A stretch of 64,000 nt of DNA, taken from Phaeosaccion multiseriatum (taxonomy: Eukaryota; Protista; Ochrophyta, other classes). Where the stretch lies: the NCBI GenBank assembly GCA_965112735.1, contig OZ218953.1, positions 3,596,001-3,660,000 on the forward strand, in the 5' to 3' direction. How positions within the stretch are numbered: the first letter of the stretch is position 1; each line of letters begins with the position of its first letter. The position numbers were made by a program, and so were the translations under genes. The notes under the pieces were generated by a model. It saw only the letters and a list, made by a program, of their open reading frames with translations, was not told where the DNA came from and searched no databases. Positions 1-64,000 of this stretch are shown here, piece by piece.

Positions 1-1211
1 GCCCTTGGCGTGAGACACAAAGGCGCTTGGAGAAGGGGGCGACCGGAGCCTACACAGCACACCCAGGTGGGCCTGAGGGGGAAGCCCCTGTCGTACCCTC
101 TTCCTTTCCCTACCTACCTTCTGGGGCAAGTCTCCTTCCCCGCTGATGACGGGGTGGTCTTCTGGGTCTAACCCTGCCACGCGAAAGGCAAAGCCGAACT
201 TCCTGAGGGGGCAACACGCGGAGATAATTCGCTTAGTTATGGGACCCATCTGAGTCGCGTTCCTTCTTCTTTGGCTGAGGGTTGCCCCATCGCCTGTGAG
301 GGCGTCCACCCGCTCCCCACAGCCTTCTCGAAAGATAGGCTTTGTCGTAAACAAACCCTTTTTTTGTCTCTGCCTCCCCTACCCTACCTGGACTCTTCAT
401 CTTCGATGTTCTCCCGTCCATTGTGAATGCAAAACTCATAGCGTCCATCCTTGCCCACGTCGTGCGTGAAGGAGCCTTCATTCTCTCCAACTGTGCGCAG
501 GCAAACAAAAACAAGTGAAAGGGGTCTCTTAGCGCAGTATAGCAAAAGCGAGCGCAGTCCACAAAGTGAAGCAGCAAAGCACGAAAGGCTTCCCCCACCT
601 TTTTCGTAAATGGGCGTGTCGCCGTGTTCTTCCAGGGAGAGCGTCACTCTGACGGGGTGAGACGAAACTCCTACGCTAAGCAGCTCGAAATTGCCTCCTA
701 GAGTCATGGAGACTCGCGCTGGCAAGATGTAACATTCCCTGACAGGCAGGTAAGCAGGCAGGAAAGCAGCAGACAAGGAGGGAGGTAGGCAGGTGATAGC
801 TGAGCAACGAGCAACGAAGAACACCACCCCGCCCTGGCTCCGCTTCGCACTGATTGAGACAGAGACAGAAGCGGAGTGGGAGTAGGTAAAGGGCTTGGAG
901 TCGTGCTTAAGCGGGTCTCTTCAAATCTTCTCCTTCCTTACTTGCTTCCCGCCTCAATCTCCACAGACAAGCCTTGCACGAGATGTTGCACGAGCGCTAA
1001 TACAACTACAACCAGAACGGCGCGTGGCCCCCAGCGTAAGCGCACCATCGAGGGGATAAGGGGGGGCCGGATGACATTTAATTGACTTAATAGGAATCAC
1101 CTAAGAAACTGAAAGTGTGAATGTGCGTTGGAATCGTCTCTGTGTCTCCGGGGCCCTCGAGGGGCCGGTTACTACCCCTCTTGGTCGGGGAGAGGGAGTG
1201 CAGGACCAGCT

Positions 1212-1282
1212 CCGCGGTTGAGCCGACCCAGGACGGCGCGCTCTCGCTCCGAGAGCCACATCTGGTGGCTGCAGCTGACGAG
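1212..1282. repeat. Dispersed ~70-bp repeat, copy 1 (copy 2 at 43391-43461)
   Basis: ccgcggttgagccgacccagga(c/a)ggcgcgctctcgctc(c/t)gagagccacatctg(g/c)tggctgcagctgacgag occurs twice, with 3 differences. Confidence 0.9.
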
Positions 1283-1289
1283 AACACCT

Positions 1290-1885
1290 TGTTACCTGGA
1301 TGAACAAAACATCACCATCTGGGCCCACACGGAGGAGGAGTTCCGCTCCATTCTCCAGTCTGTGCTCGATGCACTCGCCAATGCCGGTTTCAAGCTCGGG
1401 CTCTCGGGTGTATCCATCGGCAACTCGCAAAAGTTCTGCGGGAAGATCTATGATGGCGACGGCGTCAAGCATGACCCTGTCAAGATCCAAGGTCTCCTCG
1501 ACCTCGAGGAGCCCAAGAACGGTGATGAGTTCATTCAATTCGTCGCCGCTGCTGGCTGGATGCGCGACTGCATCCCACGATTTGCAGAGCTCGTCGCTCC
1601 TCTGCAGGAGCTGAATCAAACTGTCTTCTCCGCAGCTGGCTGGCAACCGCAAGCAGAGACGTCACCCTGACGCCACTGCCGCTCCTACTCCTCGCACCAA
1701 GCGTGTCGCTCGCTCCATCTCCCTCTCTTCGGTGGGGTGGGGCCCTGAGCACTCCAAAGCCTTTCAAGCTCTGAAAGACGCTCTGGCTGATCAAGTCAAG
1801 CTTGCTCATCCTGACCCTGACAAGGCTCGCTGTGTCTTTCCTGATGCCAGTGATCTCCATTGGGGGAATGTGGTGACGCAAGTGC
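1290..1885 (+). mobile_element. Decayed Ty3/gypsy LTR-retrotransposon pol fragment (RT C-terminal part, connection domain, start of RNase H)
   Basis: Translation gives YLDEQNITIWAHTEEEFRSILQSVLDALANAGFKL..KFCGKIYDGDGVKHDPVKIQGL..FVAAAGWMRDCIPRFAELVAPL, then after a stop/frameshift WGPEHSKAFQALKDAL..LAHPDPDKARCVFPDASDLHWG (RNase H DAS motif). The YxDD motif is degenerate. No protease, integrase or paired LTRs were seen. Confidence 0.85.
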
Positions 1886-2174
1886 GCTGCTACTACTGCT
1901 GCTGCCATTCTCCTCTTCGGTGCCGGAAGCTGCTGCCTCGTTGTTCGCCTCGGATGCTGCATCTGCTGCCCCCGCGACATCATCTGAGTCAGCCACGTCC
2001 TGCACATCCTCAGCCTCCTTAGCCTTGCCTTTCCCCTTGTTCTTGGTGTTCGCCATGCTGATGCTAAAGTCCGCAAAGCTGATGATCAGAGGTGGTCCGG
2101 CTGTCGAGCTGTTCGACTTGAGATCAGAAATGCTGAGGCTGAGAGGTCTCCACTCTACTTACCCACACCCCTCA

Positions 2175-2328
2175 TGCCAAGTTCTGTGCAATGCTATGCT
2201 TCAAGCCTGCAACCGTCCTCAGGGGCTGAAGGGGTACCTTGAATATACAGGCTGTCCCCTACAAGGTACCCCTTCAGCCCCTGGGGACGGTTGCAGGCTT
2301 GAAGCATAGCATTGCACAGAGCTTGGCA
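2175..2328. repeat. Long inverted repeat / hairpin (67-bp arms, 20-nt loop)
   Basis: Arm 2175-2241 is the reverse complement of arm 2262-2328 except at 2 positions. Confidence 0.95.
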
Positions 2329-2655
2329 AGACTCCGTGCTGACCTGAGTGTTGTCCTCCTTGAAGAAGACGCGAGTCTGGCCATGCTTCTCCAAGAGACC
2401 ATGCATCTGCTGATTGAGAGAACCCACAGGGGGGGGAAGTGATCTGGGGCAGTCGCCATTTGGGAAGCAGATTCGGACACCTCTTTCCCCTTTTCTCTCG
2501 GTTCATCGTTTCTGCCTCTACAGGAAGGGTAGGTAGTCGCAAGGGGGGGCTTCAGCACACCACACGTTGGTGACTTGAGGTACCCTCTCTCTTTCACTCT
2601 TCTTCCATCTTTCTCCTTCCTACTGGTCAGATGGCAGCAGAAGGCGAGCGTGCGC

Positions 2656-5600
2656 TTATAAGGTCTTCCTCAGGTCCGCGTACGCTCTGGAGAGGGACTG
2701 GCTCCTGGCCAGGGCGTAGTCCTTCTCCTCCTGCGTGCGGCCTTGCTGCAGGTCGGGGTGGTACTTGAGCATCTGTGGTGGGAGGGAGTGGAGGGGAGCA
2801 GAGCGGGAGGGTAAGGCATGCAGGCCGGTGCGCAAAGGAGTCCCTACTCTAGACAGCCGCATACAGCTGCCCGAAATAGGAGGTATACACACAGACTTCG
2901 AGCCCCGCAAAAGCAGCCCCCAAGGCCCCACCCACACAGAGTACCGATCATATGAATGCGTGCATACGTTTGGACACCTGTCTTCTATCCTGGTCTGACT
3001 CACCTCCCGACGGAAGGCCTTCTGGGCCTCCTTGGCGGAGCAGCCCCTGCCCACCCCCAGCAGCTCGTAGGGTGACATGCTCTTGAGGAGGTCATACTTT
3101 GACTGCTCGGAGCGGCTCCTGTTCTGGCGCCGCTCCTGCCGAGCGCTCCCCCGCTGCTGCTTCCCGTACGTCTGCTGCTTCTGCTGCTGCTGCTGCTGCT
3201 GACTGCCCCTTCTGTGCTGCTGCTGCTGCTGCTGTTGCTGCTGCTGTTGCTGGTACTGCTGGTGCTCTTGCTGGCGATACTGTTCCTGCCTGTACTGCTG
3301 CTGTACCTCCTCCCACCAGCTCCACGGCCCCCCTCCCTTCCTCTGCTGCTCGTGCCGCGCCCCCTGGTAAGGGTTGACTGCCCACGCGTCGTCCGCCCAC
3401 ATCCATACGTCCCCCTTGCGCGTCTGCTCCTCCAGCTCCTCCTGAGCGATCTGCACCCCGGTCGGGCACAGCCAAAGAAGGGTCAGCCTCAAGACTGGAC
3501 AAGACACGCAGGCACAAACACACAAACACACAAACACACGTACACTCCTCCAGAGCTCCTCAAAGCAAGACGGGAGAGAAGCCAACAAGCAAAAAGGACT
3601 GTGTGTAGCTGTAATTGGCACACACCTGGGTCCACTCCTCCCACGAAATGCGCCTGTCTCTTAGGGGCGAGTAGACCTTCCTAAACAGGACGAATCCGCC
3701 AATGGCGAAAGGCCAAAACAAGGGCACCCGCGCCAGGAGTTTGACGCCCTTGTGGGTTTTGCGGGTAGGGACGGCAGGAGAAAGCGTGGGGAGAGAGAGA
3801 GCGTGAGAGGCTAGGGGGGACATCAGGGGAGTACACGAGACACAAGCACACGAGCACACGAACTAACGCACCATGAATGCCCCCCTCACGACCAAACCCA
3901 CGCCCTTGCCCAGGATCCTCGCCAGAGGGTCGAATCCAAAGGCGGGCAGCGCGACTTGGGCTCTGCTCAGCGCCGACTGCATGGCGTCGGAGAGGCCCTG
4001 TTGGATGTCGCGGGTGAGGTGCTGGTGTCCCAGCCCAGAAGCAGTGGGGCCTACGCACGCACGCACGCACGTACAGAGGATGCGCGGGGGGAGGGAGGAG
4101 GGAGGAGGGAGGAGGAGGAGGGGAGGGAGACGGCAGACAGAGACGACACATTGAGCGGATTGGCTTGTCTGACTCTCTTCTGATCATGATGCAACCATCT
4201 GCAGCTGACGGGGGGGGGAGGCATACAGTGCTAGTAGTGTAGTTCTTTAAACCCCTTGGCTCTATACATATCGAGATGTAGCACATGCCCTCACCCGCGC
4301 TTCTCCCGCTGACGAACACGTGGAACTCCTCTCCGAAGAAGGAGTACGTGAAGGCATATACGGGCATGTACACCCTGCGCACCTGGGGAGGGGAGGGGAG
4401 GGCACACACACACACATATACATACGTACGTAAGGCCCAACGTATCCATATTCCGCAATCGCTTCCTTCCTCCGACTCCTCCCACTCCGACGGCGGCAGG
4501 ACTGCTCACTGACTGACTCATTGACCTTGTGCAGCTTGAAGCGGTGATGTATGCTCTCCTCGTCTAGGTCCTTCCAGATGGTGGCGAGCTCTCTCCTCTC
4601 GCTGTTGCCTATCTGCTGCCTCACGGCATTCCAGGCCGTGCCCTGATACACTCCCCACGCGTCCGCCTGAGCAGCCGTCGTCGGCGGGCAGAGCAGTCAC
4701 AGAGACAAGAGTTAGACACATTACATTCTTTCGGACAGCTGCGTTCCGCGTATCACGTCACGGCTGCACGGCACCCACAGAAAGATGGAGAGACAGCAGG
4801 TAGACTACACACAGAAGGTTTATCTCTTCACGGGATGCATGCACATTGTCCACCCACGCCACACCCACGCGTACACACACACACACACACGCGCACACAC
4901 ACATTGCATCTGGTCGAGGCCGAGCCAAGGCCGAGCCAAGGCCACCCACGCACCCACACAGACCCCCTTGCAGCACATCCATCGCACCTCTATGCCTGCC
5001 TCGCCCACGTGCCCTCTGCTCGTGTCGATCATGCGGCGCGTGAAGGGCCGCGTGGAGCCCAAGGAGGAGCCGAGGTCCGACAGCAAGTGGCGGTGGTAAT
5101 TGTAGCCTAGAGATGGGCGGGAGAGAGTCGGGAGGGAGTGAGGGAGAGGGGATTGGGGGGCTTCGACTTGGGACGGATGGAAATGTAGGAGAGGAATGAA
5201 TAACAAAAAATACAGGGAAGAAGCAAGTTACTACAGAGGGAAAGGAGAGGGAGAGAAGGTCCGTACATTCAGCAGCTGAGGGCAAGCGTGGGGAAGTGTG
5301 GGGCCCCTGCTCTTCACTCACCCCCGTACACCATGCAGTCCTTTCCCTGGAAGGACATTCGCTTCTCCTGCAGCACCTTCTCCCCCAGGGTGGTCTGCAC
5401 GCTGCGGACAAGGCCGGCAGGCAGACAGGCAGGTAGGTAGGTAGGCAGGCAGGAAGGCAGGCAGGAAGGCAGGCAGGCAGGAAGGGAGGGTGTCAGACAT
5501 CAAGGATCACGCACGAGCAGAGCAGCGCCACCACCGCACCGAAAGCAAAGCATAGCCTCAGAGCCTCGAGCCTATCTCTAAAGATCTTCCTCCATTTCAA

Positions 5601-6422
5601 GGCTCTGTCCCCCGAACCCTGATCCCTACCCTGACTTTGTCCCCTGAGCCTGACCTGCAGTCGAAGGCCCAGAAGGGCACAAACACGCCGCGAACTTCCT
5701 CGAAGTCTTTGGCCCCTTTGGCGGACAGCACGTTGCTCACCGACAGCGTGGCAGAGATGTTCTTCTCTTCAAGGAACTGGGAGAGGGAGGAAGGGAGGCA
5801 GGCGGTTGAGGGCAGACCAGAGCAACACACGGGGCCAGCGCAAACGCACACGCGATGGGTATCAGAGCGCACGGAAGGGAAACCGTCTCCTGTCTTCCGC
5901 CCCCAAGTAGATGGCCTTCCCTGCTCGCATGACTTTTTGTCTGTGACCCACTGTGACTCACGCACTCACTCACTCACCTCCTTGTACCTCTTCTTGGCCT
6001 CGGCCAAGTCGATGGAGAATGGGACGCCTTCTATGACCACTGCTCAAAGGCAAAGAGAAGGGAGAGCGGCATCAGAAGCAGCGGCAAAGGTAGTAATCCT
6101 ACTTGGTGCGTCGACCATGCAATGCGGTACTTGGGCGAAAAGGAAAGGAAGTGGGGGAGAAGGCTTTCGGCTCTACTCCCCACGTGCAAAGGGTGAACGC
6201 CCAAGTCTATCACATCGCCTTTATTCACCAACCACACGCACCGCTGCGATGGGGACCAGTGCCTGCGGCCCTTCGCTGTTGGTATAACACACGAAGGACT
6301 TGTCGCGGCGCGTGAAGTTGGTATCCTGCTATCGCACTATACTTCCTTCTTCGGTCGATGTTGCAGCGTCTTGCTCCCCCCTGTAAAGGGAGCGCCTTGC
6401 TCCTCCTGCATAGCCTCTGCAT
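2656..6422 (-). CDS. Multi-exon protein with a C-terminal DnaJ (J) domain and a possible mitochondrial presequence
   Basis: The last two exons give SPYELLGV..AQKAFRRE / MLKYHPD..RAYADL (HPD intact). Upstream exons give EGVPFSIDLAEAKKRYKE, VFVPFWAFD and RVYMPVYAFTYSFFGEEFHVFVSG. The N-terminus MQRLCRRSKAL is Arg-rich. The start codon and some internal exon limits are approximate. Confidence 0.8.
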
Positions 6423-6945
6423 TGTAGCTGCACGTCTACTACATGGCGAGGAGAGCATGCCACATCTACTGCTGTTGCTACTCGAGAGGGACGGGGGAGA
6501 GCACGATGTGGGTATGGCGAGAGAGAGAGAGTGAGAGAGAGAGGAGGAAAGAAGTTTCAATAGTAGTTTCTGATTCGGCCCACCCCTTCGCGGGCCTTCC
6601 TTGTCAGCATGGGCTGCTAATCCCCTCTCCTCGCTTACCCTGTTGTTAGATGGAAGGGTAAAAGTCCTACATAAGTGGGGGGGCGCGGTGGGGGGGGGGT
6701 GTTGTTCTCCGGATCGTCGCCATTTGATCCCCTTCTCCCTCCTTCCTTCCTTCTCTTCCTCCCTTCTACCCCAGTCGCTTCGGCGGCCTCCGCCGTTCGG
6801 GGTCTACTCTTGGTTCTCCAATCGTGCACGCGTCCCCCCTCCTCCCCACCTTGACACTCTCGTCTCACACACCCACCCACACACACACTTTCAGTTTCAG
6901 TTTCTCAGGTGATTCCTCTTAAGTCAATATATGCCTTTCTACGTA

Positions 6946-7142
6946 CCCCTGACGCACTATCGCCCACATTCTCGCAGCGTGCTATCGGCCGGCGGCCGAT
7001 AGCGGATAGCGGATCGGCTGGCGCCGGCGATAGCGGATAGCGGATCGGTTGGCGCCGGCGATAGCGGATAGCACGGCCCCACAACACCCCCCCAACGCCG
7101 GCTGGCGCCGGCGATAGCGGATAGCGGATAGTGCATCAGGGT
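6946..7142. mobile_element. MITE-like element, copy 1 (terminal inverted repeats plus internal GATAGCGGATAGC tandem units)
   Basis: Ends ccctgacgcactatc and gatagtgcatcaggg form a 15-bp inverted repeat with 1 mismatch. Internal ~30-bp units read ggctggcgccggcgatagcggatagc. Homologous to 37544-37958. Confidence 0.7.
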
Positions 7143-7479
7143 TTGAATACATGATTTCCGATGTTCCAATGGATTCTATATTATCTAATAGGCGGGGAGC
7201 AGGCGGGAGAGAAGAGGGGCACCTTTTCCTTCCCTCATTTCTAGCTACTGTAAGCTGCACCCAACACCGAAGAGAGAAAAAATATAAGACCCCCATGGCA
7301 TTCATTGTCAGCCCCACCACACACAACGCACACAGATCATCCATGGTATCCGCGCACGACCTCCCACCCAGTTTTTCGGCTGGCCGGCCATCCCAGCGGC
7401 AGCGCCGGCTAGCCCCTTCCTTCGCTCCTGCCACCCATCCCGTCGGCGCTGCTGCCGCTACGTACTACTTCCTTCTGGC

Positions 7480-9273
7480 CTAGGCCTTCGCACCATCCCG
7501 GACACCTTCACCTGACACGCCGCTGTCATTGCTGTTGCCACTGCCCTCTCCGGCAGCGGCGGCATTGGCGGCGGCTGCTGTTGCACCCTCCAAGGCCTCC
7601 GCCATGACGCTCAAGTCGCTGAGGCCTCGCACCTCCTCCGCCACGCCCTCCAGCAGCGCCCTCCGAGCCCCCCTCTGCATGAGTACCGCCTGCTGCCTGC
7701 GCCTGGCCCCACGAGCGCCCGCTCCAAAGTCGTCCCATATGCAACTCCGCATCTCCAGCAGCAGCTCAGAGGGATGGGTCTCCAGCGCCACTCGCAGGGC
7801 AGTCTCCTCGTGCTCTGCCGCCAGGGCCACGAGCTTGCTCACGATTTCCTGCTCCCCTCGGAGGCGCGAGAAGAGCACAGCCGCTTCCAGGTCGGCCCCT
7901 CCTTCGAGCAGCGGCCCCACCACCGCGTCTCTCTCCGAATGTATGGCCACGATGAGCGGAGTCACACCGTTCTCCTGCTGCGTTGCGTTCACGTCCGCGC
8001 CCCTGGCAATGAGGATCTCCACGCAGGCAACGTGCCCCCCCTGAGCCGCCATGTGGAGACAGGTGGCGTGGTCTGTCCGCAGAATGTCGGTCCGTGCCCC
8101 ACCTGCGAGCAATTCCCTCGCCACACCGTCGTGCCCCTGCACGCAGGCCGCGAAGAGCGGAGTCGTGCCGTCCCGATGTCTGCTGTCCACCTGCGCACCT
8201 CCCCGCAGCAACTCGCGCACCACCGCCGCTTGGCCCGACTGCGCGGCCAGCAGCAGGGGGGTGGCCCCTCCCTCCAGCGTCATGTGCGGGCTGCTCCCTG
8301 CTGCCAGCAGAGTCCTCGTCACATCCCCATGGCCTCTCTGCGCTGCCCCGAACAACGGAGTTGCGCCGTCTGTCCTCTGCTGCAGGGGGTCGGCTCCAGC
8401 AGCGAGGAGGCTCTGCACCACGGAGTCGTGGCCGTTGGTGGCTGCAATGAAGAGGGGAGTCATGTCCTCCGGGGAGGAGGGGTCGCTGCGGTCTGTGGAA
8501 GGCTGGTCTGCAGGGGCCCCTGCGGCCAGGAGGTGGCCCACTATGGCGGTCCGCCCTGCCGAGGAGGCGTTGAAGAGAGGAGTGGGACCCTGGGGAAAGG
8601 GCTGCGCGGCGGAAGCACCGGCTGCCAGCAGCAGCCGCACAATGTCCTCGTGCCCGCCCTCCAAAGCGATGTGAAGCGGGCTCAAGCCGTCGTAGGTGGC
8701 TTTAAAAATGAGCGCCCCGGAGGAGATGAGAAACTCTGCAATATCGACGTGGCCGTGGTAGCACGCCATGGCCAGCGGCGTTACACCCTGACTGTTAGCC
8801 TTCTCAATGTCCGCCCCCGCCTTGTGCAGCACCTGCACCACGTCCAAGTGGCCCTGCATGCCGGCCCGAAGGAGGGGCGTGTAGGGCGTCGCCGTACCCC
8901 CCTCGTTCACGTCAGCCCCTTCCTGCAGCAGCAGCTTCACGGCCTCGACTCGGCCCCAAGAAGCCGCCCAAGTGAGGAGGGTGGCGCTGGTCTCATAGTC
9001 CTCGCCCAGCGGTTTGTCCATGGAAGCGCGGCCATCCTTCCGGACAAAGTTCTTGAGGGCAGCCGCAGTGGCCTTCATGGTCGCGCCTCTCTTCATGGCG
9101 TCCACGAGCAGCTTGGCCTGGACAGGGTGAGGGTAGGAGGGAGAGAAGACGGAGTGAGTGAGTAGGAAGGGAAAGAGGCAGGGGAGGCCAGCAGGAGGAG
9201 AAGAGGCAAAGTCGTTTTTCGGCTTCATTTGCCTCACCTCCTGGGAGTAGTGGGTTTTTCGGTTCCTCGGCAT
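7480..9273 (-). CDS. Ankyrin-repeat protein (2 exons, about 11-12 ANK repeats)
   Basis: Tandem G.TPL..A...G...VV..LL..GA repeats in ORF 7480..9471. Exon 1 (MPRNRKTHYSQE, 9273-9238) splices in phase to 9117. Confidence 0.9.
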   Translation of the reverse strand: MPRNRKTHYSQEVRQMKPKNDFASSPPAGLPCLFPFLLTHSVFSPSYPHPVQAKLLVDAMKRGATMKATAAALKNFVRKDGRASMDKPLGEDYETSATLLTWAASWGRVEAVKLLLQEGADVNEGGTATPYTPLLRAGMQGHLDVVQVLHKAGADIEKANSQGVTPLAMACYHGHVDIAEFLISSGALIFKATYDGLSPLHIALEGGHEDIVRLLLAAGASAAQPFPQGPTPLFNASSAGRTAIVGHLLAAGAPADQPSTDRSDPSSPEDMTPLFIAATNGHDSVVQSLLAAGADPLQQRTDGATPLFGAAQRGHGDVTRTLLAAGSSPHMTLEGGATPLLLAAQSGQAAVVRELLRGGAQVDSRHRDGTTPLFAACVQGHDGVARELLAGGARTDILRTDHATCLHMAAQGGHVACVEILIARGADVNATQQENGVTPLIVAIHSERDAVVGPLLEGGADLEAAVLFSRLRGEQEIVSKLVALAAEHEETALRVALETHPSELLLEMRSCIWDDFGAGARGARRRQQAVLMQRGARRALLEGVAEEVRGLSDLSVMAEALEGATAAAANAAAAGEGSGNSNDSGVSGEGVRDGAKA

Positions 9274-9732
9274 GGTGGTGAGGGCTATTGCGCGTGCGGG
9301 CGTTATTTTGTTGACCGAAGCCAGGAGGGGCCTGCCGCCCAGAAGCCAGAAGCCAGAAAAACCTCGCCTGGGGCCGATGTGTGGGCGTGTGCATGTGAAG
9401 GAGGCATGCCCTCCACTGCCATCCGTCCGCCTAAAAGTAGCGCGGCGGGTGACATTGATATCATTTTCCATTTTCCATTAGGAGAAGAGGAAATGAAAGG
9501 GAGAAAAAAAGATATACATCCATCCATGCTTAGGTTAAGTAAGTCCTCTTCCCCCCCTCCTTCGTTACAATAGAAGGCCTAAGACCCAATGAAAGGGGCT
9601 GTTAAGAGCTGCGAGCCGCTCCCTACGGCATGTTAATTCAAGGCCTGTTAAGCAGTTAAGCCCCCCCAAGAGAGATCAAGAGCTACGAGCTCCCAGCAGC
9701 GAGCTCCCAGCAGCTTGCCAAGAACTCAAGAG

Positions 9733-10621
9733 CTACGAACCCCCCAGCAGCTTGTTCGCGGCGTACTCCATGTTGCCCCCTCCCTCTCGCAGGGCCCCTA
9801 CCACCGCCTCCCTTTGGAAGCCCATGCCCATCAGGGCCGAGATGGAATCCTCCGATGGCATGACGGGCAAGGGGGCAGGGACCGGGGCCGGCTGCCGCTG
9901 CCGAAGCCCCCCCGCCGCCGGATTACGCAGCAGCTGCTGGTGCCTCCCTGAGCCTCCCTGCATGGCTCTGCGCGCCATCTGCTCACGGAAGGGGACGAGG
10001 GAGATTGAGAGGGAGAGGGTGAGAGGGACCGAAAGAGACGACAAAAGCCGGTGCAAGCAGAAGGTTGGCGCTCTCGGGAGCCAAGTAGCAGGCTGGTGTG
10101 AGTTGAGATAGAAGAAGAAGAAGAAGAAGAAGAAGAAGAAGAAGAAGAAGAAGAAGAAGAAGAAGAAGAAGAAGAAGAAGAGACTGGAAAAAGGACCCAC
10201 AAGCACACCACACTTCCCTTCCCTTGCAATGCAAGAACACTTGGAGGAGATGTAATATGTAATATGTAATGGCCCGCACGCACACACCTCTCGGCGCTGC
10301 ATCTCCAGCATCTCCCGCCGCCTGACAACGCGTGGGTCCTCCGAACTGAGAAGGGGGTCCAGTATAGAGAAAAGCCTGCGAATGGGGCCTGCGGAGAGGG
10401 GCGAGGGAGAGACGGGGGGAGGAAAGAGGGAGGGCGTCAGAGGTGGGCTCCCGGCCGGCCTTGAGCCCCACTCTCAGACCGCTCGCTTTCTCCCTCCTCT
10501 CTGACCTGGGAGAATCAACCGCTGAAGCCCTTTACTTGAGGCGTAGAGAAGCGCCACCATCCCCCCACACGCCGCGGGAATGGCCGTACTCTGACCGAGA
10601 AGGCAGAGAAGGGGCAAAGGG

Positions 10622-10655
<34 letters not shown>

Positions 10656-11255
10656 GCAAAACTGAGCGTTGCCATCACTACACGTGCAGACACGAGCTGC
10701 AAGGCACTTCACCCCTCCCTCCTCCCTGCCCCTCGACACTCACCGAGCTCCGGCCCATTAGGTAGAGCGCCGCCATGTACAGAAAAGCCCTATCCCACGT
10801 CACCTTCATCTCCCCCGACCCACTCCCCGCTCCCGCCCTCCCTGCCGAGGAGAGGACGGAGATGGGCGGGAGCGTGGACGGCACGTGGCCGCAAAAGAGG
10901 GTGAGCAGGCCGCCCAGAATGGCCAGAGGGCCTGTGGAGAGGCGGGAAGACAGAGCCAGTGCGGCTCCGCCTGCCAGGGAGTGCACCAGCAGCAGGAAGG
11001 TGCCGAACTTGGCGCTGCCCATCTCTCGCTCCAGCACGCGGAACGTGTACGTGAGATGCATGCCTGTTGTGTGTGTTTGTGTGTGTGACAGGGGGGGGCG
11101 CGTGGTCGGGAGCTTGAGGATGGGAGAGCGAGAGACGGGCGACAGCAGGTTGCCAGAGCGGTTCTCTTTCTCCTCAGGCTCTACAAGTGTGTGCTCATAG
11201 CGATGCGTACTACCAGGTCGGGAGACCAACTTTGCCCCACCCGCAGAGCACTTCG

Positions 11256-11301
<46 letters not shown>

Positions 11302-11878
11302 ACTATTCTCTCTCTCGTCTCTTATCTGCCTGTGATCCAGCCTCCCCAGCCCTGGTGCTGTCCACTGGCACTTTCCCTGCCCTTCGCTCGTACCTGTCAG
11401 CAAGTGCCCGAGGCTGGGGTACACGGCGAAGCTCGTGAAGCCGGCAAAGAGCAGCTTGCCCCACCGCCCCTCCGACACCATCCGTGATAGGCCTGCCGTC
11501 GTCATCCCTCCACCTCCGCCTGCACCTCCCCAGCTAGCTGCCTCTGGGCCACCTGCCCGTAGGCAGGCTATGCTAGATATCACAGTGACGATCATCATCG
11601 CCTTCGTCACCGGAGCCCGAGCTGCACAGCGGAGGTGCCGCAGGGACGGGCGGGGCAGAGGCGGGCGTGGGGGAAAGAGGATCAGCCCAGTCAGCTCCGG
11701 ATGCAAGAACGGAAAGAGAGAGAGAGAGAGAGAGAGAGCGGGAAGGGGGGGGGGGGGGGTGGGGGGAGAGAGAGAGGGAGAGAGGGACAGGACGAGGAGA
11801 GGAGAGGGAGGCGAGAGAGGCGAGAAGGGAGCCGCAGTGAGGGGCGGCCTTACCGAAGCCTGGCGGTTGCCACGTCAT
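9733..11878 (-). CDS. UBAC2/Dsc2-like rhomboid-superfamily membrane protein with a C-terminal UBA domain
   Basis: N-terminus MTWQPPGF|..RAPVTK followed by TM segments. TFRVLEREMGSAKFGTFL is a UBAC2-type motif. The C-terminal UBA reads PSEDSISALMGMGFQREAVVGALREGGGNMEYAANKLL. Middle exons were not fully resolved. Confidence 0.8.
10111..10181. repeat. (GAA)n microsatellite, intronic
   Basis: Directly visible. Confidence 0.95.
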
Positions 11879-12413
11879 ACTCGCTGCTTCACTCCCTCAG
11901 CGCCCGACGGGAGCTAAGGCTGTCTTCTACCGCTTGAGAGCATTCTCAACGGGCAATGAGGCAGAAATGCGGTCATTGACGTCAACTGCCATCTCCCTTT
12001 CCAAACCAACGTTACAAGCAATTTTTTCTCATCTTCTTAAGGGCTGGCGAAAGCGCGCGCGCGCAACTCACATCCTATCCCCTCCCATACAGACGACGTC
12101 GTGCTTCTATTTCAGCAAACTCAGATTCTCCCGCGGCCTTGAGCCTTCTAAAGGAGGCATCCAGCTCGGCGATGCATTTTCGCGCCTTCCTTTTCCCCCT
12201 TTCCCCACACCCTCTCCAGCTGCGGTAGTACCACGACCAGTGCTTGGTCAGGCAGATGACTTTCACTGGAGATATCTTCTTCGGAAGGAGCTTACCCACA
12301 GCGGAGGCGAAGGCATAATTGGTGCTCTGTCTTCCAGTCTTGAGAGTTGTTTCCTGATCAGAAGCCATGCCTGGGCTTCGAGCCTACGCGGAGGAGAGGA
12401 GGGCTGTAGAGCG

Positions 12414-12945
12414 GATGAGGGTGGCCGCCGAGGAGTCTCGCGCACAGCGAGAAGCGGAAGCCAAAGCCGCGGCCGAAGCCCGGAAAGCTGCCAAAGCAGA
12501 GGAGGCCAGGCACGCCGCTGCGTTGAAGGAAGCAGCGCGAGCCAAGGAGGAAGCCGAGGCCGCTGCAAAGCTGATACGCAGGCAGGACTTGGAACTTCAG
12601 GTTGGGCTGATGCAGGACAGACACGAGGAAGTGTACCTCCGTCAGCGGCTGGAGGCAGAGGGGCAGCAGCGAAGCAAGAGGGTGATCGCAGACCGCTGGA
12701 CCAAAACCTTTGCTGGCCAGGCCGCGTATGCGCAGCGCTATGAGCGTACAAGAGAGCAGTTGCTAGCCTCGTGGACCCAACAGCGCTCGTCTATGACTCT
12801 CCGTGAGACACTTGCCGCCAGAGAAGCCGCCGAAGAAGCTGCCGAGGGAGAAGAGGAAGGGCAGAAGGAGGAAAGACGGGAGGGCAAGGATAGTGTAGGG
12901 AACCCGGCAGGAAGCCTGGAGGGAGGGAAGGCGGAGGACCATCAT

Positions 12946-12990
<45 letters not shown>

Positions 12991-15900
12991 GAGGAGGAGG
13001 AGGACGTCAACGCCCTTGATATCGGCGGCGAGGACGAATTGAGCCGTCTCGGGGCGCTAGTGCTCTTCGGATGGCTAGGCAAGTGGTACGAAGCGGTCTT
13101 GTCAACGCCATTGCACACTCAGCCCCAGGAGGGCAGCGTCCGCCTCACCTTGGTTGAAGGTGAGTGAGCAACGCAGAAATCGACGACACGAGAGGTCTGG
13201 ATGCAATCGCGTAGCGCACTACTCCCGACCCTTAGCATTCATCCCAGTACTGCGACTCCATTGCTGCCTGAGTCGAACCATTCCTGACGACCGTTCCTGA
13301 CGATGGCTACTCTCTGTTGGACCCACCTCTCCTCCCCCCTCCCCTCGCTGACCACTGACCCTGACCTCTATGGCCTTCCTGTGGCCCGCCCACAGGCGAT
13401 GGAGATGACGCGGTGTGTGCAGGAGTGGTGGGCCCGGGCGGCGGGGGGGGACGCAGGGGTTTCCGCTCGCTCACGGTCCAGCGCGACACCGCGGCCTTCT
13501 TCCGCATGAAGCACGCTATGCTTGACACGAGGCCCACCTTCCCGCGCTTGGAGGGGGGGGGACTCGAGAGAGAGTTCGACGCAGCAGTAGCGGGTGGTCG
13601 TGGGGGTAATGGTCATGGCGAGGACGGCAGTAGGACGTATGGCGGCGCTCCAGGACCACCACCTTCACCTCTCTCACCTCCGCCTTTCTCGCCCTCGGCT
13701 CTCTCGCCCTCGAGGGGCATGGCCTCTGCGGCGGGGCACCTCCCAAGGCCCGGGGGCTTTGTGCGCGTGCATCTGGTCGCCAGGGAGGAGCAGCTGCTGT
13801 GGCGGCGCCTGGGTGCGTATCCCGTGGGTAGGGTCGAGCAGTGCCATGTGGCGCAGGACACTGTCACGCTCACTGTCCTCAGCCTCGTCATGAGTGGCAG
13901 CAGCAGCAGTCATACGGGTAGTAGCAGCAGCAGCAGCAGTGAGCTCCAGGGGCAGGTCAGGGAGGGCACGGGCAGCGACTCTTCGGACACGCGAGGGAGG
14001 GACGCTTGGAGGGCAGGTGGAGAGCGTGGTCACAGGAGTGGCGGCGGTGGAAAAGAAGCTGGTGATGGTGATGGTGATGGTGATGGCAGCCACAATCAAT
14101 GGGAGCAGGAGGAGAGCGAGGAGGAGCACAAGGGGAAGGAGGAGCAGAAGGAGGAGAAGGAGGAGAAGGAGGGGGAGGACGAGGAGGAGAAGGACGGAGG
14201 TGGTGGGGGCGCTTTCCTTGTCACCGGCAGTAACCGCGTCGCGTACAGTGGGGGGGAGACGATGGTGCTCCACACCACGCGAATCAGCGCCATCTGTGCC
14301 GCCGAGTACCGCCGAGTAGAGGCCATCATCACGCGCTTCCGCTCGGAGAAGCTGCTGCGCCTTAGAAAGACTCTACTCCCCCTGCAGCCTCTCTTGTTAC
14401 AGCGCCACTCGGGGGTGGTCGATCACGAGCACGTGTCCGTGATGTTGTGGCTTCTCAGGGGCCGGAGGAGGAGGCGGCGCCGGAGAGGGAGGAGACACTG
14501 CTGCACCGGCGAGGGGCCAGGCGGGGGGAGGGGGAGGGCTCGACCACAGGTGGCCGCCGCCGCCGCAGCAGCAGCAGTTGGTGATACAGCAGCGGCGGTA
14601 CGGGGTGGTGCGTCGGAATGGGGGCCTTGGGAGTATGCAGGCAGTGGAGAGGACGAGTGTGCGGATACAGGCGACAGGGGCGTCAGCGGTGTAGAAGGTG
14701 ACAGGGGGGCACCCACACGGCTCGACGAGGAGGGGAAGGAAGAGGAGAGCAGAGAACAGACAGCAGCACAAGACGGGACGCAGCAAGAGGAGGGCCTTCG
14801 GGATGATGCGGTCAGTAGGGAAGAGGAGGAGGAAGGAGAGACGAAGGAAGATAAGGAGGAGGGGAGGGACGAGGAGGCGGAGGACGAGGAAGAGAAGGAA
14901 GAGGAGGAGGAGGAGGAGGAGGAGGAGGAGGAGGAGGAGGAGGAGGAGGAGGAGGAGGAGGAGGAGGAGGAGGAGGAGGAGGAGGAGGAGGAGGAGGAGG
15001 AGGAGGAGGAGGAGGTGGACATCATTCAGCTCAAGATTACCTTGTCTTCGGACCCTTCCGCCACGCTGGTCCTGCACCTCCGTGCTGCGGATGCGCTCTC
15101 CAGCGGTGGGCTGCGGGGCAAGGAGGTGCTTTGTCTGTCGCCCCGTCAGCGCCGCAGCCTGTGCCTGAGACTGTGCTCTCGTCTCGAAGTGAGGAACGGT
15201 GCTCTCCTGTTGGGACCTCTTCTCGAGGAGAAGGAGAAGGAAGAGGAGGAGGGAGAGGAGGAGGAGAACGAGGAGGAGCAGGAGAAGAAGGAGGAGGAGG
15301 AGAAGATGGTAGTGCATGGGGAGATGGCAGCTGACGGGGTGGTCCCCAAGGGGTGCCGATGGAGCCGCCTGTGGCGAGGCCGGGCCGCTCTGGAGGGCGT
15401 GACCGTGCGGGTGGAGGTCTATCGGGTGCCATCCCCGGGCACAGGGATACGCATCGAGGTGACCCAACAGAGCGAACAGAGCGGCGGGGAGGGGGGGGAG
15501 GAGGCCTCAGAGGCACTCACAGGCCCAGGGGGGCACAAAAGGGGCGAACCCTTCACGGCAGCAGGCGGCGTCCCCCCCCTCGGGGAGCATGTCTTCGCCT
15601 TCGAGCTGACGCCTGCCCACTGGAGGTGCCTGGCACGGCCGCGGCTGAACTGGATGACACCCGAGCAGCAGCGAAGCTTTGCAGCGAGGTGAGCGAACGG
15701 GCCGCGTGTCAGGCAGGCAAGCAGGGCAGGCAAGCACGTTCCTCTACCCGTGAAGCGTGGCTGCGCTCGAACGGAGGCATATGGGCATGCACGATGCCTC
15801 TTCCCCTGTGACTACCCTGTGACTCACTCCTCGTCTCTTCTCTCTCTGCCCTGCTCTTTGTGCCCTCTCTCCGCAGCCTTGCGTCGCATCTCTGTGCTCG

Positions 15901-18900
15901 AGATGGCAGTCCATGCATAGCACTGGGAGGGGCCTTGCACCGTCCGCAGGGCTTCCTCCCCGTCCCCTGCCATCCCCCCCTGAATCAGGATGATACTGGA
16001 CGACCAAAAACGAGGACTGGTCTTGACGGAGACGTTTCCTCACCGGCTGCTGCGGAAGCGACCTTCTGCGCCTATTGCCCACTGCTTCCCCCACCGGCAG
16101 ACACAGATGCTTCTACCACTTCCAGCCATGTGCGTCGTGCTCCTCCGCCCCCGAAGGGCCTGGCATTGGATGGCTCTTCGAAGGCGATGAGCAAGCGGCG
16201 GGCCGGGCTCTGCGCATGCAAGCGCATATATTCGACCTCGCTGCTGCCGCGGCTGCCGCTGCCCAGCGGCTCAGTGTCCAGCCCTGTTACCACTACTGAC
16301 AGCACCAGCAGCACCACCACTGGCCATAGGAGTAGTAGCAGGAGGAGGAGTAGGGGGGTCTCCGAAACGAGGTGGATAGTGAGCGTGGACCTCGATGAGG
16401 GCGACAAGGGGGCGCTCCTCCTCACGGCCTTGAGCATCAGGCAACGCACGCAGCAGGAGCGAGAGGAGGGGCTTCGGATGGAACAGGCGAGACAAGCAGC
16501 AGCAGCGACAGCAACGGCAGCAGGAGGAGGGCGAGGAGGAGGGTCCTCCCAGCGCCTTTTGGAGAACGATTGGCAGCGCGCGGCCCGAGAGAGGCAGCAG
16601 CGGCTTAAAGAACGTGTTAGCGTGCGGCGCAGAGCAAAGGTTTCGCAGGCCGAGTGGCACGGCTTGGGCTACGGGCCGCTGCAGTGGATGAGCCACGCGC
16701 AGAAGCGTCTGCTCGCGGAGGTGGCGTGCGAGTGGCTCCGAGCGGGCTTGGCGACGGAGCAGGAGGACGCAGGGCCGAATCAGGCTTCGGAGGAGGAGGA
16801 GGAGGAGGAGGAGGGCGAACAGCAGCGGCGACAAAACCGGAGCCTGCTGAGCCTGTCGCCGCTACCGCTGCAGCTACATCCGTGCTTGGCTTCCGGAAAG
16901 GTGAGGGAGGGGGCCGCGGAGACTGAAGGCAGCGACCTTGTGTGTTGTATCTCGGACCGCGGACACTCGCTGCGGGTGACGGTTCATCACATCGAGAGGG
17001 GCCCGGCCACACACAATGCGCTGGTGGTCGGGCACGAGGAGTGGGAGTCGGCCACAGGCTTCGGGCCCTTGCGCTGGCTGCCGGCAACACATAGGGCCTA
17101 CCTCGCATGGCGCGTGCTTCACAGGGTGGTTCTTCAGGTGGGTAGAGGCATATGGAGAGGCAGGGGCACTTGGAGGGAGGGAGTACCGTCTGTGGTTGGG
17201 GTCCGGCGCATCCATAAGTTGAACAAAGCCCTGAGACACAACACACTCCTTGATGCATGTGTCGTGAGGGGCTTCTGGAGAATCGTGGACTGCCGTCCAT
17301 CACCTCCGCAGCAACCCCAAAGTGACCCTCCTCCCCGCTCACTCCTCCTCCCCTCTTGCCTCTCTGTCGCTCTGCCCTACTGAACTCGCTTCCTTGGTCC
17401 AACAGGCGAAGAGCAGCAGCAGCCGCGAAGGAGCCGCGCAGAAGGTGCAGCTACACCTGCGGGCGGACGAGCCTATCCTTGTGTGGACGGGGCAGGTGCA
17501 CGCCCCTCGCTGCTCGGCGCACATCGAAGAGCAAGTAGTCGTGAAGGCCTTCGACACGGGCAGGGACATTCTGCTCAAGGTGAAGGACACCTACGGGGTT
17601 TCTGTGGCCGACGTGTGCGTGGGCTTCGACACGTGGGAAGAGCACATGCGCACCTCTGCCCACCGCGGATTCCCCTCGGTCCATTCACCACAGGTGAGGA
17701 GGAGGGAGAGAGAGGAGGAGAGAGGGAGAGAGGAAGATAGGGAAAGGAGGAGAGGCGGGTACTAACGGGCATGACTATGCTCAGGCCCCCGCTACTCTCT
17801 GCTCTGAGGGAAGAGAGAGGCAAGTGCCTGTCTGCCTGTCTGCTCTGCCTGCCTGCCCGCCCGCCCGCCCTGCTTGTGAGCATCCTGTCTCGAGCTCGTT
17901 GGGAAGTTGCCATTCTCTCTCGGGTCGCGAAAGCTGTTCCAGAGAGTGAAAAGAGTCATGTGGAAGGCATGTCGCGCCTCGCCTTGGCGCTCTCTGTGCG
18001 CCGCCGTGCCAGTCACTACTGAGCCAAAGAGACTCCTTTCCACACACTCACGTTACTCACGCACACACCGCCGCACCGCCTGTCACCACCCCTTCCTCTG
18101 TCCCGGCTCCTACCGGCGTACCTACCGGAGCAGATCGGCGCTCGCATGCACCGCTCGTTGCCCCGCCTCATCAGGAAAGGGTTCACCAGCGTGTCCGCCC
18201 GCTTCGTGGCCAGGAGGAACGCCGACGCGCTGGACTGGTTGGGCATTGACTTACCCAAATACGGAGAGGTGGTGATCCAAGACACAGCACCCACCCCCTT
18301 TAAGAGCTTCAGTCAGGCCATCGCGGAAGCGGCGCTGGGCCTGGACGGCACGGAGGGGGGCCGAAAGGACCCCGGGGTGGAGGCGCACAACCTTGCGCAG
18401 GACAAGGCCAAGCTGCGAACCGCAATGTTACTGAAAATGATCGAGACTTTCAAGAAGTACGTGCCTGCTCTTGGTGTACGCTGTTGGGTCTCTGAGGTTG
18501 GGTGTCTGCTAGTGGGCCACGCGTCGCCGCCATCCACGCACTCTACTCGAGGTTCTGTCTGCCTGGCTGTCTTTCTGTCTCTCTCTCTCTCTCTCTGTCC
18601 CCCACGTCTCCCAATGTCCCCATCTCACTCTTACGTCCTCCCCCGCCCGTCCGCCGCCGCCCCCTCCTCCTTCTCCTCCTTCTCCTCCGCCTCCTCCTCC
18701 TCCTCCTCCTCCTCCTCCTCCTCCTCCTCCTCCTCCTCCTCCTCCTCCTCCTCCTCCTCCTCCTCCTCCTCCTCCTCCTCCTCCTCCTCCTCCTCCTCCT
18801 CCTCCTCCTCCTCCTCCTCCTCCTCCTCCTCCTCCTCCTCCTCCTCCTCCTCCTCCTCCTCCTCCTCCTCCTCCTCCTCCTCCTCCTCCTCCTCCTCCTC

Positions 18901-20763
18901 CTCCTCCTCCTCCTCCTCCTCCTCCTCCTCCTCCTCCTCCTCCTCCTCCTCCTCCTCCTCCTCCTCCTCCTCCTCCTCCTCCTCCTCCTCCTCCTCCTCC
19001 TCCTCCTCCTCCTCCTCCTCCTCCTCCTCCTCCTCCTCCTCCTCCTCCTCCTCCTCCTCCTCCTCCTCCTCCTCCTCCTCCTCCTCCTCCTCCTCCTCCT
19101 CCTCCTCCTCCTCCTCCTCCTCCTCCTCCTCCTCCTCCTCCTCCTCCTCCTCCTCCTCCTCCTCCTCCTCCTCCTCCTCCTCCTCCTCCTCCTCCTCCTC
19201 CTCCTCCTCCTCCTCCTCCTCCTCCTCCTCCTCCTCCTCCTCCTCCTCCTCCTCCCCTCTGCCTCGAAAGGAATAAAGCTGCCGAGGGGGTGAGCTCCAC
19301 TCCTCCGAAAGAGGGAGACGCACCGGCGGATGGCAAGTACCACGCCGAGGGAGCACTCCAACCCCCGCCTAAGTCCCCAGCCCAGTCACAGGCCAAGCCT
19401 CAGCACCAGGCGCAGCTCCTTGCCCAACCCGACCCCTTGGAGGAGCTGCAGGCTCTTGAGCAGGTCAAGAGAGAGCTGAAGCACCAACTGCGCACCCAGT
19501 GTCGGTGCTGCGGAGAGACGAAGGGCAAGGGTCACGGCAAGAGGTGTGCGCACACAAAGCGCTTGTGTCAGCCCTGCCGAGTGGTGGACGTGGTGAGGGC
19601 TCGGCAGAGGCTGGTACTGGCTCCGACGGCGGGCGAGGTTGACGCGTTGTCCTCTACGGGTATGCAACAGTCGGGGCCGCGGCCGGAGCACGACGAGGGG
19701 AGCGACCACAACAGCGAAGACTACGGTGAGAGAGGCAGAGAGAGAGGGAGAGATGGACGTGGATGGGTATGGATGGGTAGGTATCTGCCTTCTGTGCGGG
19801 AGTGCGGGGTCGACAGGCGAGGACAAACGGTACCCCTTCTTGGCGCTCATGCATTTCCCGCCCCGTCTTTCTCCCCATGCACCACTGCCCTGCTGCCTCT
19901 TGCTGCCTCTACAGAGTGGGTGACGGACAGCGAAGGCGAGGAAAACCCCGTGTTCCAGTGCGATGTGTGTGCGCAGATGATCTCCGGGGAGGAGGAGGAC
20001 CGCTTCACCTGCCTCGACTGCGATGACTTCGACTTGTGCCAGGGATGCTTCATCACATACAAGGTGGGGTATGGAGACGGGTATGGAGTGTGGGGTATCC
20101 AGTGTGAGGGGGTATATGGGCGTGTGGAGTGTGGGGTATGAGGTATAGAGTATGGAGAAAAGGGCAAGGAGGGGGGGGGACGAGTGTGAGGGGTATGAGG
20201 GGAGGGGGGAAGAGGGATGGAGTACGGGGTGTGAGAGGGTATATGGGGTGTGGGGTATCCAGTGTGAGGGGGTATATGGGCGTTAGAGTGTGGGGTATGA
20301 GGTATGGAGTATGGAGTACGGGGTGTGAGAGGGTATATGGAGTGTGGGGTATCCAGTGTGAGGGGGTATATGGGCGTGTAGAGTGTGGGGTATGAGGTAT
20401 GGAGTATGGAGTACGTACGGGGTGTGGGGTTTGAAGAGTGTGGAGTGTGGGGTATGGGGTATGCCCTGCTGTAACTAACCAAGACGTCGTATTAATCTGT
20501 CAGCTTTTTTATGTCGTTTGTCGCCCCCCACCTCTCCGTCCATGCTTCCACCCCCCCGCCAGGCCCAAGAAAAGCAGGGCAAGTTTCAAACCCCCACAGG
20601 AGCGCCCCTCACTGCAACACAGAGGCCGCATACGCACCACAGCTCGCACAGGATGCAGCGCATTCAGGCCGGAGGGGCTCAGGCCGGCGCGGCGCTGGTC
20701 GAAACAGTCTCAGCCTCCCCTCTGCGAGAGCGTAGTGTCACCTCCGGGCTCGGCAAGGGTTAG
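12414..20763 (+). CDS. Large 8-exon protein: N-terminal coiled coil, repeated internal module, poly-Glu tracts, C-terminal ZZ-type zinc finger
   Basis: Approximate exons 12414-13159, 13396-15689, 15877-17137, 17406-17693, 18134-18457, 19271-19725, 19915-20063 and 20563-20763 join in phase through GT-AG introns. ZZ motif: CDVC..RFTCLDCDDFDLCQGC..HSSH. Confidence 0.75.
18660..19255. repeat. ~600-bp (CCT)n microsatellite in an intron, ending just before the acceptor
   Basis: Directly visible. The acceptor AG lies at ~19270. Confidence 0.97.
20065..20460. repeat. Intronic G/T-rich degenerate minisatellite
   Basis: Recurrent blocks gtgtggggtatccagtgtgagggggtatatgggcgt and gagtgtggggtatgaggtat, about 3 copies plus fragments. 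Confidence 0.85.
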
Positions 20764-21404
20764 GGTTAGGAGGTACGGGGGTAGTAGAGCCGTAGCAGTT
20801 GGTGATACGGCACCAGCAAGGCCGCGGAGAGGATGCTCGCCCACAGTCCAAACTCTTGGTTTGGTACTGTAGACAGTGGTGTATGACGCATGTCGTCGCA
20901 TGACTCTGCTCGAGAGCCTCGTGCCCAAATCGATAGACCAGCGTTCTTCGCTCTCACTTGCCTTCACGTTTATTCGTATGTGTTACCTGCGCGGTGGTGG
21001 CACAGTACACAATACGCGAGTATCAAAGACCTCTCAACTTCTCACGGCCTGGCGAACGACGGCGGCCCTGATTCACTCCCGCAATGGCCCCTGCCTGTAT
21101 CACGCCTTCCCTCTTGCTCTCAGCCTTGTGTGAGTTGGATTCGCCAGCGTGTCTCGGGGGGGGTGGGGGGGGCAAGGGCCAAGCCTTCGGCCCTTCGGCA
21201 GCTCCCGCGGCGCCCTCCCGAGAGAAAGAGCTAACCCCCCCCCCCCCCGCCCCTCCTCTCCCCACCCTCGGCCTTCTCCCCTGCGCAACGCCTCGCCTCC
21301 GCCTGCTTGCGCTCTTCGCCCCTGCTCGGCCCCGAGGGTGCTCGGCAGCATCGAAGGAGCGATGGCAAACTTTGCGGCCATCTCGGGGGCCCGCCAGTAG
21401 CCTC

Positions 21405-21457
<53 letters not shown>

Positions 21458-21923
21458 GTGAGAGAATGTGATACCGGGCCTCAGAGCCGACAAGCCCCCA
21501 CCAAGTAGTCCCCATCCGGTCGAACAGGAAGCATGGCCACAGGGTACACAGGTGCACAGTAGGTGCGGACCCCTTCTCGCTGCAGTAAAAAAAAGCGTCC
21601 CTTGGGTCTGCGAGCGATGCCTCGAGCGAGTCCTCCTTCGAGTCATAAATATGCCCATGCACATGGGTGGGTGCGAGGAGGGCAGCAGCAGCAGCAGCAG
21701 CAGCAGCGCGACAGTGTTGAATCTGGCAAGCGAGACGTCGAGACGGGCGCAAAGGCCACGCGTAGGCTACTCGCTCGAGCAGCTCAGCTGGCACATCAAT
21801 AGTCTGCTGTCAGTCGGGGTGCGTATCGCTGCGTCAAGGCAAGACAAGACGTGCTCCCTCTCACTCTCTTGGAGACTGACCCCAAGTATGGGCAAGAGGA
21901 GACGCCTGGCTGGACCCAATCAC

Positions 21924-22733
21924 TCAAAGTATGGGGTGAAACGCCTGGTCTCCCGTGTAATACACGATGCTCGTTCCGTCTAGACTGGCAATCATGGTGG
22001 AGACGGGCTGGATGAGTGTCCCTGCAGCAGCTTCTGCCTGCACGACGGGAGCCGCAGAAGCCACCGCTAGAGACGCAGCCATAGCTTGCGCCAGTTCCAG
22101 CGGCACTACATCCACGCCGGCATTCATCGGCACCATAGCAACATACACCCTGTTGATGCTCTGCGCGCACTCTGCTGCTGCCGCCGCCGCTGGTGCTGCC
22201 TCCGCCCCCTCAATCGCGCTCTGCCCTTGCCGGGGAGACGCGACGGGTGGGGGCACTGCCACAGGGAGAAACTTGTCGACCAGGACGCAGAAGCCTCGCG
22301 TCTCGCCACCAGACCTTCCGTGTCGAGGAGAAGGAAGGGCGAAGCTCAGGGGCACGCAGGTGGTGAGGCAGAAGTTGGGCTTGCTGCAAAGATCCAAGCA
22401 CAGCTGATGAAGAAGCGTCACATCCAGCCAGTGGTGCGGGCAGGGCCCCGCCGTACTCTCCTGCTGCTTCTCAACTGCAGCGGCGTCCGCGCCTACCAGC
22501 GCGGCGATGGAGGCCAGGGAGGCGGACAGAGAGGGAGGACCGAGCGGCTGCTGGGGCTTCCTGGGCTTCCGCTGCTTTTGCTTGTGCCGCGGCTTCTCCT
22601 CAGCCTTCTCCTCCGCCTTCTCCTCCGCCTTCTCCTCCACCCCCTCCTTCTTCTCCTCTACTTCCTTCTTCTCCTCCTCCCCCTTCGCCTTCTCCTCCTC
22701 CTCCGGTGGCGCAGCACTCTCGGCTGAGGCCAT
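21924..22733 (-). CDS. tRNA-splicing endonuclease subunit Sen15-like protein (single exon)
   Basis: LLHQLCLDLCSK and VAMVPM..VSTMIASLDGTSIVYYTGDQAFHP resemble the Sen15 pattern (LVYLDL..TLAIV.SDSTIVYY....F..P). The N-terminus is low-complexity Glu/Lys. Confidence 0.65.
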   Translation of the reverse strand: MASAESAAPPEEEEKAKGEEEKKEVEEKKEGVEEKAEEKAEEKAEEKPRHKQKQRKPRKPQQPLGPPSLSASLASIAALVGADAAAVEKQQESTAGPCPHHWLDVTLLHQLCLDLCSKPNFCLTTCVPLSFALPSPRHGRSGGETRGFCVLVDKFLPVAVPPPVASPRQGQSAIEGAEAAPAAAAAAECAQSINRVYVAMVPMNAGVDVVPLELAQAMAASLAVASAAPVVQAEAAAGTLIQPVSTMIASLDGTSIVYYTGDQAFHPIL

Positions 22734-22911
22734 GGATGTGGGTGGGGAAGGAGTCATCCCAAGCGATTCCCAAGCATACGGGCATTCGGTTACGGAAATA
22801 TCTTGCCATTCGATTCGTTTCACCTTGCAGCAAGACAAGGGGTAGCAAGAGCAGCAGCAGAAAAAATACGAACCAGAGCAAGGTAGAAAGCCTCAGCAAG
22901 CCATCGAGACT

Positions 22912-25496
22912 ATGCCCAGCACGATGAGGACCGAGAATCAGCGCCTTCGGGGAGGCTACGACTCAATTCCTTCCAGCCATCTCTCAATGGAAAGCATGCA
23001 CCAGAACGAGGGAGGTTTGGGAGCGATGTACCGCAAAACTTCCAGGAAGAGCAAGATCGCCGCGGCTGGCGCTTTGGTTCTGGGAATGAGCGCGCTCTTT
23101 GCTTGGCAGGGGAACAGCAGCACCTCCTCCATCGGCGCGCAGCAGCAGCAGGTGTCTCTCGCCAAGGCCCAACACACTGCACTCCTCAACAGCCTCTCTC
23201 ACAAAACGCAGGCAGTTTCGGGCCACCCGGCGTTACACCACACCGTAAAGGTAAGGCTTTGTGGCAGGTCTTGCGGGGATGCTCGCCCCCCCCCCCCCGC
23301 CCCCCGCCCTCTCACCCCTCCCCCCGCCCTTTATATACCGCTCAGAGTCCGTCGCTCAGCAAGGCCGCGACGCGCCCCACGAGCACCATCCAGCGCAGCG
23401 ACCTCTTCAAGAAGGAGATGACGGCCCACATGACCAGCTCTTCCGCCACCAAGCTCTATGTGGAAGGCCGTCTCTATGCGGACATGGACGACTGCGAGGG
23501 GGGGGAGTCCGCCGCCCTACCGGACACCGGATTTGAGTTTACCCTGGAGGCGGGCGTGTGCACCGCAGTTCTGTCTGACGGCAGCGTGCTCCCCACCACC
23601 TCGTCCTCCTCCAGCGCCGACGTGGACAGCTACGTGGTGCTGGAGTGCAATGCTGACGAGACGGAGATGAAGCTCACCTACTACCTCGAGAGCTCGTGCG
23701 TGCAGGAGGGGGAGTGGTACACATTCACCCCGGGGGCGGAGGAGTGCATCCAGGGCCCTGACAACAGCTGCGCCATCGACGCCTACACCAGCGACTGCTC
23801 CGGAAACATCGACACCTCCTCCACCTTCCACAAGTACAGCCACTCCAAGGCCGAGGAGAGAGGTGCGTAGTTGGTGTGTCGTACTCGTTTAATATGATTG
23901 AGTGAGTCGGGTGGTGTCTTTCTTGGCTGAGGTTGACTTTTGCTCAGCCGCGGCGGCCGAGTGGTCGAGATAGCTTGCCCTCGCTCACTTCAGCTCTCCT
24001 CTGCCACTGCGTCTGCCTCCGTGTACACACCACCCACCAGTGTACGCGCTCAAGACCATGAGTGCCCGCGATCAGCTCCTTCACCAGCGCCTCGAGGCCA
24101 AGCACGTGGTCCCCTCCGAGGTGAGTGACGCCGCACTAAGAGGAGGAGCTTTTGTTCAACTGTCCTTTCCTCCGGCCCTTAGCTACGATTGAATGCGTCC
24201 ATCGCATGTCGGCCTCGGCCCTGGTCTAAGATGCTCTGCCTCTCCTCACCGACACACACCACCACGCCCGCCCACGCGCCATACGCCCTCACACCCGCAC
24301 GCACACACGCACACACGCACACACGCACACACGCACATTTGCATCTACTTGTCTTAGGCGGCTTACAAGATGACGGAGCTGCACCGCGAGAGCGTCAAGG
24401 CCAAGGTGTCTCACCTGATGGACCCCTCCGCCGCCAAGGCCCTCAAGATGAGCAAGGAGGAGTACAACCAACTGGCCAACGAGGTGCTGGACTCCTTCTC
24501 CAGCCCGGTAGTGTACGAGATGGCCCTCAACAACCACGCCTCCAAGCTCAAGAGTCCCTCCATGCGTCGCTCACTGCGCCGCGTCCGGCCCTCAGCAGAG
24601 GCCGGGCCAGAGCAGCAGCAGGGGGAGGAGGAGCAGGAGGACGAGGAGCAGCGCCAGCTGAAGGAGGCCGGGTCCTATGGCGGCGGCTACACCAGCCACT
24701 CCACGCCAAGCGACTACGAGCTGTGGGACGTGGCTTGCATCTACCTGGGCTACTCGTACAGCCTGCTCTTCTACACGGCCAGCTGGACCGCGCAGGTCTG
24801 CACCGACGTCTCTGACCTCGAGTACATTGACCTGGAAGAGGATTGCAGCGGGGTACTGGCAGGCGTCTCCCTCGGGGCCAGCGTGATCGCCGGCACGGCG
24901 TACTTTGAGGAGCTCGGCAACTGCCCCGGGGAGAGTCTTGTGTGGTCGACAGGCGGACTGCTCGACCTCGGTCTGGACGTTGACGTGGACATCGGGACGG
25001 TGTTCGGTTACAACTCGGACGATACCTCAGTGTCCGACCTTATCGCGGTGTCCGTGGGGCTCTCCACAGGGGTTGATGCTGGGGTGAGCATCTTCGAAGT
25101 GAGCGTGTGTGAGGCGGCCGAGTACTTCACTGACGGTGAGTGAGCTTCCATTGGGGGCCCAGTCAAGGGGCTGTGTTGTCTCCGTCATTGTCTTTTTTCT
25201 TCTTGTGTGACTCCATCTGGATGCTCATTGTCGCGATCCTTTGCTTCCCGCCCTCCCTCCCTTCCTTTCTCCCTTGCAGACGACGATGACGATGATGACG
25301 ATGATTACGACGATGACGACGATGATGACGGTGAGAGAACTCACACACACATACACGCACACACGCCCACACACACACCGGGGTGGCCCGGCCCTAATGT
25401 ACCCCTCATGACGTGCCTATATTGAGCCCTCCTCTGCCTCTTTGCTCGTCTCTCTCCCCCGTAGATGATGATGACGACGACGATTGGTGGTGGTAA
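22912..25496 (+). CDS. Type II membrane or secreted Cys-containing acidic protein with a poly-Asp-WWW C-terminus (6 exons)
   Basis: Basic residues precede a hydrophobic segment IAAAGALVLGMSALFAW. In-phase exons: 22912-23250, 23346-23862, 24041-24120, 24358-25136, 25280-25330, 25465-25496. Confidence 0.75.
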
Positions 25497-26220
25497 AGGT
25501 GTGGTGGGGCTAGCCCCACAGCGCCTCTTTACTCGACTTGTCGCTGGGGGTGATGGAGAGCAGACTCCGAGGCTTGGAGCCTTACCCTACTCACCGTAAG
25601 GCGGCTGGCTGGGTGACTTGCCAGCCGTCCTTCGAACCTGAAGTTTGAGTTTAAAGTTGCCACGGGGCGGGCCGAGATGCGCCTCGCTCCCAAGTGAGTG
25701 AGGGATGGGCGGCCGCCGTCGCGTCAGTCACGAGGGGCCACCTCATCCTCATGTCATGTGCCCATGTGTGTGTTACGTTCTTTGATAACGACCGTGTGCC
25801 GAGTGTATGTATGTTCCATGATGTGATGTATGTAAAGTGTGGAAGTATAGGACGGCAGAGAGCAGAGGGCCGGAGGGACAGGGGGAGGGTCACTGCCGTT
25901 ACCGTCGAGAGAGGGGCCACTTGCACGTATTTCGAAGGCTTGAGCGCCTTCTTTTTTTCCTTGTATGTTACTATGTTCAGCTGGCATTTATTAAATTAAA
26001 ATAAAGTCTCTTGTGTATTGAGAGAAAAAACAGAAGACCAAAATTGATGCATCTAGTGATGCAATCCCGGTTTACGCCCCCTTTATACGGTCCACCCACC
26101 CATCCACATCGGCACTCAGTCCGTCCGTCCGCCCGTCCGTCCGTCCGTCCGTCAGTCAGTCTGTCAGTCAGCCCCAACTCGTCCGCTTGGATATACTACT
26201 GTGAACAGTCGGTCCATACC

Positions 26221-26869
26221 TCAACAAAACACTTCAACGTTCATCTGCGCCTTGAGAGCAGCACACCTCAGGGCCTTTACCCACCCCTCCAGCTCCTCGG
26301 TCCGGCACCAGAACACCTCCTCCTGCTCCCTCACCAGCTTGCCTGTGTGTGTAACCGCCGCCTTTGACGAGGAGGACGAAGAGACGGACAGGGAGGAGTC
26401 CGTACGGGGCAGCGGCTTTTGTTCCTTCTGCTGATGCGCCGCCGCTTCACCCGTCCCCGCGGCCGCCCCTGTGGCGACGATTGCGCCCGTGTCTCCATCT
26501 TCCCTGGTGAGCACGACCTTGAAGCCTCGTGTCACGCCGGGCCGCTGCATGCTCTCCTCCATGTCCACCTCGTCGATGGTGGCGATGCAGGCGAGTGGTA
26601 GCACCTCTGAGGGGAGCTCGTCTTGTCGGCCTGAGGGGGGGGGGGGGGCGGTGGGGAGCAGCGGCACACCGCGCAGAGGCAGGGTTTGTGTAACGAGGAT
26701 TGTTTGGTCTGGGGGGGAGGGTGCAAGTGTGAAGGCATCGCAATTAAGGGCATGGTGGGCGGTGGTGGCGTGGACCTCTCTTTTCAAGTCACGAAAGGGG
26801 GGGGGGGGAACTGGGAGGATCCACATAAAGGGCTCTCCATGCTAAGCCCCCCCCCCCGGCCCCCAATGT

Positions 26870-26934
<65 letters not shown>

Positions 26935-28618
26935 CGCGGCCCACCTGTGTGCAAGAGCATCGTGTTCTCCTCCACCGTCCCCCAGCAGTCGTGCCAGCCC
27001 GCGCTACCAAAGATATACTTGGAGGGCATCCAGCGCATAAGCGGCCCACAGCGGCCGCGCGAGTAGGGCAGGCCCCTCAGGCTCAGCTGCAGGGAGGCGC
27101 AGGGGGGGCTCGCCTCCCCGCCCTCCTCTCCCTCCGCCTCTCCCCCGCCCTGGTACTGGCTCTTGGCCCACTTCTTCCAGCGGCTGCCCTTGCCCTTCCT
27201 CTTGGCAGCCGCGGCGGCCTGCTGTTGTGCTTTGCTTGACTCCAGCCCCAGCTTCTTGCCCAACTTATTGAGCGCAAACCCAAACTTCTCGCGCAGCTCC
27301 TCTCGCCCTGTGGGAAGGTTCACATTGTCCTCCCCATCTGTATCACCAACATCGCCACCATCGTCGCCAGAATCCTCCTTACTGTCCTCGTCCGTGCCCG
27401 TCGTGGGCGGTGGCGGCGGCACCTCCCCTGTGAGACCAATGTGCTCCCCTTCGAGAAGGTCCAGCGTGAAGGTGGACTTGCTCAAGCCCATGAGCCGCTT
27501 CTGATCCGACATGCGGAACCCGCCCTGAGCCAGCACCGTGTCAGCTCCCACTGTGCTCTTGTCGACGACGGACACCACCACCCACGCGTCCCGACTGACC
27601 CCGGTGAGCAGCAGCTCCTCTGCCCAAATGGCCCTACCGGTCAACGGGGCCACCTGGGGGAGGAAGGAAGGAGGAGTGCGGCGGACGGGCGGGAGGGGCG
27701 CAAAGGTATACGTACATGAGAGAGACAGAGCATGATGTCTCCCTGGGGGTGGGATTCAGATAATGCGTGGGGTATGGGCCGACAGGAAGGCCATAAAGTA
27801 CTGTACATCTGAGCCTGAATAGACAATTCGACAGAATACGGGCGACGCTGCCTCTTGGCTGTTGTCACGGGGTTCTTCCCCCCTCCCCTGCGTGGGCCTT
27901 TGCTTCCTCACCTCCTCCTGGATGGCGGTCCGCCTCACGCACATGATGCCGTCACTGCCCGGCGCTTCGAAGGCACTCAAAGGACCCTCCCACCCCTCAG
28001 GAGGGTTCACAGGGGCGGCGTTCAATGCCTTGGGATCCAGTGCCACCACCAACACGTATGGATCCAAAGTGGAGCTCAGAGAGGCTTTCAGCGAGGCCGT
28101 GAGAGAGGAGACTCCGTCGTTAGGAGGAAGTGTTGTTGCGGCATGGACCTTCAGATACACCGGCTGCACACCCAGGCGCTCCGCCATAAGCCTTCTCGCT
28201 GCGATGCCCCTCGCCATGCGCTGGAGCTGGGTGGCTGCCACATCCTCTCTGCAAGAGGGGGGGGGGGGGGGTTGGGAGTATTAGAAGGGCTCCTAGCTTT
28301 GCAGAGAAGGGCTCCATATCAGTGAGTGAGTGAGTGAGTGAGAGAGGGAGGCAGTGATGGAGTGAAGCAGCGATAGAGTGAGAGATGGACAGAAGGAGAG
28401 AGGGAGGGAGGGAGGCAGTGAGTGAGTGAGGGAGTGAGGCAGTTCGCGATTGAGGCAGTGAGTGATACACTGAGGGAGTGAGAAAGTTTCATTGTGTGTA
28501 ACAATACGTACATGCTGGCTCCCTTAATCACGTGTGGGTGAGATGCGAAGTGCCCCTGACCTGGCGTGAGTTTAGAGGAACGCTTCACGTCCTCGCTTGG
28601 CAGACACAAACAACTCAT
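26221..28618 (-). CDS. IQ motif + C2 domain + PH domain protein
   Basis: IQ: AATQLQRMARGIAARR. C2-like: VYLKVHAATTLP..DPYVLV..AIWAEELLL..VVVSVVDK. PH-like: GPLMRW..GWHDCWGTV..PSEVLPL..EELEGWVKALR. The N-terminus is MSCLC. Confidence 0.75.
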
Positions 28619-29184
28619 AGTGGAGCTGGAATCGGAGCTGCCAAACCAGAACAAAAAAAAAGATTTCCCAGAAGGATTTTTGCTCCTGCCGCTTCCTGTT
28701 CTGCAAGGCACGCGGTGGACCGCTCCTCCTCTTCTGTCTCAGCTCACTGAGATCCGCGCGAGGCCTTCTGTGGCTTGCCTCTTGCTTCGCTAAGGCTCAA
28801 GATGCACCGTAAGCTTTGGATACAAGAAGAATAGGTCTGTTCCTTTTCTTCAAGGCGCACGATACAGCCTCCGTTCTCCTCTTCAACTTGAGCCCTTTGA
28901 CATCGGCGTTGAGGCCGTCCTGCAGTGGTGTTGTAGGTATGCCAGGGAAGGAGAAAGGCTGCTTTAAAAGACCTCCCTCTCGGTCGGATCAGAAGATCGA
29001 ATATCATCGACTTTTTGTTTTTGGAGTACCTCGACGTTTTTTTCTGTAACCAAACCTCCTCCTCCTCCCTTTGATCTCTCCCTTTTCTACACACAGGCAG
29101 GTACAATGTGAAAAGGAGACGAAGGCTCTGAAAGGTACTCCCCTGGTACTGCTTCATCAGCACAAACAACCATAGGAAGGGATC

Positions 29185-32100
29185 ATGAGTGCTCTGCGAG
29201 TGGCGACACTCTCGGTGGACTTGGTCCTGCAGCTTGCTCTTGCCGGAATAGACTGCACCAGTGAGGGCCAATCACTTCGCGTAAGATCCTCCGTCCAGCC
29301 TGAAGGTGAGGCAGGTCGTGAGTGAGGATGAGACAGGAAGAACTTGAAGGGCTGACACTTGGCTGAGGGGACGGGCACGTAAGACGGCTTTTCCCGTTCC
29401 ACTTGAGAGTGGGATACTCACTCCCGCCTCCCCCTCCTCCCCCCTATCCTCGAGCAGAGGTTCTGCTAGCTCTCTTGAGTCGCGATGGAGAGGGCGGCCT
29501 CCACTTGCATGTGACGACGGCAAACTTCGAGAAGGGCACCGAAGAGCAGCAGCAGCAGCCGCCGCCACCGCAGGATGAGAGCAAGAGCGGTCCAGTCGGG
29601 AAAGCCGAAGCTAACCCGGTGGACCGGACCGAGCTCGAGCAGGCCAGGAAGAATGCCTTCGCCGAGCTCCAAGTCTCCGCCAAGGGCGCCCTCGAGAAGG
29701 CGGAGGCCGACCAAGTAAGGGGCGCGAAGTAGAGTAGAGGCGTCGGTTGCTCTTCTGTACAGTACGCAGGCAGTGGAGGATGGTTTTGCATCGTCTTTGC
29801 AAGCCTCTCTCATTCATTCCTCTCTCCCTCGTACAACGCAACAACCGATCTCTGCACCACTCAGCGTCGCCTGTTCAAACTGGCCGAGGACCAGGCCGCG
29901 GCTCACGAGGACCTCTCACGCCGGGCCGGCTCGGCTATGCGGAAAGCGTCCGCGACAGCATGGCTGATTACTGCAGGGCGACGAGGCGCGGCCTTCCAAG
30001 CCCTGCAGGAGCGAGCGCAGCGGCAAGTTCGCTTCGAGCAACGACGCCAAGACGCCGCTCGCTGCCTCAGATACCAAGTCCAGAGGGAAGACGCGCGACA
30101 GGCTCTCGGGGCCTCCGTGAGGCGCTGCTACGAGTTCCTCCACCTAGAGCTGCTCGGCCGCAGAGCCGTTGCGGCGGATTCACTCCACCGCTGGGGCCGA
30201 GACGCCGTGCGGCACGATGAGCGGCGATGGTCAGTCAGTCTATCTGAAAATCGTCAGCCAGTCCTCTGTCCGTCAATCAGTCAGTCCTTCACTCATTCTC
30301 TCCCTCTCTCCCTTCCTCCCTTCCTTAGGCACGCCCTGCGCGAGCTGCGCAGCAGCGGGCGGCGTGCGGCGGCCGTGGAGGCGCTGAGGCAGGACGGGAG
30401 GCGCGCACAGGACCACTTGGAGCGGCGCCACGAGGCCTTCAGGGCTCTCTCGCTCAAGGCGCGCCATGTAGGGGCCTCCCAGGACCTGCGCGTAGCGGCG
30501 GCCCGAGCCCATGCGCTGTGTGAGTTGCAGTACATGGGTCGGAGGGCCGCAGAGGCCAGTGAGGCCTGTGCCAATGGAGACAAAGGTGGGTGTGGAGGAA
30601 CAGGGACGGACGAGGCATAGACAGGGAGAGGCAGGTAGGCACAGACAGGGACAGGCAGGAAGGCGCCGACGCGAGAGGGAGACGGCGGCGGGCGGCGCAC
30701 ACCACAGGAGGAGGCTCAAACGCTGATACTTTTTCTCCGTGCCCCTTCCCCGCCCCCATCCTCCGCAGCTCTGGGCGCTCTCTCTCCGGTTGGGTCGGCA
30801 GTGCGCGCCGCTCGCCTCCGTCGTCAGGAGCTCAACTCGCGCAACTCGCAGCGAATGTTACGTAAGTGCTCACAAGAGGTAGTAGCGAAAGGCGCCTACA
30901 CTCTCGCTACAAGAGAACCGCCGCTCTTGTTCACTCTTGCTCAATCACTCTACTGTTCGATCGCTCCACGTGTCTCCTCCACCTTGCTCCTCACTTCTCT
31001 GTCCCATGCATCCCCTCTCGTCTCTCCCCACACAGGCAACCACGTGGAGGGCAAGGAGGTCCCCCAAGTGTCGAGCGCCTCCTCCAACACAGCGTGGCAG
31101 GCCTCCAAGCGGCACTGGCAGCGCAGCGGCATCCCCAGCGGGCAAGGCTCCAGCGAGTACAAGGAGCTGTGGCTGGGCAGTCTGCACGCCCTCGCCAACT
31201 CGTACGCGTGCGACAAGGAGGACGGAGAGCGGCGCATGCGCAAAAGCACGTACGAGGTGCGGCGTTGCGACCCGTCGGGAAGGATGAGCAACGAGGAGGC
31301 CTTTGCGCTGCTGGCCTCTGTGGGCGGGGCGGTAGGGGAGGCGTGCGGGGTGTCACTGGCCTCGGACAAGGCGCTAAGGGAGGCCGAGGTCGTCTGCGAG
31401 TGAGTAGTAGTGCTTTTGTGGGGAGGGGTTGGGCTGTTGGTTGGGTTATACGTTGGGGCGAACGGCGGTGGTGCAGCAGCAGAATCTCTTGCTCTTCGCA
31501 CGACGAAGGGGGCCGAGGGGGCCTGAACGCGGAGGATGCCTTGCCTTGAGCTGCTCGCTAGTGGGTGGAGAGGTCTCGCCTCCTCGCCTGTCGCCGACCT
31601 CCTCGTGCATATTCTCCTCACCCTGTGCTCCACTCCCTCCCCCCCTGCCCTCCTCTCGCCCTCCAGGATGCTTGACGTGGGACGCTTCCTGGATGCCGTC
31701 CGGGAGCGTACCATCACCACGTACACGCCGAACACGCACACCCACACGCACACCAGCCGTTTGACCTCCTCCTCGGGCGCCCGGGGAGGAAGCACATCAA
31801 CTCGGAAGCCGATGAGAGGAGAGGACTCGAGTCAGCAGTCTGTGGGCACTGCTGGCAACTGTTGGAGTGTGGACAGCAGCCAGTCTGTGGGGAGTCTGGA
31901 GAGCCTCGGGAGCCTCGCTGAGGGTGTTGGTGTACCATGGCCGAGGCGCCATGACCGCCGCTGCTCAGACGACAGGAGGACTAGCACGGAGGGCGGGGGG
32001 CGGGAGGGTAGCGGAAGCAGGAGGAGGAGGAGCAGCACCCGAAGCAGCAGCAGCAGCAGCAGCAGACGGGCATCACAGGCCAACAAGACCCACTCCGCGG

Positions 32101-33272
32101 AAGGGGGTCTGGGGTGGGTGGACGAGGAGAGCGGACACCGTCGGAGAAGCAAGCGCTCTCGTTCTCCAGAGAACTCCGGATCCGGACGCTCGGCCGCGCT
32201 CAGCCCCCTGGGGGCCCCAGCTGGGGCTCCAGAGGTACGTATGAAGCTTGCGTAGTGTCTCCATTCTTCTCTCCTCCTCTTTCTTTACACGCCCCGGCTC
32301 CTCCCTCCCGTCACTTGAGTACCTCCATACACGACACCACTCCACACCACAACACCCGTCGCTCAGCCCGCCCGCCCTCTGCCCATCCACCCACCACTGC
32401 CACTGCCACTGCAGATGAACAGAGCCTGCCCCAGCACTGAGTCTGCCTCGCCACCCCTCCCCTCGCTGGCGGCCGACACGCTCGGGCACTACCAACTATC
32501 ATTGCTGCAACTGCCCGAGGGAGAGGGAGACTCGTCCGTGGGCAGCGCGGAGGGCAGCGCGGAACGTGGCTTGAAGGGCGCTCCTTCTCTCCGCTGCTCG
32601 CAGGCGTCCGTCTTGTCGCTGCGCGCCTCTTGCAAAGCTTCTCCCGGGGCGGCAAAAGCATCTCCGGGGGGGGGGACAGAAACCGCGTAAGTCCCACACA
32701 CAGTCACCCTTTCCCCTCCCACACACTCACTCTCACTCACGACTTATGATGTGTTTCTCCTCCCACACACTCACTCTCACTCACGACTTATGATGTGTTT
32801 CTCCTCCCACACACTCACTCTCACTCACGACTTATGATGTGTTTCTCCTCCCCCTCCCTCCGCCCTCTGGGGTTCCTCCCCTTGCCCAAGCAGGCGGAGC
32901 AGCAGCGTGTGCAGTGCCTGTAGCGACAGCAGCAACAGAATGACGATGATGGAGCACCGGCAGGGAGGGAGGCCCGAGGCGGGCGTGGGCAGCGGCCGAG
33001 TGGGAGTGGTCGGACACCCCAGCAGGGGAGGGGGCGGCAAAAAGAAGAGAGGGAGACCCAAGAAGAAGAAGGAACCGACGGACTGGAGTAGCTTTGCGTG
33101 CTACGGGAAAGAGCGTGGCGGGGGCGACAATGGCTTGCCCTTGGTGACCACTGTGGACAGGCTCATCGCACCTGCGCTGCGGGTGGGGCCCCAGCAGCGG
33201 CTGGAGAAGGACAGGGAGGTGGTGAGCACTTTGCTCGCCCGATGGGACTTTGCAAGGGTGCACGCCTACTGA
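29185..33272 (+). CDS. Multi-exon hypothetical protein (Arg/Ala-rich helical region, Ser-rich C-terminal half)
   Basis: A chain of coding-like segments flanked by GT-AG introns runs from MSALRVATLSV to LLARWDFARVHAY*. No domain was recognised and not all junctions were verified. Confidence 0.55.
32716..32852. repeat. Three perfect 44-bp tandem repeats in an intron
   Basis: Unit ctcccacacactcactctcactcacgacttatgatgtgtttctc starts at 32716, 32760 and 32804. Confidence 0.95.
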
Positions 33273-33491
33273 CTGACTGCTTCGCTGACTTGGATGAAGT
33301 GAATATAATTCATTCACTGTTCGCTCACTTGTTGTTGCATTCATTCATCGTTGCAACGAGGACAAGAAGGAAGTGTGCAAGACTTTGCAAAATAAACAAA
33401 AATTCAATTGATGTGTGGTGCGTGCACTGGGACGGCCCAAGGCGGTCTACTCCTCTGAAGCTTCGGCCATTCCAGAAGAAGAAGAAAAGAC

Positions 33492-35723
33492 TCATCCCCC
33501 CACGACCATGAGCAGCACCCCCGAGTTTCCCTCCTGCGCGGACGCGCTCACACCCTCCAAATCCTCCTCCACATAGGCGAGCAGCAGCGGCCTCAGCACT
33601 GCGGCGTTTCCTCTCGACCCGTGGCCCTGCCCCACGATGACCTCCACCTCGCCCATCACCTTTTCCACAAGCACCACGTGGCGAAGGGCCGCCTTACTCG
33701 CACCACTCGTGAAGCCGTGCAGGTCCAGCGTCCTCTCGAGACGCTCGTGCCAGTGCGAAAAGACGCCCTCGGACACCGCCCTCGCGTACAGCTCCGCTGC
33801 CGCGTCTTCCTCGCCCTGGGCGAAGCACGCGTCGATGAGGACGCTATAGGTCACGTGATTTGGTTGGACTCCGTCGGCCACCATCTCCTCCAGTAAGCCG
33901 CCCATCCCCCGCTGCACGTCTCGCCCGTCGTCGCCGGAGAGGGCCGACAGCACCGCGTTGTATACGATGGTGTTGGGCCTGAGCCCGTCTCGTCTGAGAC
34001 GCCCCAGCAGCCCGAGCGCCTTGCCCCCCTCCCCAGCCTTGCTGCAAGCGGTAATCGCCGAGCTGTAGGCGATCAAGTCAGGCTTAATTCCGGCCTTACG
34101 CATCTGCGCAAAGAGGGCCAATGCCTTGGGACAGTCGCCGGCCTTGGCACACGCGTCAATTGCAGAGCCGAATGTGATGACGTTGGGTCGAACGCCGTCC
34201 GCTACCATCTCGCGCAGCACGTGCATTGCCTGCTCCACATTGCCCGAATTGGCGCACGCGCTGAGAACCGAGTTAAAGGTGATAATGTCGGGAGCAATGC
34301 CGTGCCTCCGCATCTCCTCCAGCAAGTCAAGCGCGGTGCTCAGGTGCCCGGCGTCCCTTCCGCAGGCCGAGATGCATGCGTTGAAGGTGATGACATCAGG
34401 AGAGAGGCCGTCTCTCTCGCGCATGTCCCGAAGCAGCCCGAGAGCCTGCTCGTACTCTCCTGCGTTGCCACACGCCGTGATGGCAGTGTTGTAGCTTACA
34501 ATGTCTGGGGAGAGCCCCTCCTGCCTCCGCATCTCGCGGAAGAAGCTCAGAGCCCGTTTGTACTCCCCCACTCGCGAGCACGTGTCCATGAGCGAGTTGA
34601 AGCTCACGAGGCTCGGAGTCAGCCCGCACTCCTTCATTTCCCGCAGCAAGGCGAGCGCTGGAGCCAGCCCCCGTGCACGTGCGCCCCTGCAGGCGGAGAT
34701 GAGTGCGTTGAAGACACGCACATCCGGCTTGATGCCGTCCTCCTCCTTCATTTGGGCGAAGAGCGCCAGCGCTGGCCGGAGTTTTCCTGCCTTGCCGCAC
34801 ATGGTAATGAGGGAGGTGTATATGATGAGATTTACGCGGAGTCCAGCGGCACGCATCGCATTCAGCAGCGCGATGGCTTCGACGTGCCCTCTGGAGGCCC
34901 CACACGCGGTGAGGAGGCGGTTGCACAACACCATGTCCGGCTGGAGTCCGTAGTCTGTCTGCATTTCCTTCAAGAGCACCACCGCTTCCTCAAAGCGCCC
35001 TCCCGTCTCACAAGCGGCCACCGCGGAGAAGTACGTGATGCTGTTGGGGCACACCCCCACGGCCTTCATTTCATTCAAGACGGCGAGGGCTTCGTCGCAC
35101 CTCCCAGCCCTCCCCACGGCCTCAATTACAGATGTGTACGTCACCACTGTGGGCTGCAGGCCCTTGGCCTTCATCTCCGCGAGTAAAGCAAGCGTCCCTT
35201 TCCACCTCCCCGCCCTGCCCAGCGCAGTAATGGCGGCTGAGTAGCAAATGACGTTCACCTCCACCCCGTCCCTGCGAGCCCTCTCCAGTGCCCCACCCAC
35301 CGCCCTCCACCTCTTCTCCTTCCCAAGCGCCTCCAGTTCCTTCCGCAGCCTGATTTGCCTCGCCTTCATGCTCCGGGGGTCGAAGTATCCTGGTTCCCGC
35401 TGCTGCTCTTGATGCTCTCTGGCGGGGCTGTTATCGAAGTGGTTAGATCCTGATCCACGCTCATGGCGATCCAGTGGCACTGCAGTTACTGGAACGAGCC
35501 CGTCAGAGTCAGACAGAATCAGGCGTAGAAGGCCAGTCCATCTCCCATCGGCACGAACAGAGCGAAAACCAAGACATCTGCCCTCCGGCCTCTGTCGCTT
35601 CCGCGGACGCTCTGGCAGGTGAGTGCGGCCGCTACGCGCTCGTGGAACCTGCCCATCACCTCTGCTCTTCCACCAGAGAGAGGGGTGTCTAGTGCTGTCC
35701 GTTGGGACAAAGGCTAGGGCCAT
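33492..35723 (-). CDS. Pentatricopeptide-repeat protein with a C-terminal Smr domain (intronless)
   Basis: About 14 tandem 35-aa P-class motifs (e.g. PDIVSYNTAITACGNAGEYEQALGLLRDM). Smr motifs: LDLHG and VIVGQGHGS. The start codon is uncertain. Confidence 0.92.
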   Translation of the reverse strand: MALAFVPTDSTRHPSLWWKSRGDGQVPRARSGRTHLPERPRKRQRPEGRCLGFRSVRADGRWTGLLRLILSDSDGLVPVTAVPLDRHERGSGSNHFDNSPAREHQEQQREPGYFDPRSMKARQIRLRKELEALGKEKRWRAVGGALERARRDGVEVNVICYSAAITALGRAGRWKGTLALLAEMKAKGLQPTVVTYTSVIEAVGRAGRCDEALAVLNEMKAVGVCPNSITYFSAVAACETGGRFEEAVVLLKEMQTDYGLQPDMVLCNRLLTACGASRGHVEAIALLNAMRAAGLRVNLIIYTSLITMCGKAGKLRPALALFAQMKEEDGIKPDVRVFNALISACRGARARGLAPALALLREMKECGLTPSLVSFNSLMDTCSRVGEYKRALSFFREMRRQEGLSPDIVSYNTAITACGNAGEYEQALGLLRDMRERDGLSPDVITFNACISACGRDAGHLSTALDLLEEMRRHGIAPDIITFNSVLSACANSGNVEQAMHVLREMVADGVRPNVITFGSAIDACAKAGDCPKALALFAQMRKAGIKPDLIAYSSAITACSKAGEGGKALGLLGRLRRDGLRPNTIVYNAVLSALSGDDGRDVQRGMGGLLEEMVADGVQPNHVTYSVLIDACFAQGEEDAAAELYARAVSEGVFSHWHERLERTLDLHGFTSGASKAALRHVVLVEKVMGEVEVIVGQGHGSRGNAAVLRPLLLAYVEEDLEGVSASAQEGNSGVLLMVVGG

Positions 35724-35986
35724 CCTTTGGGTGTGTGAGAGAGAACACCACCAACCGCACCGAGCGGCAATTGGGCGTACCACCAACCCGCCCACCTGCA
35801 CCCGCCCCCCTCCCACCCTTCCCCCTCCTCTCAATAGATCCTCAATAAAATCCCCTCCTCTCTCTTTCTCTCCTCCTCCCTTCTCCTCTCCCCTCTACGT
35901 TCTGGCCATCGATCTCTCGTTGGTATTCGATAAGGTGTCGATAAGGTATTAGAGGGACTTGGGTGGGTCCTGTGGGGGTCTTCCCC

Positions 35987-37167
35987 ATGGCTTCCGAGGC
36001 GGGGAGTAGCGAGAACGTGCTGGACGTGGAGAGCGTGATATATGGGTACGACTCTCGATTTCCGGCAAACTCGCAGGTTCCCAGGACTGTGAGTCTTCCA
36101 TGGGTTTCCCTCCTTACACCCGGGTCTCCGGCGCATCCGCACCAGCAGCAGCAGCAGCAGGAGGAGGAACAGGAGAAACAGGAGGACAAGGTGGACGGTG
36201 ACGGGGGATTGGTGCTAGAGGTTGTGGTGAGCTCTGTGATGGGCTTTCTCACGGTGCAAGAGGTGCTGACAGGGCTGGCCGGGAGTGCTGCGTACCGCAA
36301 GGTCGTCCATCACCTCGAGGGGCTGAGGAAGCAGAGCCCGCTGCCCTCCGGTGGCGCCTGTGAGTCCCCTACCGCATCGTATGAGAAGAGCCCACTCCAC
36401 GAGCAGAACCAGCAGGAGAAGCAGCAGCGGCAGCAGCAGCGGCGGCTCCGTCGAGCGAGGCATGTCACCCTCTCCTGCGATCCGTGGGTGTGTGCCGGAC
36501 CCGACATCAGCTGGAGCAGACGGCTCAACAGCCTCGAAAAGCTCTTCGTGGAGCTAAGCACCGCCAACGCCGTGCTCAGGTCGGTCTGTCGGTCGGTCGG
36601 TTCTGTTTATCATCACGAGGCGGAGGCATGCCCATGGACATGGACTCGATTGGCTCTATCCTAACCTCTCTCGGCCTTGGCCTTGCCCCCCTCTCTTTTT
36701 CGTCTCGCCCCTCGCTGCTCTCTCCTTCCTTCATGTGCTTTCTGTCTGCATCAACCACTCCATCCCCCAGCACCTTGGGCGGAGGCTACTTTTGCTGCCG
36801 GCAGACCGCTCAGGCCATCCATATCGCGGCCACGCAAGCCATCCTAGCGGGGCAGATGGGCGACGAACAGGCACGCAGCAAGCACGTTCTCAACACCGCC
36901 TATAGCCTCATCTGGCTGGGTCGCTACAGAGCAGCCAGGGCCATCATCAGGGCGGAGAAGCGGAACAGGGAGGCCGCCGGAGACGCAGACCTTGCCCGTA
37001 GCGCTGCCATCGCCCTCCTCTTCCTCAAGCGCACGAAGCGGGCCAACCGCCAGCTAAGAGAGCCTGTCATGAAGCAGCGCTACAGAGGGGCCTCCATCAC
37101 CAGAGACGACTATTTCCGGGTCAGGATGCTGAAGCAACCGCAGCTGCTGGAACAGGCGCAACATTAG
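35987..37167 (+). CDS. DUF4807-like protein (STLGG motif)
   Basis: The spliced junction gives ELSTANAVL|STLGGGYFCC, followed by helical A..Q...A...GD..AYSLIWLGRYRAARAII. Confidence 0.7.
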
Positions 37168-37426
37168 CAATAGCAGGCTCGGCGGGGGGCGGTTGGTGTT
37201 CATGACTGGGCAAAGGAAGGGAGGGAGAAAGCAAGGCAGGGTTACTCACTTTGTTAGGTGGTTATCGGAAGAGGCGACGGACCGGGCCTTTGTCAAGGGA
37301 AAGGGAATCAAGGGAAGGGGAAAATTCTCTCCCCTTGCGAAACACTACTATTGGAGTCTCGAAGAATGAGGAGGAGGGCTTTCTGCAGGCAGTCTTTAAG
37401 ATGGGAGTATTTATAATGAACTGGGC

Positions 37427-37518
37427 CCCAACCATTGTAGACAAGTGTGCTCCTTTTGAGAGGGGAGGTGAAGAGAGAGTGCCCAACCATTGTAGACAAG
37501 TGTGCTCCTTTTGAGAGG
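37427..37518. repeat. Two 37-bp direct repeats separated by 18 nt
   Basis: cccaaccattgtagacaagtgtgctccttttgagagg at 37427 and 37482. Confidence 0.9.
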
Positions 37519-37543
37519 AAGAGAGAGTGAAGAGTGAAGAGAG

Positions 37544-37958
37544 TCGACCCCTGACACGCTATCGCTCACATTCTCGATAGCGCGCTATCGGCCGCCGGCC
37601 AATAGCGGATAGCGTGCCGGCTGGCGCCGGCCGATAGCGGATAGCGTGCCGGCTGGCGCCGGCCGATAGCGGATAGCGCGCCGGCTGGCGTCAGCTCTCC
37701 CCCCCCCCCCCCCCCCCGGTGCGGTAGCAGCTGACGCTGGCGATGGCGGATAGCGCGCCGGCTGGCGCCGGCGATAGCGGATAGCGAGCCGGCTGCGCGC
37801 CGGCGATAGCGGATAGCGAGCCGGCTGCGCGCCGGCGATAGCGGATAGCGAGCCGGCTGCGCCGGCGATAGCGGATAGCGCGCCGGAGATAGCGGATAGC
37901 GTGCCGGCTGGCGCCGGCGATAGCGTTAGCGGATAGCGTGTCAGGGGTCAGGGGTCGA
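37544..37958. mobile_element. MITE-like element, copy 2 (TIRs, tandem GATAGCGGATAGC units, poly-C core)
   Basis: Perfect 18-bp inverted repeat gacccctgacacgctatc / gatagcgtgtcaggggtc. The outer ends tcgacccctga / tcaggggtcga are flanked on both sides by agagag, a possible 6-bp target-site duplication. Confidence 0.75.
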
Positions 37959-38111
37959 AGAGAGCTCATGATACGGGTTTCCGCGACGAGGGTTTTCAAA
38001 TCTCTACCCCTTCCCTCCTTCACCCCTTCTTCTTGTACCCAGTTCAATGAGCTCCTTCCAAGCAGGCTGAAAGAACGAAAGAGAGGAGGAGGAGGAGGAG
38101 TAGTAATCAGG

Positions 38112-41100
38112 ATGGCGTACAACTTGAGATCTCGAAAGGGAAGGTCGGGAAAGGATAAAAACACGGGAATCACAGCTGATGATACCGCGGGAGGGGGAGG
38201 TGGGAACGTGTTGTTGCCTGCAGCTGGCGCTGCCATGGAGGAGGAAGAGGCGGAGGAGGAGGAGGAGGAGGAGGAGGAGGTCGGGGAAAACGGTGAAGAG
38301 GGGGCTTTGCTGCTGGGGGGGGGGGGGGACACGGCAGCGAGTGCAGGAGAGGGATCTAGTAAGGGGAGCGGCAAGCCTGGGAAGGAGAAGGCAAAGAAGG
38401 GCACGTTTTCCCGGCTGATGAAGGAGGCCAAGCCCGAGCGGAGGCGGCTCGGAGTCGCCTTCGGGGCGCTGATGGTGTCATCGTCCACCAACCTCGCCTT
38501 CCCCATGATCATGGGCAAGGTGCGTGGGGTGTGAAGGCGGGGGCTCGTGCCGCCTCAGCGTAGAGGGGAGGCGGGCGGGCCCTTCTTCTGGGGAGTAGTC
38601 GAGGTGCTGTGGCACTTTGCAGGCACTGGCGTTGGCTTGCGGTGGGGAGGGGACAACTGGATTTCCTAGCTCTAACTAACTCGTCCGTTGGGTCCCTTGT
38701 CTCCCCTGTATAGGTCATTGATAGAGCCACGCGCAGGCTGGTGGCTGGAGGGGGCGGCGCGGTGGGCCTTGGTGACGGCGCAGGCTCGGGAGGGTGGCTA
38801 GGGGGCGGGCTGGGGAGGCTGGACAGGTGAGCAGGGCCCTGGCTGGTTGGTGTTTGGCTGCTACCTCTGATCTGCTGTACATAAACTGCTTCCTGCCTCT
38901 TTTGTAGATACTGGTGCAAAGCAAAGCAAGGCAAAAAGCAAACCCTTCCTCCCTTTCTCATGTCCGTCTGTATCTGTCTGCCTGAACCACGAACCCCAAA
39001 ATGTATAGCCTGGGGGACCCAGCCTTCTTCGCCTGCGCCTTCGGCTTCTTTGCCGTGGGGAGCATGGCGTCTTGGGTGCGGACTGTTAACTTCGGCGTGG
39101 CCACGCAGAGCCTCAGCACCAGGCTGCGCCACGGGCTGTTTGGGAGCATCCTGAGCCAGGACACGACCTTCTTTGACGAACACAGAAGCCTGGCCCTTGT
39201 GCAGAATCTAAACGAGGTGAGGGAGATGGAGACGGAGATGGAAGTCAATGGCTGTGTAGGTGTTGGACGCGATGTGGAGACGAAACACGTGGTCCTCACC
39301 TCTTCGCTGCCATCGGTCGAACGACCTCTTTCCCATCCCTCCTCCTTCTTTTCCTCCTCCTCTTCGTCCTCCTCGTCCTCGTCGTCCTCCTCCTCCTCCT
39401 CCTCCTCCTCCTCCTCCTCCTCCTCCTCCTCCTCCTCCTCCTCCTCCTCCTCCTCCCCCTCCTCCTCCTCCTCCTTCCCCGTTCCCTGCGAACACCGCAA
39501 CAGGACGTGGACATTGCGGCCAAGGCGTCCACCGAGAAGCTGGCCAGCGGGCTACGCTCTCTCAACAGCGCCTTCAACGGCTCTCTGCTGCTGCTCTCCA
39601 TCTCCCCCCGCCTCACGGGCCTGACTCTGGCCATGCTGCCAGTGCTGGGCAGCTGTGCCATGCTCTACAGCAAGTTCATCAAGAGGCTTAACACGCAGCT
39701 TAGGGACGTTGTCGCCAAGGTGTGTAGTGAGTGAGACGGAGGCTACAAAGTGGTAAATGGACAGGCGAGGCTCCATCGCATGGGGAGGGAAGGGAGCTAG
39801 TTGTTGGACACACACTTTTTCTCTCAGTCTCTGTTGTCCTGCTTAGACTCGTCTCTCTCGCCCTCTTCACCGCTCACCCACTCCCTCCTCTGTCCTCTCT
39901 CCTCCTCCCTCCTCCTCCCTCCTGCTGATCACCATGACCCGTGCCTGTGCCCTCCCCTCCATCCTCGTCCCAATCAGTCTACAGTGTTCGCTGAGGAGCG
40001 CATCTCGCACGTCAAGACGGTACGTGTCTTCGCCCGTGAGCAGGACGAGGTCCGCGCCTATCGAGAGCTTCTCGACGCCTCCGGAGCGCTCGCCACTAGA
40101 GCCGCGTCAGCACAGGGCTTTTTCATGGGAGGTGAGAGGGGAGAGGGGAGAGGGGGGCGTAGTCGGGGGTCATTGGGCCTTGGGTCTCTTTGGTTCTCTC
40201 TCTCGGGAGGAGATGGAGGTGGATGGAGACACTGAGCCCCCCCTGTCTCGGCCGCGTCTCGCACCATGCCAAGTGGCTCATATCCCTTGTGTATGCCCCC
40301 TGTGCCCTGCCAGGCCTGAGCCTGACGATCAACAGCTGCCTCATCGCCGTGCTGTACGCGGGAGGCTCCTTCGTAGCCAAGGGGAAGCTCACGGTGAGGA
40401 GGGGGGAGGTGGGCACGTCTCTCCCCAACCCAGAGGGTGTAGGGGGGGGTTCTCTCAAGCTTCCCACCGCCCTGTTTCTGCCCCTCTTCTTCTTCTGCTG
40501 CTGCTACCCTTGACACATGCAATACTCCCCTCCCTCTCCCCTACAGGTTGGGCAGCTGACATCGTTCGCCTTCTACTCAGGCATGGTGGGGCTGGGCTTC
40601 AGCGGCCTCAGCTCATTCGCCGCAGACTTCGGGAAGGGGCTACTGAGCGCAGAGAGGGTCTTCGACCACATGGATAGGAAGGTGCGTGAGTGCGTGCTTG
40701 CGTGGGTGCGTGGGTGCGTGGCCAACGGCGCGGAGACGAAGGGCTCCCGTACGTCGTGTCCCCTCCCCCCCCCCCGTCCCTGCTTGTCGGCCTTAGGAGG
40801 CATGAAGTGTAAGAGGTGTTCCCTGCCTTTGTCTTCGCGACCCTCACGCCCCCACCCTCCCCCCCCACATACACACACGGGCACGGACCCTCACTTACTT
40901 CACTCCTTCCTTAGCCTCTGCGGGAGCTGGACGAGGGGCTGACGCTAGAGGACGTGCAGGGCCTCATTGAGCTCAGGGATGTTTGCTTTCAGTACCCAAA
41001 TAGGGACCAGGTGCGTGCTGGGGGGGGAGGGGGAGTCAAAAGTGTTTTGTGTGTATGGGGTACGTCTGATTGCAAAGCTCTCCTCCATTCAGTGTGGACT

Positions 41101-41171
41101 TGAGTATTGGGCAGCTTTGGGAGGAGTGGGAAGGGGTCTAATTTTTTTTTCTCTCCGTCTGCCTGCCTGCC

Positions 41172-41232
<61 letters not shown>

Positions 41233-42025
41233 TTCTGTCTGTCCGTCTGTCTGTCCGTCCTTTCTCTTCCCTCCCTTCTCTATCTCCGTCTCTCTGTATA
41301 TGTATCTCTCTCTGTGAATGTGTCTCTCCCCATTCCCCACCCCCCCGGGGCCATACATGCGGATACCCGATACCTGGTGTCAGATGGTGCTGAATGGCGT
41401 GAGCTTCGAGGCGCGGAGGGGCGAGGTGGTGGCGGTGACAGGCGCGAGTGGGGCGGGCAAGAGCACGCTGGCGGCGCTGCTGGTGGGCCTGTACAGCCCC
41501 ACGGAGGGGGTCATCATGCTGGACGGGCAGGACCTCGAGGCGCTCAACTTGTCGTGGCTCCGGAGACAGGTGCGGTGTCTCTCTCTATGAGAGGGGCGTT
41601 TTGTTTGTTTTTTACGTGATGGGCTGGAGGTCTCCCTGTGATAGGGAAGGGAGGGGCTTGTGTGTGTGTGTCGAGAGGAGGGATGCATCTGTGTGAGCGA
41701 GTGATCCGCTCCTCTCACTGCTGGTCGGGGATGAGAGGCCCCAGTGGCAGGCAGAGCATTCGCGCCCTGCTCTGCGCTACCCTTCCCTTGCCTGATTCTC
41801 TGCTCTCGCCGTCCCCGGCCCTCCCCGGCCATCCCCGGCTCTCCCCACATACGCGGACGGGAGCGAGCAGATCGGCGTGGTGGATCAGGAGCCCGTGCTG
41901 TTCGCAGGAACCATCGCCGAGAACATCAAGTGAGTGGGTATGGGTATTGATCCGCTCTCTCCGGCCTTCTTTCTCGAGTGGCGTAAGCTGCGCTCTCTCT
42001 CTCACTCTCTTGGTCGAGGTTCGGG

Positions 42026-42100
<75 letters not shown>

Positions 42101-43331
42101 TGTCCTTCGACGTGGCTGGGGAGGCAAGGCAAGGCAGGCCAAGGTCACCACTCGCCCCTCTAGTGGCATCATCTCTGACAATTAGGCGGCTTTACCCCAT
42201 ATGCCTGCACCAGTCTCTACCAGCATGAACGCACTCCTCCTTCCCACTCTTCCCCGCTCCCCCCCGCTCCTGAGCCTCTCATCCTGTACCCCCCCCTCCC
42301 CCATGCCCTCCTCCACTCCCCCCCCAGGTACGGCGTGCCCGAGGCCTCGGAGGAGGACGTGGTGCAGGCGGCGCGAGAGTCCAACGCACACGACTTCATC
42401 TCGGCCTTCCCCGAGGGGTACGCCACCTTCGTCGGGGAGAGCGGCAAGCAGCTCAGCGGCGGGCAGAAGGCACGCGTCGCTATCGCACGCGCAATGCTCA
42501 AGGTGGGGCGACCGCGGGGCGGGGGAGGGGAGGGATGGGAGAACCGCTCTTCTCTCTCTCTCTCTCTCTGTCTGTCTGTCTCTGTCTCTGTCTCTGGGAA
42601 GGGGTGCGGAGCGACACTTACCGCAGTAGAGCAGCACCAGCCCTCCCTGTGGCAGTGTTGCGGTCTGCAGCCCCTTGCCCCAGCTCCGCTTCACACCGAC
42701 TCTCTTCCTCGTTCACCCTGGGCTGGGTAGGGCCACGACAACCCCCCCCCCCTCCCCCCTCGTTCCTATGCGCTAACTGCTTCGTGTGCCCTACTCGACC
42801 CTACCCTCGTGCATGTCTGTGTGTGTGTGCGTGTGTAGAACCCTTCCGTGCTGCTGCTGGACGAGGCCATGTCCTCTCTGGACGGGGAAAGCGAGCGCCT
42901 CGTGCACGACGCGCTGGACAGGCTCATGAGGGACAGAACGGCCATCGTCATCGCGCACAAGAGGAGCACCATAGAGCTGGTGAGGCGGGCAGGCGGGCAG
43001 GGAGGGGGGGGCGGGGGGCATGGGGCGGGCATGTGGGAAGTCAGGCAGGAGGGTGGGAGAGGGAGGGTGGAATAAGCGGCAGGGCTTCATCGGGGGATAT
43101 GCTTCCCTCAGCTCGTGCGACCTCTGCCCGACCTCTGCCCGACCGAATTGTTCCGTCTGTAGCCTAAACCCGCTCTAATTGTTATCCGATTGTCGTCTCC
43201 CGTGTCCCTCCCAGGCGGACCGCGTGGTGGTGCTAGAGGGCGGCATGGTGGCGGAGAGCGGCCCTTTCGAGACGCTCGTGGCGGGTGATGGCGTGCTGGC
43301 CAGGCTGCTGGCGGAGGGCGACATGCCGTGA
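38112..43331 (+). CDS. ABCB-subfamily half-transporter (ABCB10/Mdl1-like), ~13 exons
   Basis: TMD motifs: [19 protein letters not shown] and [18 protein letters not shown] motifs: Walker [11 protein letters not shown]-loop VDQEPVLF, signature [14 protein letters not shown], Walker B LLLDEA, H-loop IAH. Confidence 0.92.
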
Positions 43332-43390
43332 AGGGTGAAGGGGAGATGCTTTCTCCCCAGCAGTTGCTTCATTGGGTCTTGTAGCAAGCA

Positions 43391-43461
43391 CCGCGGTTGA
43401 GCCGACCCAGGAAGGCGCGCTCTCGCTCTGAGAGCCACATCTGCTGGCTGCAGCTGACGAG
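43391..43461. repeat. Dispersed ~70-bp repeat, copy 2
   Basis: Matches 1212-1282 with 3 substitutions. It lies between the ABC gene stop and the Nudix gene start. Confidence 0.9.
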
Positions 43462-43735
43462 GCGGCGAAGCCTGGTCAGGACGCCACGTGGCCCTATAAG
43501 AGGAATCGGATCACAGGCTGGCAAAAGGCTTTTTGAAGTTGAATTCGAACATACCCTCCCCCAACCCCCACCCCTTCGATCTCCCTTCACTGTGATGGGC
43601 CTGAGCCTCCAGCTCTTGACTCCGTTCTGGTGCTGCGGTATTGTTCCTCAAGCGTCGTCTCTTTGTCTTGACTCAACGCTCCTCCTGAGGAGAGGCGGCC
43701 CCACTTGGAAAGAGAACAGCTTCTCGCCCCTCGCC

Positions 43736-43930
43736 ATGGTGGATGGCTCCGGAGCAGCTGCGCATGCAGCACCTCCTCTTCTCCTTCCCACTCCTTCCGT
43801 TGCGCCTCCTTTGACCGAAGCCGACCGGGCCCGCTTCTATGGTGAAAAGGCCACCAAGGACCTTACGCTGGTGATCTGCAGAAGGACCGTGTCGCTGCGG
43901 GAGGAGGATGGTGGGGGCGGTAGCGGCAGC

Positions 43931-43985
<55 letters not shown>

Positions 43986-44921
43986 TCAGCAGCAGCGGCG
44001 GCGGCGGCGAAGAAAAGATGCAGCAGCAGATCCTGCTCGGACTGAAGAAGCGAGGCTTTGGGGTACGTACGCGAGAGGGGAATGCTAGTGGTGGAGAGAG
44101 CGAGGCAAGTGGAAATGTGCAGCGAGCAGGACCTTTGCTTTAGAGAAGAGAAACCGTGTACACGGCCCCCACTTTGCCTTCTTCGTCCTCCCGCGCGGCC
44201 ACGTCCTCAAATGCCCACTTGCCTCTCGGCGCTGTGCTGCCTTTGTTCGTTCACGTGACCCCCCCAACCCTCTCTCAGGAGGGCAAGTGGAACGGCTTTG
44301 GGGGCAAGCTTGAGAAGGGGGAGAGTGTTGAGCAAGCGGCGGCTCGTGAGCTGCTGGAGGAGTCCTTTCTGACAGCTACCTGCCTGGAGAAGAGGGGAGA
44401 CCTCACCTTCACTCTGGACTCGTACGCCTTTATCATGGTGAGGCCGGGGCGGGGCAAGTCCAGTGTGAGGCCTAACGGACGGGGGGGGGGGGGGGGGGGA
44501 GAAAACTTCAAAGGGGCGGGTGAGGTAGCGCGCAGGATACCGTGTGCCGTGGACAGGCGGAGGAGCGGGGAGAAGGAGGAGCGTTTGTTTGCTGGTGTCT
44601 GCTGCGTGTAAGTCCGAAGAGACAGAGGCATGATCCCACAGCAAGGGTCTTAACCCTCTCGCCTTCCCTCCCCCCCCTCCCCTCCAGCGCGTGCACGTGT
44701 TCGAGGCCGTCACGTACGAAGGGGAGCCCAAGGAGTCGGAGGAGATGCGCCCGCAGTGGTTCGACGTGGACTCCATCCCGTACAGGGACATGTGGGCAGA
44801 CGATCCCTACTGGATGCCCCTCCTGCTGCAGGGAAAGAAGTTCCAAGGAGAGTTTAACTATGGCGGCGAAAACGATGGCACCATCATACGCCACTGGCTC
44901 TGCAGCACCACCGCGGCGTAG
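43736..44921 (+). CDS. NUDT1: Nudix hydrolase, MTH1-like oxidised-purine nucleoside triphosphatase (3 exons)
   Basis: ILLGLKKRGFG|EGKWNGFGGKLEKGESVEQAAARELLEES contains the Nudix box. ESEEMRPQWF..IPY..MWADDPYW.PLLL.GKKF.G.F is characteristic of MTH1. Confidence 0.92.
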
Positions 44922-45423
44922 GAGAGAACCAATCTGGAGCGGGCGGTGAGCGGCCGCTGTCGGCGATGCTCGAGCCAGTGCCGATTTGTTCAACACTTGA
45001 ATACGAACCGGCAGTTTTTCCTTTAAAAATCCTTTTTTGGAATCATCAAACTGAGTTGGTTGCAGCCCCCTGGGAAACCCAAAACTGCGGCTCTCCTTGT
45101 TTCTCCCCCTTCCACCTGGAGCCTCCTCCATAAAGCTGGGCAGAAAGAGAGAAAGAGAAGGATATCAGGGCACCACCAGCAGCGAGGGTACAGGCGGAAG
45201 AGAAGGGACAAGAGCAGTAGTAGCAGTAGCAGCAGTACTCGCAGCACTGGCAAGTAGTTAGCCGCAGCAGCCGCGTCTTTTCTGAGCACAACACAATTTC
45301 CGCACCTCTTCAAGGTCTGGGTAAATTCCGGTGGATATCGATGGACAGTGGCGCAAGCGCAATGTCTTTCTTTTAAGAGGGGTGGCGGTCGGGGCAGGAA
45401 GACGAGGACAAGGAGACGAGACC

Positions 45424-46034
45424 ATGACGGGGCCCGTAACCACCAAACGCCAGCGGCTGATGAGCATAGATTTTGGGACGGAGGAAAAGGGTTTTGACGA
45501 TCATGATGTGAGTGGGGCCATCGAGCAGCTCCTCGTCGACGACCAGTTTGTGGAGCTTCCCTCTGTGGTGGAGCGCAACGCAAAGATCCAACTCGTCCAG
45601 CAAGAGCAGCAGCAGCAGCAGCATCAAAGAACGAGGATCGAACAGCCGCAAACCAGTTTGGGGGACACAACGAAGAACAGGCAAGATGGGGAGGACCACA
45701 ATTCTGCGGCAGGAGCCGCAGAAAGGGTGTCCGTGGTGGACGTGGGAGACGGGGAGGGGGAGGGGGGCGATGATGTGTCCCCGTATGACAACTTTGTGTC
45801 GTCGTCGGGCGCGTCGAGCCCGGTAACGGGGGGGGGCGATACCTCTTCCACCTCCAGTTCCATGGATATGGACGAGAATCCGGAGTGCGGAGAAGCCGGG
45901 CTCATGGCCATCCCCATGGACTTTCGGGCGAGGGGGGACAGCGTGGATTGGGCCGGGGCCGTGCGCAACAACACGGCCGCCATGACCTTTGACTTTTTCG
46001 GGGATGAGAGCATGGACGGGGTGTCTTCTTCCCC

Positions 46035-46074
<40 letters not shown>

Positions 46075-48147
46075 GGCGCGCGGGTCAAGAGGGAGAGGGG
46101 CGAGTCTTTGGGCTTCTCCAGCGTCCTGGGCAGTGGCTCAAATGGTACGGGTGGGGCGGGCGTCGATGGTGCCCACAAGGTGTCTGTCGAGTGTGAGGAA
46201 GTCACGGGAAGACTCGTGTCGGCAGTGCAGACACGCACCCCCGCGCTTGCCGCCACCCCGGTGCTGAGGATGGGCCACGACGGGTCCGAGGGCGATGACG
46301 AGGGCGAGGACGAGGAAGAGGAGGCGAACAACGGGGACGACGACGAAGCTGATGGGGGAGGAGACACGGACGACGTGGATGAGGAGGGGGACGACAGCGA
46401 CCTCGAACCGCAGCCCCTTGTGCGCTTGGTCACAGTGGACAGCAACGGAGAGGCGTGTGGTGCCCTGCCCACGCAGAGGCCCTCGCAGCAGCGCCGCCAA
46501 CACGTCAAGCAGCCCTCGCCGGCGAGGAGAAGAGAGGGGAGGGGGGCGCGCAGTCGCGATGAAGCAACGGACTGCAGGGCCACGCCAGCACTGTCAGCAG
46601 CACCATCAGGAGGACTGTCAGTCAAAGCAGCAGCTGCAGCAGCGGCAGCAGCAGCAGGAGGAGGAGTGGAGGGACTTTCGGCGGCCTCTGCAGCTCCTAC
46701 GAGGCAGACAAGAGCTTCCTCCGCCAAGCACACCAGGGCCTCCTCCACGGAATCCGCGTCTTCTTCTTCCTCTTCTTCTTCTTCCGCGGCCGCACCAGGG
46801 GCAGTCACGGGAACGAAAAAGTCCGCCCGAGCAGCTGCCATGGCAGCAGTCAAGGCGGCGGAAGCCGAGGCGGTGGCGACGGCGACGGCGGCGGTGGCGG
46901 CTGCTGCGGCGTCGGCGATGACGACGTCAACTGGTTCTTCCTCGGCCCAGCTGCTGCCCGCGTCCGTCAGCATCCCCGCCCCTGTGCCCGAGGCGGTCGC
47001 TCCCTCTGCCCCCACTCCCACTTCTGCTGTTGCGGCTTTCGCTGCTGCGGCTCCCCTCGGCGCGGCGGAGGCAGGGGTGGAAGTCATGCCCCCCCTCTGT
47101 CCCTACTCCAATAGCTCCAGCGGCATCAGCCCCCCGGGCTTCGTCGGCGCCTACTCTCCGGCCGAGAGGGCGCGGCGTGTGGCCCGCTACCTCGACAAGC
47201 GCAGCCGAAGGGTGTGGCGCAAGAAGATCAAGTACGACTGCCGCAAGAAGCTCGCAGACTCCAGGCCACGCCTCAAGGGCCGCTTCGGTAAGTCGTGATT
47301 GTTGTTTGTGAGCAGACCCATTTGTATTTGTCGCTGTTGCGTGCCTCGGTTTTTATTCTTGTTGCTGTTGGTCTCGTCTTCTATTTTATTGATTTTTTGT
47401 TTTTGGCCTGTGTATTCCTCCCGTCTTCTCCACCCCCCCCCCGCCTCTCGAGCCGATCACTGGTCTTTATACTGGTTGCGAGTCTCGTTTTTCTTCTCCT
47501 TCTCCTTGCTGTTGGTCTCCTCTCCCTCTCCCCCTTCCGCCTCTTAATTTTAATTTGGCCTGTTGTATGCCCCTTTTCTCCCCCCGCCGCTTGTCTCGTC
47601 TCTCTCAGTCACCAAGGAGGAGCTGGAGCAATACAAGGCTGAGAACGGCGGAGTGCTGCCGGAGGAGCTCAAGCGCCAAATGGGCATCTCCACAGAACCG
47701 CTCGGGAGCGACGACAGATGCGGCGCAGACAGCCCCGCAGACGTGTCCGACTACTTTAGCCTCAGCCCAGTCACCAGCGGCAGCAGCCAGGCCTCGGGGG
47801 GCAGGAAGAGGAATCGGAGCGGGCGCCGCAGCGGGGCGTCGGCATCAAGCAGGAAGCGGAGCCGCGGCGGAGGTAAGCAGCAGCTCTCGCACGAGGACGA
47901 CGACGAGGAGGAGGAGGAAGTCGACTCCAGTGAGCAGCAGCAACAGCAGCAGATGGAGATGGAGATGGAGCAGCCTCGGCGCAAGAACCGCAGTCAGTCT
48001 CTGATGGACTGCGAGCTGCTCGTCGACATGGACGACCACATCGGAGAGCTCCGCCTGCACAACCTCATGGCGGACCACGGCTCCGGAGCCGGGCCCCTTC
48101 CCACCCCTTCCTCCTCGGCTTCCAGCGGACTCGAGCTGCTGGCCTGA
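45424..48147 (+). CDS. CCT-domain protein (putative transcriptional regulator), 2 exons, largely low complexity
   Basis: GAYSPAERARRVARYLDKRSRRVWRKKIKYDCRKKLADSRPRLKGRF|V is a CCT motif. The intron at 47288-47608 is in phase. Confidence 0.88.
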
Positions 48148-48201
48148 GGCTCACCAGTGGCATGAGACAAGAGGCCCCAGAGGGGGCGTGCGACCTTGCT
48201 G

Positions 48202-48237
<36 letters not shown>

Positions 48238-49415
48238 GTGGTGATGCTGCGCTGTGTGACGACAACAACGGTTCATCATGGCGGAGGAGAGGCGGCTGGA
48301 GAGCGGGTGAGAGGCGTCCGTGGCGTGGCGGCATTGCATGGGTCAAGGCCGCCACTTCCAACATCGACACGTGTACACTTTTAAACGGCGTTTGGTGAGG
48401 GACACTGCGTCTCGACACCAACTCCGAGAGGGGCGAGTGAGTAAACTTTATATAGGGGGGGTGGGGTGGGTAGAGAGAGGGGTGGAGAGGAGGGAGGGGA
48501 GCGGCGGCAGGGAGATGGGTTCTGCTCGGGTGACTGATTTGTATGTATAGAAGGATGGCGAGTGTCCAGGACGCCACTCTATGTACTTCATTTCATCGGC
48601 CAGCAGCGTTGCGGCAAACACACGCACATCACTACCCCCCACCGACCCTTTCTCCATTCATTCAAAGCTTATTTTTATAGAGTCCGCACCGGTTTTTAAG
48701 GGTGTAGAGACGATTTTGTCAGCGGTTAGCGGGTGGGTGGGTTGGGGGTGAGGAAAGGAGAAAGAAGAAGAAAACAAGAAAACGATTTTTAGGAGGTAAT
48801 CGTGGGGTTGGGGTAACATAGAGGCGGAGCGGCACCAGCAGGGGTGTCACTCAGGCATCAGTCGGGGTGTCAAATCACTCAGGCAGTCAGTCAGTCAGTC
48901 AGTCATTCAGTCAGCCAAACTGCACTTAAAAGGCACCATTCGGGGAGTCACACTGCTTGGGTGCATTCATTTCATACTAGAACACGATATGTAAAACTCG
49001 GTACATAAAAAAAAGAAAACAACATCAACTGTGATTTCTTACAAGAGTGCAGCGCTCCTCTCAGAAGCTTGGCGGGCGTCCGTCCAAAATCAAGAAGTAC
49101 AACCCCCCCTTTTTTAAAACGAACGGCCCGCACTATCGCCATGACCAGCAAGCTTATTGTAGCCATACTTTAGGCTATACGGTAAAAGCAAAGTTGAAGT
49201 GTTGTGACGGGAGGGGTGTTTTGGCGGGTGAGGGCTGGCGAAGCTTCACAGCACACCCAGTCACTACTCACCCCATCGTCTCCTCCCACCTCCTTCCTTT
49301 CCTCCCCTCCCTCTACTACTACCCTTAATACCTTCTAAACTCTTCACACTCCCTCAGCTTACAAAAACCGACCCCGTCGGGCTGAAGGAGCCTCTCTGCC
49401 TAACCCAACGCAACC

Positions 49416-52400
49416 CTAATGGCAAGGGGTCTGAAAGAAGGCCAAGTCCGTTGGTCGCAGAGCGCCGCTGTCCGGGACACTGCTCGGGCCGGACTTGTCG
49501 CTCCCGGTGGTCTCCACTGTACCAGCGGGAGACTCCGGAGGCGGCTCGCTGCCCTCCCCCCTGTCGTCGCTGCCTTGTTCGTCACCCACATCGCCCCTAA
49601 GGGTGGCAGCGGGCGGCAGAGAATGGCTGAACGGCCCCTCCTCGTCGTCTCCGGGCTGCAGGCGCTGTAGGGGAGCTACCGCCTTACCGCGGCGCCATCG
49701 ATCAATCGCGCGGGCACATTCCTTGCTGGTGCCGTCGCCGAGAGAGAACTCCTGCCGCCGCCTGTAATCCTTCGCCCACTTTTCCAGCCGTGGTACAGCC
49801 ACGACCAGGAACAAGACGGTGCCCCCCAGGAAATAGGCGAGGACTAAGAGCACCGCAAACCCGTCGTTAACGTCGTCGTCCTCTCTCTCCCCCGCAGCTC
49901 CTGCTGCTCCCTCCGCCCCCCGTCCATCCCCCAGGGCGCTCCAAGCCGCCACCCCCACCACCCCTTCGCCGCCCTCCGCCTCAGCCTCGCCCCCTTTTGT
50001 TGGGTGCTCCATGAGTACATCCAAGTCTGCCCACGTCAACTCAAGCACGCGAGACTCCTCGTCGCACGCCCCGTAGCTCACCAAGATGCGCTCGCTGCCC
50101 GCCAGGGTGAGGCCAGAGACGAACACGGGGCACTTGTCCGGGTCCGAGCTGTGGTGGTAGGGTAGGAGTTCAGTAATAATAAAGTAGAGCACAATAAGAG
50201 AGAGGAGAACAAACGCGTGATCACGGTAGGGTAGGAGTTCAGTGAGTACAGCGCAACAAGAGAGAGGAGAAGACATGTGAGGAAGAAGAAGAAGAAGAAG
50301 AAGAAGAAGAAGAAGAAGAAGAAGAAGAAGAAGAAGAAGAAGAAGAAGAAGAAGAAGAAGAAGCAAAGCGCTGTGGTCGGTCCTTCTTGAATGACAATTG
50401 CATGCCTGAACCTCAACAAGTGCATGACGTCGGGCCTGGGAGAGCTCTCTCCATCTCTCTCTACCCTCCTATCTCCAGCTACTTGGGGTCCCAACTTGGG
50501 GCCAAGTCAGCACCTGCACGCACGCGCACACGCACGCGCACACGCACGCACCTGACGACGGGCAGTGGCCTGCTAATGGCCAGCGGGTAGAAGGGCTCCT
50601 CCGCCGTGAAGGTGACAAGGTAGTTGGTGTACGTGCCATCCTTGCCGAGCGTGTGGAAGGCAGCGAGTAGATAGTCAGGCAAGAAGGCGTTGTCCACACG
50701 GAGTGCGTTGGAGCCCCCGTGCAGCTCCACCTAAGGCACAGGGGGCAAGGGCGGGGAGGAGGAGGGAGAGGAGGGGAAGAGAGGAGAGGGGCGCGGGGAG
50801 AGGCGAGGTAACCACGGGAAGGTGAGACGCGGGGAAGCGCAAGCACGAGAGAATCCGGGAGAGGGAAAGCACAAAGCGCAAGCAAGCACGAGGGAGCCTT
50901 GATTGAGGCCCCTACATCCTTCCCACCTAGAGTCTACCTACCGGTCCACCCTACATACCTGCATGGCATTGCTAAAGTACAAGACTGGGGTGGTGACGGC
51001 GGGGTACTCCTGCGCGATGGCACCGCTATCCTCATCGAGCCGCAGGGGCGTGAAGGGTGACAAGTGGCGGATCATACCTAGCCCCCTGTGTGATGGGCGG
51101 TGTGGCGGTGTGTGCGATGAGTGGGCAGGGGGGGATGCGTGGAGCGATCGGTCGAGGGGCCACACACAGAAAGGGGGGTGGGGCAGCACCCGGGCAGAGA
51201 GAGTGAGGGTGAGCGGGAGGGGATGAGAGAGACAGGGGGCGCATTCACAACTGGCGCACACGAATCACCAATGAGAGACGAGGGCCGAGTCCTATCCTCC
51301 CGTCAAGTTTCAAGCGCTCGATTTGCATCGCGTGAAGCAAGTGAGGGAGGGAGGGAGGGAGGGGGTAGGAACACACGCGCGGATCGGCCGCACTCTGCAG
51401 TCGGCAGTTCACTCACTCGACTCGACAGACTGATTTTGATTGCTTGGTGCACCGTACTTACGATGGGCTTTCGGACGCCGCCCCTCCTCCTCCTCCTCCT
51501 CCTGCTGCTGCTGCTGCTGCTGGGATCTCAAAGGCCATCCAGTTCTTCTCAAACAGCTGCACGTCCGACGGCGCCGAGGAGCCGGACCCCCCGGGATGGG
51601 AGAGCTGCGACGCCAGCACCACCTGAGGAGAAGGGAGAAGAGGGAGAGAGAGAGAGAAGAGACAGAGGCACCGGGAGGAGCGGAGAGGGAAAGAGAGAGA
51701 GAGAGAGAGAGAGAGCAAAGGTCAAAACCGTCCGTTCCACTCCAGCGCTTTGGCCCGGCGAGAGAAGAGTCGGCTTCAATTGGCTGCAGGCGCGTGAGCA
51801 TCGAAAGCGACCCCCCGACACTTCAAACGAGGCAAGAAGGAAGGAGGCAGGCCAAGGACGAAACGATACACTCTTCTCACCTCGTCCTGCTCGGTCCTTG
51901 CTCTGAGGTCGCCCTCGGTGATGAAGGGACTGCCGATGGTGACTCCTGACGTCGGACACTCGCCGCCCTCCTGCAGCAGTGGGAGTCAATCAATCAGCAC
52001 GCCACAGACACGAACATACACACACACACACAGAGCAAGGGAGATGGAATCAGAGCGAGCGGCATCAGTCGTATGCACCACCTCCCACGCCTGCCTTGTG
52101 GGTGGGTCGGTCGACCGATTGCAAAGCTCCCTTCTTCCCTGTGGCACGGCACTCCCCTTCTTCCTTGTGGCACTCTTGCAAAGCATGCCCTATCGAATCA
52201 ATCACCCAATCACATGAACTACAGCGCTGCCAACTACCGGCGCATGTGCATGTTAACATGCAGTTGAGCTCCACCCATAACTTAGCACCCCCACCCGCAT
52301 AACCGCAGCGAAATGCACCCACCCCCGCACCCACTCACCTGATTGGGCAGCGTAGAGAAGAAGGTCATTTTGAGCTCCCCGTTGTGCTCGAACAGCCTCG

Positions 52401-54570
52401 GGTCCTGCGGGCCCGTCACCACCTGCTTCGTCCATGTGTCGTTCGCCGCGTGGTACACTGGAGCCAGCACACACGGGATCCACTCCGTCTCCTCCTTCTC
52501 TGCTTGGGTCAAGGCCGAGGGCGCGAAACGCAGCACCTGCAGATGATCACCGTTGAGAGGGGCGAGGGTCTCCGGGTCGACTTGTCCGAACACAATGTCG
52601 CTGTTCCAGGTGGTGGTCACGAGGGGCGAGCCGTCCAGCGTCTCTCCCGGGGTGGAGTCAAAGTCCATCCGGTGCCTTCTCGCGGCCACGAACATGGATC
52701 CGTCCTCGAGCATGAGCAGAGAGGGGTTGATGAATGCAAACTCGTACTGCCTGGCCTCGTTGCTGCTGCTGCTGCTGCTGCTGCTGCTACCAAGGGAGAG
52801 GCCTCGGAGGGACGAGCCTCGGCTACGGGTAGAGCCGTCTGCCTCTACTGCCAGGGCTGTCGTCGTTGCTCTGGAGGAGGGGACGGGCAGCGGCTCCGAG
52901 GTGGTGAAGTTCAGGCGTGTGTCTGTCGCCCCTGTGCGGTATGCGATGAAGGCCGGCGACAGAGGGCCAGAGACGTCGAGGCCAGCGCTAGAGGCTTCAG
53001 AAGAGGCACCGTCGGAGGGGGTCTCGAGGCCCAGCGAGACTGCCCAATCCTTGTCCACAGAGGTGGGCACCATACCCCAAAGGGAAGTGAGGCAGAGGGC
53101 CGCCACAGCAAGACCCCCCAGGCGCTGCACAAAAACCTTGTCCCCCTTGTGGTTAGGAAGCACCTTCTTGGCAGCTCGGGTGGCGAGGATGGCCACCGCC
53201 AGGAGGAAGGTTAGCATGCCCAGATCTGCAGGGAGTGGGGTGGAGAAGGGAGGCAGTCAGAGACATGCTGTCAGGGGGTAGGGAAGGACTGAGTGGGCAG
53301 TGGAAAGCACGAAAGGTTAGAGCATCACAGGTCACAGGTATGGGCATCAGGAGGGTGCATCGCCCAGGGGAACACCAGCAGAGCTGCTCCTGTGCCACAC
53401 CACACCTCACACCCGAGCACAGCACACAGCATCCCCACGCCGCCTCCTCGGTAGTTGTAGTTGGGTTGCTTGGCTCGATCGATCGATACACGCACCCATG
53501 CACTCACACACACACACATACACGACTCACTCACGCACGCACGCACTCACCAGCGTAGCCACCCCACACGTTGAAGGCCACAAACTGAAACACGTACACC
53601 GCAAAGGAGTATCTGCCGGCCACTCGGAAGGGCCACAGGTTGAACAGCAAAGCTACAGGGTCCTGTCCCAGGGCCAGGCCCAGCAAGATGAGGCCCTGCA
53701 GAGGGGCGAGGGCTCCGAGGCGGCATGTGAGCTTATAGGAGGGCGGCTGCACCTGCCTAATGGTGAAGACGAGGAGGAGGCCGAAGTAACCGACGGTGGC
53801 GCCGTACTTGAAGACCATGGGAGGGGAGTCACGGAAGTTCCTGGAGGAGAGTGAGTGAGAGAGAGAGAGAGGTGGGTGAGGCAAGAGAGGAAGAAGGTAG
53901 AGATGGAAGAAGAAAGGAGTGGGTGAGGTAAGGCATCGTGCTGCACCAACACTGACCTGAACAAGTAGGCGAGGCCCACTCCGTAGGCGTAAAGGTGTGC
54001 GTAGAAGAGCGGGAAGAACTTGAGCATCACAACGAAGATGTCTTCCCAGGACTCCGTGGCGCCTGAAGGGAGGGGTGGGGTAGGGGAGGGATCGCATCAT
54101 AGGGGCGAGGGTACGGGAGAGGGAAGCAGCAGCAGCAGCAGCAGCAGCAGGAGGAGGAGACAACAGCAAAGGGGATAGGGTGGCGCGGGGCGGGAAGAGG
54201 GAAAGGTAGAGCGGCGTGAGTAAGTGAGTAGTGAGGGAGGGTGGGCGGTGGCCGCCGTCGGAGAGGACAGACGGCCGAGCCGTATGTGTGTGTGTGTGTG
54301 TGTGTGTGTGCGTGCGCGCGTGTCTGTTCCCGGGCCCCGTCCTCCCCTTCTTCTCCCCAACTCACCGAAGGAGTGGGCGCTGTACCAGTCCGCCTCTGCC
54401 TTGGGCAGCATGTAAGCGAAGATGGCAGGCAGCCACCCTACAAGCGTCAGGGAGGTCATGACCGCCACCAGCCCGCGTCGGTCCAGGGACGCGAAGAAAC
54501 GCTCCATGCGACCGTGCAAGAACCTTTGGGTGTGTGGGGGGGGGGGGGTTGGGTGGGTGTTGCGTGTTTG

Positions 54571-54616
<46 letters not shown>

Positions 54617-57600
54617 TATGTGTGTGAGTGTGTGTTGGGACTGTGATTGTGTTCTCCCTCTGATTTGTGGCGGTGATTGTGTTTGACTACTGTGGTTCTG
54701 ATTGTGACGGTGTTTGACTACTGTAGTTGTGTTTGTATTCCCCCTGTGATTCGTGATTGTGTTTGTCTATTGTGATTTGTGATTGTGTCCTCCCCGTGAT
54801 TTGTGATTGTGTTGTCCCTGTGATTTGTGATTGTGATTGTGTCCTCCCTATGATTTGTGTTTTTGTTTGTCCCTGTGCTTTTGTGATTGTGATTGTGTGC
54901 GTGTGTTCCTGGAAGTGCGTGTGTGTGCGTGTTCTTCTCTCTCTGTGTGTGTTTATGCCTCTCTCTGTGTGGTGTGTGTATGGTATGTGTGTGTGCGTGT
55001 TTGTTTGCTTCTCCCCCCCCCCTCTGCGGTCTTCTCGCCCCTCACCCCCACACACGCCGCCACCCCCACTCATCGCATTGGGGCTAAACACGACTCTGAC
55101 ACTCCACATTGCTCTGCGCCTACCCTGACTTCACGCACACACGCACACATAGAATCGCTAAGCAAGCAAAGCCATCCATTCCGCCTCCTTCCTCCCTCTT
55201 CTTACCAGAGTGGTGCGATGGCGCCGAGGAACCAGCAGTGTGACTGCAGAACGTTCTCCGTGATCTTGGGGATCCATGCTTGCGTCAGCGTCACGCTCGC
55301 TACCGTCTCGAGCCAAGTGATTTGGTGCCTCCGGTCGTCCTTCACCGCCACAAAGAAGGCCGCCACCAACCCGAGGAGGTACACGGGGTACACGCTCTTC
55401 AAGCGCGCGAAGAGGAACAAGAGCGAGGCCCGCAGCTCCTGTCCCGGCTGTTGCTTCTCCTGCTTCTCCTCCTGCTGCTGCTGCTCCTGTTGCTGCTGCT
55501 CTTGCTGCGTCCCAAGGGGGGCGGTGTGGGCAGCGAAGGCTGCGGGGGAGGACGGAGTTTGAGTTTGGGATCGAGCGGGGAGAGCCGCTGCCGCCGCGTG
55601 CTGCTCAGCGCCATCCATCGTGCGTGCCAATCGCTCCACCGTGGCGCCGCTTTGGCCTACACTGACCGCCTCCGCTCCTTGTGCCGCCGCAGCCGCAGCC
55701 GCAGCCGCCTCCCTGTCCTTGTCCTCTTCCTTGGCCTGCCTCTTGAGCGAAGAGTAGGTGAGCACGAAGCCGGAGAGCATCATGAACCAGGGCACCCAGG
55801 TGAAGCCCCAGCCGATGATGTACCAGCGGGGCGTGGCCTGCGGGGAGGTGCCGAAGTAGTGCCCGCCAACGATGTGCTGGGAGGCGAGGAAGCGAGCCCC
55901 GTCTAGAGCGCTCAAGTAGCCCCACCCACGCATGCCACCACCGCCGCCGCCACCACCGCTGCTGTTGCTGTTGCTAGGGCTGCTGCTACTGCTGCCGGCC
56001 TCACTACGCCCTCTGACGCTATTGCCGCTCTTACCCCTGACCCACGCGACGAGGTCCCTCTTCCTGTCACCGGGCGAGAAGACGGACTTCTTCGCCTTCT
56101 TGGGGCTCTGGTGCTCCGCGGTCCTTTGCCCCTGCCCCTGGTCCTGCCCCTGTTCCTGCCTCTCTGCCAGTGCCTGCCCGTGTGCCGGTGCCAGAGGAGG
56201 GGGAGGGGGGCTCTCTTCCTCCTGATGCGAAGGAGAGCCCTCGAGTTTCGGCCCCCTGCGCAGGGCCTGGGCCCTGACCCAGCGCGTTGCCTGACCCCTC
56301 GCCCGGTTTAGCTTGTCCATCCCACCAAGCCACAGGCTCTTGGCCTTGTCCCTCACACAAGCCGACATGCCCGAGATACCTTTGCTCTGCACATCAGCCT
56401 TGGCTTGGCGCAGCATGCCCATCACACCTTGCCTGTCCCTGCCGCCTTGTTGTGGTGCTTGTCGGCTGCTGCCACTGGCCTGAGACGGCCGTGCCTTGGC
56501 CAAGGTGTGCAGCACGAGGAGGAGGGAGAAGGCCGCTGACACCGCCTTGAGGGGGGTGTACTTCCACGGTGTGTATGCCTCGGGCCCACTGCTGCTGCTA
56601 CTGCCCGAGGAAGAGAGGGCCTCAAAGGCCGCATCAGCAGCCACCGTCTCAGTAGCAGAAGCAGAAGCATTTGCAGCAGCAGCGCCAGCAGCAGCAGCAG
56701 TAGCCCCTCGCAGGGAAGAAGTGGCGACATTGCTGCCACTGTCGCTGTCGCTACCGCCGTCGGAGCCACCAAGGCCAAGGGCGGACTCCTCCGCGGCTTG
56801 GCTCGAGTTGTAGACCGGAGTCATGTAGGTAGGCACGGGCTCCTCGTCCAGCACAAGCCTCGAGTAGTCCACGACCTCCGGCAGGGGGAGGGGCCGCGCC
56901 TCTGTAGGGGGAGACGGGGCTGTGGTGGGGACGGCAGCGTCCTCCTCTGCCTCTGGAGAGGAGGTGCTAAGAGTGTTGTCCTCCGAGGCCTCGGATTCCC
57001 CCGTGGCCGCCGTCGTATCCGGAGCCGGAGTAACCCCCCCGCGGCCCTCTTGGTCCTCCTGGCTCGCTTCCGTCGTCCCCTCTGTGACCTCTGGGGGCAA
57101 GGAGTCAACGTCGGTGTCTGTGTCTGCTGTGGGGACAGCGTCATCATTCGGCAGCGCGTACGTGGTGACTCGACAGCCCCTGTGATAGTGCTCCCACCAG
57201 CCCTCTCCAGGGGGATGTCGGTACGGATTACAACCCTCGGAACCCACAATCTGCGTTTGTGTGTGTGTGTGTGTGCGTGCGTGGAGGGGGACACAAGCGG
57301 TGAGAGGTGGGCATGTCCAGTCCACGTCATTACTCCGTCACAACTCCGCAGCAGCAGATGACAATAAATGAGGCGTTCGACGGAGCCTCTCGCGCAATAT
57401 TAGCTCCTCTACGTGACTCTACACACCCACCTAGCCCCGCCTGCCTTTCTCCGTCGACCTCTACCACCGCCGCGAGTCACCCCAACCGCACCCCCCCCTT
57501 CCCTCACCCTCAACCCCACGCACCTGCTCCTCGCACTCTGCTCCTTGCACTTCATCTGCCTTGCACGCCACAGAGACGATGCGCTGGAACATGAGCAGCG

Positions 57601-59763
57601 ACGTGATGTGCGTGGGGTGGCCCATCAACACACCGGGGAAGTTGTCGTCCAGTTTCATTCCGTGGGCGTTGAGGACCAAGCCGTTATACGTAGTCGCCAT
57701 CTGCGGGAGAGGATGGAGGGGCACAGTGTTATTGTGTGGTGCGCAAGCGTGGTATCACCATCATCACATGTGACCATAACAAAAGGGCGGCAGGGGTGGG
57801 CAGTGGTGATACTACTGACAAGCACCATGGCGGTCGGCAATGCTTGTGACAAAAGTGCTCGCGTCGCTTTCTTAACATGCCACGCCCACGCCCACACTTG
57901 CCTGCTCCACCACCAAGCCGACGCCGTACAAGTACTCCGCCTCGTGCACAAAGACGGGCACAATGTTGGGGAAGTTCTCTGCCAAGACGTCCCCCACGCG
58001 GCTGTACTGCGTGTACACAAAGTCGAGCATGGCGTCAACGGGCCCGTCTCGGATGGCCAGGAGCTCCGCGCCCTCCTCCCCGAGTGCGTCACATGCCCCC
58101 CACGCGTCGTTGACAGGGTTGGCGCAGAAGCCGTACCAGGAGCCAATGCCTATCACGAAGTAGCCTGTGGCGTTCTGTTTATGCGGGGCGGGGAGAGGCA
58201 CGGAATGGAGTGGAGACAGCGGAGTGCGAGCTTTCAGTTAGGGGGCAAGCGGGGGAGGGGTGAGGAGGTGAGAGCGACAGGTAGTCTCTCCTCTGTTCTT
58301 TGATCCTCCAAAAACACGGGCCCGGCCCCTGGTCATTATTCCGCTGTGGGTAATGTACACACAACTAGGTGGCATGGCATGCCCCCCCCCCAAAGGATAT
58401 GCATATATACATCCACCCTACCCTCCGTATCCTACCCTTCCAACGCACGCACGCACGCACACGCACCTGTCTCCCGGCGGCCACGAGGGCGTGGAGGTGC
58501 TCAATGACTAGAGAGGCTGACACGCCTTTCCCGAAGGCTACGCTTGGCCTGCTTGACGGGTCGGGGGCGTAGACGGAGGCACAGTCGGAGATGTCCTCGG
58601 TGACGCTCCCTGGGAGAGCAGTAGTACCAGCAGCAGTAGCAGCACGTGAGGAGAAAGGCGAGGGCCGGCCCGGACCAAGGCATAGATCAGGAGAACGCGC
58701 TACAGGTACAACCCTTCCCAGGCCTCAGGGAAACGTGGTCCCTTCGGGAGGTGACGGTTTCCATGCAAGCCCACGTATTGCATTCTCTCCTACTCCGCTT
58801 CTTCCTCACCTTCCTTTGAGACCACTCCCTGGCCCTCCTCGATGACCACCTCCGCACACATGATGTTTACGAGCGAGCCCTTTGGGGCCTCGGCGTCCCA
58901 ACCCGGAGCCCCTCCGTCGAAGAGCCACTCGTGGAAGTCCAGGTCCTCGCTGTACTGCTCGCCCAGCCACGGGAACACGCCCCCCATGAGGCCGGACATG
59001 ACGCTACCGCCAGCGATGAAGATGAGCTGGTCCTCTCCTTCTCGGGTGGTGAGGCACTGCGCCAGCTCTTCCTGGTCGTAGAAATGGAAGTGGCACTCGT
59101 GTGGATCTGGAGGAGAGAAAAGACGAGGGAGATTGTGTGGGAGAGGGAGAGGGGTCAGCGGAGGGAGCCACAAAGGGGCCGCACAGAAGCAAAGGCTCTA
59201 CTCTCTTGTGGCGAGAGGAGAGGTGAAGAGCTGAGGGGCCAACACCACCCACCTTCAAGCTCAAAAGTGTTGCACAGGGTAGATCCGTCCTCTGTGGTGT
59301 CACACCTCCACTGTCCTCTGGTGGATACATCAGCGCAGCGAGGGGTGCAGGAGTTGGGTCGAAAGTTGGGATTGGGCACCACCACGACCTCCACTCCGTC
59401 TTGCCCTGCGCGGGAGGAAGCGAATCGGCACCAGCGGCCAGGGCAGAGAAAGAGGGGGGATGAGTGGTGAGGTGTATGCGTGGGTAACAATGGGCGAGAT
59501 GGAAAAATATGAGGAGTGGGCATGAGTCGGCACCGCACCCTCCCACTACCCCCCCCCACTTCTCCTTGTGACTAGCAGCCTGGTGAATCATCACACCCTC
59601 CTCTTCTCCCATGTGGATGCAGTCTTATTGCTCTCCCCCCACTCGTCTGCTTATGATGACTGTCCTCAGCTCAGGGACACAAAAACTCACCTCGGACTGG
59701 AGTCGAGGTATTTACCAGCATGAGAGCAACGGCGGCAAACGTAGACGCTGCCATCGGTACCAT
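49416..59763 (-). CDS. ~1,960-aa membrane protein: signal peptide, SGNH/Cas1-TBL-like domain, TM, acyltransferase-3 domain, GT91/GH130-like beta-propeller, TM (16 exons)
   Basis: Exons 59763-59691, 59405-59253, 59106-58810, 58609-58467, 58174-57902, 57700-57524, 57250-55206, 54523-54366, 54062-53957, 53840-53551, 53225-52339, 51970-51881, 51622-51462, 51085-50959, 50730-50552 and 50148-49416 are all phase-compatible. AT3 motifs: LDGARFLASQHIVGGH, FMMLSGF, RLKSVYP, GRYSFAVY. Propeller motifs: INPS, GPQDPRLF, EKNW, HGGS, VSYGACD. Confidence 0.8.
50283..50362. repeat. (GAA)n microsatellite, intronic (TTC on the sense strand)
   Basis: Directly visible. Confidence 0.95.
54570..54990. repeat. Intronic (GT)n plus degenerate (GATTGT)n repeats
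   Basis: Recurring gtgatttgtgattgt blocks between GT runs. Confidence 0.8.
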
Positions 59764-60264
59764 TGCTCCTCTCCGCCCCGTCATACCTCCCCTGAATAGC
59801 AAGTGTTGGGCAGCAGCAGCGATAGGCGTGGCGAAACTTGGAATTAAGTGTTCAGTGGCGTGGGATCAAAACGGCAATATCCAAGACATGGAACAATGCC
59901 CGCCACTCTTGGCAGACCGCCACGCCCTGAGCTCAGTAGAGCACAGCACACGACATGGCGCTCCTTACCATTTATCAGGGAGTCTCGGGTGTGCTTTTGT
60001 ATGGAATGAAGTGTATTTGTGTATTTTGTTCTGAAGATCCTTGTTTGTGGCGGTTTGTTGTTTTTTCTTTTCCACGATCCACCCTGAAACGAACGTTTCA
60101 ATTTGCAACAAGCTGCTCCTCCTCCTTTCTTTTCCTTCTCTTCCTTCCCTTCTCAACTGCTGGGGAAGGGGGGGATACGACCTCCTCTCCTCTTCCCATT
60201 CTACCTACCTCCTCCCTCACTCCTCCTTCTCCTCCTGCTGCTGCCCTTCTTCCTTAGGGAGTGG

Positions 60265-63200
60265 ATGCCTCTCATCGTCGAAGACGACGAGAGCGCCAAG
60301 CCGGCGGCCAAGTACAGGGTCGTTCCCAAGCCCTATCGACAGACGGCCCCGAGACTTAAGGACCCCTACCATATCCCTATCCACCAGGCGACGCACTTCA
60401 GTGAAGCAGAGAGAAGCAGCTTGCTGGAGTATTGCCGTGCTCTCGATGAGGAGGAGGATGGGTGCGTCAAGGTGGAGGGCATCGAGGGTGCGTTGCGGTG
60501 CATCGGCGAGCCTCAGATCCTGAGCCTGGTGAGGAAGGAGCTTATCTCGCTGGTCCAAAGTCGAACACACTTGGCTGATCGTGCTCACCGAAAGCAGCGG
60601 CCGGGTAGCGCGAAGGCCAGGCTTTCACAAGGCACTGTGTCAACTGGAGGAGGGCTGGAACATGAGGCGGAGGAGGAGCTGAGAGCAGCAGCGGCAGCAG
60701 GTGACACCACCATCGACACCGTGTCCTTCGCAGACCTCGTGCATGTCGTGGTGAGCATCCGCGAAGGACGCAACGTGTGGGGCGGCAGGCGCAGCATCCG
60801 CGACAACTACATTCACCTCCCCCCGTGCTGCAAGAGTAACTACTGCGCTGCGCACCTGGAGCGGCCCCCCACCAACCACTTCGACGACGCAGCCGACCTG
60901 CAGAAGGGCGTGCTCATGATCATCTTTCGCAGGCACGACGTGGACGACAGCGGCGCCCTCGAGTTCGAAGAGCTCCCCAAGATATTGTGCGTGAGTGAGT
61001 GCACGTGGCCAGAGCGAGCGGGACCTTGGGGCACATGGCGGGGACATCTTGTCTTTGGCCCTGCTTAACTTCTTGTCTTCTGACCTTTCGTGCTTGCTCC
61101 CCGCCCCGCTCTGCTGTGCCTTCCTTCCTTCAGCGAGAGCTTCGGCATCCCCTACGACACCAAGAAGCTCAGGGACACCTTCACGCAGTACGACGTGGAC
61201 AACAGCGGAGAGCTCGACTTCCAGGAGTTCACAGCCATGGTTAAGGACCTCAAGGTCAGCATGTCAGTAGGGTAGCCCGATCTAGGTCAGCCCGCTTAGC
61301 ACGCTGGTCAACGAGGTGATAAGGTCACACGGCGGGGGAGGAGGCGGGAGGAAGGGAATCGAGAGGAAGGGCATCGAGTCCGATGGGCAGAGGCGCAGAG
61401 CAGTGGGGGCGAAAGACTCCCCCTTGAGCCTGGGGCGGGGTGACCGCATCATCTGTTCCATTGCCGCTTGCCCACTTTCTCGCTTGTCTTTGTGGGTCCC
61501 TCCCTCTCTCCCTCCATCCCTCCTTCCATCCCTTCCCTCCCTCCTTCCCTCCCTCCCTCCCTCCCTCCCTCCCTCCCTCCCTCCCTCCCTCCCTCCCTCC
61601 CTCCATCCCTCCCTCCCTCCCTCCCTCCCTCCCTCCCTCCCTCCCTCCCTCCCTCCCTCCCTCCCTCCCTCCCTCCCTCCCTCCCTCCCTCCCTCCCTCC
61701 CTCCCTCCCTCCCTCCCTCCCTCCCTCCCTCCCTCCCTCCCTCCCTCCCTCCCTCCCTCCCTCCCTCCCTCCCTCCCTCCCTCCCTCCCTCCCTCCCTCC
61801 CTCCCTCCCTCCCTCCCTCCCTCCCTCCCTCCCTCCCTCCCTCCCTCCCTCCCTCCCTCCCTCCCTCCCTCCCTCCCTCCCTCCCTCCCTCCCTCCCTCC
61901 CTCCCTCCCTCCCTCCCTCCCTCCCTCCCTCCCTCCCTCCCTCCCTCCCTCCCTCCCTCCCTCCCTCCCTCCCTCCCTCCCTCCCTCCCTCCCTCCCTCC
62001 CTCCCTCCCTCCCTCCCTCCCTCCCTCCCTCCCTCCCTCTCTCCCTCCCTCCCTCTCTCCCTCCCTCCCTCCCTCCCTCCCTCCCTCCCTCCCTCCCTCC
62101 CTCCCTCCCTCCCTCCCTCCCTCCCTCCCTCCCTCCCTCCCCCCCTCTCTCTCTCTCCCTCCCTCCTTCCCCCTCTCCCCCCCTCTCCTTCACCCTCGAC
62201 CCTCGACTCTTTGTCTGTCTACGCTGCACCGCACAACACCGCACTGCAGGCGATGAACGCCCTCACGGAGGGGCGCATGGCAACGTATGATCTCCCTCCC
62301 GGCCTGCGTAGTGAGTTCACCAAGGCCGAGATCGAGACGCTCATGGTCAACTTCGGCCTCTTTGACGACTCCGGGGACGGCGCCATCGACGAGGGTGAGA
62401 GTTGGAGGAAGGAGGGGTAAGGGGAATAGGGCCATGATAGCACAAGCGCGAGGAGGTGGGGTGTTGGGTTGGGCTCGACTTCTGAGGGCTTTCGCCGAGG
62501 CGTTTCGTACGCCCGCTTCCGCCACACAGCTACGGCTACAGGGACGCCCGCCCTTCTCTCTTCATGCAAGCGTAACGCCCCCTCCCCTACCTCTCCCTCC
62601 CTCCTCCTTCCTCCTCCCTCCTCCTCCCTCCTCCTCCCTCCTCCGCCCTCCTCCTCCCTCCTCCTCCCTCCCCCTCCCTCCTCCGCCGTCCTCCCTCCTC
62701 CTCCTCCTCCTCCTCCTCCTCCTCCTCCTCCGCCGTCCTCCTCCTCTTCCTCCTCCTCCTCCTCCTCCTCCTCCTCCTCCTCCTCCTCCTCCTCCTCCTC
62801 CTCCTCCTCCTCCTCCTCCTCCTCCTCCTCCTCCTCCTCCTCCTCCTTCTCCTTCTCCTCCTCCTCCTCCTCCTCCTCCTCCTCCTCCTCCTCCTCCTCC
62901 TCCTCCTCCTCCTCCTCCTCCTCCCTTCTCCGCCTCCCTCCTCTTCCTCCTCCTCTCCCTCCCTGCAGTGGAGTTGGAGCAGCTTCTGAGGAACTTTGGT
63001 CAGAACCCCACCAAAGAGAAGGTGAGCGAACTTGTGCTAACATGCGAAGGACACCATTTTCTGTATCACCAACGGGTACCCAAGGAGGGGCGAACAGATG
63101 GAGGGCACGCCTGGAGGGCACGCCTGCTGACTAAACGCTTGCTGATTTCACTTCTTCGCTTCTGTAACCGACCGATCAACCGGTCGCGTGTCTACCCTAC

Positions 63201-63784
63201 CCCTACCCCTACCCGTGCTGTGTGTGTGTTTGTGCGTTTGCGGATGCGTGCGTGTGTGCGTGCGCATGCCCCGTAGGTACACGAGGTGATGGAGGAGATT
63301 GACTACGACCGAAACGGCACCATCGACTTTAAAGAGTTTGCAGCCCTCATGCTCAAGGTCAGGGACGGGCTTGTTGACTTGGACGACTCCGCTTTCGGCA
63401 GGGCAGTCATGAACAGTGCAACGGCCAGTCTGCTCAGCGGGCAGGTCAGCAGGCTGCAGGAGCCGGAGCATGCGGTGAGTGAGCGAGGAGGAGGAGGGGA
63501 AGGAGAAGGAGGGCTCTTGAACCGAAATCGAACCTCTGCCGCTCATGGAGGAGCTTGTTCTGTCCCCTTGCCCCTCTGCTGACTTGTGACCCTCTGCTGC
63601 CTTCCTCCCCCTGACAGGTGGAATGGTGTGGCCCTTATCGCATCACCGCAGTGCGGCCGGCAACGTGCGATGTGTGCGTGAGGGGCCCGGCGGGGAGTGT
63701 GTACGAGGGGGGCACCTTCCGCCTCGAGATCATCGTCAACGACGGTTTCCCCTACGTGCCCCCCCACGTCAAGTTCCGAAACAG
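60265..63784 (+). CDS. Multi-EF-hand protein fused to a ubiquitin-conjugating (E2/UBC) domain; 3' end outside the window
   Basis: EF loops: DVDDSGALEFEE, DVDNSGELDFQE, DDSGDGAIDEVE, DYDRNGTIDFKE, with a calmodulin-like GQNPT linker. The in-phase exon 63618-63784 encodes GPAGSVYEGGTFRLEIIVNDGFPYVPPHVKF. An additional upstream exon is possible. Confidence 0.85.
61500..62180. repeat. ~650-bp (CCCT)n microsatellite, intronic
   Basis: Directly visible. Confidence 0.97.
62580..62962. repeat. (CCT)n-rich tract directly before an intron acceptor
   Basis: Directly visible. The acceptor CAG is at 62966-62968. Confidence 0.95.
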
Positions 63785-64000
63785 GTACGGGTCGTAGTAG
63801 CACATAGGGTGGGGGGGGGGGGTTGAGGTGTACAGGTCTGTGCCTGCTGACGGTCAGCACATGACGGATGGGTGCCTCTTTCTTTCTTTCACATTCCTCT
63901 CTCCTCGTGTCCTTGATGGCGACCTCTGTATCGCCTCGGAAACCTGTTCATCCCTTCGACTGCCATCGATCGCAGCGCCCCCCTCCCTCCTGAGCACCAT

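Follow-up and report, generated by a model that had tools for sequence, protein, structure and literature searches.

A gene was found on the minus strand of the 64,000-nucleotide window of Phaeosaccion multiseriatum DNA analyzed here, at positions 49416..59763; all the features described below lie on that strand and are numbered from the first letter of the window. The gene has 16 exons and encodes a protein of 1,963 aa with an N-terminal SGNH-like module, a middle acyltransferase-3 (AT3) module and a C-terminal propeller, and it is collinear with an orthologue from Chrysoparadoxa australica (P0001, 1,485 aa).

Gene structure and recurrence of the fusion

The gene was rebuilt independently, guided by homologues and splice signals, as 16 exons running from 59763 to 49416. 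The original prediction had described one reading frame of 5,892 nt (1,963 aa) with 15 of 15 junctions in phase, and the rebuild gave exactly these figures, the coding length including a single terminal stop. Fourteen of the introns are of the GT-AG type and one is GC-AG, with the donor of exon 5 reading CAG/GCAAGT at 57902/57901. Exon 1 (59763-59691) carries the start codon and a hydrophobic signal/anchor segment (aa 1-25) and ends at a GAG/GTGAGT donor; an in-frame ATG upstream, at 59784, is an equally possible start. Based on tblastn and blastp comparisons with P0001, exons 2-6 (59405-59253, 59106-58810, 58609-58467, 58174-57902 and 57700-57524) encode most of the SGNH/PC-esterase-like domain. 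Exon 7 (57250-55206, aa 373-1054), placed by PF01757 and by alignment with P0001, encodes a stalk, a transmembrane (TM) anchor, a linker, AT3 helices 1-5 and a loop insert. AT3 helices 6 to about 9 or 10 are found in exons 8-10 (54523-54366, 54062-53957 and 53840-53551), a stretch spanned by PF01757 in the homologues, and exon 11 (53225-52339, aa 1239-1534) contains the last AT3 helix, an additional helix (TM11), a Ser/Thr-rich linker and the first propeller blades. The remainder of the propeller, a second stalk, a C-terminal TM segment and a tail are encoded by exons 12-16 (51970-51881, 51622-51462, 51085-50959, 50730-50552 and 50148-49416).

Two junctions had been singled out for verification, and both exist with consensus-like splice sites, as judged by inspection of the sequence and by comparison with the orthologue. 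At 57524/57250 the donor CAG/GTGCGT is joined to the acceptor ACGCAG/ATT in phase 0; at 53551/53225 the donor CTG/GTGAGT is joined to CCTGCAG/AT in phase 1, and the resulting split codon GAT (Asp) corresponds to the Asp of GWADFGY in P0001. The spliced protein is collinear with P0001 over all three modules, with E values of 7e-29 for the N module and 1.5e-153 for AT3 plus propeller, and for this reason the splice model is not a product of chance. One might still suppose that the modules are spread over two or more genes, or that the locus is a pseudogene, the single frame being an artefact of splice choice, since one junction requires a GC donor and a frameshifted continuation after 52339 is also somewhat similar to the orthologue. 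We consider this highly improbable. Within exon 11 alone an open frame runs from the membrane helices into the propeller, 5,889 nt are read without a stop, every splice site is consensus-like, the orthologue is collinear, and a metagenomic relative without introns (P0036) has the identical module order; against the family profile, exon 12 scored 254 bits and the frameshift alternative 245. The sequence thus confirms one real gene encoding a single polypeptide, as originally proposed.

Depending on the module, the window protein shares 28-48% identity with P0001, and a value of 49% was obtained for the AT3 region. The same layout was found in P0036, encoded on a 309-kb metagenome contig by an uninterrupted 3,885-bp ORF without introns, and in P0041, which derives from a Trinity transcript; since it is shared by an intronless ORF and by transcript-derived proteins, the fusion is real. 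PF01757 lies directly upstream of the same C-terminal domain in nine representative clusters, and in several further clusters AT3 was detected by BLASTP. In nearly all other family matches the C-terminal domain is preceded by AT3 or by what is left of it; P0010 and P0032 clearly depart from this pattern. The family is present in several algae and protists but is rare, numbering 33 clusters (50% identity) in a set of 1.84 billion representative proteins. The three-module architecture, which the original prediction did not recognize, is therefore already contained in public protein sets, where C. australica CAM9132528.1 is among its members. The family is unnamed, and Pfam models match one of its three modules, AT3; our literature search found neither a paper describing the architecture nor a family name.

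The AT3 and SGNH-like modules

The assignment of the middle module to AT3 was upheld by both profile and motif evidence. Positions 3-316 of the PF01757 profile aligned with P0001 at 47 bits, and the scores of eight more relatives ranged from 42 to 60 bits. Exon 7 of the window alone reached 29.2 bits (E 6e-07), just below the gathering score of 31 bits because the AT3 domain is split over exons 7-11. PF01757 was the only model reported in Pfam scans of the membrane domain, and no match to Cas1_AcylT (PF07779) was obtained. AT3 proteins are marked by two conserved His residues, one in helix 1 and the other in a late helix, and by a [ST]G-aromatic motif in helix 2 (PMC2824669), and all of these are present in the window protein: the TM1 His motif QHIVGGH (55879-55859), the SGF motif within LSGFV of helix 2 (55777-55763) and the late-helix His within YAHLY (54003-53989), the three being conserved in P0001, P0008, P0041 and P0043. 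Exon 7 also encodes, ahead of AT3, a Ser/Thr/Pro/acid-rich stalk evident from its sequence, the TM anchor (56560-56492) and a basic linker predicted to be cytosolic (56491-55934), and, within AT3, a low-complexity loop insert of 106 aa (55744-55427). The extra helix that follows AT3, TM11, lies at 53136-53068.

Concerning topology, the segments following the TM anchor, preceding TM11 and following the last TM helix are rich in Lys and Arg, and the opposite flanks of these three helices are acidic or Ser-rich; the N domain also has 13 Cys and the propeller a conserved NxT. These flanking charges, together with the homology to AT3-SGNH proteins, argue for a lumenal or outer location of the two soluble domains, a prediction that agrees with the orientation originally suggested.

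The Cys-rich N module spans aa 34-379, and its last seven residues are encoded in exon 7. Its fold was predicted on the orthologue P0001 (pLDDT 60, core 70-90; pTM 0.65), and this model bears out the proposed SGNH/PC-esterase-like nature of the module. The best VIA-align match was XOAT1 (6cci; Z 12.8, 212 residues), and solely SGNH-type enzymes appeared down to rank 36, among them PatB, GDSL esterases (Z about 11) and OatA (Z 10.8). Foldseek returned weak matches (E about 3e-3) to the same families, and the Atlas shape matches were to SGNH-type families throughout. At the level of Pfam no such relationship was detected: eight N-terminal regions searched up to E 10 and the window exons searched up to E 1 gave no match to PF13839, and the sole sign of PC-esterase was a language-model feature hint (0.89). 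We take the start of the domain, C..h.f...e..CL......G.S, to resemble block I of PC-esterases. In the N-module alignment a Ser is retained within G-[GSA]-S and a His within GHP[ST], neither the Asp of GDS nor that of DxxH is present, and no residue was assigned to the block II Gly or the block III Asn; in the window protein these motifs are GGS within AGGSV (59014-59000) and GHPTH (57622-57608). XOAT1 has both GDS and DxxH, neither of which the window N module keeps. The window copy also lacks a Glu that most relatives have five residues before the His, and with this Glu and the canonical Asp residues absent the module could be a weak or inactive esterase.

The C-terminal propeller

The propeller begins in exon 11, where the motifs INPS (52731-52720), ARRHR (52683-52669), NDT (52443-52435, within NDTW 52443-52432) and GPQDPR (52413-52396, with its Asp at 52404-52402) are encoded, and continues in exons 12-16 with EKNW (51550-51539) and YGACDEESR (50075-50049). 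An acidic Gly/Ala-rich stalk separates it from the C-terminal TM segment (49862-49794), after which a tail of 125 aa, basic near the membrane, extends to the stop. Modelled on P0001 (pLDDT 81.5), the domain is a five-bladed propeller that Foldseek matched to GH130 (E about 1e-9), and VIA-align placed GH130 first (Z 21-24.5), followed by GT108 (MPT-1/2/4; Z 19-20) and GH43 (Z 17-19). The best GH130 match was RaMP1 (Z 24.5, 305 residues aligned), and the other listed GH130 entries had Z of at least 21. A GH130-like propeller in the slot after AT3 had been anticipated, and the model agrees with it. The alignments to active GH130 and GT108 enzymes are structural ones, covering about 280-305 residues at about 12% identity. 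Pfam models matched neither the N nor the C module, the GH130 model PF04041 gave no significant match (best E 0.17, in two of 25 family members), and no PDB sequence was matched up to E 10 in a profile search with the propeller family. The suggested link to GT91 was not supported: the BMT model PF12141 reached E 0.24 in one of 25 members. In the one paper found to discuss it, the fold of GT91 itself is described as unknown (PMC8476585).

Within the family the propeller is well conserved. The spliced window propeller scored 254 bits against the family HMM over profile positions 16-369 and keeps 46 of the 50 columns in which at least 80% of the members share a residue. All 25 members share the Asp of GP[EQ]DP, which is also present in the window, and the Lys of EKNW is nearly invariant. 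In the GH130 enzyme BT3780, residues Asn74, Arg89, Asp142, Lys199 and Asp363 serve in sugar binding and catalysis (PMC4599007). By order and spacing, we infer that they correspond to the polar set of the propeller, namely the Asn of INPS, the Arg of AARxH, the Asp of GP[EQ]DP, the Lys of EKNW and a C-terminal Asp/Glu. On account of this correspondence the propeller would be expected to hold a beta-linked glycan at the acylation site.

What else the propeller may do can be read in several ways. It could bind glycan without catalysis, its one role being to hold the acceptor polymer in place for the SGNH-like domain, and would then take over the function that an acceptor-selecting extension has in bacterial AT3-SGNH proteins. 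It occupies the exact position of the acceptor-handling domain in OafA/OatA (PMC9558356), its conserved GH130-like residues are mostly sugar-binding in BT3780 (PMC4599007), and its identity to active enzymes in the structural alignments is low. However, the invariant Asp, the other polar residues and the active-site-like pattern are conserved beyond the usual need of a lectin site, and we hold this reading as a doubtful one. Among the members of GH130 are beta-1,2-mannosidases that share this fold and have identical residues in the -1 subsite (PMC4599007), and the hydrolase structures 3qc2 and 5a7v are among the good matches (Z about 21). Yet hydrolases have a Glu pair instead of basic phosphate-binding residues, whereas by motif comparison this family conserves His, Tyr, Ser and Arg in its later blades, so that an inverting GH130-type glycosidase trimming the glycan before or after acylation seems improbable. 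A further possibility, along the lines of the original suggestion that the protein could build or trim a possibly mannan-like glycan, is that a lumenal GT108-like propeller builds or extends a beta-mannan-like chain from a nucleotide sugar, GDP-mannose for example, and that the same polypeptide then O-acylates this chain. We regard it as open to considerable doubt. Consistent with it are the fold shared with GT108 mannosyltransferases, the transferase activity that some GH130 enzymes also show (PMC12814180), the conserved Asp motif and Lys, the later-blade His, Tyr and Arg that could bind phosphate, and giant-virus shape relatives fused to GT2 domains. On the other hand, searches of the sequence matched neither GH130 nor GT91, the GT108 matches rank below GH130 by fold, and the characterized GT108 enzymes are all cytosolic. 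We lean towards a catalytic propeller acting with a sugar phosphate or nucleotide sugar, not a mere binding module.

Known systems and a proposed mechanism

The layout recalls several known systems. Cas1p of Cryptococcus and CASD1 of animals, which O-acetylate a glycan, likewise combine, in one chain, a lumenal SGNH-like domain at the N-terminus with a multi-pass acyltransferase after it, a pairing of PC-esterase with ten TM helices described for Cas1p (PMC2824669). The window protein differs in that its membrane part matches PF01757 and not PF07779, and its N domain has no Pfam match, with GGS instead of GDS and GHP[ST] instead of DxxH. It further contains a TM anchor followed by a long cytosolic linker, and its C-terminus is extended by a propeller and a final TM helix. 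The bacterial AT3-SGNH proteins OafA, OafB, OatA and PglI share the AT3 core, the eleventh helix and an extracytoplasmic domain, and a relay from cytosolic acyl-CoA through AT3 to the outside domain has been proposed for them (PMC7448272, PMC9558356). Although the SGNH domain of OatA structurally matches the N module of this family, the window protein has a GH130-like propeller after AT3 and the SGNH fold shifted to the N-terminus, and it is eukaryotic, intron-rich and much larger. In plants, RWA and TBL/XOAT1 (TBL29) also combine a membrane acetyl carrier with a lumenal SGNH-like transferase, but as separate proteins and not in one chain, and PF13839 has no match here. The GH130 and GT108 enzymes share the five-bladed propeller, with the NP[S], R, [EQ]DP and KN motifs in GH130 active-site order (PMC4599007); those known are either soluble proteins of bacteria or cytosolic ones of kinetoplastids, whereas the window propeller is membrane-tethered and predicted to be lumenal.

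Taken with the models, the protein is most likely a Cas1/OafA-type glycan O-acyltransferase whose propeller would bind, and perhaps extend or cleave, a beta-linked glycan. It is probably a multi-pass protein of the secretory pathway or cell surface that unites the logic of Cas1/CASD1 with that of OafA/OatA and adds a third module. Following the AT3 mechanism (PMC9558356, PMC12423673), the ten-helix AT3 domain, with its TM1 His, the SGF of TM2 and the later His, would carry an acyl group through the membrane; this group is most likely acetyl, donated by acetyl-CoA in the cytosol. The XOAT1/TBL-like N domain on the lumenal or outer face would accept the acyl group and transfer it to a glycan hydroxyl through the Ser of GGS and the His of GHPTH. 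The eleventh helix would return the chain to the face of the N domain, where the GH130/GT108-like propeller would take the slot of the SGNH domain of bacterial AT3-SGNH enzymes and hold a beta-linked, possibly mannose-type, glycan at the acylation site; the last helix and the 125-aa tail would fix the C-terminus in the cytosol. It is rather unlikely, in our judgement, that the propeller acts in the lumen as a beta-glycosyl (mannosyl) transferase of the GH130/GT108 type, the one polypeptide both extending a cell-surface glycan and O-acylating it through the AT3-to-SGNH relay.

In the O-acetylation of glycans by bacteria, plants and animals alike, the way in which AT3 membrane domains deliver their acyl group to the correct acceptor is an open question. 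Here one chain combines three partners, the carrier in the membrane, the TBL/XOAT1-like domain for transfer and the GH130-like propeller that handles sugar, so that their stoichiometry and membrane side are fixed, and the family is a natural system in which to test the acyl relay and find its glycan. Few biosynthetic enzymes are known for the acetylated surface polysaccharides of marine algae. The family would extend the GH130/GT108 class from bacterial catabolism and the cytosolic storage mannan of kinetoplastids to the secretory pathway of marine algae. If the transferase reading is true, the protein would be the first secretory-pathway enzyme of the GH130/GT108 propeller class and the first single-chain machine that polymerises and acylates, conserved across several algal and protist lineages.

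Gene structure

The window DNA is eukaryotic and has a GC content of about 60%; its GT-AG introns are short and contain numerous microsatellites, (CA)n repeats among them. The exon model of the gene (49416-59763, minus strand) was built independently of the exon list of the original prediction, by chaining minus-strand stop-free segments through splice-site scoring, boundary inspection and alignment to relatives. Sixteen exons were obtained, all on the minus strand: 59763-59691, 59405-59253, 59106-58810, 58609-58467, 58174-57902, 57700-57524, 57250-55206, 54523-54366, 54062-53957, 53840-53551, 53225-52339, 51970-51881 (exon 12, 90 nt), 51622-51462, 51085-50959, 50730-50552 and 50148-49416; intron 7 spans 55205-54524. 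They add up to 5,892 nt with a sole, terminal stop and encode 1,963 aa, figures identical to those first proposed (5,892 nt, about 1,963 aa and 15 of 15 junctions in phase). An alternative in-frame start, ATG, is located at 59784.

All fifteen junctions are in phase. Fourteen introns have GT-AG borders; the other has GC-AG borders (CAG|GCAAGT, 57902/57901). For intron 5 (57902-57700) this GC donor is the sole in-phase donor in a consensus context; weaker in-phase GT donors lie up to 30 nt on either side of 57902, so that the end of exon 5 could move by a few codons. The junction joining the AT3 (Acyl_transf_3) membrane domain to the propeller, located at 53551/53225, has strong sites (CTG|GTGAGT and CCTGCAG|AT), and its split codon is an Asp that aligns at the same place as the Asp of the orthologue. 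Moreover, exon 11 alone, open in a single frame, encodes two membrane helices and, continuing downstream, the first blades of the propeller, and the link between AT3 and propeller is therefore independent of splice choice. Past 52339, similarity to the orthologue is seen in frame 1 (...LPNQVSGC) as well as in frame 2 (FRCGYAGGGAKLWVEL). A frameshifted continuation at this point was rejected because exon 12 has the canonical donor CAG|GTGAGT and gives a higher score against the family profile (254 bits with exon 12, 245 with the frameshift alternative and 240 without exon 12). The stretch 52334-52240 just past the exon 11 donor, whose next frame reads FRCGYAGGGAKLWVEL, could be the relic of an older exon arrangement or a chance occurrence. 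Long intron microsatellites at 50240-50400, 54540-54620 and 53480-53540, a CTT/GAA-type run and several (CA)n, give many spurious ORFs; in translation, the CTT/GAA-type run yields ORFs of poly-Leu, poly-Phe or poly-Ser.

No run recorded as RNA contains the locus. Four runs of unrecorded kind from one study contain 93-97% of the locus words and, since introns are included, these runs are probably DNA.

Relatives with the three-module order

The first propeller exon was used as query in an exhaustive HMMER search, which matched 33 representative proteins at E up to 0.001. Pfam identified PF01757 (AT3) directly upstream of the matching domain in nine of them, and BLASTP indicated that nearly all remaining matches carry AT3 or start within the last AT3 helices owing to cut contigs; two relatives, P0010 and P0032, are clear exceptions. 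The best match was P0001 (CAM9132528.1), an unnamed product of 1,485 aa from Chrysoparadoxa australica. The spliced window protein is collinear with this orthologue over residues 34-379 (E 7e-29), 815-879 and 982-1768 (E 1.5e-153), with identities of 31% (N-terminal module), 49% (AT3) and 48% (propeller).

A 309-kb metagenome contig, on which the neighbouring genes are of eukaryote type, carries the relative P0036 (1,294 aa) as one ORF of 3,885 bp without interruption, and P0041 (1,592 aa) derives from a Trinity transcript assembly. The three-module order thus exists in other organisms, as one ORF in an intronless genome and in an mRNA, and separate genes or a prediction artefact at the window locus are very unlikely; the alternative that the modules belong to separate genes was rejected. 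The observation of one spliced gene with three modules, as originally predicted, is borne out by the rebuilt model, by the collinearity with P0001 and by its recurrence elsewhere.

The family is already in public protein sets, without a name: its members are called "unnamed protein product" or "hypothetical protein", and their sources include a Mataza transcriptome and several metagenomes. A word-based homologue search with the whole of P0001, its propeller and a profile returned almost nothing past the query, the relatives being too distant, and the window's own protein was absent from the collections that it covered. Two relatives carry a PF15711 ILEI/PANDER-like domain before the SGNH-like domain (P0041, residues 97-183; P0043, residues 32-118; E about 1e-20), and this branch of the family shows four modules in one chain. 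The intronless P0036 gene is adjoined on the same strand by an NAD-dependent sugar epimerase/dehydratase gene (L001:1423-2544), whose product matches GDP_Man_Dehyd, Epimerase and 3Beta_HSD; this adjacency may be due to chance in a compact eukaryotic genome.

Folds and predicted topology of the modules

A direct Pfam scan of the window exons gave only a sub-threshold AT3 match and nothing for the N- and C-terminal modules. The middle module is AT3 and shows the marks defined for 10-TM acyltransferases (PMC2824669): helix 1 contains the His, helix 2 the SGF, and a further conserved His comes later. In the window protein, the loop that follows helix 2 bears a predicted low-complexity insert of 106 residues with abundant Ala, Gln and Glu (55744-55427); the insert lies inside exon 7 and is open in frame, and P0001 has only 8 residues at this place.

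No Pfam model matched the N-terminal module of the window or its relatives. The alignment of eight relatives and the window exons revealed the pattern C..h.f...e..CL.G.W..f.G[GSA]S, followed by G.WY..C and GHP[ST]. The folds of this module and of the propeller were predicted on the orthologue P0001. The AlphaFold2 model of the N-terminal module was moderate (pLDDT 60, with a core of 70-90, and pTM 0.65), and an all-against-all structural search with it gave the first rank (Z 12.8, 212 residues) to XOAT1, a xylan O-acetyltransferase of plants that belongs to the TBL/PC-esterase family. Down to rank 36 the matches that followed were of SGNH type only (Z about 10-11), the OatA and PatB peptidoglycan O-acetyltransferase domains among them; Foldseek and the Atlas agreed, more weakly. 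On these matches, the predicted SGNH-type fold can be considered settled. The module may be catalytically competent. It retains the nucleophile Ser and the His but neither the Asp of GDS nor that of DxxH, and the window module lacks the Glu that most relatives carry five residues before the His.

For the propeller, no Pfam model matched among 25 family members scanned, the best E values being 0.17 for GH130 (two members) and 0.24 for BMT/GT91 (one member), and searches of PDB sequences with phmmer and the family profile found no real match. The AlphaFold2 model of the P0001 propeller, from a 25-sequence alignment, is confident (pLDDT 81.5, pTM 0.83) and all beta. Its best 43 Foldseek matches in the PDB (E about 1e-9 to 1e-6) consisted entirely of GH130 enzymes and Leishmania GT108 MPTs, and VIA-align gave Z values of 21-24.5 for GH130 (305 residues aligned to the GH130 enzyme RaMP1), 19-20 for GT108 and 17-19 for GH43. 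The interpretation first proposed thus stands for AT3, for the SGNH-like module and for a GH130-like propeller; its GT91 link lacks Pfam support, and the single paper that we found discussing the GT91 fold calls that fold unknown. An ESM Atlas shape search retrieved phage and giant-virus relatives, some of them fused to GT2 and TPR domains, and PF04041 occurs in 32% of the members of one shape-related cluster. The giant-virus (GT2/TPR fusions), phage and Ascomycota-cluster propellers are very similar in shape (TM about 0.65-0.68), and the Ascomycota cluster has no Pfam family.

The propeller family consensus includes INPS, AARxH, WHSD, NxT, VVTGPEDP[KR], EKNW, PHxV and F.SGL...YG..D.E.R. Fifty alignment columns have a residue common to at least 80% of the members, and the window propeller agrees in 46 of these; the whole spliced propeller matches the family profile over positions 16-369. 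Roles have been assigned in the GH130 mannosidase BT3780 to Asn74, Arg89, Glu141-Asp142, Lys199 and Asp363 (PMC4599007), and the family Asn, Arg, [EQ]-Asp, Lys and C-terminal Asp/Glu appear to parallel these residues in order and spacing.

From its hydrophobic N-terminus, the window protein continues into a domain with 13 Cys and then a stalk rich in Ser, Thr, Pro and acidic residues. After the TM helix at aa 603-625 comes a basic linker (31 K+R versus 15 D+E), and AT3 is therefore predicted to start on the cytosolic side, as it does in bacterial AT3 proteins. In P0001, the Pfam AT3 match ends in the helix corresponding to window aa 1240-1257. The extra helix at aa 1269-1291 is preceded by a loop rich in K/R and followed by an acidic, Ser-rich stretch; the last helix (aa 1816-1838) has an acidic flank on its N-terminal side and PRLEKWAKDYRRRQ on its C-terminal side. 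Invariant Cys residues and a conserved NxT occur in the propeller. Given these flanks, the Cys and NxT, and the OafA/OatA layout of AT3, TM11 and an outside domain (PMC9558356), both soluble modules would lie on the lumenal or outer face.

Proposed function

The reading with the best support is that of an O-acyltransferase of the Cas1/OafA type. In this reading, an acyl group, probably the acetyl of acetyl-CoA, would cross the membrane by way of AT3 (PMC12423673, PMC9558356). The TBL-like SGNH-fold domain would move it onto a glycan, and the propeller would engage the acyl-accepting glycan. The propeller itself could possibly be a hydrolase, or possibly a binding module only. We lean towards a transferase or phosphorylase with phosphate- or nucleotide-sugar-dependent activity, because the family has an invariant Asp and, in the later blades, conserved His, Tyr, Ser and Arg rather than paired Glu. 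Mannose is suggested as the sugar only by analogy with GH130 and GT108.

The other large ORFs in the 64-kb window form no glycan gene cluster: the large open exons encode an ankyrin-repeat protein (7480-9471, minus strand), a PPR protein with a C-terminal Smr domain (33492-35834, minus strand) and a CCT-motif protein (45331-47298, plus strand), none of them related to glycan metabolism. The PC-esterase plus 10-TM acyltransferase of Cas1p/CASD1 and the AT3-SGNH of OafA/OatA are described architectures, and AT3 fused to alanine racemase has also been described. In the literature on AT3 fusions, AT3 architectures and the GT91 fold, we found no paper on AT3 with a GH130-like propeller.

The relative P0010, a Trinity transcript product of 1,013 aa, has an ILEI domain and the N domain followed directly by the propeller, with neither AT3 nor membrane helices in between, and its N domain is 65% identical to that of P0041. 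P0010 may represent a soluble isoform or result from faulty assembly; its existence, if real, would speak for the SGNH-like domain and the propeller working together.
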